DNA from: Paraphysomonas bandaiensis | Taxonomy: Eukaryota; Protista; Chrysophyceae | DNA: 64,000 bases | NCBI GenBank assembly: GCA_965644295.1 | Contig: CBFFRP010000178.1 | Coordinates: 37,218 to 101,217, forward strand | Direction of reading: 5' to 3' | Shown here: positions 1-64,000 of the stretch, piece after piece | Position numbering within the stretch: the stretch's first letter is position 1 | Layout of the letters: every line of letters starts with the position of its first letter | Notes under the pieces: model-generated | The model's database searches: none | The model's input: the letters and a program-made list of their open reading frames with translations, nothing else | Told to the model about the DNA's origin: nothing | Made by a program: the position numbers and the translations under genes

Positions 1-133
1 TATAGATCAAGCTATTATCTCTTTTTTCAACTAGCCACTACATTGGTGCAGAATTTTAACGCCTATTGCTAAATAATCAGACTTTCAATATATATCACTT
101 TTTGTATGTTACAATACCTACGCCGTAATGAAC

Positions 134-999
134 ATTACTACTGTATATTTAAAATATCTTAAAGTAAGCTCGTATCTTATAGTACTTGTTGGGGTCTATA
201 GTTTTACGTAGTTGTATATGTTTCAAGCCATTATTAAGTTGGGGATGTTAATGTTTTCATATCGTTGGAATAAGCAATGAGCTAAGCACTAAAGTTATGT
301 GCGCCGTTGAAATTTGTATTCGTCATAATGACCATGGTTCCAGACCTGCATCAACAAAATCACGTACTAATAAAATGATCTACATAATATATACCTGTAT
401 TCCAGCACCTCTGTATTGATCAATGATATCTACAAGAACATTTTGACTTCAGTAGCAATTTCCTGGGGCGTATAGAGTAAAAGATACTTAAATATAGAGT
501 TTTCACCTTAAAATTAGATTGCAGAAATCTGATACTCTTCTTTTCATCATCCGATATTTTCAAAGGTTTTTTGTCTTTGCAGTCTTCTTCCCTCCAATTC
601 GGCATATATGAGTTTGAAAAAACTACTACGGGACGGGATTTCAACTCCATAGATTGGCGCACAAACTGTTCGAAAAGGTCTTTCTTACGGTTGTCTCCTG
701 CGTCGCAGTTGAAACTTTGCTCCCAGTGGATGATATCAGCGTCAGTTCCAGCAAAAGCATTGACACATAAATCATAAGGAATGCAAGGATTATTGCCAAG
801 TGCAACATTTCGAGACACTAATTTAATATTCACTGCCTCAGGTGCAGGAGTCACAAGACGACCTGTTCGTTCAGTGAAAGGTTGATCTTATCCAACTTTT
901 AAGAACATTTAATAATTCTTTTAATATTTTGCTTTGAAATTTTACTCTATATATATACACTATAAATATATTATTAAATAAGACAATAGTTAGTATACC
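134..999 (-). pseudogene. Degenerate partial duplicate of the SGNH-like gene at 8898-10675 and its 3' flank
   Basis: 134-309 matches about 8563-8752 and 311-999 matches about 9677-10476. Introns are retained, exon 1 is absent, about 0.9 kb is deleted, and a smaller deletion removes the GSSVTAGHD motif. ORF 420-854 is nearly identical to part of ORF 9755-10342. Confidence 0.88.
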
Positions 1000-1271
1000 C
1001 ACGACGACGGCAATAATATATAATTTATTATAATAATTGTTCAATTTTTAGCTAAGCCTTAGTAGACTTTTTAATCATATCAGGATACATTTAGGATATA
1101 TCAGATATCAGATAGTCAGATATGGTGTACGAGCATCTAGTTGCATTCCACTTACCATAAACAAGTAATAGTAGCGGCACTACCATTAATTGGCTGATAT
1201 CACCGCTGAACAAATGAACTGAAACTATCAGCTACTGCAATCACCAAACTCTTAGGCGTATCGCGGTGTCA

Positions 1272-2555
1272 TTACACCTCTGTGACATTGGAATAGCCGA
1301 CGATATTAGGTTGCGTCAACGCAGCACTGTTGAAGTTAGTTGCATCAGAAGAAGGAATCAGGAATGGGGCGATAAGTGATGCAGTGGTAGCGTCATTCAA
1401 CAAACAATGTGTTGACGGTCGTGCTGCCGCTGATTTTTCTAGGCACATTGTGATTAAGCGCAATAGCGGATCATGATATGTACCAGCCCCCGCTATGTCA
1501 GGAATTGGTTGAGGGGTTTTCTGCAAGACGTCCTGTACACTTTCGAAGGGGAAATGTTTCCATTTATCCATGCCCACGCCGAACTCAACGCACATCGCGT
1601 AGAGCGTCAATCCGAATGCCCAAATATCACTCTTGATCGACGTCGTATTCGTTAAATAAAATTCAGGGGCCAAGAATAGTCTAAACCCCATGGGGCTCGC
1701 CACACCGTATGTGTTGCTAATTTTCTTGCATATGCCAAAGTCTCCGAGTTTGTATATCGGACTGTCCCCTTTTCGAGAAAAAACAAAAATGTTGTCAGGT
1801 TTAATATCTCTGTGCAGAATGTGGTTAGCATGTAAATATGACAGGGCTAGGAGCATATGAGCACAAGCACTTATGACGATGTCCTCTTTCACATGTCCCT
1901 TGGCGCGTTTAATGAGGTCGTTGAGAGTTCCGCCTGCACAATATTCCGTCACCATCGAAGCATTTCCATTGTAATCAATGCACTGGTAAAATTTGATGAT
2001 TGCAGGATGGGATAAGCGTCGCAGATTATTTATTTCGTTTTCCAGAGCTTTTGTACTTGCTTCGACGCGATGTTGCTCAATAGGACCGTCAGTATTAATC
2101 TGTATAGTCTTAAGTGCGAGATATGTGTCAACTGGGAGAAATCGGTCGTGTCCCATGATCAAACCAAACTTTACACGATAGACAGTTCCAAAACACCCAG
2201 CTCCTAAGGTCGATATCTCTTTAATATGTCTTTGAAGAGGAGGAAATGGAGCTTTTTTCCTTAAGTAAATCAAAGCTGCTTTTGTTACACTGTCAGTATT
2301 CGGATTTCTTGGAATTTTCTCCCATACTTTGTCAGCATTAACCCATTCCCATGATTTATTACCAAATCGATATCGTATTAAAATGTTATTATAAAACAAT
2401 CCACGATCAATATAGTAACATCCATCGTAACATCCATCAGTATATGGTCCATATACATACCTTAAAGCTGAAACATTATGTTTCTTATCATCTTTAAAAG
2501 CAGATACATTAAATCCTAAAAATGACCAAAATCCATTTGATGATTCAACTCCCAT
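1272..2555 (-). CDS. Intronless Ser/Thr protein kinase (NEK-like catalytic domain) with N-myristoylation motif and an unnamed N-terminal domain
   Basis: GAGCFGTVY, ALK, HRDIKPDN, DFG, APE and SDIW motifs; N-terminus MGVESS fits MGxxxS. Confidence 0.9.
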   Translation of the reverse strand: MGVESSNGFWSFLGFNVSAFKDDKKHNVSALRYVYGPYTDGCYDGCYYIDRGLFYNNILIRYRFGNKSWEWVNADKVWEKIPRNPNTDSVTKAALIYLRKKAPFPPLQRHIKEISTLGAGCFGTVYRVKFGLIMGHDRFLPVDTYLALKTIQINTDGPIEQHRVEASTKALENEINNLRRLSHPAIIKFYQCIDYNGNASMVTEYCAGGTLNDLIKRAKGHVKEDIVISACAHMLLALSYLHANHILHRDIKPDNIFVFSRKGDSPIYKLGDFGICKKISNTYGVASPMGFRLFLAPEFYLTNTTSIKSDIWAFGLTLYAMCVEFGVGMDKWKHFPFESVQDVLQKTPQPIPDIAGAGTYHDPLLRLITMCLEKSAAARPSTHCLLNDATTASLIAPFLIPSSDATNFNSAALTQPNIVGYSNVTEV

Positions 2556-2824
2556 TTTAATTAATAGTGTATTGTTAAAGGTATGGACTAGTAGAGTAAT
2601 AGATAGATGGATATATATATATATATATGCATACAGAGATATGATGAGGAAGATGTAGACTCCCCTACGTACAATACAATCATCTATAAGAAGAATATCC
2701 TACATAAACCATATCTAGATTTCTAGGAATTTTTCTACAAACATTTTTCATAACAAAGAAAATTCCTAAGAAGAAAAAGTACCAACATAATCTTGAAGAG
2801 TAAATTTTTTTCAGTTTCTTATTT

Positions 2825-3555
2825 ATATATTGGAGACGTTTTTCGACAAAGCGGACCAGTCTGGTCCCACTTCATTTTTTTGTATTGTGTTTTTTCGTAT
2901 GGAACATGAGTGTAGAGCTTTGAAATTGTGGTCAAAATGACCACAATTTCTATTAAGGAGCCAGGCGCCATATCCATATAGATAGAGAATAAAAAGTGTG
3001 TATTATTGTAGTGTAGACCCATATTGCTGAGCTTGATGGAAGAAACTCCGGCAAGAAGACTCGCCTTGCTGCCGGAGACCATCTCCCAGTCGGAGATGGT
3101 GACTGTATCTTTTAACACCCTACAGTTCGAGCAACAGATAACGTCGATTACTACAAGTCAACTTTGCCACTTTGTGCTTTGGTAGATATGAATGAACACT
3201 TGAAAACGACTGCTACTGATGACACGAGCATTCGTATCCTGGAGAATTTGAGGAGCCTGGACATGGGAAATGTCGATCCGATACCATCACTGCTTTTATC
3301 AAAGGGACTGTAAAGAGGGCAAGAAATAATGGAAAGAGTTTTGTCAATGTCGCTGATGTTGTCAACGAACTTCCACAAAAATCCCCTGTAGGGTATCATG
3401 TTCAAGAGATGTTCTACCTCGACACAAAAAGTCTGTCAGAGTACCGTCCGCCATCAAAGGGATCAGCGACATAATTGGGTATAAGTTCTTGCCTTCAGCG
3501 GTTGTTTTGCAGGAAGTACCACCCTTGGGAAAAGGAGTTATATTGCCTCACACAG
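2825..3555 (+). pseudogene. Frameshifted DDE/D transposase relic (Sola-like)
   Basis: Manual + strand translation across frames gives ILETFFDKADQSG..., RATDNVDYYKS (3128-3160) and EPGHGKCRSDTITAFIKGTVKRA (about 3253-3325), resembling the SDN...GHGK..D...G.VKR pattern of Sola-type transposases. Stops and frameshifts are present. Confidence 0.5.
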
Positions 3556-3659
3556 TAAGTGTAATAATCTGCTGTTTAATAATTCTTTTCAACACTAATA
3601 CTGCCGTCTGATAATGCTGATTTTTTTAGTAGGATCTTGTAAGTAAGCGTAGAGGTGCG

Positions 3660-4463
3660 ATGTCTCTAGTGCCAACCGGGGCACATATTGTTGAGTCATC
3701 AGTGCAGTCTGTTGAAGCAATTAGTCGACAACTATTACCGAAGCCGACTCACGAAACAAGGCTCAAAATTAAGAGAGCGGTTCAACAGAGAAAGCTTGAC
3801 GCAAAGACGAAGAGATTAATGAAAGATCGAATGGAGTGTGATAGAATAGAGTCCGTATTAAACCAGTACAAACCTACTATTCCCTCAGCACGGTCGACAT
3901 GCTCTTCCTCAACGCCAGCTACTGTGGAAACTCATTCCACGACTCGCAAATTTCCGACACCTGTAGTCCGAATTCTAGATCTGCTTGATTCTGGCATGAA
4001 ATCTCATCCCTCGAACATACTGCTAGGTGGGAAAATGGATATATCACAGAAAGAGATAAGCATCAGAATATCTTCCTTACAGGAATTACCCCAAATGGAT
4101 GTTCAAGGGAACGTTGTCTCGAAAGATAGTTGCTCTTCAATCAATGCCGTGACGATTTCAGAGGGAATAAGGTTGCACAAAGTAAATGACATGGTGATCA
4201 GTGCAGCCCATCTCCACGAGGGTGTGGTTGAATTTCTACATAGGACATTTTCCTGTGAAAACGATTTTCTCATTTGTCATTTCACCATGGGACCTCGGAA
4301 AGTATATCCCCTCAGTCCAGTGACATTACAGTACGATATGCGTGATAAAAGACAGACTCCTACAATCCGACGGTACATGAAATTACACTTTGTAGAGCCT
4401 TGGAAATGGCTTACTGTTGGTCAGATTTCCTCTTGGATTAGCATGAAAACGAGAGAAAAATAA
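3660..4463 (+). CDS. Hypothetical 267-aa ORF, possibly the 3' part of the Sola-like relic
   Basis: Long open frame on the same strand, directly after an intron-like GTAAGT...AG segment (about 3556-3632). No recognisable domain. Confidence 0.35.
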   Translation: MSLVPTGAHIVESSVQSVEAISRQLLPKPTHETRLKIKRAVQQRKLDAKTKRLMKDRMECDRIESVLNQYKPTIPSARSTCSSSTPATVETHSTTRKFPTPVVRILDLLDSGMKSHPSNILLGGKMDISQKEISIRISSLQELPQMDVQGNVVSKDSCSSINAVTISEGIRLHKVNDMVISAAHLHEGVVEFLHRTFSCENDFLICHFTMGPRKVYPLSPVTLQYDMRDKRQTPTIRRYMKLHFVEPWKWLTVGQISSWISMKTREK

Positions 4464-4695
4464 CGTCCTTTCAGTCCTTCCCTCTCCAGAAATCGTATGA
4501 TAATTGTAACACATTTATGAATGATAATAACTTTAAGTAGTACAAAACAAAAAAAGGTATCTGGTACAATCAAATCTAAGAAGTAAAAACAATAATATAT
4601 AAATATACTCTTAACAAACATTAAGATAAATATGTTAACATTCAATAAAGAACAGTGCCATCCATTTGTTTCACCTGATTATTAAGTCCTTGTAG

Positions 4696-5290
4696 CAGGG
4701 CTAGGAAACAATATATTGCAATACTGTTGTTAAATAGGGTTGTATTGACGGAGTATCCGTACATATGAGTATCACTATTCAGTAAGTAAACACATCAGTA
4801 GATTCCAGTTTTAGTATTAGTCATTAAAATCACATGATATCCAAAACCACTACTGCATTGGCGTTCAAGTGTATTGGAAGTACATACTACAAGACTCGTG
4901 CACCTGTACTTAGATATTTCAATCTTTCATTTCTTAATTTTTTTAGCTCACTGAAGAAATATTTCCGCATAGCCAACCTCAGCTTCATCATCATCTGTAC
5001 TGTTACATTCGCTGTCTGTACGGAGATATATTCTAACAGCATCTTTCCCAGATCTTGTCAACTCAAATTATTCGCTTGCTTGAATTTTTTCAAATTCCAT
5101 TCTCAGAATTCGGATCACTAGCAATGGAACTGTTTTCTTTAAAGCAGGTTTGGGATACCTAGCCCCGAAGTCCATCAACAAGCCGCCAAAAATGTTCCGG
5201 TCTTCATAAATATTCACTTGACTAGAGTCTCCTGTTTGAAGTAGCTTAGAAACGCTTTCAAACTTTCTCAGGTCGTCTACAAGCAAAGAT
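4696..5290 (-). mobile_element. hAT transposon remnant: C-terminal transposase pseudogene plus a probable terminus
   Basis: ORF 5068-5286 (DDLRKFESVSKLLQ...) continues through stops as ELTRSGKDAVRIYL...VGYAE...SKYRCTSLVVCTSNTLER, the hAT dimerisation-type TSNxxER motif. CAGGGCTAGG at 4696 resembles a hAT TIR start. Confidence 0.7.
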
Positions 5291-6248
5291 CTGGGGGCTT
5301 GTGGGGTGGTCCATAGCGGTGCCTATGGTATTACAGAAAATAAAATAGGGGTACTTAATATTAAAATGTATTAAATCACATATATATATGGCAATGTAAC
5401 GTTATAGAAAAAATATATTAGACACATGGTTTATAATGTACCGGAAGTCTACTTTGCACTCTGGGGGTGATCTATGGGCGTCTGGGGTGGCACGTGTCGG
5501 TGCATGTGATAGCGGTACAATTAGAAGGAAAATATGTTTAAGACGTATATAAATGCTAAATTACGGCTTCATTAACAATGTATATATAGTCTACAATGTA
5601 TCTGTCGTGTTGGTCACCCTCTGAGGGTCGTCCAACGCTCCTGGCGGTTGCAATCTATAGGAGGCCGATATCTGTACTGTTATGACATATTACAATAATA
5701 TCTTTCGATAAAATCATCTATTTCTTAGATCATACGCTGCCATAGTAAATATACTTATGATGCATGCACTTTAATGTCTCTGAAGGTGGTACATGCTGTC
5801 GAGCTGCCTGTAAGTGACTGTATCTTCTACATACATACACACATATTCAGAGTCTCATGTGCTGTTCCACTGTATTGTATACCGGTATACAGCAGTATAC
5901 TCATACATAAAAGTGGTGGTGATGGTGAGTGTGAGTTTGGGTGTGGTGATGATGAGGGCCTGTTTTTTTAGGACGAGTGGGACCATCTACGGTCCTACAA
6001 GTGGAGGGTTGGTCCACTTTGTCGAAAAACGTCTCATTGTTAATTGGGTTTTCCACCCTTTGCTCCACCTTTTGTTTTTTTCGGATGTTGCAGTTTTGGA
6101 AGTCCTCCAATCCACAAGTTTTTTTGCAACCATAAACCATAAACATTAGAAAAACTCGATTTTTGAAAATATATAAATACAGTACTTAAGATTTTACTCA
6201 GCAATCTTGATGGAAAAGTCGAGAACTTTGTGCTAAAGTATGTTGATA

Positions 6249-6581
6249 GTATCTTCAGTCGGCATCATATTTTTCGGATATAAATTGAAGCAAATATATT
6301 CTATATTACTGTAATACAACTACGGCTGGAATACAGATATTTGTTGTCTCAATATTAGAGGCATCTTTAAACAAAAATATACAAAGGATGCTGATACATT
6401 TCACACATATTCATTTCTACAATGATCCATACGTATCATCATCGTTAGTATATTTTTGTTCAAAGATGCCTCTAATATTGAGTCAACAATTATCTGTATT
6501 CCAGCCGTAGTTCTATTACAGTAATATAGAGAATATTTGCTTCAATTTATATCCGAAAAATAAGATGCTGACAACCGATAC
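6249..6581. mobile_element. Foldback/MITE-like element with about 150-bp imperfect inverted arms
   Basis: 6249-6397 is the reverse complement of about 6433-6581; both ends are flanked by GATA. A single-arm copy lies at about 10768-10895. Confidence 0.8.
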
Positions 6582-6637
6582 GATATAAAGTATATGCTAC
6601 ATGTAGCTATTTATAACTATAAATCTATATCAGTAAT

Positions 6638-7813
6638 ATGGGAGTATCATCATCAATAGATAAAGATAGAAATAGTTACTATGATGATCCACTAAAAGAT
6701 GAGGATACACCATATCATGATCCAGATTTACTTGAATTAAAAGCACAACCAGCTGATGCTGAAGATGGAGATTACTATCGACCTCGATGTCATATAGCTA
6801 CCGTCATATGGTATAGATATGATATAATTAGAAATATATGGATGTGGTCACCAGATACTCATGTAAAAAAGATATGGATGGATGTCACTGAAACAGTAGT
6901 ACGTGAAGGATATTATGCTGGTTTAACTCCTGTACCACAAAATGTAAAAATTATAAATGCATTGCGTCGATTAAATCCACGACCGCGATTGCTTAAAAAG
7001 GATACGAAGCGTCTTATTGGAAGTGGTGGATTCGGTAAAGTGTACTCGTATGAAACAAACAGAACGGGGAATTCTTTTCTCAGATCTAAAGGCTTTGTCA
7101 ATCCATCTTGGTGTGCAGTCAAGTATATACCGTACAGTAATGATGGGAGTATGTCTAAGGTCAGTGAAGAAGTCGCTATATTACAGTCCATTGCCGAAGG
7201 GTCTGTCGACAGTATTGTGAAGTGCTGGGACGCTGTTATTGACAAAGGACGGAAATGCGTACAAGTGTACATGGAACATTGTGATGGCCATATTCGGAGT
7301 CTATTCCCATTTGACAACAACGCATGTCTCAGACTTTTGATTGACATGATAGATGCATTAAAATTTATTCATGGGTGCAAAATATATCACCGAGACATCA
7401 AACCCGAAAATATTCTTTATGTCACACGACCAGATGGGCGTCGACGATATAAAGTGGCAGACTTTGGCCTCGCTAGATACGCTGAAACCGTGGGGCCTGC
7501 AAGGTTGAATCCAGGTTATTTTGCTGGTACCTTTGGATATCTGTCACCAGAAGCGTTATTGCGTTGTAACTATGAGAAAACAGACATTTGGGCAACGGGA
7601 GTCGTATTGTATGAAGGGCTCACCAAAACCATGCCATTTCAAGATGTTGCTGAACTTTTGGATCCGTCATCGTCATTCAGACCTGCATTGCCCCCAGACG
7701 TATTTCCTGTTTTGGAGGATGTAATAAGTTCTTGTTTAATTATCTCTGTCGCAGACAGGCCTGACATAGAGGAGCTGCAGTCTATTTACTTAGAAGGGCC
7801 GCCAGGACGTTGA
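6638..7813 (+). CDS. Intronless Ser/Thr protein kinase with N-myristoylation motif and the same unnamed N-terminal domain as 1272-2555
   Basis: GSGGFGKVY, AVK, HRDIKPEN, DFG, GTFGYLSPE and TDIW motifs; N-terminus MGVSSS. Confidence 0.9.
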   Translation: MGVSSSIDKDRNSYYDDPLKDEDTPYHDPDLLELKAQPADAEDGDYYRPRCHIATVIWYRYDIIRNIWMWSPDTHVKKIWMDVTETVVREGYYAGLTPVPQNVKIINALRRLNPRPRLLKKDTKRLIGSGGFGKVYSYETNRTGNSFLRSKGFVNPSWCAVKYIPYSNDGSMSKVSEEVAILQSIAEGSVDSIVKCWDAVIDKGRKCVQVYMEHCDGHIRSLFPFDNNACLRLLIDMIDALKFIHGCKIYHRDIKPENILYVTRPDGRRRYKVADFGLARYAETVGPARLNPGYFAGTFGYLSPEALLRCNYEKTDIWATGVVLYEGLTKTMPFQDVAELLDPSSSFRPALPPDVFPVLEDVISSCLIISVADRPDIEELQSIYLEGPPGR

Positions 7814-7832
7814 CGGCACACCCCGCGATAAA

Positions 7833-8060
7833 ATGAAGCAGTGTATGATACCAAACACTTCTGGCTTCTGCAACGCCTTTCAGAAGGGAGAGTGCGATCA
7901 CGGCGACGGCTGCAGCTTCACCCACGAGTTCGGTGAGGCCACGAAATGCCGGTGTTCCTCGTCCTCGTGGAGTGTGCTATGCTTTCCAGAGAGGCGAGTG
8001 CATCCGCGGAGAGGGCTGCTGATTCAGGCACGATAATGAGGGCTCTCGCTCCAAACGCCC
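7833..8060 (+). pseudogene. Tandem CCCH zinc-finger gene fragment
   Basis: FCNAFQKGECDHGDGCSFTH in the ORF; a second finger, VCYAFQRGECIRGEGC*FRH, lies in another frame with a stop codon. The segment is locally GC-rich. Confidence 0.7.
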
Positions 8061-8317
8061 TGCTGACAGACTTACAGAAGTTGTGGCTTCTAAAATTAAA
8101 TTAACCTTCATATTTATTTCATATCATCCAGAATAAATTCTTTTTCGTCTCTCTTGCACTAAGCAGCTAGTAGCTACCCGCCAGCAATGCGTACAAGTAG
8201 CTATTATTTTGTACTTATACAATTACTAGTAGCAGCGCATCCTCGTGATCTATTGATCCTCTCTGCGTGCTGGCTTCCTCCGCTTCTTGGGATACACTAC
8301 TAGTATGGGATCTATTT

Positions 8318-8473
8318 TTCCACCTAGTCAATTTGGTGGAACTTCGTAGTCACACCGAAAATGGTGTAAAACCCTAGTCAAAAGGTAGAAAACTCTAGTC
8401 AATAATTACTAAGATTTTTAACATTACAATATGACTAGGTTGACTAGGTGGAAGTGGGTATTCACCTAGTCAA
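8318..8473. repeat. Cluster of CTAGTCA motifs with a 14-bp inverted repeat
   Basis: TTCCACCTAGTCAA (8318-8331) and TTGACTAGGTGGAA (8440-8453), plus several more (C)TAGTCA/TGACTAG copies. Confidence 0.6.
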
Positions 8474-8897
8474 ACAGGGGAGCATACTGTAGCCATAAAT
8501 TCAAAAACTCGAATGCTATTTGCCTCACATTGATGTAAAGCACATGGCGGGCACTATCAAATTATTACCACTGTATATTTTAAATATCTTAAAGTAAGCT
8601 CGTAGCTTATAGTACTTGTTGGGGTCTATAGTTTTACGTTTTACGTAGTTGTTGTATAAGTTTCAAGCAAGTATTAAGTTGGGGATGTTAATGTTTTCAT
8701 ATCGTTGGAATAAGCAATTCTCTAGCTAAGCACCAAAGTTATGTGCGTCGTTAATAGAATATCCATCAGTCAGATGTGGCAAATGGCAAAGTAATAAAGA
8801 GCAAAGATAAACCACACACAAAGAATACACTCTTAACAGAAAAAATATCTAATGACTACCTCGAACACTACTAAATGTTTATCGAATTGCTATGAGA

Positions 8898-10675
8898 CTA
8901 TGGAAGTAAAAGATAAGCAAAGGATACTTGATCTTCACCAGTGGGTACCACGGTTAACACATGCTGTCCTATAGGTAACGTATCATCAATATCAACGCAC
9001 AGCCAGGTTTGCGAATCCTTAGGGTTCTTTTGTGTGTACGACAACCTTTTTGCATGACTCGAATCAAACACAAACGAATCTTTGTTTTCGACGTTCTCTG
9101 TCAAGTATAGCTCAGTATCACATTCCCAAAAATTCTTGAAACCTTCGGGGAGTTTTCCCCAATTCCCAGGTGGCTGACACAAAAAAGAATTTCCAACCTT
9201 TCTCACTTGAATGTGTAACGATAACTGTCCATTCTCCTTATTTCCATGCAACATATACTTGAAATCATGATACCCTTGCGATTTAGCCTTTTTTATTATC
9301 TCCGGGTCCGTATGCATTTCAAATATTGATAGCTCAAATCCTTTCGTCCCATCCTTATTGGGTATAACTAAATTCTCTAACGAGAACTCATTATTCGAAC
9401 GAGGCTGGAAAGAAGTGTAACAACGCACACCATTATACGGAGAGTCAAATATCGGAGCGGATGGCATATAATGAACTTCAGCCTTGATATGCTTATCCAC
9501 GAGTGCTTGGAATCCTTTGAGGTTTTGCTCGGAGTGTGATAGAATCGTGGTGATGGCATCTTTAAATATCAACAGCCAGAAGTAAGAAAATTGAGCTGCA
9601 CGAAGTTCATGACCCAATATACTGGGGTGCCAAGGAGCGGAGCAGCAACCCCAGTCTGGAATATATGGGCCATGACATTTGTATTCCTCATAATGACCAT
9701 GGTTCCAGACCTGCATCAACAGCATCAATCACGATACACGTATACTAATAACACTCAATACATAATATATACCTGTATTCCAGCACCTCTGTATTGATCA
9801 ATGACATCTACAAGAACATTCCAGTGCTCCCTCACTGCACCTTTATTGACTTCGGTAGCAATTTCCTGGGGCGTATAGAGTAAAAGATACTTAAATATAA
9901 AGACATTTAATGCAACTTTCACCTTAGGATTAGACTGCAGAAATCTGATGCTCTTCTTTTCATCATCCGATATTTTCACAGGTTTTTTGTCTTTGCAGTC
10001 TTCTTCCCTCCAATTCGGCATATATGAGTTTGAAAAAACTACTACGGGACGGGATTTCAACTCCATAGATTGGCGCACAAAGTGTTCGAAAAGGTCTTTC
10101 TTACGGTTGTCTCCTGCGTCGCAGTTGAAACTTTGCTCCCAGTGGATGATATCAGCGTCAGTTCCAGCAAAAGCATTGACACATAAATCATAAGGAATGC
10201 AAGGATTATTGCCAAGTGCAACATTTCGAGACACTACTTTAATATTCACTGCCTCAAGTGCAGGAGCCATAAGACGACCTGTTCGTTCAGAGAAAGATTG
10301 ATTGAATGGTGTATCATGTCCAGCAGTAACAGATGATCCCATCCAACTTATTACAAATTGATTATTAGGAATATTTAATAATCCTTTTAATATTTTGCTT
10401 TGAAATTTTACTCTATATATACATATATATACACACTGTAAGTATATATTATGAATAAACTAGTAGTTAGTATACCTTAAAGTGTCCCAACTAGATGGTG
10501 GCATAGCTACACTTTTTAAAAAATTAGGATAGTTTAATATATTCCATCTAGTAGATAGTGTAGTTAGTATATTGTTAGTAGCTAGTAGAGAGTTTTGTAA
10601 TTGAGTAATCTCTGTATGTTTAGTAGCATATGTCATATGAAATAGAATAAGAATAGAATAGATAGATAATTTCAT
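8898..10675 (-). CDS. Secreted SGNH/GDSL-hydrolase-like protein, 4 exons
   Basis: Signal peptide MKLSIYSILILFHMTYA; block-I-like GSSVTAGHD; WHPSILGH. Exons at about 10675-10476, 10412-9923, 9865-9773 and 9710-8898 with GT-AG introns. Confidence 0.75.
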
Positions 10676-10767
10676 TGTGATATTAAGTGATAAGAATGAG
10701 TGAGTTATATATATATGTATGTATATATAACCCTGAAGCTTAATGGATATCACTCGTATGGGCAGCA

Positions 10768-10895
10768 GGCATCATATTTTTCGGAAATATATTGAAGTAA
10801 ATATTCTCTATATTACTGCAATATAACTACGGCTAGAATACAGACAATTGTTGTCTCAATATTAGAGGCATCTTGGAACAAAAGGATGCCGATAT
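10768..10895. repeat. Single-arm copy of the 6249-6581 foldback element
   Basis: GGCATCATATTTTTCGG...TTGTTGTCTCAATATTAGAGGCATCTT matches 6261-6397. Confidence 0.8.
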
Positions 10896-11464
10896 GCTGT
10901 GATATCATGCTTTGAAGGGTCGGGAATATGTTGACCTGGCTATAAAATCCTGGTTTTCTTAGTGTATTTTGTGTTTTGATGATAAACAGATTGTATAAAC
11001 AATGAAAAAAGGGCGATTTTTAGATTGTCGAGATATTTCATTGGTAGAAATCCATATGAACCCATACCACTCTCATATCCCAACTTCACGGAGTATCTCC
11101 AGTTTTAGAACTCAAAACCGGGATATTTGATATACTACACAAGTTTTCTCAGTGCCTACCGCATACGTACTGTACTATACAGAGTACAGGTACAGTGTAT
11201 ACAGTATATATATAGCTGAATTCTTAAATATCGAGTATTTTTATAAAGTTGATCCTAAAATCCTACATATCTAGCTTACTGAATTAACAAAATGCCATAT
11301 ATTGAGATCTACTCTCACACATTTAAATCAATACAATACAAATATTTAAATCTCATACAATCATACTATAAACACACGACACTGATAATCTCATATCAAT
11401 CTTCATTAAAAACAATTGAAATCATTTAAATAAAATTTGATTTTATTCATACTTTATTATAAAA

Positions 11465-14368
11465 ATGAATGATTTAATGGAAGTAAGTGAAAATTTCGTA
11501 TATAGAACAATAGCTACGTCAAGTCCTCTGTATGAACGATACATACTACGAGAGAAGTTATTCACTCAACAATTTTGTAATATTTATAATATTCGTTTGA
11601 ATGAAATGAAGTCTCAATTAAGGTACATGTAACAGAAGGGGTATATATGTATATGTATATTGAGTATATAGAGACATATATATATATATATTGAAGTGCA
11701 TGCATGCATGCATACATATACATATAGCGAAGTGTGTATGCCTATATGCATATATATATATTGAAGTGCATGCATGCATACATATACATATAGCGAAGTG
11801 TGTATGCCTATATGAGTATATATATATTGAAGTGTATGCATACATATAGCGAAGTGTGTATGTCTATATGAGCACATATGCATTGAATGTGTGTATACAT
11901 ATACATATAGCGAAGTGTGCCTATATGCATATATATATATTGAAGTGCATGCATGCATACATATACATATAGCGAAGTGTGTATGCCTATATGAGTATAT
12001 ATATATTGAAGTGTATGCATACATATACATATAATGAGGCGTGTACACGTATATATGCATACATATATATCCATATATATCACATGAGCCTCATATATAC
12101 GTCTGTTATCTACAGGAATCACGCTATTAAAAAATGGGGAAATGATACTAAAATATACAGTCAATTAATCGATACAGAATCCAGTCAAGATGACTGTATA
12201 GATAAAACTGCAGTAGTAATTGGGACTATATTTAAAGATTTACGATTACGTCCCTCTGTATGTATGAATATATTCAAATAACACTATATAATAGTTATTC
12301 TATTATGATTTAGGTATTAACAGAGTATCGTGAGAGTGGACTTGTACCAGATTCAATTGAAAATTTACATTTAAATTATTTTTCAGAGGTATAACTATAA
12401 GTATATATATGTATATAGAACAGCATATATAACAACTACATGGAACTATAGATAACTATCATTATAACTACTTGGTTTAATATATATAATTATAATTACA
12501 TGATTTAATGGTTATATAATATATGTCACTATAACTATAACTACATATATATAACCCATTCTTCAGGACGATAAAGTATTTCTAGAGGATGAGTCCGGTC
12601 GAATAACTCTAGAGGGTCTTGGAAGTATGAAACACACAATAGTAACTGGTGTTACCTGTGCAATGAAAGGCACTGTTCAAGAGGGTGGTTCTTTTAAAGT
12701 AAGTTTTGGAACACTGAAACCTTTATTATTTTTAATATGTACAGCTATTAGTATTCACTTTGTCTAACTTATATGAATGCATTATGGCAACACTATATAT
12801 ACAGAAAATAACGTGATACCTACTTACTTTTTGCAGGTCGAAGACACATGTTTTTATTACGCTCCGGATACTGTTCCGCTGTCTTCACCCTGTATCTCCC
12901 CCAATATAACTCCATCCAGTCGTTTCATTGTTTTAGTGTCTGGTCTTGAACTAGGTAGCACCCCCACTGAAGCCAATTCAATGCCCTATGAGTTATCTCT
13001 TCAATTGCTGGCGGATTTTATTGGTGGAAATTTGGGGGGTGATGATGAAGTCAATTTAGCATCACGTATAGTAAGGTGTGTGTCGTCTAATGAGCAAGTT
13101 GCGGTACTTATCGAATTGCGTATATACATAATTGTTGTATTTTATGATGTATGCCAGTCTGTATGTTATTACGGATAGATGACCCAATTGTGCAAGTACA
13201 CTCTGCATAGTATTCTAAAGTCTGTATATCTTAATCATTTTGGCCTCAAATGTCTCTTCAGGCTAGTGGTGGCTGGGAATTCCATGGCTACTATTGATGC
13301 GCAATTATTGAGTAACAAGTGAGTCCGTATTACGGCTATATTATCGGTGTAAATCTTTTATCTTTCGTAGACATTTGAACGCCAAAGAGCAAAACGAAGT
13401 TTGTTCACCAGCAAAGCAGGTAGAAAATAATAAGTGGCATGATATGTTGGATTATATAACATTTACTTGTCACGAACTTAACTGTGTATTAATGCCATGT
13501 TCTATAGTTGGACACATTTCTGTGTCAGATACTTTCATCTTGTCCTGTGGACTTGATACCAGGTTGTAAAGATCCCACCAACAACAGTCTCCCTCAGCAG
13601 GTATTTGCACGTTGGCATCAATGTAGCTACGCTTTTAACTTGGTATCGCAGCCGCTAAATCCTGTTTTACTGCCGAATTCTTACCGTTACAACACGTTTA
13701 CCGCTACCACGAATCCATATGAGTGCATGTTTAATAGGGAGATCGAAAATGGCGACAACAGTTCGTCAGAGCATATTGTTTTAGTTGGCCACTCTGGTGA
13801 ACCCGTAGATGATATCGCCCGCCAAACGGTATAATGTTTATACATTATTTATGTGCAATGTGTACAGCGCTCCGCGCTGTAGCGTTTTATTCATCAGCTT
13901 ATGTTTGTACACAGCGGACATCTGAGGGCGAAGACTGTAGACAGGCCGCAATTGACATTCTTGGTGATACACTTAAGTGGGGTCATGTATGTCCAACAGC
14001 TCCAGATACTGTACCGTGCTACCCATTCGACAAAACCGATCCGTTTATCATAAAAAATAAACCAAGTATAATGTTTGCAGGGAATCAGGTAGATTAGTGA
14101 TGAGTGTATAGTGACTTCGCGAATCTGTATCTTGTAACTTTAACTTCTTGACACTGTAGGACAAATACGAAACGAGATTGCTTTCTATTGCGGGGAGTAA
14201 AACGCTTCTTGTCAGCATTCCCAAATTCAGTGTTTCGAGGTATAAAGGAATGCCGTTGTGTGTCGCATGGTATTCATTATGCGGAGAGCGTGTTTTGATT
14301 CTTTGCGTAACAGGGAAGCTGTTTTGGTTAACTTGGAGACTTTGGAATCGCACGTGATGCGGTTTTGA
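11465..14368 (+). CDS. POLD2: DNA polymerase delta small subunit (multi-exon)
   Basis: Spliced motifs VIGTIFKDLRLRPSV, FLEDESGRITL, IVLVSGL, VVAGNS, PVDLIPGCKDPTNNSLPQQPL, TNPY and HVCPTAPDTVPCYPFDKTDPFII...FAGNQ; stop TGA at 14366-14368. Confidence 0.93.
11676..12035. repeat. Minisatellite (about 60-70-bp unit, 5-6 copies) in POLD2 intron 1
   Basis: Repeated TATATATTGAAGTG(C/T)ATGCAT...CATATAGCGAAGTGTGTATGCCTATATG. Confidence 0.85.
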
Positions 14369-14914
14369 TGTATTATATACTACAGGAGTGAATGGGTGGT
14401 ATATTTTATCATTGCCGCTGGTTAGGGTTGTGAGTAACTGCAGTAATATAGTATGCTGTATCAATAATAATGCATTAATAGTTGTCAAATTTGGAAAATT
14501 ATAGGGTCAGGTGGTTGTTAAGTGTTAAGGTATAACTTTAGCTGAGCACTAAATTGGTTTGACACAGCAACTGATTTCATCTTGAATTTAGTGTACTTGT
14601 AACTCAATTATGTTGCATTGTGCTATATATTGCAGACAGTCATTCACACAATTCACACATATATATATAACCAAGCAGTAGTGCAACAAGTGTCTCTGCT
14701 ATAAAACAATTACAAAGTAATATATCTTATTAATAATTTAAAAGTTCAGAAAATTGTTTAAAATATAGGTAATTGTAATTGATCATCACCGTATTTGCTA
14801 TAAAAGTAAAAGCAATGTCGTCATCTTCATAGTGTGCGTCAATTATCGAATAACACTACTCAAAATGTAATTGCAAAAAGTAGCAACTGGCTACCTGATA
14901 TGCAGCATATGTTT

Positions 14915-17584
14915 TCAGAACGCTTCTTCGCCCATAGAATCATCCGTATGTCCGGCATTTTCGTTTCGTACCACGGTAAAAGCAAGCGTATTGAGCGTAT
15001 TATCGGCACTGATGAGCACTCTGCTGTGGTTCGGAATAGTACCGGCAAACATTCCGCGACTGATTTTCGTTACTAGATGTTTCTCCATATATCGACGAAG
15101 CGGTCGGGCGCCATACGCGGGGTCGTACGACTGCTGTAGCACAAAATCAATAGCTGAGTCATCCATAGCAAGCTGGATATCTCTATCCACAAGTCTCGAG
15201 GCGATAAGACGAAGGTTCATATCTATAATATGGCGTAGCTGCTGCAGCCCCAGAGGATTGAACATAATTATGTCATCCAATCTATTTAAGAACTCTGGTC
15301 GGAAGTTCATCTTAACCTGTTGCATAACGGCTTCTCTTGTTGCATCAGTGATACCACCGTTGGCACCTGAGGTTAGTAGCAACTCCGCTCCAATATTGGA
15401 CGTGAGTATAATAATTGTGTTCGTGAAGTCAACAGTCTTTCCAGTAGAATCAGTAAGCCTACCGTCATCAAGAACTTGCAACAAAATGTTCATAACATTA
15501 CGATGAGCCTTTTCAATTTCATCAAACAGAACCACGTTGTATGGGCGCCGACGAACAGCTTCTGTCAATTGACCACCTTCATCATGGCCTACATAACCTG
15601 GAGGTGCCCCAATTAGTCGTGCCACACTGTGCTCTTCCATATACTCTGACATGTCTATGCGAACGACATGCTTATCGTCATCGAAAAGCTCTCCGGCTAA
15701 AGCTTTAGCAAGTTCAGTTTTGCCAACTCCAGTTGGTCCAAGGAATAAAAATGAACCCAATGGCTGAGTAGGTCTAGACATGCCTGATCTCGAACGTAGA
15801 ACAGCATCTGAGATTGCGTCAATCGCATCTTCTTGTCCCACCACACGGGCTCGAAGTGTCTCGGGTAGATTGAGGAGGCGCTGGTTCTCTGCTTGTGAAA
15901 GTTTACTTGTAGGTATTCCCGTCCAACGAGAAACTACATCAGATATCTGCTCTGGTCCGACTACATCTATTACCAACTTTCCAGCTCCCGTTCCGTCTAA
16001 TTCCATCTCCATTTCACGTTTTTGCTGCTCATCCAAGGCCCGTTTTGCTTTCTTAATTGCTTCTTCCACGCTAGGAATAGCATAGTACTTGAGATCAGCC
16101 GCAATATCCATATTTCTTTTACGTTCTGCATCTTGAAGTTTAAATTTCAGTCCGTCCAACTTTTGTTGCAGTTCGTTCAACTCTCTGACCTTTTCTCTTT
16201 CCATGTCCATGCGGGCTAGTAGTGGACGCAGTTCCTCATGAACTTTTGAAAGTTCAGCTTGAACCTCTGATAAGCGCTGAACAGAACCCTTGTCCTTTTC
16301 CTTGCGTAATGCACGTTCTTCCACTTCAAGTTGAAGGCGTTTACGCTCAAGTTTATCGATTACATCAGGTTGAGAATCGAGCTGTACACGAACGCTTGCA
16401 CATGCCTCGTCTATACAGTCAATAGCTTTATCTGGTAGCTGCCTGTTAGTGATGTATCGATGCGACAGCTTTACTGCGGACACTAAAGCGGAGTCACGGA
16501 TGCGCACTCCATGGTGGACTTCATATTTATCTTTCAGACCACGCAGAATAGAGATCGTGTCTTCGACACTGGGCTCACCGACATACACCTGTTGGAAGCG
16601 CCTCTCAAATGCAGCATCCTTTTCAATATATTTACGATATTCCTCCAAGGTAGTCGCACCAATGCACTTTAGCACCCCTCTAGCTAACATAGGTTTAAGT
16701 AAATTGGCTGCATCCATTGCCCCAGATGTCTTTCCAGCTCCCAGCACAAGATGGAGCTCGTCAATGAAGAGGATAATATTTCCCTCTGCATTTTCAATGT
16801 CCTGCAGCACAGCCTTCAGGCGCTCTTCGAATTCGCCCTGATATTTTGCACCGGCGATTAGGGCCCCCATATCAAGTGAAAATAGGCGACACTGAAGCGA
16901 CTCTGGGACATCTCCTTTCAAGATACGCTGTGCAAGACCCTCCACTATAGCTGTCTTACCGACTCCAGGTTCACCAATGAGGCAAGGATTGTTCTTTCTA
17001 CGCCTGGCCAATACACCAATCACACGTCGTATTTCATCGTCCCGACCAATGACAGGATCAAGTGATCCTTTTTCCGCAGCAGCTGTAAGATCTTGAGCAT
17101 ATTTCGATAGTGCATCATATGTATTCTCTGCTGTACGAGAGGTCACTTTACGATTACCACGTACACTCTTGATAGCATCTTCTAATGCACTACGACTCAC
17201 TCCAAAAGCACTTTGTATATCCCTTATAACACATAAACCAAGTAATAAATGATCAACTGCAATATGTGAATCATTATTCTTTTTTTGTATTTCTTCACTA
17301 GATATGATGACTTTAGTAAAATCAGATGATGGTGGAACTGATTGTGGAGGTGGGGATTGTGATGGTGCCTTCTGTATGATCTTTTGAATTGTTTCAATGA
17401 CTAATAATGGATCTCCACCTGCTCTTTTCAGACAATTGTATGCAAGTTTATGATCATCTTGTAGTAATGCTAATGCTAAATGAGCTGGAAGTAATTGAGT
17501 ATTACCATGTGATTTTGCAAGATCAATTGATGAATTAATAATCTCAGTTGATCTTTCAGTAAAATTTTCTGAATTCATACTCAT
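14915..17584 (-). CDS. HSP101: Cytosolic ClpB/Hsp101/Hsp104 disaggregase, intronless
   Basis: Clp N-domain; two AAA+ modules ([41 protein letters not shown]); coiled-coil M domain; acidic C-terminus. Confidence 0.97.
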
Positions 17585-17777
17585 CTTTAATGAATATATA
17601 GATAAATGTTTAATATGGTTAATAGATTGTGATATTATGAGATTTGATTGTAAGTTTATGACAAGAGTGTAGGATAGAATGTTCTTTAATATTCACTTAC
17701 TCATTTATTAACTTCAAATTGAACTTCGTTGGATTGGATTGGACTTTGTATATGTATGAAGTTAGACAGGTGTTTGG

Positions 17778-17792
17778 GTTCGAGAAAATTCG
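17778..17792. promoter_or_regulatory. Heat-shock element upstream of HSP101
   Basis: gTTCgaGAAaaTTCg is a perfect three-unit nGAAn array about 200 bp upstream of the ATG. Additional GAAnnTTC sites lie at about 17677 and 17817. Confidence 0.8.
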
Positions 17793-18426
17793 ATGACTAG
17801 AAATTGATGTTGTATAGAATATTCTCATATTATTCCTACACAGCAACTTACGGGTAAGGAACGGATAGAGTACGATCCGGTAAATATTTGAACGGGTTGT
17901 TCGAAAGGTTTTAATACAGTGGTAGTTCTTTTACTACAGTTGTCTCAAATTCGGGGGTAGATATGTACTCTCCTACTTCATGTATGACGACCAGTAGAAA
18001 AGTACATATATAAGGTACTGAAGTACAAGGATAGATATACATCCAAGTACGTACGTAGTATGTGCTCTATATACATCTGGACATACACCTACAGGTACAG
18101 CTGTATATATCTCCATATATACAGATATATACAGATATACTGGTGGTGATCGATTTTATTCATTAAAAAGTCACTTTTTTTCACTTTTCACTGAGAAAAC
18201 GATGAAATTAATGATGCACACAACTCAATAAAAGTACCATCCCCAGTACATGTATATATGTCATATATGGAGATTTGCGTATATATACACACTACGAACC
18301 ACCCCCTGCTGTATATACAGATAGATACGACAGAGTAAACTAGAGAAATCAAAGTAACTCTACATACATACACACTCAAATCATACAATCTTAATAATAG
18401 AACACTCTATATAATCCATACTCAAG

Positions 18427-18549
18427 ATGTCATTATTACAAGATGATAATGATACGATACAATTTTTTAATGAATTAGAAACTAGTTTAGAAAAAACGAT
18501 TGAACCACATTATTTTGATATTCCACGTAGATTTAGGTACATACATACA

Positions 18550-18580
<31 letters not shown>

Positions 18581-21500
18581 TCATAATAATATTTATATAG
18601 ATATTTAATTGAAGTTATTGAAGTTATGGGAAAAAAGATTGAACAAAAATCATGTGGTGGTGAAGATCCATTACTCTCATTACATGTATGGATGAGTATA
18701 TATATATATAACTATCATATACTTCTAACGATATGTATGTATATGTATATATAGAGTCAGAATCCAGCATATAATGAATTGTTACAAAAGAGAACATTTA
18801 TTAATGAAGTAATTGAAGAAATTGTTACTTTTCAACATGGTAAGTACAGTATGTATGTGAAGTTTCACATTGAGTGGTGTATGTGTTTTAGGATCACTCA
18901 ACAATAGCGTGGAAACAATGGGTGACGTAATCAGCGCTTATTGCAAGTAATTACTAGTTCATTTACGGATACCGCTTATACACTGACAATATAATTTGCT
19001 TTATGTGTGTTCAGATCTAAGGACGAAGTGTCAACTATGCGTGAATCCATACGCGAAATAAAGTCAGTTTTAACATCAAAAAAAACCGGTCAAACTGATA
19101 TTAAGAAGTTATGGCTTGCGAAAACGGAGCTCGAAGAATCTATACGAATGCTGAACAAAATTGAAGTACTCAAAGATGCTCCATCCAGGGTACAGCTCCT
19201 GACCAACCAGAACCGATACCTTGCAGCTGTTACTACGTTGAATACTTCAGTTGATAACATGTTTGATGCGGTGAGTGTGGATGACTGACAATCAGCTTAA
19301 GTATACTTGCTGTTATTATACTGACACGTCATAAAGCATCGTGTGACAATAATACCATTTATTGATGTGTTGCGTTGATAGGATTTCATGGATATTGATG
19401 CCTTAGCACCAGTGAGAGAGCAGTTGTTAGAATTAAAAGGCAGACTGTTGGAAAGAATGGCAGATGAACTCAAGGACGCAATTGTAGGTGCGTATTGAAT
19501 TTCGAAGTCATAGGTAGATTCAAACATCAGCATCTGTGCTCGTACTACTGTGTGATATAGGATGATTTTATGTTCTCTATCTGCGGTTATCAATCTGCAT
19601 ATTCTAGGTGTCAATGCAAAGCACATGGCTGGTTTTTCGTCTAGAAAACCTTCGTCTGCATCCAGAAGCGGCATTGACGATGACGCTACTGAATCTATTC
19701 TGGAGAGTGAAGCTGGGATATCAGACCACAGGTTTGGATTTAGTTCTTATATTGAAGTACTGTATGCATGGGTTACTACGGTATTGTAAATATATACACC
19801 ATATTCGGAGTTTCAGTGTGCCCATGTACATGACTTTGGTTTATAGCGTACTTGCTATAGTGACCTATTCTACTCTTGATTATGCCTTTTGTACACTGGG
19901 TGCCATCAGTTTAACGTTATACGCGGTAGTTTTGACACGAAAACAACCGTGTGTAACACTTGTCAATTTTTGTTAGGTCAGAGGCTGGTAGAAGCCTGTA
20001 CAACGGATCTCAACCTGATATTTCGGAGCAACGACCACCGAGAGGTTCGAGCAGAGCCCCTATGAGCGCACTTAGATCAAACGTACACTTCACTAAAGCT
20101 CCGATAACAAGCAGTAATGTTTGGTCAACAGATCTCAGTGAGGTTAGATTACCGCACTAATATGATAGTAAATTAATGAGCTATTGTATGCTACTAAATA
20201 TACACATGTATCTATCACTGTATGGTGACTACATATATCGCAGGCTACAGAAGCTGCGGAGGCGTCTTTATTAGATCCAAAGGCTGCAGGGTCCCTTTAT
20301 ATACGCCTTCTTGTCAAAGGAATAGGTAGTCTACACTGCGAAGATGATGCAGAAAGAATGCTTTTCGAGGTACTTTCACCTAATACACTGTGTTCGTACG
20401 AATACATTTTTATATTTTTTATAGACATGCACTTATTTATACTGATTGTACAGTGAAATGCAGGGTTGTTTATTCCACAAATTTAGATGTTTCAATAGTT
20501 GTTGATTTATATTTTTTGCAGGGTGCCGCAGAGCAGTTTCGAGTTACCATTAGACGTATTAAAGTAATGAGAAAGAAGGCTGCTGAGGTTGTTGACACCA
20601 CTTCACCGCCAATCAGCGGCGAGAGCGCCGCCAAATACGATGACGAAGCTCTGACATACAGAAAAAACGTAAGGCGCATAACTTCTATCTCTTATATGCA
20701 CGAGCTTTTAGATTGGACACTGTCAATGCATTATGTTGTGCTACCCCTAATATGGTTGAAAGCTAATGCAATCTCCTAAACTTGATATAATGCATGTATA
20801 GATCGCAGAGTTTACAGCGTTCGTGAAAGATATGCTTGACGCTGCTTTTACGATGCTAAAGATGGCCCTATATATCATCAGGCTTCTCAACCAAAGCAAA
20901 AAGTATGGTGTATGAATTAGAATGTCATATGCAATTTTTTTCTCTCTCTGACTTGTATTCAGTTTGATATTCATGTCGAATTTACCGCACTATGTCTAGT
21001 GTTAATGTGTTGTGCTGCAGATCAACGAGAGGCATTTCGATTATTGAAGATAAGAAGGGCCTAAAAGATAATATAAAAAAGTCTGTGTTGAATTTGTGGA
21101 GTGATGCGCAGGATACTATTGTAGGCGAGCTGTCGAGGCACTTCGTCGAACAGGTGAGCGTTATGTCATGCAACATTAGTTACCAAGTATTTGCATAATG
21201 GGAAGAAAATGTGGAGCATGTTATTTGTTAGCATTTCTTACCTACATCCAGGCCGTAAAAGATATGTGTGATGATGACCAGAGCGGTTCGGATTCCAATC
21301 ATGACAGAGAAGATTTAGACAATCGCATGTTAACGTAAGCCGAATACTGTGGAATATAGTGCATGAAGTGCCCTTTATTAGGACAGATAGCGTGATTACA
21401 GTATTTATTTTCTTATACGTACCCCTGATAGTGAAGATTTTTCTTTAATACAGTGCATCTCCGCTTCCCATAAATGCTGATGACGATGGGGCAAGAACTA

Positions 21501-24500
21501 TGGACGATATGATGACTGTAAGGACCTCAATACTTTGTGCGTTAATAGGCGACTTTCGTATGTCTGTGATGTATACATATTCCCTTACAGTGTGTGTTCT
21601 ACCTATATATATTTTAGGTGTATATTTCTGGTATTCGCACATAATATATATATAACAACTTAAATAGGTTTGCCCGTCATCAGCGAGGTTGGCGGCACCA
21701 GTTTATAAGGCTATATCTTCTTTCAGTGAGAGAGCTCACAATGTGCTCAAGGATGAGGTCGACAGTAACATCAGCACTAGCTATAGCAGTCGAGTACATG
21801 TGGCTGTACAGAGGTATGTATTTAGATTTATATGATTGGATAAGTGACACTTGTATTGATATGATCGGTACGAGTCATTGATGACATTTACTTAGCTATA
21901 TACTTGTTGATATATGTGAACATTTGCAACATATATATATTCTGCTCTTATAATTGGAAATATTAAAGAACTCTGGAGGACGAGTTGATGCCATTAGTTC
22001 AAAGTGAAGTAAATGCAGAAATGAGAGACCTTCAAATGGACAGTCAATTGTTTGTGGCACCTACGGAAAGTAGTAGGAACAATACAGTCGATGCAGAAAC
22101 CGGAGAAGTAAGATTAGCGTATACTTACTCACGCGTCATGAGCAAATCAATGAACCTTTATAGGGTCTTTGGAAAGTTGTACTGTTTCTGCATTGTGATA
22201 TGTGCTCTTCTACTCTTTTTACCGTAGCATTGATGTGTACACACAGCGTGGTGCATAGTATTCTAGGAAGTTGTGCGTATGTGCATTTTTTGTGTATACA
22301 TCAATTTTGTGTGCTGTTGTCGTTTAAAATACAATCGTGTTGCATTATCAGGTTGGTGTTTGTGAGGCTGCCAGACGTTGTGCTGCTATTATCCAGCCAT
22401 TGTTCTTCCATTGGTTGGAGTTACCCCAACATAAAGACCAAGTTTCGACTATAATTGACAGAGCGATTCGGGGATTCGCCTCAACTGCTAGGTACAGAAA
22501 CACATATATCATTCGTGGTGACCATTCATACGATTGATGGATATGATAACTCACCTTGCTTTATAAGTACTACTCTGGATTCCGTAATTAGAATATCTCT
22601 TCGGCGGTTATAATAGACGTATATACTATATAGGGAAGAAGTGGAGAGTCTTTCATGGAAACTCGTATCCAGTAAACCCGATCATATGAAACATGTTTTG
22701 GAGTCTATTCAACACGACCCAATACTGCATATACACAGGTACACACTATCCCTAGTTGCTCTGGAAATTTTGATGAGTACGTGAAAGGATGAAAGTTTAT
22801 GATGGAATGACCACCGTGGAAGAGATGTTTGATCACCTTTCCAGTGTCCATTCCTCTTCTTCACCCCTCGCTTCTAGGGATTCGCTTTGTAAGTGACAAT
22901 TATGGGTAGATGTTTGTATCTATATATAATTGTATCGTATATCTGTATATATTGCATAGCCTGGTATGTTTTGGGTTTTGTTGTGCACATATCTTTGTCC
23001 CATGGTAATGTATCTCTGTTTTTTATTTTGCGTCACGATGACGTTGAGTTACATTTTTTGCAACTCTGTTGTAATATATACATGCCTGCCTGTCTCGACC
23101 AGATACTCCGATGAGGTGTGTAATCAATCTTCGTCTTTACTGTGGCGATTAATATGCTCTCTACTATTTAGAAAACAAAACAGTGCCGACAGTGTTGTCT
23201 CGACTGAGAGTACCATGGTGACAACGGGTGAGTATATTCGTTATTGAGGTCCTCATTGCATGGTATCTTAATACTGCTTTAGAATTGGATACATGGGGAC
23301 ATATGTGGGATGTTAGGAACACATCTGTATTCAAAGATAGTAACGAGAAGGTTGTTACACTTTGCTAGTAGTATGCCTGAGTTATGTCTGTACATCTTAA
23401 CATACCATTAACTCTCTTAACTTATGTCTATCAAGATGGCAATGGACTTCACGAAATTGAGCACCATAGCCGCTATTGCGAATGGATGCGATTGGTTGGT
23501 CAAACTGCTCAGTAGGTATGTTAGTACCGCATTGTGTTACTTGTTATGTCCATTCCGATCTGTGTTTTTCAGGGTAGTAGCTGTGAACTTGTATTACTTT
23601 TAGTGCGATATTTAGCATTTTGTGCTGACTAGACTGTAGATTTTGTGCGTCTACTGTGAAGAAAGCGCAGCATAAAGACAGCACTCATCACACAAGTAGA
23701 AGAACCATTGCACATCAGAGCTCCATAGGTGTGATAATATTCTTGCCAATATGTGTTTTTTTGGTTTGTACGATACACTGTGATATGTATGTGACAACCA
23801 TTGTATTTGCATTAGAAATCAGTATAGCAGATACTAGACAGCGCGATATGGATAATGTAGCCGCATGTATATGACATTCAGTGCTTGTACTGATTTCGTA
23901 CGCATTTAGTTTCAAATACATCAGAAGAAGTTGTGCAGCTTCTTGCGGTAATTCAGGTCACCAATATCGTTTATGATGAGTTGGACATCTTACATATTTG
24001 TACGACGTATGAAGGGTGGTGCCAAGAGCTTGTCGAAATTAGCGGAAGAGTGCATGGCCATCCTTCGAGGCGAGATGCAGGTACAGTAACAGTATCAGTG
24101 AAAGTGACTTCAAAGTGCCACACGTGGTGCATGTATGAGTTATCGTATTTTTGATATGTCGCACAGGTTGTTGCTTTTTTTTTCTTGCGCCAGTTGGTGT
24201 CTTTCCAATTAGGAGGAACTGCTACAAGTAAAGACGTATGTAGTGATATTCATGTTACCATAGGTACTTTAATTTTTACATTTAGGGAAAGTTTCAACAC
24301 TCTCATGGCCATTCCTCTGGTTCCAAACATCATGGTCATCATGTAACTGTAAGTGTGTAGTCAGCGCTGGAATGTTTTCTATTCGAAGAAGTATTTATAC
24401 TATGCATCGCGTATATACTTCGTGTAGTTTGTACCAATATGTTGTATCGCTAACCGGTTTCGTAGGATAGCGACAATAATATCGTTACGGCGTTCAACCA

Positions 24501-25438
24501 CCACTTGATGTCCATACAGGATGCAATTCTGTCTTCTTCGGGGCCTGGGGTTTTAGCTGTGGCGTTATCTCCGTTATGCCGATTGATTCCAAGGTAGGTA
24601 GTTGACATAGTGATGCTGTATTGTAATTTGGATGTGGTTGTTTAGGTTCTTTACGAAGAGCCTGGTGTCTATATCTCCATCAGATAAGTGTGCTCTGCAG
24701 AACATAGGACGGTTTATGAAATCAGGTTTGTAAGAAATCTGGTACTATTGATGAACTGTAGAGTGATGTACGTATATATAGTGGTCGCTACCCAGCAGAA
24801 TCTGTCGATGCTCTTCCAATCGTCTAACCTTGAACTATCTACGGATAGAAGGTAAACAAAGTGTTCCAGGACGTGATATCCGGCCTTTATATAGCACTAC
24901 CTAAATATTCAACAAATTATATGCACTATCAGAAGTGCTAATACACTAATATTTTCGTGTACAGATTACAAGACATTACGACAGATGAGTTTGATAGATT
25001 AAGGCGATATGCAGCCCTATTGCAGATGCGACCTGTGCCAGAATTTCAGGTACGTTTTTCCGCGTTGTGTGTTGTAGGTATTGGCATGCGGTTGTTTATG
25101 ATATCATTGTGTAGGAGTATATACGCACTCATAAAGATGAATTCACAATGGAAGAGTTTGCCTTCGTGTGGGAGTTCCTTAGACAGAGGTGAGAAACAAT
25201 GTTTGCTCCCTGTAGTATGTAGTATATGGTATGTTGAGCAAGATAGTCTAGTAGTATATTGTGTAGGTGTAGGATGGATATTCCTAACTGACTTTCTCTC
25301 AGGAACGAATCTATGCGGCTCGAAACCTTCGCAGAGTTGTGGAAACAGTGTGCGTACTCCAGCCCCCATTCTCAGCCAGCCCCGAGCAGTTCGTCTCCGA
25401 AGAAAACAAGGCGTCAGTCTATCAATTCTAACTTATAG
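18427..25438 (+). CDS. EXOC4: Exocyst complex component Sec8 (many short exons)
   Basis: Spliced N-terminal Sec8-like coiled coil: IEEIVTFQHGSLNNSV..., KKLW...MLNKIEVLKDAPSRV...RYLAAV...ALAPVREQL...LERMADELKDAI. The last exon ends ...SINSNL* at 25438. Internal exon boundaries were not all resolved. Confidence 0.82.
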
Positions 25439-25881
25439 CTATGCGTAGACTAGTAATCCCCTTGACTACTGCTATTCCTGATTTCATATGACAGTATTGT
25501 AGGCTAACATTGACTCTCACAGGTTTATAATACATCTTTACTTTAAGTTTACTCAGTATTAGTTCTAACAGCAGCATACGTATTGCACTGTGATATACCT
25601 TGCCTGTAGAACCGTTACCTATGAATCTTAACGACTACTTCAATGTGCAGTGTACTTCTTAACAATCTACTACACATCATACAGATACACGTAACGAACT
25701 TCATGACTCTAGATGGTATTAAAATATCAAATACATTATTAGATTCAGTACATTTGACATATACAAAACGAAAGTGACTACTTAAAATTACTTACTCGCC
25801 ATCTCGTGTTAACATCTGATTGTAGTCACTAGAACTAATGACTCAAAAATATAGTACTATAATACGTCGTAATCGATCTAA

Positions 25882-27828
25882 TTAAAACCATGTGCTTTGG
25901 GTCTGTGAGGTTTTCAATGTATTACGACGAGGCGGCGCATGACCTTTCTGCATCATGGCGATGCGAGTCAATGAGTGCGATATCGCTTCAAATGATGGTC
26001 GCTGTGTATGATCCTCATGCCAGCACGATTCAATTAAATTTGCAAAATCTTTATTCCAACTTCTGTCAATCTTGGGACGTAAGCCTTTTTGAACCACACG
26101 TGACATGAACTCTTCCCTGCTCAATCCCTTGTAGGGAGCTTTATCTCGCGCCATTTGCCATAACAGAATACCGAAGGAATACACATCTATTTTTTCGTTG
26201 TATGGCTGTTTCAAAGCAACTTCAGGTGCCATGTATCTACAATTAAAGAAACATTAAGAGTATAGATGTGATCTAAATCAACAATACAGGTCGATATCAG
26301 CATGATTTTATTTCCACACAAGACGTTAAACAAGATATGCACCACATATGATAGAAAGTGCAGTGCTTTATTCAATGACTGTGCACTTGTCACACTATAC
26401 GTACCGCAGACTTCCTGTATTGCCAGTCATTTCATAGCATTCATCGATACTCTCTCGTTTCTTCACACACGTACATAGTCCAAAATCTAATATCTTTATG
26501 GTTCCGTCACTTGTAAACCCCACATTATCTGGCTTAATATCGCGATGAATTACAGTTGCATCTTTGTGCACACTGTTGTGCAAATAATGAAATGCATCGG
26601 CCATATCTCGCCCCATACTTAATAAGGCAGAAAAGGTGAAAGTGTTCTTCTTAAAGAGCTTGTGGGCGATTCCTCCTTTCTTCTTTTCATTGATATGTAA
26701 TACTTCACTCAAAGAACCTCCGTCCAAATACTCCAACACTATGAACCTTCTAGGCTGACGCCCTGCTCCTAGTAACCGGACTACATTAGGGTGATTCATT
26801 CTAGCCAACATGCCATGTTCTACATCGAACTCGTGAACAGCTGTGCGATTAGTGCGTGCTCGCTCAGATATTATTTTTACAATAACCTGTTGACCTTGGA
26901 ATCTTGCAGTGTAAACATTACTATTGCTGCCATCAGCAAGGTGCCGCAAATCTTGAAAATTATCAAACGTTAAATCATCAGGGATTACTTCCACAGCAGG
27001 TATTCTGGCTACAGGAAATGAATATATATCCACTGGTTCCCAAGTCGGTGGTAGCCCCACCTGTCCACTATCTTGTCTTACAGGAAGCCCTGGTATCACT
27101 TGACTGACACTTTCATGAGTCGACCAGCAACCCATTTCAATTACACTACTACCACTCTGACTCATCTCGGCCATATCAAGCGATGAACCATAAGCAACAA
27201 GTGACCTTGGCTTATATGATACACGGTCAAGCTCGGAATCATCCGTTTCGGGATCTTGAAAATTGCGGGAAGCTATTAATGCCGCTTCGCATATGTACGA
27301 CATGTACTTGATTTTAACGGATGAGAACACCACCTCGGAGCGAGTGTAGCATACCACAAAGTGCTGCCGATCCATATCATCAGTGATGGGATGGGCAACC
27401 TCGGTCGTTACGGGTAGAGTCACTTCTTCCTTCGCCTTCTGCCGGGGAATGAACAAGTGACGATGGCTTACAGAAGCCCATATGTATCCTATTTCGGACT
27501 TTCTTGCTTCATCACATAGCTATGAAACACTATTAGCATACAGGTGATATATACCATCACATATGTGTGTATAGTTGTATGTATATACATGTGTACGTAT
27601 ATATATGTAACGACATCTCACCTTCAGAGAGTTTCTTTTCCAACTATCTGATGCCGCGGGGGTAAAAACACTATCCCCCCCACATATTCTCTTCAACACT
27701 TGCTTCACAGACTCTGAGAAATGAACATGCTGACATTGAAGTTCATTCTTATCATCTGGAGACCAAAATTCTATTACATCAAAACCAAGCACTGAATCTA
27801 GTATCGAAAGTGTCAAGGACGTAGCCAT
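25882..27828 (-). CDS. TKL-family protein kinase with a possible N-terminal GAF-like region, 3 exons
   Basis: HRDIKPDN, DFG, TGNTGSLRY|MAPE across an intron, DVYSFG, CW...RPSF. Introns at about 27622-27520 and 26404-26237. Confidence 0.88.
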
Positions 27829-28813
27829 AAGCAAAATTCACACTTGGGAAATTTCCCAAAGTATGTTATCAATTACAACAAGAGTTATGAATGCTATCGT
27901 GTCTTCATTGTCTAGATATAAGCACTTTGCATATGTATATATATGCATTTGTAATGCATTCTCTGGGTTTCATACCATAAAATGAAAATACAGTTTCATC
28001 AAACTGATTTCATCCAATCATTATATAATTGAGATATATGATTTGATAAAAATGGCAATTGCAATTTTATATGTACGAACATAGAGTATATAGATACGAT
28101 CTATGTACTCTGTATTACATACGTCTCTGGACAAGTAAAAAATCTGCACTTTTTCTGGTCTAAAAAATTAGGTATAGTGTGAGAAATCCATACTTTTAGG
28201 CCAAAATGAGATAATTTCTACGAAATCCTCACTTCTAATATTGACTTTGTATTATATCTATATATGTAATGGTAATAACTCATATTATTAACACAGAATT
28301 GACTTGTTGATCATGACATAAATACCTATCTTTAAATATTTCATACGACTTGCATGATTCTATCCATACATACATTTCGACCTTGGCGTTATCCATCAAT
28401 TGCACAGATCTAATATCTACAGTACCTGTGTACAGATAGTACTATGAAAGTGTTATACATTGTATATATCATAATACAGTTCCATGGCGAACCAATCATA
28501 AACATCTAATTACTATTGATTCGATATTAAATAAGAATAAATGTTCCAAATTTCGATTCGAAAGTATTCAACAAATCAGAGTTTAAGAAATCATATTGAT
28601 TCGATCATATGTCCTATACATTTGATGGCTGAGATAAGCCTCCTACATACATACATACATATATGTACATACATATACATACATACATACATATATATAT
28701 ACACACATATATTCACAGTACCATTAAGTCACAGTATATACATACATCACTACATTCTATCATTAAAATAACATCAATCTTATATATTTTTATATAAAAA
28801 TTCAATTTAAATT

Positions 28814-29113
28814 ATGGCACAATTTTTTATGAAAGTGATTGATTGGGTTGCTAATGAATTGATTGTAAAGCATTTAGCTAATAACAGATCATTTCAACGA
28901 TTTGCATTAAAAACTGATACAATTATTCAAGAAAACAGTAAGAAAGCATCAGCTCTTGGTGAAGAAGCTATAAAGAAAGTTTCTCAGAAAGGAGAATCGT
29001 TTCTTAAGGAAGCCTCAACTGCTCCTCAATCGAATGAATTTTCATCAATTCATAGATTCGCGAAAGCATTTACTGATGAGGTGAAGAAAGATATTGGAAA
29101 GATGAGTAAATAG
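28814..29113 (+). CDS. Small conserved protein (NCBP2-AS2/Mrx7-like)
   Basis: VIDWVANELIVKHLANNRSFQRFALKT resembles the plant/algal NE.IV..LAN...FQRFA..T family (from memory). Confidence 0.65.
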   Translation: MAQFFMKVIDWVANELIVKHLANNRSFQRFALKTDTIIQENSKKASALGEEAIKKVSQKGESFLKEASTAPQSNEFSSIHRFAKAFTDEVKKDIGKMSK

Positions 29114-30259
29114 TAAAGGTTTAGAATAGTATTTTATGATATACCCCAAAGAAATTTGATATTTTCTATAACTGTATATGAATATAACCAATGTATGTTA
29201 CCTCCAGCAATGCATCTTGAAGTGCTTTTGTTGAATAGCATCGTATAGCGTATAGTAAGCACTGTTTCTGATTCCTGCTAGTGTTAGTTCCAGATAATGT
29301 CGAGAAATGTATAGTACAGCACTAAATAAACTATTATACACTTGTAGGCTACTTTAAGGCATACGCACTGATCTCTGTAGGAGTTGTTGTTGTCATATTC
29401 CAGAGAATTTGGTATCGCTACCAAGAGGTATCATATTGCTAGAAAAAAGTTTTTACGATACAGCTGGCTGCTACGCACATTTGTACTCTTACAGCTAAAA
29501 AGTAGTCATCGTGAAGGAGTGTCCGAGTATACTACACGGAACATCAAGTTCTACGAGCCAACGTATTGTTATTGGCAATATATAATATATATATCATATT
29601 GTGCATTGTATTATGGATTGTTGAAGCGAATATGAAGGTGTTGCAATGCTATTGATGAAAGATTCTATAACATTTTGACAATATATTGTACACATTTTAT
29701 ATTACGTACTCTGGTCAATGAATACAAATTAGTTTACTTGACACTTCAAAAGAACTGAGATTGCAATAAGGATCTAACCGTTGCTTAGTCTAGTTAACTC
29801 TAGCACTATTTTAGGGCAGGTTCTCGGATATGGGAAGAATGTATACTACATGCATGTAACAGTATACTACCGGCCCTATTAGATATTTATATTTTTGTCA
29901 TTGCTAGTTATTCAATTAGATAATAAGAAATACATCTCAACCTATTTACAAATGAAAACAGCTGTTAATTAAAGATAGAAGATTAATTCTTGTTGCATAT
30001 ATGTTACTTAGAATTAACAGGTAAGAGGTACTTGATACAAACGTTGTACATTAAATACTATAATAGGTTATATAAGTATTGATAAGATTTGCGCCCAACA
30101 ATGGGCTTTAAAATAAGACATATACAGTGCAATGATAAACATATCACAGATTAATAGTACAAAAAAAAGCATATGTCGAGAGTATGTAAATACTCAAGTG
30201 GCAAAAAAGTCATATGTATACACAAGAAAAATTAGTCCAGAGAAGCACTACACCATACT

Positions 30260-31141
30260 TCAATAAAATCCATCCACGTCATCCTTATCGCCTTCATTCG
30301 ACACAGGTCCTAAATCCGTGCGATAGGTGATAGTACGCTCGGTCATATCATCAAAAGATACAGTGGACGTAGAAGTAGACATGGTTGTCGAGATATTTTT
30401 AGAAAACTTATCGCTTCTCACTCTTTTCAGAATTTTGGAACGATATTCTCGCCTCTCAACAATGCTCACGATTAAATCGAATGACTCTCTGCACATAATT
30501 CGATAGTAGAGAAAAAAACACAATGTCATCAATATGTCGAATCTCTCCTGTGGTGCGGCAGAGAGAATACTCATTGCTTGGTCTGCGGAAAAGTCTCGAC
30601 CACCTAGTTCAATGTCACAGTCATCATCCCAAGTTTCGTTGAGCTCTTTGTACCCTTTTCGAAATATAGTGCTCATAATAAGGGGCATATCGGACTCATT
30701 TACAGCGTGATCAGTAATACACGTTTGCAAAGATTCAAAGGCATATATCATCGCTCGTTGAATAGGTTTTCCTTGACTTGTACTAAACTTTAATGTAATG
30801 ACATCATAAGTATCATTACAAAACATATTAGAGTTTAGTTTTAAATATAAATGACGTGATGAACCCTTCCATCCTGGAATACTGCTATACGGTATGTATG
30901 CAATAGGTTGTTGTAATCTTGTAAGAATATCAACTGATTCACATGATATTCGAAGTATGATATGTTTTGGCCAATGTTGTAAATATTTTGGTATGTTATC
31001 TTTAATTAATATCACATCAAATGATTTGGTGATATCGTATCTGTTATTAGCTGAAAATTGAAACTTTTGTGGGGTAGAAGAGGATCTTGTGGGTGTGATA
31101 GTGCTATTGACCATCATAGTAGTTGATGTACAATTTCCCAT
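30260..31141 (-). CDS. Intronless hypothetical protein: acylation motif, PH-like domain and DUF4476-like helical domain
   Basis: MGNC N-terminus; IILRISCESVDIL...IPGW...LKFSTSQGK (PH-like); FSADQAMSIL...LYYRIM..ESF (DUF4476-like). Confidence 0.6.
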   Translation of the reverse strand: MGNCTSTTMMVNSTITPTRSSSTPQKFQFSANNRYDITKSFDVILIKDNIPKYLQHWPKHIILRISCESVDILTRLQQPIAYIPYSSIPGWKGSSRHLYLKLNSNMFCNDTYDVITLKFSTSQGKPIQRAMIYAFESLQTCITDHAVNESDMPLIMSTIFRKGYKELNETWDDDCDIELGGRDFSADQAMSILSAAPQERFDILMTLCFFLYYRIMCRESFDLIVSIVERREYRSKILKRVRSDKFSKNISTTMSTSTSTVSFDDMTERTITYRTDLGPVSNEGDKDDVDGFY

Positions 31142-31465
31142 GATTATATAATGAATATATATATATATAATCGCTAATTATGAAAGATTTCATCTAATGT
31201 TGATAGTATAAGAGACATACGCATGTATTGAACTCAGCTTATGACAACTTCATCTTCGTACTACTCGTTGAACACCAATCATGTCCAAGGAATATCCATC
31301 TATATAGATATTAGATATGAAAAAATACGTACATGATGAAGTGAATGACGATATTAGCAAATAGGGATGGGAAGATACTACAATCTTAGAATATACGTAT
31401 ATAAAATTAAAGAATAAGAGAAAATATGTGGTTTATTGAATTAATTGTTTGATATAAAATTTCGT

Positions 31466-31772
31466 GTTTATTTTCTAAATCCCTATTTTTCAAGTCTGAA
31501 TGGTAAAAAATAGGCTACTTCGACATAGAAAGTAGGGTTTCAATGCATGTATTTCAGAAAATCTGTATTTTTCTGATGAAATTTGAAATCTCTCTTTGGG
31601 ATACAGTGTACTGCAAAAAATCTTAGATAAGAAAGCCACAAAATCTAAGGTTTTTGGTAGTATCCTCTGTAGTCCATCAACGCCATATGCATGGAAACCC
31701 TACTTTCTATGTCAAAGTAGCCTATTTTTTACTGTTCAGACTTGAAAAATAGGGAGGATTTTGAAAATAAAC
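31466..31772. mobile_element. MITE-like element with about 70-85-bp terminal inverted repeats
   Basis: CCCTATTTTTCAAGTCTGAA...TAGGCTACTTCGACATAGAAAGTAGGGTTTC (from 31481) mirrors GAAACCCTACTTTCTATGTCAAAGTAGCCTA...TTCAGACTTGAAAAATAGGG (to 31754). Confidence 0.8.
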
Positions 31773-31995
31773 CAATAGTTTTTATGAACCGTTAGTATTA
31801 TAGTTAGTTGTATGATATTCTCTGTACTCCTCTGTTGGTACTGTACACTGGTATATCTAGACATAGAGTCACTGTAATGTTACCACCATACACACACTTA
31901 GCAACAATTATATCAACTAACATTGATTATAATTAACAATCCTTTATACCTAAAGGAAACTTTATTAAATCTTATTAAATAAATCATTTATCACA

Positions 31996-33220
31996 ATGAA
32001 AAACAAGATGTTTATTACTATAATATGGTATATACTATTCCATACAGTACACTCCTATGAATCACTATATAATAATATGATAATAAATATTAAATCAAAT
32101 ATTGAAATGAGAGATACAGAACGTCCAGTTATATACATGTTATCACATACATTAACAGATCTATTAATTCCTCATATACAACAAGCTCTTCATATACAAC
32201 ATACTGATATGATGTGTTATAATATAGCAGATGTTCAACCCTCTCATGTCATACAAGAATTTGCAACTACAAGAAGTTATGGATCGATTATTGTTTTTAC
32301 TGGTATTGAATCGTTAACTGGAACTGATATATCGAAACTTAATTTCTTACATTCGGTCACTGATTCCAATGCATTATATGCTAATTTAGTTGTTATATTA
32401 GCATGGGACACACACATTCAGCCAATCTCAGAAGATGAATCGACTTCAAATTATATATTGGATTTCTTTGGGAAAGGAGGCAGGAACATGAATCCAAGTG
32501 CATTATATGGTCGATTATCTATGGTGAAGTTGGCTGATGTGGATACGAGAAAAGCTGGTATTGATGTTTGTATGTATCCTGGTAGTTATGGTGGCCGCGA
32601 AAACGAGCCAATAGATATAACATTCATATTTTGCATTGCACTAGCTGTAGTGATTGGATTTTATATATATACGACGACGGGTGTGAAGAAGGCAGAGCAG
32701 ATATGTCACAGTGAAAGGAGGATCAGTGAAACGGAGCATACAACACAAAATGACTATGGCACCAGTACAGCAGAGCATTCAACGGAAAATGTCTATGACT
32801 CCGGTACAGCAGAGCATTCAACGGAAAATGTCTATGACTCCGGTACTGCGGAGTATACAACGGAAAATGTCTGTGCTGAAAGAGATGATACATTAGACGC
32901 TCCTAAAGATATCAAAGAGCCAGACATTATTGATATATCAAATAAGTATACTACTTCCTCTCAGACTACTACACCCAGAAGGTACGTCAATGCTCTAATA
33001 TATATGATATTGTAAGATGTGTGGTATGAAGTATATAAGTTGCCTAGATCATGCAGTCTCAGATATATGCGTAATAAAGCGAATGACTTATTTTTGTGAG
33101 CTCCACTTATATATATGAATATACTATATACAGCTGATGTCCAGAAAATATAAAGCTAATTAGTAATTTGAATGTAGGTCCAATCGGGTGAGGAAGAAGA
33201 AAGAGAAAATGACGTTATAG
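31996..33220 (+). CDS. Type I membrane protein with a LAP1/LULL1-like luminal domain, 13-aa repeats and a basic C-terminus (2 exons)
   Basis: Signal peptide; single TM segment ITFIFCIALAVVIGFYIY. An intron at about 32982-33177 joins TTPR to RSNRVRKKKEKMTL*. Confidence 0.65.
32728..32875 (+). repeat. Coding 39-bp tandem repeat (TAEHSTENVYDSG), about 3.5 copies
   Basis: ACAGCAGAGCATTCAACGGAAAATGTCTATGACTCCGGT is repeated. Confidence 0.9.
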
Positions 33221-33976
33221 TCAACAACGTATTTCAGGGTAATAATGGGTGGCACTTTTACAAGTTTGTTATAGGATTGTCGTGTTCAATAGATGATTAG
33301 TCGATATAGCTCTATAGCTCCGATTTAAAGAATCGTGGAAATCATTAAAACTTATTTCAGCTTATTATTATTGCATTGTCCTCTATTTTTAGTTCATAGC
33401 ACTAAACAACCTGACAACCCTATTACTTGCGGGGTGTACATGACCAATATATTATGATCCGCAATGAGACTGTGTCTGACTTGCACTCTGCTTTCGCATC
33501 GGTGCATGCCTCACATATTAGGTTAGAAAACCTGTCGACCAGGCTTACAATGCCTGTAATTGGATACCTCTCACCAATTAAATGCTACGTAATGCTGCTG
33601 TTGACTATCATCCGTTGAAGCCAAGAGATACGAAAAGTGAAGAATATACGTAAAAAATAAATATCTGCAAATGTGTATGTAGTAAGTAGTGAAAGCACAA
33701 GGTCTAAACTTAACATATCCAATATAAAGATATATATGTTGCAGAAAGTTTCGGTAGCACATGTTGTGGGACTAAGTGCTCATTATCAGCCACTAGAAAT
33801 ATTAACAAGAATTCATGTGTTGTAGAACACAGATTATCCTTACACCACTGACAGTATAATATCACATTCACTAATACCGAACACTTTGCGGTTCTGTTCA
33901 TTTAATCAAAACTAAATGGTCAAAGTACAGACAAATACACAACACAACATATTAAGATTCAACGCAAACATAACTA

Positions 33977-34522
33977 CTACCCTGTACGCAGTGCAGATAA
34001 ATTGGGTCTATATCTGCCACTCTGATCTGTTAATAGCATTTCATTTACCACTGTCAACATCTGGGTTGCCTGGCCTGGGAGTTCGCTGTCGCTTTCTTGT
34101 GCATAGGGTTCATGTCCGTTTCCGTAAAGCTCAAGCAGCGTAGGATCGAGAGTGTCTAACCACTGTCGTTGCCAGGAAAATTCGTATAGACTCGAATCAA
34201 TTATGCATTTAAAGTCTGACATCAACCAACCATCGGTTCCATTGGTGTAAAGGAGGATGTGTGTTAATTTACCGATGACTTTATCAAGAGGAATACGCAC
34301 AACTTCTTGAGACCCATCCTCGAATGAACCGATACTGTATGGTCCAGATGATGCAAAATCACCCGTAAATAGAGCATAAATTGTGTCTTGAGTGCCTGCA
34401 TAACTTGCCCATGATGTTTTAATACGTAAAGTAGCTGTAGGAATGGGACTTAGTGTTGGGAAATCACTGCAGTGTGATACTACTAGAATAATAAAGATAT
34501 ATAAACAACAGAGATATGACAT
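33977..34522 (-). CDS. Secreted PLAT/LH2-domain protein
   Basis: Signal peptide; IKTS...AGTQDTIYALFTG, FEDGSQE, IGKLTHILL and DGW match the PLAT consensus. Confidence 0.8.
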   Translation of the reverse strand: MSYLCCLYIFIILVVSHCSDFPTLSPIPTATLRIKTSWASYAGTQDTIYALFTGDFASSGPYSIGSFEDGSQEVVRIPLDKVIGKLTHILLYTNGTDGWLMSDFKCIIDSSLYEFSWQRQWLDTLDPTLLELYGNGHEPYAQESDSELPGQATQMLTVVNEMLLTDQSGRYRPNLSALRTG

Positions 34523-34766
34523 AAGAGGTCTTACTATGAAGAGAATGTGATAATAGAGACTGCTATGACTTATAGATATGTGGTTAATGTTGCATCAAAA
34601 ACATATAGTTCATTGAGGTAGAGTGTGCAACGGTGACTCTGATATGTTGTTAATGTTACAACCACTTTGTTTATAAGTTATGTGTGTACAGAAAGTCATA
34701 CTATAGTCATATACACGACGCCAGTTACGGTTACTTTCCGTTGAATACTTTTCAGTTTTCAGAGGC

Positions 34767-35084
34767 TGTATGTATGTATGTATGTATGTATGTATGTATG
34801 TATGTATGTATGTATGTATGTATGTATGTATGTATGTATGTATGTATGTATGTATGTATGTATGTATGTATGTATGTATGTATGTATGTATGTATGTATG
34901 TATGTATGTATGTATGTATGTATGTATGTATGTATGTATGTATGTATGTATGTATGTATGTATGTATGTATGTATGTATGTATGTATGTATGTATGTATG
35001 TATGTATGTATGTATGTATGTATGTATGTATGTATGTATGTATGTATGTATGTATGTATGTATGTATGTATGTATGTATGTATG

Positions 35085-35115
<31 letters not shown>

Positions 35116-35452
35116 GTATGTATGTATGTATGTATGTATGTATGTATGTATGTATGTATGTATGTATGTTTGTTTGTATGTATGTATGTTTGTATGTATG
35201 TATGTATGTATGTATGTATGTTAGTATGTATGTATGTATGTATGTATGTATGTATGTATGTATGTATGTATGTATGTATGTATGTATGTATGTATGTATG
35301 TATGTATGTATGTATGTATGTATGTACGTATGTATGTATGTATGTATGTATGTATGTATGTATGTACGTATGTATGTATGTATGTATGTATGTATGTATG
35401 TACGTATGTATGTATGTATGTATGTATGTATGTATGTATGTATGTATGTATG

Positions 35453-35483
<31 letters not shown>

Positions 35484-35686
35484 GTATGTATGTATGTATG
35501 TATGTATGTATGTATGTATGTATGTATGTATGTATGTATGTATGTATGTATGTATGTATGTATGTATGTATGTATGTATGTATGTATGTATGTATGTATG
35601 TATGTATGTATGTATGTATGTATGTATGTATGTATGTATGTATGTATGTATGTATGTATGTATGTATGTATGTATGTATGTATGTA
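34767..35686. repeat. (TATG)n microsatellite, about 0.9 kb
   Basis: Directly visible, with few interruptions. Confidence 0.99.
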
Positions 35687-35821
35687 TATGTGTATCTGCG
35701 TGTCCATTGATATCATGTTATGGTCCATATGAAACTCTCTCTTCTCATCACATCTAACAGTATATATATATATATATATATAACACCACTATCAAACATT
35801 AACTTCACAAACAATTCTATC

Positions 35822-38800
35822 ATGTTTACAAGACACATACATCGAATCTATCCATCATATATCAATACACACATCAGATCATATCAAACTCTCCATACTG
35901 GATGGAGGAAACGTAAAGTTGTATTAGTAATCGGCTATATGGGTACACACTATAAAGGATTACAGTACACTCCTTTACCCAACATACCCACTATAGAGAA
36001 TGAACTACAAATAGCTTTATATAAAATTGGATGTATATCAGAATCAAACTTTAAGCACTTAGGTATGTATATGGCTGCATATTCGTATGTATGTATATGT
36101 ATGTATGTGTATATGTCTACCTGAGAGTGTTTATATGTATATATATCTATGTGTATATAAATATATATGTGTATTATAGAGTAAAATTATAAACAATTAG
36201 GTAAAATTGGATGGTCAAGAAGCTCACGTACAGATAAAGGAGTTCATGCCGCTCGATTAGTTATATCAGCAAAATTATTAGTACCACAAGTTACTGATAA
36301 TTTTGATGACTTACTAAAAAAGCTAAATGAAAGTCTACCAAATGACATCCGTGTTTTTTCCTGTATTCGTGTTAATAAGGGGTTTTCTGCACGTAAAGCT
36401 TGTCATTGGAGGTATTTTATTTCCATGTCAGTAGTTCAGTGTGTGTGGATTGTTATGATAGATATGTATTGTCTATAGTCATGTGGTGTGTATTGTATAC
36501 ATGATATTCATATGTAGATTCTATATTTTAAAGTTATATACAGGGAATACGAGTACTTATTACCAACGAAATTAGTACTTAATGAATGGTCACTTATGTC
36601 ATCATTATCTGATGATGAGAGATGGTTACCTCACGCCCAATCTGAAGAGGAGTTTGTGGATAGAATGAATGAAGCTCTTAGATTAATGGAAGGATCCAAG
36701 AGGTTTATATCTATGTATATATGGGTATCTTCTGTATGGATAGTGATTGACCACGACGTACTTGTTGAGTGTATACGTAGTGCTATACATATGAGCTTGT
36801 ATATATAATAACTGTGTATATATAAACTGAACATATCTTATGTATATGTTGTTTGCAGTATGCACAATTTTCACCGTAGGAAACTCCGTAAGAAGTATCA
36901 TGAACCTGGACGTAGTACTCCGAGTAATGATTGTCAAGTACTTCACACGGATAATGATACTCAGAGTGACGTGGACGATAGCGGCCAAAGCGATATTGAC
37001 AATGAAAGTGATACCGAGGATGATGACTCAACCGAACTTATTCCTTCTCAAGAGAATATAAAGTTTTATTCTGATTGGATCCCTGAATTCAATCATAGTT
37101 TAAAACCACACCGAGATTCAAAGTCAATTCCATTAAGTTATCGACCACAGGCAGGAAGCATATATATAGCAGAAGCGTCGGTATTGCCGGTTAGAGAACG
37201 CTCTCCTTTTGCTGAAGAGCCAATGATTAGTATTAGGTTACGAGGGCAGAATTTTCTTTTACAGTAAGTACCTTCATGAATGCAGATCGTGTTTAAATCT
37301 GTCCTGCTCTACATCATGCATCGGATATGATATTCAGTGGTGTTTAGTTGACATTATTACAATTGCTATTATACGGGGGAAATTCCGCATGTTTCAATAG
37401 ATTATCTGTCACCGTTGCTATAGTGATACGCTTACCTACAATGCGCTCTTTATGATACCGTTTGTAGTGTATATAATTCGTGATATATAATAGAAAAAGC
37501 ACGAAAGTGCACGTCAATATAATGTGCTAATCTGAAGTATTTACAGCCAAATTCGCCTTATGGTATCAGCCGCAGTCTTGTATGCGCGGGGGATTATACC
37601 TCTAAGCTGCATTGAAGTGGCAATTGAGTCTCCCTTCAAAATGCACTTTCCTTTAGCCCCTTCACAAGGCCTTCTTTTAGTTACTGCGGGATTCAGCAGG
37701 AATGCTAACAAACAGGTATTACATGTATGTCACGTGTGATGTACAGCATTTTATTGGTAGATCTGTTGTTCATGCAGTCCGATTATTTGTATGTATTATG
37801 TGGCCATTATCGTCACTGTGTGGCAGTAGTGTATTGCTGTACTCCCAGTAGATAGCATGGAATACATGTAATTGTATTGTAGTATACGAAATAATGGGCT
37901 CTTACTACAGGATTACGCGTTGCGGGCTTCGGAAGCTGAGAGTGATGACATAGTAATGCTGTCACATGACGAGAACCGTGTCTGTGAAGAATATCAATTG
38001 GAGCACATATATGCCCGGGTGCTGTCGGATTGGAAGTCAGATGATATGTTTCAAGCTAGAAAGTGGTTTCTTCATTCGGATGATTACGTGGTTAGTCGCT
38101 CTATGGAGAAGACATGGAGAGATATTCTCAGTGATGTAAGGAATACGAGGAAGAAAGATATGGAAATGGAAATTAGTCGTAGAATTCATAGGTATGCAAT
38201 CTACAATTACGTCGTTTGTTATCTTGTTTGTGTATGTATGGCGAGACTTTTGGATTTGTATACTGCCGTGAATGTAATATTTCTAGTATTCAGTATGTGT
38301 TGTAATGTCGTTGCATTTTTCAGGACGCAACTTGCGCTGGAAAAGTATGAAAGCGTAAAGTCATCCGAGGAAGTAATCAAGAGTGGACGAAAGGTTCTTG
38401 GCCATAGAGATTTTTTACCGAATGGCATCGCCACCGAATTGGTAAGTTCGTGACTGTCGTTATACATTGTTCGTCTTTAATTGAAATTGCAGATAAAGAG
38501 GCATCGGCTTCTTCCTTCCGGTACGTGTACACTATACCACAGTTTGTATGTATTTTATAGTGCTATCGTACCGAAAGCTATCGTATATGTATGAAGTTGG
38601 TGTTTTCATAGTATATGTTCTATTAACTCTATGAATAGTAGATGAATATGTTACGTAGAAGCATAAGTACGGCGAATTTAGTGTAGATACGTATATACTG
38701 CTGGTATGTATGACTTGTTTTTTTGCAGGGACTGAAGTGATTGCAATTCTACGGTCTTTGGCATGCAAAATAGCATCTGGAGAAATTCCTTTAGAATATG

Positions 38801-38889
38801 ACGCTGTTCAATTAGCTGATTACGTAGATAATACTGGAGGTTATCAGCATTGGGTTCATAACGAGCCTAAATTAGAATGGATAGTGTAA
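35822..38889 (+). CDS. PUS1: tRNA pseudouridine synthase, TruA/Pus1 family (possible organellar transit peptide)
   Basis: KRKVVLVIGYMGTHYKGLQ, TIENEL, SRTDKGVHA, LPNDIRVF, REYEYLLP, HNF and GQNFLLHQIRLM-like motifs; last exon ends LEWIV*. Confidence 0.9.
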
Positions 38890-41800
38890 TTTTTTAAATA
38901 AGCACTTGTTTGTGTACTACTTTGAAATAAGTCTCCCCTTGAGCGTGACGTATATTATTCTATACTTATTCAATTTCAAATTATTCACTACTGTCAGTCA
39001 TTGTTCAGATTATTCGCGTAGCGGATTCATTTTATTCAAACTAGCGAACTATATCCTCTATCGTACGTCATAAGAAAGCTAAATTGAAAAGTCGCCTTTA
39101 GCGGATTCGTCATAGGCTAAAAATCTACTACACAGATAAATCTAAAAAACTGTACAAAACCAAGGCCTGGTAACCGTTAATGGCCCAGTAATGGTAGTCC
39201 AGTTCCCGGCAATTATAATGGCATTAATGACAATATAGTATGATGATTCATGACGAAGTAATTGCTTAAACACGTGCTCATTATAATTATTACTTCACCA
39301 TGCAGATTTGAATACGTATACCCAAAAAAGCATTCATTGGCGCCACACTGCAACTTACATTCGCTACTTATAGCACCATACTTCGAACACAACCCGGAAA
39401 GTAATTAGTAAATGCCTGGTTACCTTCGCATTCCTCCTCCTGTCCCCGTGAGATTGTCCAGCTCTCGAGATAGGGCGATCGCCTCCTTTTGCAAATGCCT
39501 GGTACAGAAGCTCGTAAACATTTTTTCATTTTACAAGACAGCAACAGTCTACCTTGATTTGGAGTCTATCCAAGCTAAGCTATCATGATGAGTATTCAAA
39601 ACCTCCAGAATCTACAATAGATGTTAATAATTGAAACACTTACGTTACGGTATGATTAAATCCCTTCTGATCCATACCAAGCACAATACTTACTTTAGGA
39701 ATGGAACCGCTTTTACTGGACCCGCCATATTCATCCTCTGACCCATCTACCGCTCCTCCACGACTGTTATTATATTCTTGAACAATTCGCTCCAAATTTT
39801 CGTGCATCTACGCGTAAAATATTTAAAAGTATCCATAGTATTCCACACTGCAGAAAAGTGCTACATGTATATAATATATACCTTAGTAAGATATTGGTCA
39901 AGATCCGCAGCAACTGAGTAGATCTCCTCGCGTGCATATGCGCTTTCGTCAACATCCTATGCAATAATATTAAGAATTTGAGAAACAGGTATTACATGTA
40001 TGTCACGTGTGATGTACAGCATTTTATTGGTAGATCTGTTGTTCATGCAGTCCGATTATTTGTATGTATTATGTGGCCATTATCGTCACTGTGTGGCAGT
40101 AGTGTATTGCTGTACTCCCAGTAGATAGCATGGAATACATGTAATTGTATTGTAGTATACGAAATAATGGGCTCTTACTACAGGATTACGCGTTGCGGGC
40201 TTCGGAAGCTGAGAGTGATGACATAGTAATGCTGTCACATGACGAGAACCGTGTCTGTGAAGAATATCAATTGGAGCACATATATGCCCGGGTGCTGTCG
40301 GATTGGAAGTCAGATGATATGTTTCAAGCTAGAAAGTGGTTTCTTCATTCGGATGATTACGTGGTTAGTCGCTCTATGGAGAAGACATGGAGAGATATTC
40401 TCAGTGATGTAAGGAATACGAGGAAGAAAGATATGGAAATGGAAATTAGTCGTAGAATTCATAGGTATGCAATCTACAATTACGTCGTTTGTTATCTTGT
40501 TTGTGTATGTATGGCGAGACTTTTGGATTTGTATACTGCCGTGAATGTAATATTTCTAGTATTCAGTATGTGTTGTAATGTCGTTGCATTTTTCAGGACG
40601 CAACTTGCGCTGGAAAAGTATGAAAGCGTAAAGTCATCCGAGGAAGTAATCAAGAGTGGACGAAAGGTTCTTGGCCATAGAGATTTTTTACCGAATGGCA
40701 TCGCCACCGAATTGGTAAGTTCGTGACTGTCGTTATACATTGTTCGTCTTTAATTGAAATTGCAGATAAAGAGGCATCGGCTTCTTCCTTCCGGTACGTG
40801 TACACTATACCACAGTTTGTATGTATTTTATAGTGCTATCGTACCGAAAGCTATCGTATATGTATGAAGTTGGTGTTTTCATAGTATATGTTCTATTAAC
40901 TCTATGAATAGTAGATGAATATGTTACGTAGAAGCATAAGTACGGCGAATTTAGTGTAGATACGTATATACTGCTGGTATGTATGACTTGTTTTTTTGCA
41001 GGGACTGAAGTGATTGCAATTCTACGGTCTTTGGCATGCAAAATAGCATCTGGAGAAATTCCTTTAGAATATGACGCTGTTCAATTAGCTGATTACGTAG
41101 ATAATACTGGAGGTTATCAGCATTGGGTTCATAACGAGCCTAAATTAGAATGGATAGTGTAATTTTTTAAATAAGCACTTGTTTGTGTACTACTTTGAAA
41201 TAAGTCTCCCCTTGAGCGTGACGTATATTATTCTATACTTATTCAATTTCAAATTATTCACTACTGTCAGTCATTGTTCAGATTATTCGCGTAGCGGATT
41301 CATTTTATTCAAACTAGCGAACTATATCCTCTATCGTACGTCATAAGAAAGCTAAATTGAAAAGTCGCCTTTAGCGGATTCGTCATAGGCTAAAAATCTA
41401 CTACACAGATAAATCTAAAAAACTGTACAAAACCAAGGCCTGGTAACCGTTAATGGCCCAGTAATGGTAGTCCAGTTCCCGGCAATTATAATGGCATTAA
41501 TGACAATATAGTATGATGATTCATGACGAAGTAATTGCTTAAACACGTGCTCATTATAATTATTACTTCACCATGCAGATTTGAATACGTATACCCAAAA
41601 AAGCATTCATTGGCGCCACACTGCAACTTACATTCGCTACTTATAGCACCATACTTCGAACACAACCCGGAAAGTAATTAGTAAATGCCTGGTTACCTTC
41701 GCATTCCTCCTCCTGTCCCCGTGAGATTGTCCAGCTCTCGAGATAGGGCGATCGCCTCCTTTTGCAAATGCCTGGTACAGAAGCTCGTAAACATTTTTTC

Positions 41801-42258
41801 ATTTTACAAGACAGCAACAGTCTACCTTGATTTGGAGTCTATCCAAGCTAAGCTATCATGATGAGTATTCAAAACCTCCAGAATCTACAATAGATGTTAA
41901 TAATTGAAACACTTACGTTACGGTATGATTAAATCCCTTCTGATCCATACCAAGCACAATACTTACTTTAGGAATGGAACCGCTTTTACTGGACCCGCCA
42001 TATTCATCCTCTGACCCATCTACCGCTCCTCCACGACTGTTATTATATTCTTGAACAATTCGCTCCAAATTTTCGTGCATCTACGCGTAAAATATTTAAA
42101 AGTATCCATAGTATTCCACACTGCAGAAAAGTGCTACATGTATATAATATATACCTTAGTAAGATATTGGTCAAGATCCGCAGCAACTGAGTAGATCTCC
42201 TCGCGTGCATATGCGCTTTCGTCAACATCCTATGCAATAATATTAAGAATTTGAGAAA
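37710..42258. repeat. 2273-bp direct tandem duplication (37710-39982 and 39983-42255)
   Basis: Identical ORFs at a constant offset of 2273; the junction has AAA microhomology. Confidence 0.97.
39189..39226. repeat. Dispersed TAATGG-rich repeat (copy at 41462-41499; inverted copy at 50193-50230)
   Basis: TAATGGTAGTCCAGTTCCCGGCAATTATAATGGCATTA is an exact 38-bp match in reverse complement. Confidence 0.8.
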
Positions 42259-45200
42259 TGTCCCAGCGTGCTGTAAGTAGATATCTGTACACATGGACAA
42301 TAAATGCTTGTCATTATCATGCAGTATTTTCTGTTTAAATTGCAAGATACTAGACGACATCCTACCACGTTCCCAACGCTCTTAAGGTGTTCGTCTACGT
42401 CTCTCGATAACACATCTAGCTCATCATCCAGCTCTCGCTGGTACGTCTGAAATAATGTAAGAATAAGCGACAAAAAGTAAATAGGTGTAGAGATCGGCAA
42501 CAGACATACACTCTGAATTGGCATCTTTCTGCTTGTTATATGTGTACATCTTTTCTCACCTCTATTGCTTGAATGGATCCATCAAGATCCTCCTGGTCCA
42601 CGAGAATCCTATGAACGCTGTCCATCAATCCGTTAAGCTCCTGTGAACAGTTTTGGTAAATACATGATCATATTTTTGAAATAAATTTTATACACTAAGC
42701 AAGCACCAAGTAAACAAACAACATCCCACAACCTTTTGGTTCTCTCTTAACTGCTTGTCCCACGCCGCCACTCGTTTGGACTGCTTCTCATATTCGTCAA
42801 TATCAGCCTTCAGTTGGTCCGTCCAATTGTTGATGATTCCATCAAGTGTCAATGTACTGCAAAACACAGCGTTAGCACATAAACCCGTTCCCATGAACAG
42901 GCTACAAAAAAATATCGATCTTCTATACACATACTCCCTCATAAATTCAAGCGGATAATACCTGTATTCCTGTGAAGACTGAAGGGTGATTCCCGTACTA
43001 GATTTAGTACTCGTATCATTGGCACTAGTTGCAGGTACGGATGAGCTGCTTTGAGTTTGTTTCGAGTCTTGCTGAGTATTGTTGGCGGCCTGACTGGTGC
43101 TAGATGGCAGCGAAAACTTCGAAGCATCAGTGCCACTTTTGCTATCAGGTTTGGTACCTACAAGAAAGCAAATATTAGAGGTGTTATTATCTGCTACCCG
43201 GATGAGCAATGAAATACAACAAAGCAACAAATATAGGCACACACCACCATGTTCAACTGCAATCACATATACGTTTTTACACACATCAACAACTCCCTAG
43301 TCACTGCATAGCTTAAGTGACAAATATAAACATAAACATGAGCTAGAAAACAAAATCATGACATTCATTCCACACTATTGCACCACAGTCAGATATCTGC
43401 ATGCATATGTCAACTTACTTCCAAACCCAAAACTAGTCGGTGCAGTACCAGAACTAGCAGATGCAGCCTTACTATCACCACCTGGAGAAAATATAATCAC
43501 GTATTGTAAATTACACGCGTATCAGCAACAACTTCATGTCATATAATAGTGCAATAATTAAATAACACACCATCAGTAGAAAATAAATCGAATGGAGATT
43601 ACAGAATCACATGCTCCAATGTAATACAAGTACAACCACAAATATCTACACACATATGCCAACTTACCCCCAACCCCAAAACTAGGCTTTGCATCACCAG
43701 AACCACCGGCTGCAGCCTTATTATCACCACCTGTGTGTAACAACAATCACATATACGTTTTCACACACATCAACAACTCCCTAGTCACTGCATAGCTTAA
43801 GTGACAAATATAAACATAAACATGAGCTAGAAAACAAAATCATGACACATTCCACGCTATTGCACCACAGTCAGGTATCTGCATACATATGTCAACTTAC
43901 TTCCAAACCCAAAACCAGGCTTTGCATCACCAGAACCACCGGCTGCAGCCTTATTATCACCACCTGTGTGTAACAACAATCACATATACGTTTTCACACA
44001 CATCAACAACTCCCTAGTCACTGCATAGCTTAAGTGACAAATATAAACATAAACATGAGCTAGAAAACAAAATCATGACACATTCCACGCTATTGCACCA
44101 CAGTCAGATATCTGCATACATATGTCAACTTACTTCCAAACCCAAAACCAGGCTTTGCATCACCAGAACCACCGGCTGCAGCCTTATTATCACCACCTGT
44201 GTGTAACAACAATCACATATACGTTTTCACACACATCAACAACTCCCTAGTCACTGCATAGCTTAAGTGACAAATATAAACATAAACATGAGCTAGAAAA
44301 CAAAATCATGACACATTCCACGCTATTGCACCACAGTCAGATATCTGCATACATATGTCAACTTACTTCCAAACCCAAAACCAGGCTTTGCATCACCAGA
44401 ACCACCGGCTGCAGCCTTATTATCACCACCTGTGTGTAACAACAATCACATATACGTTTACACACACATCAACAACTCCCTAGTCACTGCATAGCTTAAG
44501 TGACAAATATAAACATAAACATGAGCTAGAAAACAAAAACATGACATTCATTCCACGCTATTGCACCACAGTCAGATATCTGCATGCATATGTCAACTTA
44601 CTTCCAAACCCAAAACCAGGCTTTGAATCACCAGAACCACCGGCTGCAGCCTTATTATCACCACCTATATGTAACAACAATCACATATACATTTTCACAC
44701 ACATCAACAACTCCCTAGTCACTGCATAGCTTAAGTGACAAATATAAACATAAACATGAGCTAGAAAACAAAATCGTGACATTCATTCCACACTATTGCA
44801 CCACAGTCAGATATCTGCATGCATATGTCAACTTACTTCCAAACCCAAAACTAGTCGGTGCAGTACCAGAACTAGCAGATGCAGCCTTACTATCACCACC
44901 TGGAGAAAATATAATCACGTATTGTAAATTACACGCGTATCAGCAACAACTTCATGTCATATAATAGTGCAATAATTAAATAACACACCATCAGTAGAAA
45001 ATAAATCGAATGGAGATTACAGAATCACATGCTCCAATGTAATACAAGTACAACCACAAATATCTACACACATATGCCAACTTACCCCCAAGCCCAAAAC
45101 TAGGCTTTGCATCACCAGAACCACCGGCTGCAGCCTTATTATCACCACCTGTGTGTAACAACAATCACATATACGTTTTCACACACATCAACAACTCCCT

Positions 45201-47774
45201 AGTCACTGCATAGCTTAAGTGACAAATATAAACATAAACATGAGCTAGAAAACAAAATCATGACATTCATTCCACGCTATTGCACCACAGTCAGATATCT
45301 GCATACATATGTCAACTTACTTCCAAACCCAAAACCAGGCTTTGCATCACCAGAACCACCGGCTGCAGCCTTATTATCACCACCTGTGTGTAACAACAAT
45401 CACATATACGTTTTCACACACATCAACACTCCCTAGTCACTGCATAGCTTAAGTGACAAATATAAACATAAACATGAGCTAGAAAACAAAATCATGACAT
45501 TCATTCCACGCTATTGCACCACAGTCAGATATCTGCATGCATATATCAACTTACTTCCAAACCCAAAACTAGTCGGTGCAGTACCAGAACCACCGGCTGC
45601 AGCCTTATTATCACCACCTGTGTGTAACAACAATCACATATACGTTTTCACACACATCAACAACTCCCTAGTCACTGCATAGCTTAAGTGACAAATATAA
45701 ACATAAACATGAGCTAGAAAACAAAATCATGACATTCATTCCACGCTATTGCACCACAGTCAGATATCTGCATACATATGTCAACTTACTTCCAAACCCA
45801 AAACCAGGCTTTGCATCACCAGAACCACCGGCTGCAGCCTTATTATCACCACCTGTGTGTAACAACAATCACATATACGTTTTCACACACATCAACAACT
45901 CCCTAGTCTCAGCATAGCTTAAGTGACAAATATAAACATAAACATGAGCTAGAAAACAAAATCATGACATTCATTCCACACTATTACACCACAGTCAGAT
46001 ATCTGCATGCATATATCAACTTACTTCCAAACCCAAAACCAGGCTTTGCATCACCAGAACTAGCAGATGCAGCCTTATTATCACCACCTGTGAGTAACAA
46101 CAATCATATATACGTTTTCACACACATCAACAACTCCCTAGTCACTGCATAGCTTAAGTGACAAATATAAACATAAACATGAGCTAGAAAACAAAATCGT
46201 GACATTCATTCCACACTATTACACCACAGTCAGGTATCTGCATGCATATGTCAACTTACTTCCAAACCCAAAACTGGTCGGTGCAGTACCAGAACTAGCA
46301 GATGCAGCCTTATTATCACCACCTGTGTGTAACAACAATCACATATACGTTGTCATACACATCAACAACTCCCTAGTCACAGCATAGCTTAAGTGACAAA
46401 TATAAACATAAACATGAGCTAGAAAACAAAATCGTGACATTCATTCCACACTATTGCACCACAGTCAGGTATCTGCATGCATATGTCAACTTACTTCCAA
46501 ACCCAAAACTAGTCGGTGCAGTACCAGAACTAGCAGATGCAGCCTTACTATCACCACCTGGAGAAAATATAATCACGTATTGTAAATTACACGCGTATCA
46601 GCAACAACTTCATGTCATATAATAGTGCAATAATTAAGTAACACACCATCAGTAGAAAATAAATCGAATGGAGATTACAGAATCACATGCTCCAATGTAA
46701 TACAAGTACAACCACAAATATCTACACACATATGCCAACTTACCCCCAAACCCAAAACTAGTCGGTGCAGTACCAGAACCACCGGCTGCAGCCTTATTAT
46801 CACCACCTGTGTGTAACAACAATCACATATACGTTTTTACACACATCAACAACTCCCTAGTCACTGCATAGCTTAAGTGACAAATATAAACATAAACATG
46901 AGCTAGAAAACAAAATCATGACATTCATTCCACACTATTACACCACAGTCACATATCTGCATGCATATGTCAACTTACTTCCAAACCCAAAACTAGTCGG
47001 TGCAGTACCAGAACTAGCAGATGCAGCCTTATTATCACCACCTGTGTGTAACAACAATCACATATACGTTTTCACACACATCAACAACTCCCTAGTCACT
47101 GCATAGCTTAAGTGACAAATATAAACATAAACATGAGCTAGAAAACAAAATCATGACATTCATTCCACACTATTACACCACAGTCACATATCTGCATGCA
47201 TATGTCAACTTACTTCCAAACCCAAAACTAGTCGGTGCAGTACCAGAACCACCGGCTGCAGCCTTATTATCACCACCTATGTGCAACAACAGTCAATCTC
47301 ACTATCACAATACGAGATTGAAGAAAAGTGTAGCATGACATTCTCATGAAACATACACCCTTTTCGTTCATAGTTATAAACTATGGACATATACTCAACC
47401 CACCTGCAAATCCAAAACTACCTGTCGATGTTGAAGTGGAGCCTATAAACAAATAACAGTTATGTACACTGAAGCAACCAACAATATATATATACATATA
47501 CGTCACACCATCTATGTATATATACACATATATACACTATCAGTTACAATGTTTTTCTACTTACCCCCTCCAAATGAAGGTGTTGATGCTCCTCCTGTCA
47601 TACATACATTAATATATACACACATACATATATATATACATACATACATACTACACACAGACATATACATACATACATCTCATTACCTCCAAATGAAAAC
47701 GATGAATTCGTCCCCGTCCCACCTGATGTACTGCTTTTAGCAGGTGTTCCACTACCTCCAAAATTAAAACTCAT
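41693..47774 (-). CDS. NUP62: FG nucleoporin Nup62/Nsp1
   Basis: N-terminus MSFNFGG; FG-repeat exons; Nsp1_C-like coiled coil TLDGIINNWTDQL...VAAWDKQLRENQK, AREEIYSVAADLD, ILEVLNTHHDSLAWID; stop at 41695-41693. Confidence 0.92.
43260..47290 (-). repeat. Tandem exon+intron array (233-249-bp units) carrying 17 FG micro-exons
   Basis: Each unit is AG|63-bp exon|GTAAGT plus an intron. The outermost exons are 43419-43481 and 47214-47276. Confidence 0.95.
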
Positions 47775-48405
47775 TTTATTAATAAGATAGTGTATAGTTA
47801 GTCTAGTGTGGTAATAGTGGTATGTGTTGAGTGGTATGTGTATATATATGTACCATACAGAGAGAGGCAGGTACATAGTGCTACATATACATACATGTAC
47901 CATACATACACATACTGCTGTACATATATACGTATAGATACATATACCATACCATACATACTGCTGTACATACGTATACATACATATACATACATGTACA
48001 TACATACTGCTGGACATCCACTGCTGTACCTACCATACAGCAGTGTGTATATATATATTACGATTGTACTACTTATGTATGTACTGCTGTACTGCATTAT
48101 ATGTACTGATGTACGACTATAGGTTCTAGAGTTAGACTCTGTGTACCCATACATATTTATATACACAGACTACATCACACAACCACCACATATCACTCTT
48201 CAAAATACTAGCCAATGAAAAGACTTTATACTTACAGGAAGGAAAATGATTTGTTTACATGTCTCTGAGGTGGTGTATATAACACTGCTGCTGTCTGTCT
48301 ATATGCACTTAACTATGCAAAGCAGGTAGGTATATATATGCATTCATATATAACAATAGAAGGTTAGATTGATACATATTCCACCTACTATCACTTATTT
48401 CAACA

Positions 48406-49721
48406 ATGTATCGACACATATCACATCACTATCAACCCATTAACACTATCACCTCATTTATCACTCAACATCACCACTATCATACCTCTATTGTCTTATC
48501 TATTAACAGGTAACGTACAATCCTATACATTACTAAGACATACTAACATATATATACAGAATCTTTCTAGAAAACGATGAAATTGTTTCTAAAAATGATA
48601 ACATCTTCAACTTCAAGCTGAATAAGAGTGATTATCGCTCACATCATTTGATTAATGTGTGTATATATATATATACAGCTCTGTATATAACACTTATTAA
48701 TAGGCTCTTAAGTTAACTAAAGGTGAATACTTTAAAGCTGCAATTGCTGATAAGGGGATATCGGACAGTGCTTTAATATCTCAATGCTCAACTACTGATA
48801 TCGATATATCCATTGCTGAGAATACGTTACGTCCAACAGCAAAGCCGAATATCGATTTGATTCTTGCTGTTCCACGCCCTAAGAAACTAGCCGCTATCTT
48901 GGCGACAGTAGCAAGTATAGGTGTGCGAAGAATATTTTTTATACGAGCCGATAAAGTCGAAGCAGAATATTTAGGTGATATCATGTTTCATGTGTGTTTC
49001 CGACTATACTATACGAGTTGCACTTTGCACATCAGCACACACAAATATCGTTGTTCTGTCGCTATCTTGTCTCATTTGTATCTTTGGCAGGATCACATAT
49101 TCTTGCACAGCCAACTCTTATTAGAAAACATCTGATAACCGGTCTATCACAGTCATCTGTGGACTGTCATGTACCCACAGTGCGTGTTTACAAGCATATG
49201 GACGCATTCTTCAGAGATATACCGCGACTTTTTCCACTTCCATACTACGTGAGATGTCTTGCACACCCTCTGAAGTTACAAATAGATGAAGAAACTCTGT
49301 CCAAATATGGAAATAGAATTCGGTATTGCGAGATGCAGCGTAGTAAAGTTGGATTCAGCAAGCGGGCTCTGTCAAACTCACCACCTCTTGACACTCCAAT
49401 TTCTGAACATATATCTACCTCTCCCACGTTTAGCCAGCTTGCGCCTCCATCAAATTGGGATGGAACGATTCAGACAGATCGATCACTTGTTCTGGCTATT
49501 GGACCAGACGGAGGTTGGACCGACACTGAACTATGCCAGTTCGTTCTACAAGAGTTTCAGTGCGTGAATATTGGAAGCAGAGTATTAAAGACGGATATTG
49601 CGGTGAGTGATTTAACGTTATAATAATTATGCATGCTGGTTTATTTCGATATTTTTTACAGATACCAGCTCTGATGTGCAGAGCAAGCGAGTGGCTGCAC
49701 TCTTGTCAATTCGAGCAATAG
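48406..49721 (+). CDS. rsmE: RsmE-like SPOUT rRNA (m3U) methyltransferase, probably organelle-targeted
   Basis: LILAVPRPKKL...ASIGV...KVE, GLSQS, LAIGPDGGW and IGSRVLKTDIA motifs; 4 introns; N-terminal extension before INRIFLE. The start codon is uncertain. Confidence 0.85.
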
Positions 49722-50604
49722 GATATCAAATAATCATGTGTGGATGCATAGATAGAAGACATTTCTAAATGGAATACAACGGGAAATGTATTGTAGTGTG
49801 AGAAATGTATGTGTTATAGATGACATAGATGTTACAACAAATAGGTTTAACTTTCTTAAAGTAGTCTATTGCCAGAGCTGTGTAACTGTACTCAGTTTAA
49901 CTCTTTCCACCTTTCAACTTTATCATGCATGCATGAGTGTAGAAAAAATAGACCATAAGCCTCTGATGTTACTTTTAATTAATATAATAGGTTGTAATAT
50001 TAACTATGATAATTGATTGTCGAAAATACTTTCTTGTGTAGTAGAATAAATTACTAGCTTTATTACTGAATATTATATAAAATATAAGTAATGAGTGATA
50101 TATATATGAGTTGAGATAGTTTTCATTTAGCATTGCTTGTTCCATTGCTGTAAGTATAACCGCTAATGGTAATGGCATTAATGATAATGCGGTAATGCCA
50201 TTATAATTGCCGGGAACTGGACTACCATTAATGGATAAGAGGTCCTGGATCATATCTTTCAATATACTACTCCTATAAGAACTGCAAATATGTAAAAACA
50301 ATTTCCCATGTATCTTTATTACATGTGCCACCTCGAATCATATATTGCGAATATCAGGCAAACATAACTTATATAACAGACACGTATAATACGAGTCACC
50401 GAAATTTACTTCTTAGCAACGGATTACCACTCCACTGCATCATCTTGTCAACAACCAACAGTGTGTACTATCTTTTAAAATACACCACTATCACTACATT
50501 ATCATGCCAAACTGTAGCATTATTCCATTTCAATTGACTAAACGCGTGCAACGAACGGCGTGTCATATATTCTTTATGGCTGTACTAGATTAGAAAATCA
50601 ACCC

Positions 50605-52102
50605 TTAGTAGGGCCTCCTTTCCCCTCTACCTGGAGACCTCGAGCGACGTCTTCTACTGCTGCTGCGGTCCCCATCCCGATCCCTGCTGCGAGCTCTCTT
50701 CCGATCTGGAGGCCCGTAGTGGGACTCCCCTCCTCGTGCTCGAGAGTCATCCCGGGGTCGGTCTCGCCCACCTCTTTCCCGGCTGCGACCACTGCCACGA
50801 GACCTATCCTCACGTGATCTGTCTTCTCGCCTATCACGACTCCGACTCCTTCGTGCACCCCCAGAATCCCTTCCTCTATCCCTTGCACCTCTATCAGGAG
50901 GAGGGGCATATGCAGAGCGGGTAGCATTCTCTTGTAGTGCTTTTAGCTGCTCTTCAGCAATTTCTTTCTTGCTTTTCTGAGGTCGACGTCCACCTAGACC
51001 ACCACCAAACCGACGAGGACGCCATTTCTGAACAGTTCTAAAAATAATATTAGGAAGTCAGTAGGATAACTTGCAGTCATTACTTCATACAGCGTTCTAT
51101 CATACACACATATATATATATAACACTAGTTTATTCCCGGTATACCTTCCTCTCTCTACATCAACAAGTATACGTCTTCCATCAATCTTTTTACCATCCG
51201 CACGTTTATATGCCATTGTCATATCTTCTTCTCTTTCAAACTCAATAAATGCATATCCTCTTGGTTTCCCATTATTATCTAGTACTAATTTAACTGTACG
51301 TATTGGACCATATTGTTCAAATTCACGTCGTAATTTTTTTTCAGATGTATCATATGATAATCTTGCAATAAATAATGTACTATATGCATTCCTGTATATA
51401 TAAAAATATTAATATATACATATATACATATATATACATATACATACTCTGTAGCTTTAAAGTTACGTTTTGGATCCCAATCAATAATTAAAAGTTCATT
51501 TTTTTCTTGATTTGATTTCATTAATTGTTCACTTAAACGTTTTTTACGTTCTTTAGGATTTTCTACAATTGGTTTTTCTGGAGTTTCTTTTTCAAATAAT
51601 GGAATATATTGACTGATTCCTGTATATGGGGGCATTTTACGTTTTGTCATAGGAGGTTTATGAGGTAATGGAGGACGTGGTTCGAACATCATCTTCATAT
51701 CTATGAAAAAATGAAGTGAATAATTCAAATACGTATATATGAATATGTTAATAGTAAGAATTATTGCATGTTAATATACGTATATCTAGCAGTGTCATCT
51801 CTATAGGTACATATACGCATATATACGTGCATATAGATACATATATAGAGAGACATACATATCAACATATACATACATGCATATACGTCAATATACATAT
51901 ATAAGCATATCAATTTAACATACTTGGAGGAAGATCACTCAATGGTGGACGTTGATTGGCTCCTGCAGACATCTGACCTCTTGGCTGTATTCACTTACTC
52001 ATAAGCTCATATATATATACATGCATAAGAACTAACCGTCATCTTCCTATCTCCACCTCCTCGGCCACCTGCGGGAGGGTCTCGAGAGCCAGGGCCGTAC
52101 AT
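50605..52102 (-). CDS. SNRNP70: U1 snRNP 70 kDa protein
   Basis: [67 protein letters not shown]|[15 protein letters not shown], and an RS/RD-rich tail. Confidence 0.96.
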
Positions 52103-52188
52103 GATTGAGGTTTATTGCAATATGGTTGACTGTAATGTGTGCTGTGGTTGCATATACATAATCTAACATCAATAGACAGCTTCATATG

Positions 52189-52191
<3 letters not shown>

Positions 52192-52222
<31 letters not shown>

Positions 52223-52400
52223 TGTATGTATGTATGTATGTATGTATGTATGTATGTATGTATGTATGTATGTATGTATGTATGTATGTATGTATGTATG
52301 TATGTATGTATGTATGTATGTATGTATGTATGTATGTATGTATGTATGTATGTATGTATGTATGTATGTATGTATGTATGTATGTATGTATGTATGTATG
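52192..52400. repeat. (TATG)n microsatellite between divergent genes
   Basis: Directly visible. Confidence 0.99.
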
Positions 52401-52478
52401 TGTGTGGATGGTTGGGTTTTATGGTTATTCTTCTATTAGATTCATTTGTATCTCCATAGAATCAGTCTACCCTACTAT

Positions 52479-55400
52479 ATGGCACATATCCTCACCCTCC
52501 TCACCCTTCTCACCCTCCTCTCTTTCCTCCTTTCCTCCACCATCCCTGACACCGAATACACCGCTCTATTAGCTCTCTATGACTCTACTAACGGCTATTC
52601 CTGGTCATGGTCAGATCCCTCTATATATGGCCCTATATGGACCTTCACAACCCCTCCTACTAATCCATGCTTTGTCAACAACACATCCTGGCAGGGAATC
52701 ACATGTTCCCACCCCCCATCTATATGTCAACTACAGTTATGTCATATAACATCAATAGAATTACAGTCGTATAACTTAACCGGATATATAACACCATCAT
52801 TAAATCAATTAACACATATAACATCTTTAGTACTTTCACATAATTATATTAATGGGACCATTCCTTCAAGTTTAGGGACTTTAAATACAGTCCAGACATT
52901 GAAACTGAGTCATAACCTGATAACAGGAACGATTCCTACTGAATTATGTGGACTTATAAATATGGAATCTTTGAAGCTAGATGACAACTCTCTAACTGGT
53001 TATCTTCCCTCCGCTATGTCTAACCTGACCTCTTTGAGGTACCTCTTTCTTTCTCGCAACAGGTTGTCTGGTACTTTGCCGCTTGACTGGTGGATGCTTC
53101 CTCAATTAATGTACCTTCAGTTGGCTGATAACCTTTTCACTGGCTCTATACCACATGAGTACGGTCGATTACAAACATTAGTTGAAATATCATTTAGTTC
53201 GAATTACTTAACGGGATCTATTCCTTCGTCCATTGGAAATCTCACTGAGTTAGCTGGGTTGTACTTATATGTAAATCAACTTACAGGGTCAATTCCATCT
53301 GAAATTGCGCACTTGACAAAGCTGCAGCTTCTCTGGATAAATGGGAATCATATTTCTGGTACGATCCCACCGGAGCTAGGCCGTTTGAGTCGACTGAGTG
53401 AATTGTTTCCTTTCAGTAATTCTTTAACGGGGCCGATTCCATCGGAATTGTCACAATTGAGTCGCCTTCTGGAGATGCATTTGTATTCAAACGAATTAAC
53501 GGGTACTATTCCACCACAATTGTCGTCTTTAAGTAAACTCGTTTTCATGTATTTACACAACAATATGTTGACCGGGCCATTGCCTTCTGAATTTGGCACA
53601 TTTGATAAATTGAAGTTTCTACTGCTACATTCCAACAGTCTCTCTCAAACTATCCCACCATCAGTTGCGAATATCAGTAAGCTTGAGTTTTTGTATCTAC
53701 ATGAGAATTATTTTAGTGGGACTTTGCCTTCCGAACTTGGAGAAATGTCGAGACTAGTGGATTTGTACCTCAATGATAACTTGCTGAGTGGACCTATTCC
53801 TACACCACTCTGTCGACTGACTCAAATGGCAGAGCTTTATCTTGATTCTAATGCACTCACTGGTTCACTTCCAGAAAATATGACCGACATGCGAATTTTG
53901 GAGTTTTTATATTTAAATAATAACATGTTAAGTGGGTGGTTACCGGAAAAACTAGGAAATTTGCGACGGTTAAAATATTTATTTCTCCAGAATAACCGAT
54001 TTTCAGGTCGATTACCCAGCGATATTGGCCGCCTGGGTGCATTGGAGGGGCTAAAGCTATCTTATAATCAATTCACAGGAAAATTGGGTTCATATATTGG
54101 ATCTATGTCGTCCATGAGGCAGCTGTATATTCAGCACAATATGTTTACTGGTTCTCTCGACACGGTGTTCATTTATCCACTAAATATGAGTCTCGTTAAT
54201 TTGGATTTCAGTGACAATAGATTTAGTGGGGCACTTCCACCTGCAATATTTCGCTTTCCATTTCTACGCACTGTAGCCCTGACACGAAATTGTTTTTCTG
54301 GTACTTTGCCTAAAGAAATGTGTTCCGCACAAGGAGTTATAATATTTGCCATGGATGGGCTAAGTTCGGCAAAGTTTTGCTCAGTAAAGAACTTGGCCTC
54401 TTCGTTGCCTGTTGCAGGAAGTGTGTTACACGATTCCATGAGTGGAAGCATTCCGAAGTGTGTGTGGACGCTACCAAATATGAGTGTATTGCATCTCGCC
54501 GGTAATGGATTGGAGGGTACAATTGGTAGTATTCCTTCTTATTCTGCATTGATTAATCTCAGCCTCTCTCACAATCATATTAGTGGTACTGTTCCCGCTT
54601 CAGTACAAAAGAGAATATTTGTTGACATTGATCTTTCACATAACAAAATCACAGGAGAGTATAAGGATGGTGTAATTGGTTCTGATACTTCTCGAATTAC
54701 TCTTGAGGTACTGTTTATTTGTGTTATTATGAATTATATTTATATTATGTGCATGTCTATGTTGCCGAACTTAGAAATTAAGTAAGACAGAGTATTTGAC
54801 ATTTTCACAGGTCAATCGTTTATCAGGACAGCTACCACGTCGAATGTTATCTGGGAATAATCTGCATATACTTAAAGGAAACATATTCGGTTGCCAAAAT
54901 ATTCCCGAAGGAGATCGAAGCAGTGACACATATAGTTGTAGCTCTAGTGAGCTGGATAGGTTGGTTTCGTTGACAAAATAAGCACTATATGTTTTGACGC
55001 ATTATGCTACCGCCCAGAGCATTGGCTGTTGCGGCGTGTTCTGCAGGTGTTGTACTAGTACTGATCGGATTGATGTTGCTGAGTTGGTCACTTGTGAAGT
55101 ACGACTGTCGCTGGAAGACATGGTGCGGTGCGATTTACAGCACACTCCAGAGATTCAACACAAGGGTGTATGATATGTATTCCGACATGAAGTACTTTAA
55201 CTCTATGGATACCAGTAGTGTAGATATGGAAACTTATCCGCTGGTTAATGTGATGCTTTTCTGCCAACGACTACGGGCTTCTGCATTGGACTTTCTTTTT
55301 TATGGGATTCTAGGGATGCTATTGTTCACGCCCATATACGTCATGAAGATCCTTGATAACGGGTCGGCAGATGGGATGATAACGACACATTCCCATACTT

Positions 55401-56905
55401 ATAGATGGTTGATATCGGTTGCATATATCACTGGTCAATTACCAGCCGGCTTAATATTGGTCTCCTGGGTATGCTTTATTGTTGTGTATGTATATCGTGT
55501 GAAACTCCGCACATGTGACTCCAGAGCCGACTCGTTGCGCCTCAATGGTTCGACTGAAACCGGAAGTATATCTTATCGAGAGTACTTGACCATTGTCAGT
55601 ATGATGTGTGTTAACGTTGTTGTAGTGGTTCTGGTAAATGGGTTATACATATATCTAACTCTGCGCGATTTGTCTCCGAATGTCCACTTAGCTGTTCAGA
55701 TAGCATTAGCACTCTTCAAACTTGGGTACAACTTTATCTTTTTGCCGAATGTCGTCCTTTTTCCATTCAAAAAAGTGACCCATGCTGCATGGGTCAAACT
55801 TGTGGTGCTTCTTGTCAATAGCCTACTTATTCCAGGGGTGGTAACTGCTATCACAAGTCCTACATGTTACCAGGGGATATTCGTAGAATCGGATGAAATA
55901 TCGTCGATGTACTCGTACACAGAGTGCTCCCAGGTGGTTTTGGACCCGCCATATGGCTCCAAATGCATTTCGTACAGTCTTGTGTCGGAAGAAGTGTCTC
56001 TAATTCCGCCTTTTTCTTACAACTACTCTTGCACTTCCACTGTGCTAACTGCATACATCCCAGTCTATCTTATTTTGTATGCCGGACAAACCATACTACC
56101 CCTATTTATTATAATGGTGCTGAATTCTTGTAGCTTAACTCACATACCAGGCACTGTGCGACGTCATCTGCCTAGTGTCATGTTTCCGGAATTGCGACCG
56201 GTTCACTTGGATAAGTGCTCGGCTGGAGATTGGGATAAAAGCGATGTTGTTGGGAAGCACTGCGTGAAAGCACAAAACATAATTACTTCTCAAGCACATC
56301 ATACTGCTATACTGTTTTCATTTGGTTTATGTTCTCCGTTTCTAGCTCTATCTATTCTAATTGCTGTTTGTATGAACACCAGTCAATGGCGCATTTTGAT
56401 TGGTCGCTACATTTCTCGTCGTATAAAACACACGGGTTCCCATGGAAATCGTCTTCCTGAAAGTGGTGGTAGTGTACTCATTGATCCACTTGCTGTCACT
56501 CAAGACCTGTGTTTAAGTCAATTGAATTCCGAATGTATAATCAATACCACCGTTGAGGTGTTTATGTGGCCGACAGTATGGAGCTCTTGCATTTTTTTCA
56601 CTCTTCTGTGCTGGGAAGTTGCTGGGGATGCTGTTGGATGGAAGAAGTCTGTGTGGGTTCCGTGTGTCTTTCTTTCTATTCCTGTGTTTTTGTGGGTAGG
56701 AACTAAGCTCCACACTCTAAGTTTGTCAGACATTTCATCCTACAATATTCACGTGATTGGCCACCATATTGCTAATCCGTTGAATAGTGATTCAAGACTT
56801 TCTGATAGAATGTCAAGAAAAGATATGCAACTACCTGATCAAAGTGATATTGAGATATCTACCAGGCGGTCACCTATAGATAAATATAATTGTGAAACTG
56901 GCTAG
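52479..56905 (+). CDS. LRR receptor-like protein with a multi-pass transmembrane C-terminus (3 exons)
   Basis: Signal peptide; LRRNT (ALLALYDST...W...PC...WQGITC); more than 20 plant-type LxxLxLxxNxLxGxIP repeats. Introns at about 54709-54810 and 54960-55017 join the LRRs to the hydrophobic 633-aa ORF. Confidence 0.88.
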
Positions 56906-57181
56906 TACATATTTTTTTTATTTTTTTACATTTTAATCTTTTTCTAAAAATCTTTTTCTTCTATATTCTCTATAAATAAATAATGTATATACGAGAGTTG
57001 GCTTTTTGTTTCCGTAGTTTCTACGTATTAGTAGGAATGAATTTTTAGTGTACCAGAATATTATTTCAGATTGAGTCATTATCGTTTACCGGATACTTTC
57101 GTTAGTTCATTGATACTTATACGATGTTTACTATTTACGATGCAATCATATCAGAACATGGATTGATGTACATGTCTACTA

Positions 57182-57474
57182 TGTTGGGAAATGCTCATTT
57201 TACTTAGATCAAAGAGAGATTAAGTTGTTAGACTAGATAGATTTATTAATATCGTTTACACAAATTGTGTTAAACAACACAAGCTCGTTTTGTGCCATGC
57301 ATAAATCACTACTTCTGTAGACCTTTCGCTACTAAACATATCTTGAAAGAGCAAACTATTTCAGTTTTCTCAATATCATAACAGCATCTACACATCACCA
57401 TACTTCACTGTATTCTCGTACATTGTCTTCAAGTACCACATTGAATATACTAGGATACAGTCCATATTCTAATA
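57182..57474 (-). repeat. 3' LTR
   Basis: Identical to 62344-62636; preceded on the sense strand by the PPT GAGTGGGAG (57483-57475). Confidence 0.97.
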
Positions 57475-57647
57475 CTCCCACTCAATGTAGAATGCAGTGA
57501 TACGAAACAACAATGAGTACAGTGATCTTCATGCTATAAACTAGTCTCATAGGTAAAATAGATGTGAAATCTTATCAAGATACATATATAACTAGCAGTC
57601 AACTAGATATATAGTTATGTGGGATTCTCACCCACTAAAACACACCT

Positions 57648-60600
57648 TTAACCTCTTCGGGGTCGCTTCTTCTGCTGCTCCTCAACTCTGGTTGACACAC
57701 TTCTCTTAACCCCGGTAATAGTTTTCTCATGACGACTGAAAAGTTTCGTTGACAATGCCTTCGTGAAAATATCAGCCGCCATATCATCCGTCGACACATG
57801 AATCAACTTTGCCGTAGGAAATTTTCCATTTACATGCTCTCTCACCCAGTGATACTTGATGTCTATATGCTTCGACCTCTTATGATACACAGGATTCTCG
57901 GAGAGATCTTTCGCACTCTTGCTATCCATAAAGAATGGAGTCGGCTTCGCAACTAAGAGCCCGAGCTCCTTGAACACCCCCCGAAGCCACACCAGTTCTT
58001 GCATAGCCGCATACTCCGCCATATATTCAGATTCCATGCTCGAAGTTGCAACTGTGGTCTGTAGTTTAGACTGCCAGGCCAATGCGCCTGCACATAAGAA
58101 CACAATGTATCCTGTTGTCGATCGCCGAGTCAGTCTATCACCAGCCCAATCTGAATCACTGAACACATGTAAGTCGAACTCACTCCCACTGAATCTGATG
58201 CCCTCATCAATTGTTCCACGCAAATATTTCAATAAGTGAATCGCCAGTTTGCACGATGCATATGTCGGACAACTACTAAATCGAGACAATAACCCCACTG
58301 CATAAGCCAGATCAGGTCTAGTATGCATTGCTAGATACAACACTGCTCCAATAATTTGCCGATACGGAAATGAGTCAACCCACTGCTTCTGCTCCTCCGT
58401 AAGTTCACGTTCCTCTGCCAACAGATCCTGAACATTAGTAGGTAGTGGGGCCTCCTTATTCTTACTACTCTTTCCCATAACTGAGCTGAATTTCTTGATA
58501 ATATTCTTAGCATACTCAGATTGATCTAACATATACCAATTTTCTCCTCTGGTTATCCTGATGTTCAGAAATCGCTTACACACTCCCAGATCATGCATCT
58601 CGAATGTTTCACAGAACCTACGCTTTACGCTTTCCAAGTAAGTCAGATCAGCGGATGCAATTATGATATCATCAACATATATCAATAATAAATGCAGTTT
58701 TCCGTTACTCCATCGCATATACAAACACGTATCCAAAATACACGGAGTAAAATGCAATGATTTAATAAACTTGTCAATATGTTTATTCCACTGTCGCGGT
58801 GAAGATCGCAGTCCATACAATGCCTTGATTAGTTGAAAACACCATCCAGCTAGTAATTCCTCATCTGGTGGAGGTGCCATATACACGTCATCCTCCAGAT
58901 CTGCATAGCAAAATGCGGATGATACATCTAATTGATGCACATGCATCTGTAACATAAACGCAATCGCTAACACTAGTCTAATGGTTATACCCTTAACCAC
59001 TGGAGCGAAAGTGGACGGCTCCTCCTCCTTCTTCTCTTGGAGATTTCCTAATGCCACTAGCCGAGCCTTGTACTTTACTATATTCCCTAGTATGTCTCGC
59101 TTCACCGTATGCACATATTTCGCTCTAACTAATTTCACTCCGCTTGGAATTTTCACGATCTTCAAGACACGTCTTTTCAGTAATGATGTCTTCTCCACCA
59201 TTCGAGCTTTTCTCCATTGTTGATACTGTGGAGATCTCTCTGCCTCGGCATATGAATTTGGTATCTTGATATCTTCTGTCTCTGCATGGTTAAGATCAAT
59301 ATTATGCGCATCCGGTACTTCAACCATATTAATCTCTCCTAAAACTGACGCGTTTGCCAGTCTCCGCTGCAGCCGTTTGCGTCGGACCCGACCATCACCA
59401 TCTAGTTCAATCGGTCGACGAGGTATATAAGAACCCGTACCTTGCTCATCCTGAGCACGCACATCGTGCGTTGTGGGAGGAGCCCCGCTCACAACCCCAG
59501 ACTCATAGTCTTCAGAGGTCTGCAACCTCACAGCTGTCTCCTGACAGGTTGGGTCAGGACTCTCCTGTAACCCTCCAGGTCTTCCCTGGTCCAGCACCCT
59601 GGCTGGCATAGTACTCAGGGCGTCCCCCTTTCCTATATATCCGGTATTCCCGGGAGTTTCTGCAGTCATTCGCACTACGTCCTCGACGTGAATCGGCACC
59701 CGGTGCTCGATATGCTTCCGACCTGCAGTTACCAGAGATCGATAGGCTACTATTACCCCCTTTCGTTCTACTACTCTCGTGGTCTTGTAGAGAAGACCAT
59801 CCTCATCATCAATATGATATGTACCTTCTAAGCCCGCATAGTCAGACACAATTTTCGGTCTCTCGGCCTCCTTCACTCGAAGAGCATCTATCTCAGCGAA
59901 ATAGCTCTCCGAGCGTGACGGTATGGACTCATCAGTTAATACATGTACCGACGTGACGACCCTATCAGTCGCAGGTAGATATACATCATATCCTACCTTT
60001 TCATCTGAATATCCTATCAGATATCCGATAAGGGCCTTGTCGTCCCAGTCTTTCCGTCGATCCGCCTTTGTAGTGAGGACATACGCACGACACCCCCATA
60101 CTCTGAGATATTTCAGGTTGGGAGCCTCACCAGTCAAAAATTCAAGAGGGGACATATACCCCTTCGCTGTCTTTGTAGGCAATCGAATTAATATGTACCT
60201 GGCTGCCATGTAGGCATCTAGCCAAAACTGTGAAGGCAATCCTGACTGAATCAGCATCGCTAATGTCATCTCACCACAGGTCCTGAATTTCCGCTCCTCA
60301 ATCGCGTTCATCTCAGGAGAGTCCGTAGAGCTCCACGTATGTTGATAGCAACCCTGTGACCTAAGATATTGTCGCAGCTCATCACATATTAGCTCCCCTG
60401 CTCCATCTGCATGGTAATGATGCATTTCTAATTTGTACCTTTTCACATCTCCTTCAAAAATCTTCTTGAAAACCTGCAGTACCGATGACCCAGTCCTATG
60501 AACAAGCCCTTCCGACCAGAACATCCGACTGGCATGGTGTGTTAGTTTGAGCACATATATTTCCCCTCCTCGAGCTGGACAATTTAAGTATACTGCTATA

Positions 60601-62360
60601 TCGGCCGAGAAATTTGGACGAACGGAGTCCTCATCCTTTGTCCGAAAACTTACTCTGGTGATCTTCGCCCTGGCGCATACATCACATAGACACTGTTCTT
60701 TGGAAACACGTTTCGAGAGATGTTTTCGTTTCAGTCCAGTCCCAATAATTAGCATTCTTTTGTGGGCTTCTACCAACGCATGCTTGTTAAAATGACCCGC
60801 TCTCCTATGTAACAGCTCCAGTTCATCCTCACCCGTACGGTCACTGAGATTTACTTCTGAATCACTGGATGTCGATACGTCTGGAAGCTCCAATAACTGC
60901 TGTGTTGGCACAGCAGTCATTCCATTCTTCATAGGTCCCTCCAACACCAGCTCATCCGTATTTCTGTCATATATCTGTATACCATACCATACAGTAAATC
61001 GATATCCCATATCGTTCAACTTCCGTCCAGAACAAAGACACCGATTTATCTGACTTGATACCTCAATGTTCTTCCATGCTCCACGGGAACCTACACTCGT
61101 GACGCATATCTCTGACCCTTTTTTCGAACCATTAATAACCTTTGATGTGTGCATATGACTATCAAGTATATTCACATCATTTATCAAAAACATTGATGAC
61201 GAACAACAGGTATCAATGTATGTATAGTGAATATCCTCATGCACACTACTGCATATATTCGTCTCATACACATTACATGACAAGTGATACTCTTCCTGTT
61301 GCTCGATCATATTTGCTTCGTCTTCGTCAGACAAATCCGCTGGCTCTCCACGCCTGATGTTTTCAACTGTAAGTAGTCTTTTGTCTGGTTTCCTTCCATC
61401 TTGAAACCTCACAGCCTTGCTCTTGCTTTGCGAGTACTTCTTTTTCGATGCTGGACAATCGATGGCAAGATGTTCCTTTGACTTACAATTTCTGCACCCA
61501 GTATATTCGGCACTTCCAGGTCGCTGCCCTGTAATCTCTGTATCCTTCTTCATCGGCTTCTTCTTACCGTTGTTCTTCTTACGATGATCCCTCTCTCTGC
61601 GATATCGTTTCTTACTGTCTATCAGGTTCAGCTCCTCCACTCTTTTACGCTTCTTCTCCAACGCTTCCTTCCCAGCCATAGTATCATCATAGCCTTCTAT
61701 CTTACGTGATACAGTTACATAATTAACATCATCATCCATCAAGTATAATCCAACTCTCAGTTGAGCATACTCTTCATTGAGCAAGCCTTCTCGTAGTCGA
61801 CTTGTTTTTGATACCTCCGAGATATCCTGCTGCTGCTCCTGTAGTTCCTTCAGCAGTAGTTCGAACCGTAGTACGTAGTCCTTCGCCGTCTCCTCCGGAC
61901 GCATACGGAAAGAACCATATTGAGTTAAGAGGTCACTGATCCTATTTTGCTTCCCTCCAGCAAAACACTTCTTCAACTCATCAATCATTACATGTGTTTT
62001 GAACCTGTTTACACCACTCCCTTCTGCCTTGAACGCTTTGTGGGTAAGATGGAATTTACGCAGCGCTTTCGGGGAATGCTGCACCGCATCCCTGCAGTAA
62101 GAATAAGCTATGGCGTTCGCCTTCCAATACCTCTTCACAGCCTGTCTGTACGCCTTCTCCTCCATCAACGTAAGTGGCTGCTCCCCGAAGTCGCTCTCCT
62201 TAGGTGGCAGTTCCACCGCTACCTCGCTTTGTTCCTTCCTCATAAGGAATGTCTCGAAGTCCTCAATCCATTGTTCAACGTTAGTCTCGTTGAACTGAGG
62301 AACTACTCCTCTATCCTCCTTCTCTCCTCCTCGCTCGCTACCATGTTGGGAAATGCTCAT
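57648..62360 (-). CDS. Copia Gag-Pol polyprotein (Gag, CCHC knuckle, PR, IN, RT, RNase H)
   Basis: CRNCKSKEHLAIDC; HRRAGH...CDVC; ADGAGE; YKARLVA; YVDDI; SDSDWAGD; ADIFTK. Integrase precedes RT. Confidence 0.97.
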   Translation of the reverse strand: MSISQHGSERGGEKEDRGVVPQFNETNVEQWIEDFETFLMRKEQSEVAVELPPKESDFGEQPLTLMEEKAYRQAVKRYWKANAIAYSYCRDAVQHSPKALRKFHLTHKAFKAEGSGVNRFKTHVMIDELKKCFAGGKQNRISDLLTQYGSFRMRPEETAKDYVLRFELLLKELQEQQQDISEVSKTSRLREGLLNEEYAQLRVGLYLMDDDVNYVTVSRKIEGYDDTMAGKEALEKKRKRVEELNLIDSKKRYRRERDHRKKNNGKKKPMKKDTEITGQRPGSAEYTGCRNCKSKEHLAIDCPASKKKYSQSKSKAVRFQDGRKPDKRLLTVENIRRGEPADLSDEDEANMIEQQEEYHLSCNVYETNICSSVHEDIHYTYIDTCCSSSMFLINDVNILDSHMHTSKVINGSKKGSEICVTSVGSRGAWKNIEVSSQINRCLCSGRKLNDMGYRFTVWYGIQIYDRNTDELVLEGPMKNGMTAVPTQQLLELPDVSTSSDSEVNLSDRTGEDELELLHRRAGHFNKHALVEAHKRMLIIGTGLKRKHLSKRVSKEQCLCDVCARAKITRVSFRTKDEDSVRPNFSADIAVYLNCPARGGEIYVLKLTHHASRMFWSEGLVHRTGSSVLQVFKKIFEGDVKRYKLEMHHYHADGAGELICDELRQYLRSQGCYQHTWSSTDSPEMNAIEERKFRTCGEMTLAMLIQSGLPSQFWLDAYMAARYILIRLPTKTAKGYMSPLEFLTGEAPNLKYLRVWGCRAYVLTTKADRRKDWDDKALIGYLIGYSDEKVGYDVYLPATDRVVTSVHVLTDESIPSRSESYFAEIDALRVKEAERPKIVSDYAGLEGTYHIDDEDGLLYKTTRVVERKGVIVAYRSLVTAGRKHIEHRVPIHVEDVVRMTAETPGNTGYIGKGDALSTMPARVLDQGRPGGLQESPDPTCQETAVRLQTSEDYESGVVSGAPPTTHDVRAQDEQGTGSYIPRRPIELDGDGRVRRKRLQRRLANASVLGEINMVEVPDAHNIDLNHAETEDIKIPNSYAEAERSPQYQQWRKARMVEKTSLLKRRVLKIVKIPSGVKLVRAKYVHTVKRDILGNIVKYKARLVALGNLQEKKEEEPSTFAPVVKGITIRLVLAIAFMLQMHVHQLDVSSAFCYADLEDDVYMAPPPDEELLAGWCFQLIKALYGLRSSPRQWNKHIDKFIKSLHFTPCILDTCLYMRWSNGKLHLLLIYVDDIIIASADLTYLESVKRRFCETFEMHDLGVCKRFLNIRITRGENWYMLDQSEYAKNIIKKFSSVMGKSSKNKEAPLPTNVQDLLAEERELTEEQKQWVDSFPYRQIIGAVLYLAMHTRPDLAYAVGLLSRFSSCPTYASCKLAIHLLKYLRGTIDEGIRFSGSEFDLHVFSDSDWAGDRLTRRSTTGYIVFLCAGALAWQSKLQTTVATSSMESEYMAEYAAMQELVWLRGVFKELGLLVAKPTPFFMDSKSAKDLSENPVYHKRSKHIDIKYHWVREHVNGKFPTAKLIHVSTDDMAADIFTKALSTKLFSRHEKTITGVKRSVSTRVEEQQKKRPRRG
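62333..62343 (-). promoter_or_regulatory. Primer-binding site, probably tRNA-iMet
   Basis: TGGTAGCGAGC lies immediately after the 5' LTR; it is complementary to a ...GCUACCA end, as in the Ty1 iMet PBS. Confidence 0.75.
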
Positions 62361-62636
62361 TTTACTTAGATCAAAGAGAGATTAAGTTGTTAGACTAGAT
62401 AGATTTATTAATATCGTTTACACAAATTGTGTTAAACAACACAAGCTCGTTTTGTGCCATGCATAAATCACTACTTCTGTAGACCTTTCGCTACTAAACA
62501 TATCTTGAAAGAGCAAACTATTTCAGTTTTCTCAATATCATAACAGCATCTACACATCACCATACTTCACTGTATTCTCGTACATTGTCTTCAAGTACCA
62601 CATTGAATATACTAGGATACAGTCCATATTCTAATA
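62344..62636 (-). repeat. 5' LTR
   Basis: Identical to 57182-57474; sense-strand ends are TATTAG...CCAACA. Confidence 0.97.
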
Positions 62637-62948
62637 TACTAAAGATATGTGTCTATCCAAGTTAAAATTTATTAGTTAAAGTGTTACACAACAGCCTCTT
62701 TTTCAGCAACCTTAAAACTAAGCTTGAATCTTGATTGGAAAGAGAACAGCAAGCGCTACCAAAGGAGTATCTACAAGGCACAGAGGGGTCGGGAAAGCGC
62801 GTGATTGCACAGAATTGGCGAAAGATCCTATATGATATATGCTACCTGGAAAATGTACCAGCGGGCCTACACTACGTCTACGTTCTCGGAATGAGGACAT
62901 ACTCTTGATGTATTTGCTTTCGATATATAACGAAGCCACTCGCATCGA

Positions 62949-64000
62949 TCACAAATTCTTTTTAAATTGAGAAAACGAATTGCGGACTGCAGTGACAACT
63001 GGAAACCCAATGTACCCTGCAGATGCGAGACATATTGCAAGCAGCACGCCACGCACCCAGTCTTCGGATTTTTCTTTGCCTTGGATAGCATACCAATCTT
63101 GTCCATCGTCCAGTATACCAAGAATATAAAAATAATCCTTGTGTATCATGTTTTCGCGAGAAATATAAACATTCCGACTCAGTCCGCTCCAGTCAGTTGC
63201 AACTACGTCCGACGGCCCGTATGCCTGATGTACTCCAATAGAGAGATGCTGAGTAGGCTCGCCAAATATAGCCATGGCAGTAAGGAATGAAAAGTGAGCA
63301 AGCACTAATACCGTCAGTACACGACTGCATCGAATAGAAAATCGCTGGGCACCGCCAACGCACAGTGTGTTGGTCGCGGCAGCATATATACAAACAGCTA
63401 CATACGCCAATAAGGTGCAGCAGAGCATGGTCGTATTAGGTGGGTGTAACAACGGCGGTAAAGTTTGAGACACCATTATTTGTATAGTCATCATATGCAG
63501 CATCATCATTGGCACAGATAATATACACACAGTTAGAAACATACGAAATAACTGTCCCGTAGTAAAACCTCTTTGCTGGAAACGCGTAGATCCACTGGAT
63601 TGAAAGTGTGTGGAAGTATTCAAACAGTAATTAAGTAAAAAAGAAAAGCAACACTGAAAAGTAAGCATCCACATTGTGCTTGCCACTGGTACACCAAGAA
63701 TTCGAGGAATAGTGTTGTTGTCTGAGTCGTGCCATCTGCATATAACACGGCATCAGTAGCGATACGCAGAACATGTGGACATGGCACATGTCACACAGGC
63801 ATTATAACCCCATGTGACTAATTTAATGCAATAAACTTACGTCCACCAAATAAACTTTGCTCCTATAATATCAAAAGGCCAATAGAAGAGACAACCAAGC
63901 AATGCTGTGGTAATTGGAATGACCCAATGTGATAATCGTAACTGCCATATATATGCAGATGGGACATAGAGGACTACAATGTATACGAACCCAATATACA
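62949..64000 (-). CDS. Conserved multi-pass membrane protein of unknown function, 5' end outside the window
   Basis: An intron at 63840-63736 joins FYWPFDIIGAKFIWWT to WHDSD...RILGVPVASTMW; later FGEPTQHLSIGVHQAYGP; several hydrophobic segments. Confidence 0.7.

Follow-up and report, generated by a model that had tools for sequence, protein, structure and literature searches.

How selective the nuclear pore is, is believed to depend on the number of FG repeats and on the chemistry of the spacers between them, and both are usually studied through engineered truncations. The 64-kb stretch of DNA analysed here (the window) raises the question of how an FG domain came to be divided into units of one repeat, each with an exon and an intron of its own, and whether this division makes the length of the domain variable. 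We consider it likely, with a probability of about 0.8, that the locus is a single Nup62/Nsp1 gene whose FG domain stems from 17 recently amplified, spliced and frame-neutral 63-bp exons. The host is a marine, probably heterotrophic protist; genes for light-harvesting proteins were looked for and none were found.

Identity of the gene and structure of the array

The identity of the gene was examined through its predicted C-terminal coiled coil, using single exons as queries for the Pfam and PDB searches. Exon 22 alone matched the Nsp1_C profile (PF05064; cut-off 24.1 bits) with a score of 38.5 bits and E = 1.1e-9 over profile positions 17-53 of 114, and this was the only locus above the cut-off in the 62.6-Mb assembly, making it the sole Nup62/Nsp1 gene found there. 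With the 41 residues of the same exon as PDB query, all ten listed matches were Nsp1 or Nup62 chains, the best being yeast Nsp1 (7n85_A) at an E-value of 0.0075, which is weak taken alone. Exons 23-26 searched on their own gave no matches. Residues 1-411 of the model form a series of FGG, FGFA, FGFG, FGLG and FGVG motifs N-terminal of the coiled coil, and the MSFNFGG N-terminus resembles the start of vertebrate Nup62. The sequence thus supports a Nup62/Nsp1 orthologue, of the central-channel FG nucleoporin family, whose members form a channel trimer with Nup54 and Nup58 in the nuclear pore, and the Nup62 identity proposed in a preliminary description of this DNA is upheld. As in Nup62/Nsp1 in general, an N-terminal FG domain is followed by a Ser/Thr-rich linker and a C-terminal Nsp1_C coiled coil; the difference is that each repeat here has its own exon and intron and that the repeats are nearly identical as DNA, introns included.

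The repeats lie in a single tandem array (Table 1) for which Tandem Repeats Finder reported a period of 235, 17.0 copies and a score of 5519. No other long-period array was reported in the 64-kb window, and the 235-bp unit is confined to one locus across the 62.6-Mb assembly. Just downstream of the array lies a perfect tandem duplication of 2273 bp (100% identity). The units run head to tail, each being one whole exon plus one whole intron: an AG acceptor precedes the 63-nt exon, and a GTAAG donor opens the intron, which is 170-186 nt long. A scan of the minus strand for AG + 63 nt + GT[AG]AG returned exactly 17 cassettes, from 47276-47214 down to 43419, all of which are open in a common phase of 1/1 and encode one 21-aa FG repeat each; their donors are strong GTAAGT sites throughout. 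In each cassette peptide a short spacer containing Asp/Lys or Ser/Thr precedes an FGFG motif, and together the 17 cassettes supply about 357 of the 678 predicted residues. This FG domain is unusually regular, its spacers being either charged (DAKPG) or uncharged (TAPTS), and its regular repeat of about 20 residues with D/K-containing spacers resembles the FxFG repeats of yeast Nsp1.

These repeat and cassette scans agree with the preliminary description, which had claimed 17 phase-1/1 exons of 63 bp with one 21-aa repeat each, had quoted repeat peptides that the cassettes do encode, and had regarded each exon as amplified together with its intron, as the period-235 units, holding both, confirm. 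The number of units stands, with the correction that three of them are 249 rather than 235 bp long, a 186-nt intron replacing the common 172-nt intron to which it is 68% identical. In all three cases the longer intron is flanked by a G-ending cassette upstream and a GDSK cassette downstream. The set of frame-neutral exons is also larger than was first described: besides the 17 cassettes, two further phase-1/1 FG exons (30 and 39 bp) lie upstream, and every exon from 2 to 20 has phase 1 at both ends, forming 19 consecutive frame-neutral exons. Any subset of exons 2-20 keeps the frame because all are phase 1/1 and 63 = 3 x 21.

Table 1. Predicted Nup62/Nsp1 gene and its array of cassettes, in window positions
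Feature	Position	Strand	Description and evidence
Nup62/Nsp1 orthologue, predicted model	41693..47774	-	28 exons, 678 aa, introns all GT..AG
Exon 1 (MSFNFGG...SFSFG)	47687..47774	-	ends in phase 1; ATG, GTAATG donor; predicted only
Exon 2 (GGASTPSFGG)	47565..47594	-	30-bp phase-1/1 FG exon; AG acceptor, GTAAGT donor; predicted only
Exon 3 (GSTSTSTGSFGFA)	47404..47442	-	39-bp phase-1/1 FG exon; AG acceptor, GTGGGT donor; predicted only
17-unit exon+intron tandem array	43260..47295	-	235 bp; three units 249 bp
Cassette 1, type aT (GDNKAAAGGSGTAPTSFGFG)	47214..47276	-	
Cassette 2, sT	46979..47041	-	
Cassette 3, aT, G-ending, then 186-nt intron	46744..46806	-	3' end joined to start of GDNK cassette in RNA contigs X14 and X15
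Cassette 4, sT, GDSK	46495..46557	-	
Cassette 5, sT	46260..46322	-	
Cassette 6, sD, mosaic	46025..46087	-	RNA contig covers it and continues into next cassette start (loose end 46023)
Cassette 7, aD (GDNKAAAGGSGDAKPGFGFG)	45790..45852	-	
Cassette 8, aT, mosaic	45555..45617	-	polyA metatranscriptome X17 contig covers 45553-45612
Cassette 9, aD	45321..45383	-	
Cassette 10, aD' (...PSFGLG), G-ending, then 186-nt intron	45086..45148	-	3' end joined to start of GDSK cassette in RNA contigs
Cassette 11, sT, GDSK	44837..44899	-	
Cassette 12, aD, GDSKP variant	44602..44664	-	
Cassette 13, aD	44367..44429	-	
Cassette 14, aD	44134..44196	-	
Cassette 15, aD	43901..43963	-	X17 contig covers it; loose end = next cassette start
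Cassette 16, aD' (...PSFGVG), G-ending, then 186-nt intron	43668..43730	-	loose end GGGTTTGGAA directly upstream of 43730 in X14 and X17 = cassette-to-cassette joint
Cassette 17, sT, GDSK	43419..43481	-	joined to exon 21 in X14
Exon 21, Ser/Thr/Gln-rich linker	42962..43157	-	ends ...QEY + 2 nt; model and RNA joints
Exon 22, Nsp1_C coiled-coil start (LDGIINNWTDQLK...AAWDKQLRENQK)	42733..42856	-	Pfam PF05064
Exons 23-28, remaining C-terminal coiled coil and stop codon	41693..42640	-	exon 23 RNA-backed; exons 24-28 predicted only

Splicing and origin of the array

Splicing was examined in two transcriptome-like runs (X14 and X15) and a polyA metatranscriptome (X17), with run X5 as the DNA comparison. 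Two of the three RNA-type runs were labelled RNA by guess, and contigs without introns show them to be cDNA. X5 and X15, which carry the same species label, show single-base differences from the window, and so does X17. The RNA evidence consists of short-read contigs, in which repeats are collapsed and rare isoforms are dropped. Contigs from X14, X15 and X17 contain cassette-to-cassette joints exactly at the predicted borders, where ...GGGTTTGGAA runs straight into GTGGTGATAATAAG.... The joints that lead out of the array, between exons 20 and 21, 21 and 22, and 22 and 23, are all present in RNA contigs: cassette 17 is joined to exon 21 in X14 at 43154|43416 (cut +3; CT..AC on the plus strand, equivalent to GT..AG), the joint between exons 21 and 22 (42856|42962, GT..AG) occurs in all three RNA runs and is absent from the DNA run, and exon 23 follows exon 22 as a 255-letter loose end at 42732. 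Contigs of X5 contain no splice joints. At the 5' end of the gene, exons 1-3 and the step from exon 3 to cassette 1 are predicted from the genomic sequence. Read depth in X14 is about 3 for intron and about 640 for exons, making introns some 200 times rarer. Chance is excluded as the source of this structure because all 17 units retain both splice sites and the frame, and because RNA-derived contigs carry the exon-exon joints. The cassettes are most likely ordinary exons that are spliced one to the next and all included, and we infer that all 17 are present in one mRNA.

Comparison of the units shows that the array is a recent amplification. Among the 13 units with the 172-nt intron, intron identity is 95-100% (mean divergence 2.8%); the three 186-nt introns match one another at 99-100%, and units 13-15 are 99-100% identical. 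Exon divergence has a mean of 9.3% and reaches 17%. The exon differences fall in two blocks of which all four combinations are present, so that the exons are mosaics of two older half-exon types, and the intron variants partly track which type of exon lies upstream. That the introns resemble each other more closely than do the exons between them points to recombination among older types of exon. Unequal crossover, which had been suggested as the source of the array, fits both the mosaic exons and the higher-order pattern.

The likely course of events starts from an older two-cassette module made up of an aD' cassette, a 186-nt intron, an sT cassette and a 172-nt intron. Repeated unequal crossover or replication slippage of the 235-bp exon+intron unit would have generated the recent array, and crossovers within exons would have created the mosaic cassettes aT and sD. 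The order of the duplication events is one that we infer; the outcome is a lengthened FG domain, with about 17 FGFG motifs added, that may have an effect on the pore.

The two exon types show ten differences, each of which alters an amino acid, and divergence is higher in the exons than in the introns (Fisher p ~0.001). Positive selection on the exons is not claimed, as the same numbers are explained if the exon types are old and the introns were amplified recently, and intron variants partly track exon type. The pairing of introns that are 95-100% identical with exons that differ by up to 17% might alternatively mean that the introns are the selected part, each harbouring an RNA of its own, for instance a snoRNA, and that the exons are secondary. 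We regard this as extremely improbable, since no Rfam family matched inside the array even at E <= 1, the predicted fold of the 172-nt intron was no better than that of shuffled sequences (z = 0.05), and frame and FG motif are preserved in every one of the 17 exons, with exons abundant and introns scarce in the mRNA contigs. Those Rfam matches that did appear at E <= 1 were microsatellite-driven, miRNA-like chance matches, all of them outside the array, and were rejected.

Length of the FG domain

The count of 17 units comes from one assembly, in which the near-identical units 13-15 are hard to assemble and the neighbouring 2273-bp duplication could itself be an artefact. The array might accordingly be real and its length of 17 units the product of over-expansion or collapse, a reading that we hold to be quite improbable. 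Across the array there are 22 variable intron columns as well as distinct exon types, and most units have private variants that anchor the unit order. Several distinct cassette and junction types also occur in the RNA contigs. In the independent DNA run X5, the collapsed array contigs are 2.4 to 8.6 times as deep as the single-copy contig beside them, and this multi-copy depth indicates that the array is real in another strain.

The preliminary description had further proposed that FG length can be tuned by splicing or unequal crossover; tuning by exon skipping is a claim that the RNA contigs do not bear out. On this proposal, cells or strains would vary the number of cassettes included, either through skipping or because units are often gained and lost, thereby adjusting pore permeability. 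The frame neutrality of exons 2-20 would permit this, and the mosaic exons and higher-order pattern point to repeated unequal exchange in the past, yet the donors are all strong GTAAGT sites and the RNA contigs contain no joint that leads to exon 21 from exon 3 or from an exon further upstream. Apparent skips of 3821, 4056 and 1604 bases were rejected because the 31-55 matched letters are identical in several cassettes, leaving their placement ambiguous. A single RNA joint (46744 to 46087), in which a G-ending cassette is followed by one of the GDNK-AAS kind, does link cassettes that are not neighbours in this assembly, but it can be explained by nothing more than an AGT-to-AAT strain difference in cassette 4. 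No unambiguous exon-skipping joint was found among the RNA contigs, which drop rare forms. With regard to unit number, the unit with the 186-nt intron has about 2.4 times the single-copy depth in X5, as a rough estimate, compared with three copies here. Taking these observations together, we consider tuning of FG length by either route rather improbable.

Recently amplified exons that are all included remain our preferred reading, and the broader idea of a fast-evolving frame-neutral module, in which strain-variable unit number, exon skipping or both would give a variable FG length and altered pore selectivity, is unlikely. The potential interest of such variation lies in the division of the FG domain into identical, frame-neutral genomic modules whose gain and reshuffling are clearly recent. 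Should unit number differ between strains, these would offer the same protein with a naturally graded set of FG lengths, and if the variable-length reading is true, this would amount to a natural allelic series for relating FG copy number to the permeability barrier.

Relatives and other repeat genes

Related Nup62 loci were compared on five metagenome contigs from uncultured protists (L019, L020, L022, L023 and L026), in which exon 22 is 51-68% identical to that of the window gene; the intron after ...EYR is conserved in L019, L020, L023 and L026. The FG domain of L023 and L026 occupies one exon of more than 430 aa, in contrast to one repeat per exon here. The spacer style is similar to that of the window gene (AADKAA...GGFGFG in L026). 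L022 also has its FG domain in one long exon and is intron-free in the contig's portion of the gene, and L019 has two to three repeats per exon. L020, too, has short phase-1 FG cassettes, of 63, 57 and 54 bp; these differ from ours in being mutually diverged, in having introns of 35-38 nt, and in being split inside F|GFG rather than after FGFG. Metagenome contigs were also searched with a protein query running from exon 21 through the read-through intron into exon 22, and with a degenerate pattern for the cassettes; neither gave matches, which says little, as records of this genome or a very near one may be absent from that set. The layout of one repeat per exon is, as the five loci show, lineage-specific, and it provides a clear case of intron multiplication by tandem duplication of exon plus intron, with related species still keeping the repeats in one exon.

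A published analogue is chicken Muc13, in which a disordered, low-complexity repeat domain that is usually encoded by one exon has likewise been split into one repeat per exon; its authors suggested that this gene organization could make the repeat domain variable. The comparison spans a different protein family, function and organism, and the nucleoporin array is the more homogeneous of the two, with its splicing known from contigs only. A search of the full-text literature did not find this layout described for any nucleoporin, in agreement with the earlier remark that no description of it was known for Nup62.

In yeast and, as far as we are aware, in mammals, the FG domain of Nup62/Nsp1 lies within one exon. 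Tandem arrays of symmetric exons are familiar from the 54-bp exons of fibrillar collagens, titin PEVK, nebulin and NBPF/Olduvai, where a unit of exon plus intron was amplified by unequal crossover, with symmetric phase and higher-order super-repeats, and several arrays of this kind have documented alternative splicing or copy-number variation. There is no nucleoporin among these, and the Nup62 array clearly adds a new case to an established mode of building repeat proteins.

The cassette array and its gene

The cassette array of Nup62 is a clean, previously undescribed case of a known gene architecture. The protein is an ordinary Nup62/Nsp1, whose very regular repeat is reminiscent of that of yeast Nsp1, while the gene is built as a tandem symmetric-exon array, an architecture known from collagen, titin PEVK, nebulin and NBPF. 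Full-text literature searches found no paper that connects exon duplication, or a layout with one repeat per exon, with a nucleoporin.

The preliminary description of 17 cassettes, each a 63-bp exon encoding one 21-aa FG repeat, holds: Tandem Repeats Finder detected a single array, the only long-period one in the window, and a scan for the pattern AG + 63 nt + GT[AG]AG recovered exactly 17 cassettes, all open, in one common phase and encoding the 21-aa units originally quoted. The coding sense of this region is the minus strand, the plus strand being C-rich, and the array unit was absent elsewhere in the assembly (62.6 Mb in 669 contigs searched).

Linking the cassettes with their neighbours through canonical GT..AG sites produced a model of 28 exons, of which exons 1-3 and 24-28 are predicted from sequence. 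Exon 1 supplies the protein start MSFNFGG, exons 2 and 3 (30 and 39 bp) are short FG exons too, and exons 2-20 are all in phase 1 at entry and exit. A 65-aa Ser/Thr/Gln linker exon lies 3' of the cassettes and is followed by a coiled-coil region in seven exons. Exon 22 alone (41 aa) scored 38.5 bits against Pfam Nsp1_C (cut-off 24.1), the PDB sequence matches were Nsp1 or Nup62 in ten cases out of ten (best E-value 0.0075), and no further Nsp1_C locus above cut-off turned up when the entire assembly was searched in six frames; on these grounds we read the gene as the single Nup62/Nsp1 orthologue of the genome. The repeats of a second FG nucleoporin-like gene, on contig C645 of the same assembly, lie within one intronless 957-aa open frame, unlike the Nup62 cassettes, so the cassette layout is not general to FG genes of this genome.

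Positions of the features discussed, in the window unless a contig or locus is named
Feature	Position	Strand	Details
Nup62 gene model	47774 to 41693	minus	28 exons, CDS 2037 nt, 678 aa
Cassette array	43260-47295		period 235, 17.0 copies, 85% matches, score 5519
Cassettes, first through last	47276-47214 through 43481-43419	minus	
2273-bp tandem copies	37710-39982; 39983-42255		100% identical
(TGTA)n / (CATA)n microsatellites	34767-35695; 52185-52405; 47599-47678; 47882-48017		up to 232 copies
U1 snRNP 70K-like gene	~50600-51770	minus	
ClpB/Hsp101-type AAA+ chaperone gene	14918-17584	minus	intronless, 889 aa
Second FG nucleoporin-like gene	C645:76080-77855 (L011-L014)	minus	Pfam Nucleoporin_FG match over cut-off
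Nup62 locus of an uncultured protist relative	L020:1-292		

FG exon layout in relatives

Relatives were sought with exon 22 as query in an exhaustive profile-free search (E <= 0.001), which matched 13 proteins, namely 12 exon-sized fragments (48-116 aa) and P0003 (2344 aa). Eight of the 12 fragments were tied to 10 contigs, and gene layouts were read from seven of these. Loci L023 and L026 (exon 22 identity 56% and 51%) hold the FG region in one open exon of >430 aa, preceded in L026 by a short FG exon. The long exon ends in both with ...AEYR, at an intron position shared with the window gene, and that of L026 carries 20-24-aa AADKAA...GGFGFG repeats. L022 (57%) is intron-free over the gene part held on its contig, L019 (68%) carries 2-3 FG motifs per exon, and L020 (66%) has three successive phase-1 exons (63, 57 and 54 bp) and 35-38-nt introns, which interrupt the motif as F|GFG instead of lying after FGFG. 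L021 and L025 (54% each) include too little upstream sequence for the FG layout.

The layouts of L019, L020, L022, L023 and L026 indicate that one repeat per exon is a derived, lineage-restricted state. It is also older than the recent amplification, as judged from exons 2-3 of the window gene and the diverged L020 cassettes, and may have arisen more than once. The L020 contig stops within its run of short phase-1 FG exons, a break that may be due to further such units following.

Splicing of the cassettes

Contigs of four public sequencing runs were compared with 42650-47597: two transcriptome-like runs (X14 and X15) and a DNA run (X5), all labelled with the same species, and a polyA marine metatranscriptome (X17). 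In all three RNA-type runs the joint 42856|42962 skips 105 nt with GT..AG ends, exon 22 runs on into exon 23, and an sT-type cassette is joined by its 3' end to exon 21 at the predicted border (cassette types being named by their combination of two exon sequence blocks). Cassette-to-cassette splicing appears in two more joints and in 8 of 13 loose ends, where a cassette 3' end (...GGGTTTGGAA or ...GGGG) is immediately followed by a cassette 5' start (GTGGTGATA...), although the RNA contigs are short and collapse the cassettes in assembly, such that joints show borders and not cassette number or order per mRNA. The lone intron-containing contig of X14 had a depth of ~3 vs ~640 for the exon contig. 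Contigs of X5 over the same interval contained no joints, and the depth of its array contigs exceeded that of the neighbouring single-copy contig by a factor of 2.4 to 8.6; thus, the amplification is present in an independent data set.

Joints skipping 1604, 3821 and 4056 bases were rejected as exon skipping because the cassettes involved are identical over the 31-55 letters matched, making these joints a placement ambiguity. In one joint, the G-ending tail of a cassette resembling cassette 3 meets a GDNK-AAS start. These two are not neighbours in the assembly, but the joint would be accounted for if cassette 4 of another strain differed by one base, AAT replacing AGT. Single-base departures from the window do occur under this species label: at 43440, for example, a plus-strand G>A, present in X5 and X15 and not in X14, changes CCG (Pro) to TCG (Ser) in cassette 17. 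No joints bypassing the array were seen in contigs of X14, X15, X17 or X5, and the suggestion that FG length is tuned by splicing is currently unsupported.

History and surroundings of the array

Thirteen units have an intron of 170-172 nt that is 95-100% identical among units (mean divergence 2.8%). Three others have a 186-nt intron, 99-100% identical to each other and only ~68% to the common type, which always falls between G-ending and GDSK cassettes (unit pairs 3-4, 10-11 and 16-17), revealing a higher-order pattern. Exon divergence exceeds that of the introns (mean 9.3%, maximum 17%) and clusters in two blocks, the first AAGG or ASAS and the second GDAKPG or GTAPTS, with all four combinations present (aD, sT, aT and sD). 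Every one of the 10 differences between aD and sT is amino-acid-changing, and intron variants close to the 5' end partly track upstream exon type. Units 13-15, at 99-100% identity, are probably the youngest of the array.

This pattern probably goes back to an older two-cassette module with two diverged introns, expanded recently through unequal crossovers in a 235-bp register, some with breakpoints within exons that would have generated mosaic cassettes. Spacer diversity may have been under selection, though the data can be explained without it. The original proposal that units are gained and lost through unequal crossover is supported for the past of the array and not as present-day variation. 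The array introns had no recognisable RNA family match and nothing unusual in structure (z = 0.05).

A 2273-bp unit comprising the last four Nup62 exons (25-28, stop codon included) and 3' flank, with its junction in intron 24, is perfectly duplicated in tandem; the first copy in the transcription direction completes Nup62 and the second is a partial copy downstream. This is either a very recent event or an assembly artefact. One of the (TGTA)n / (CATA)n microsatellites sits within Nup62 intron 1, and miRNA-like Rfam matches at these repeats were discarded as spurious, being far under gathering scores. Six-frame translation alone places the U1 snRNP 70K-like gene, with an RRM exon and an Arg/Ser/Asp-rich tail, next to Nup62 on its upstream side and in the same orientation.
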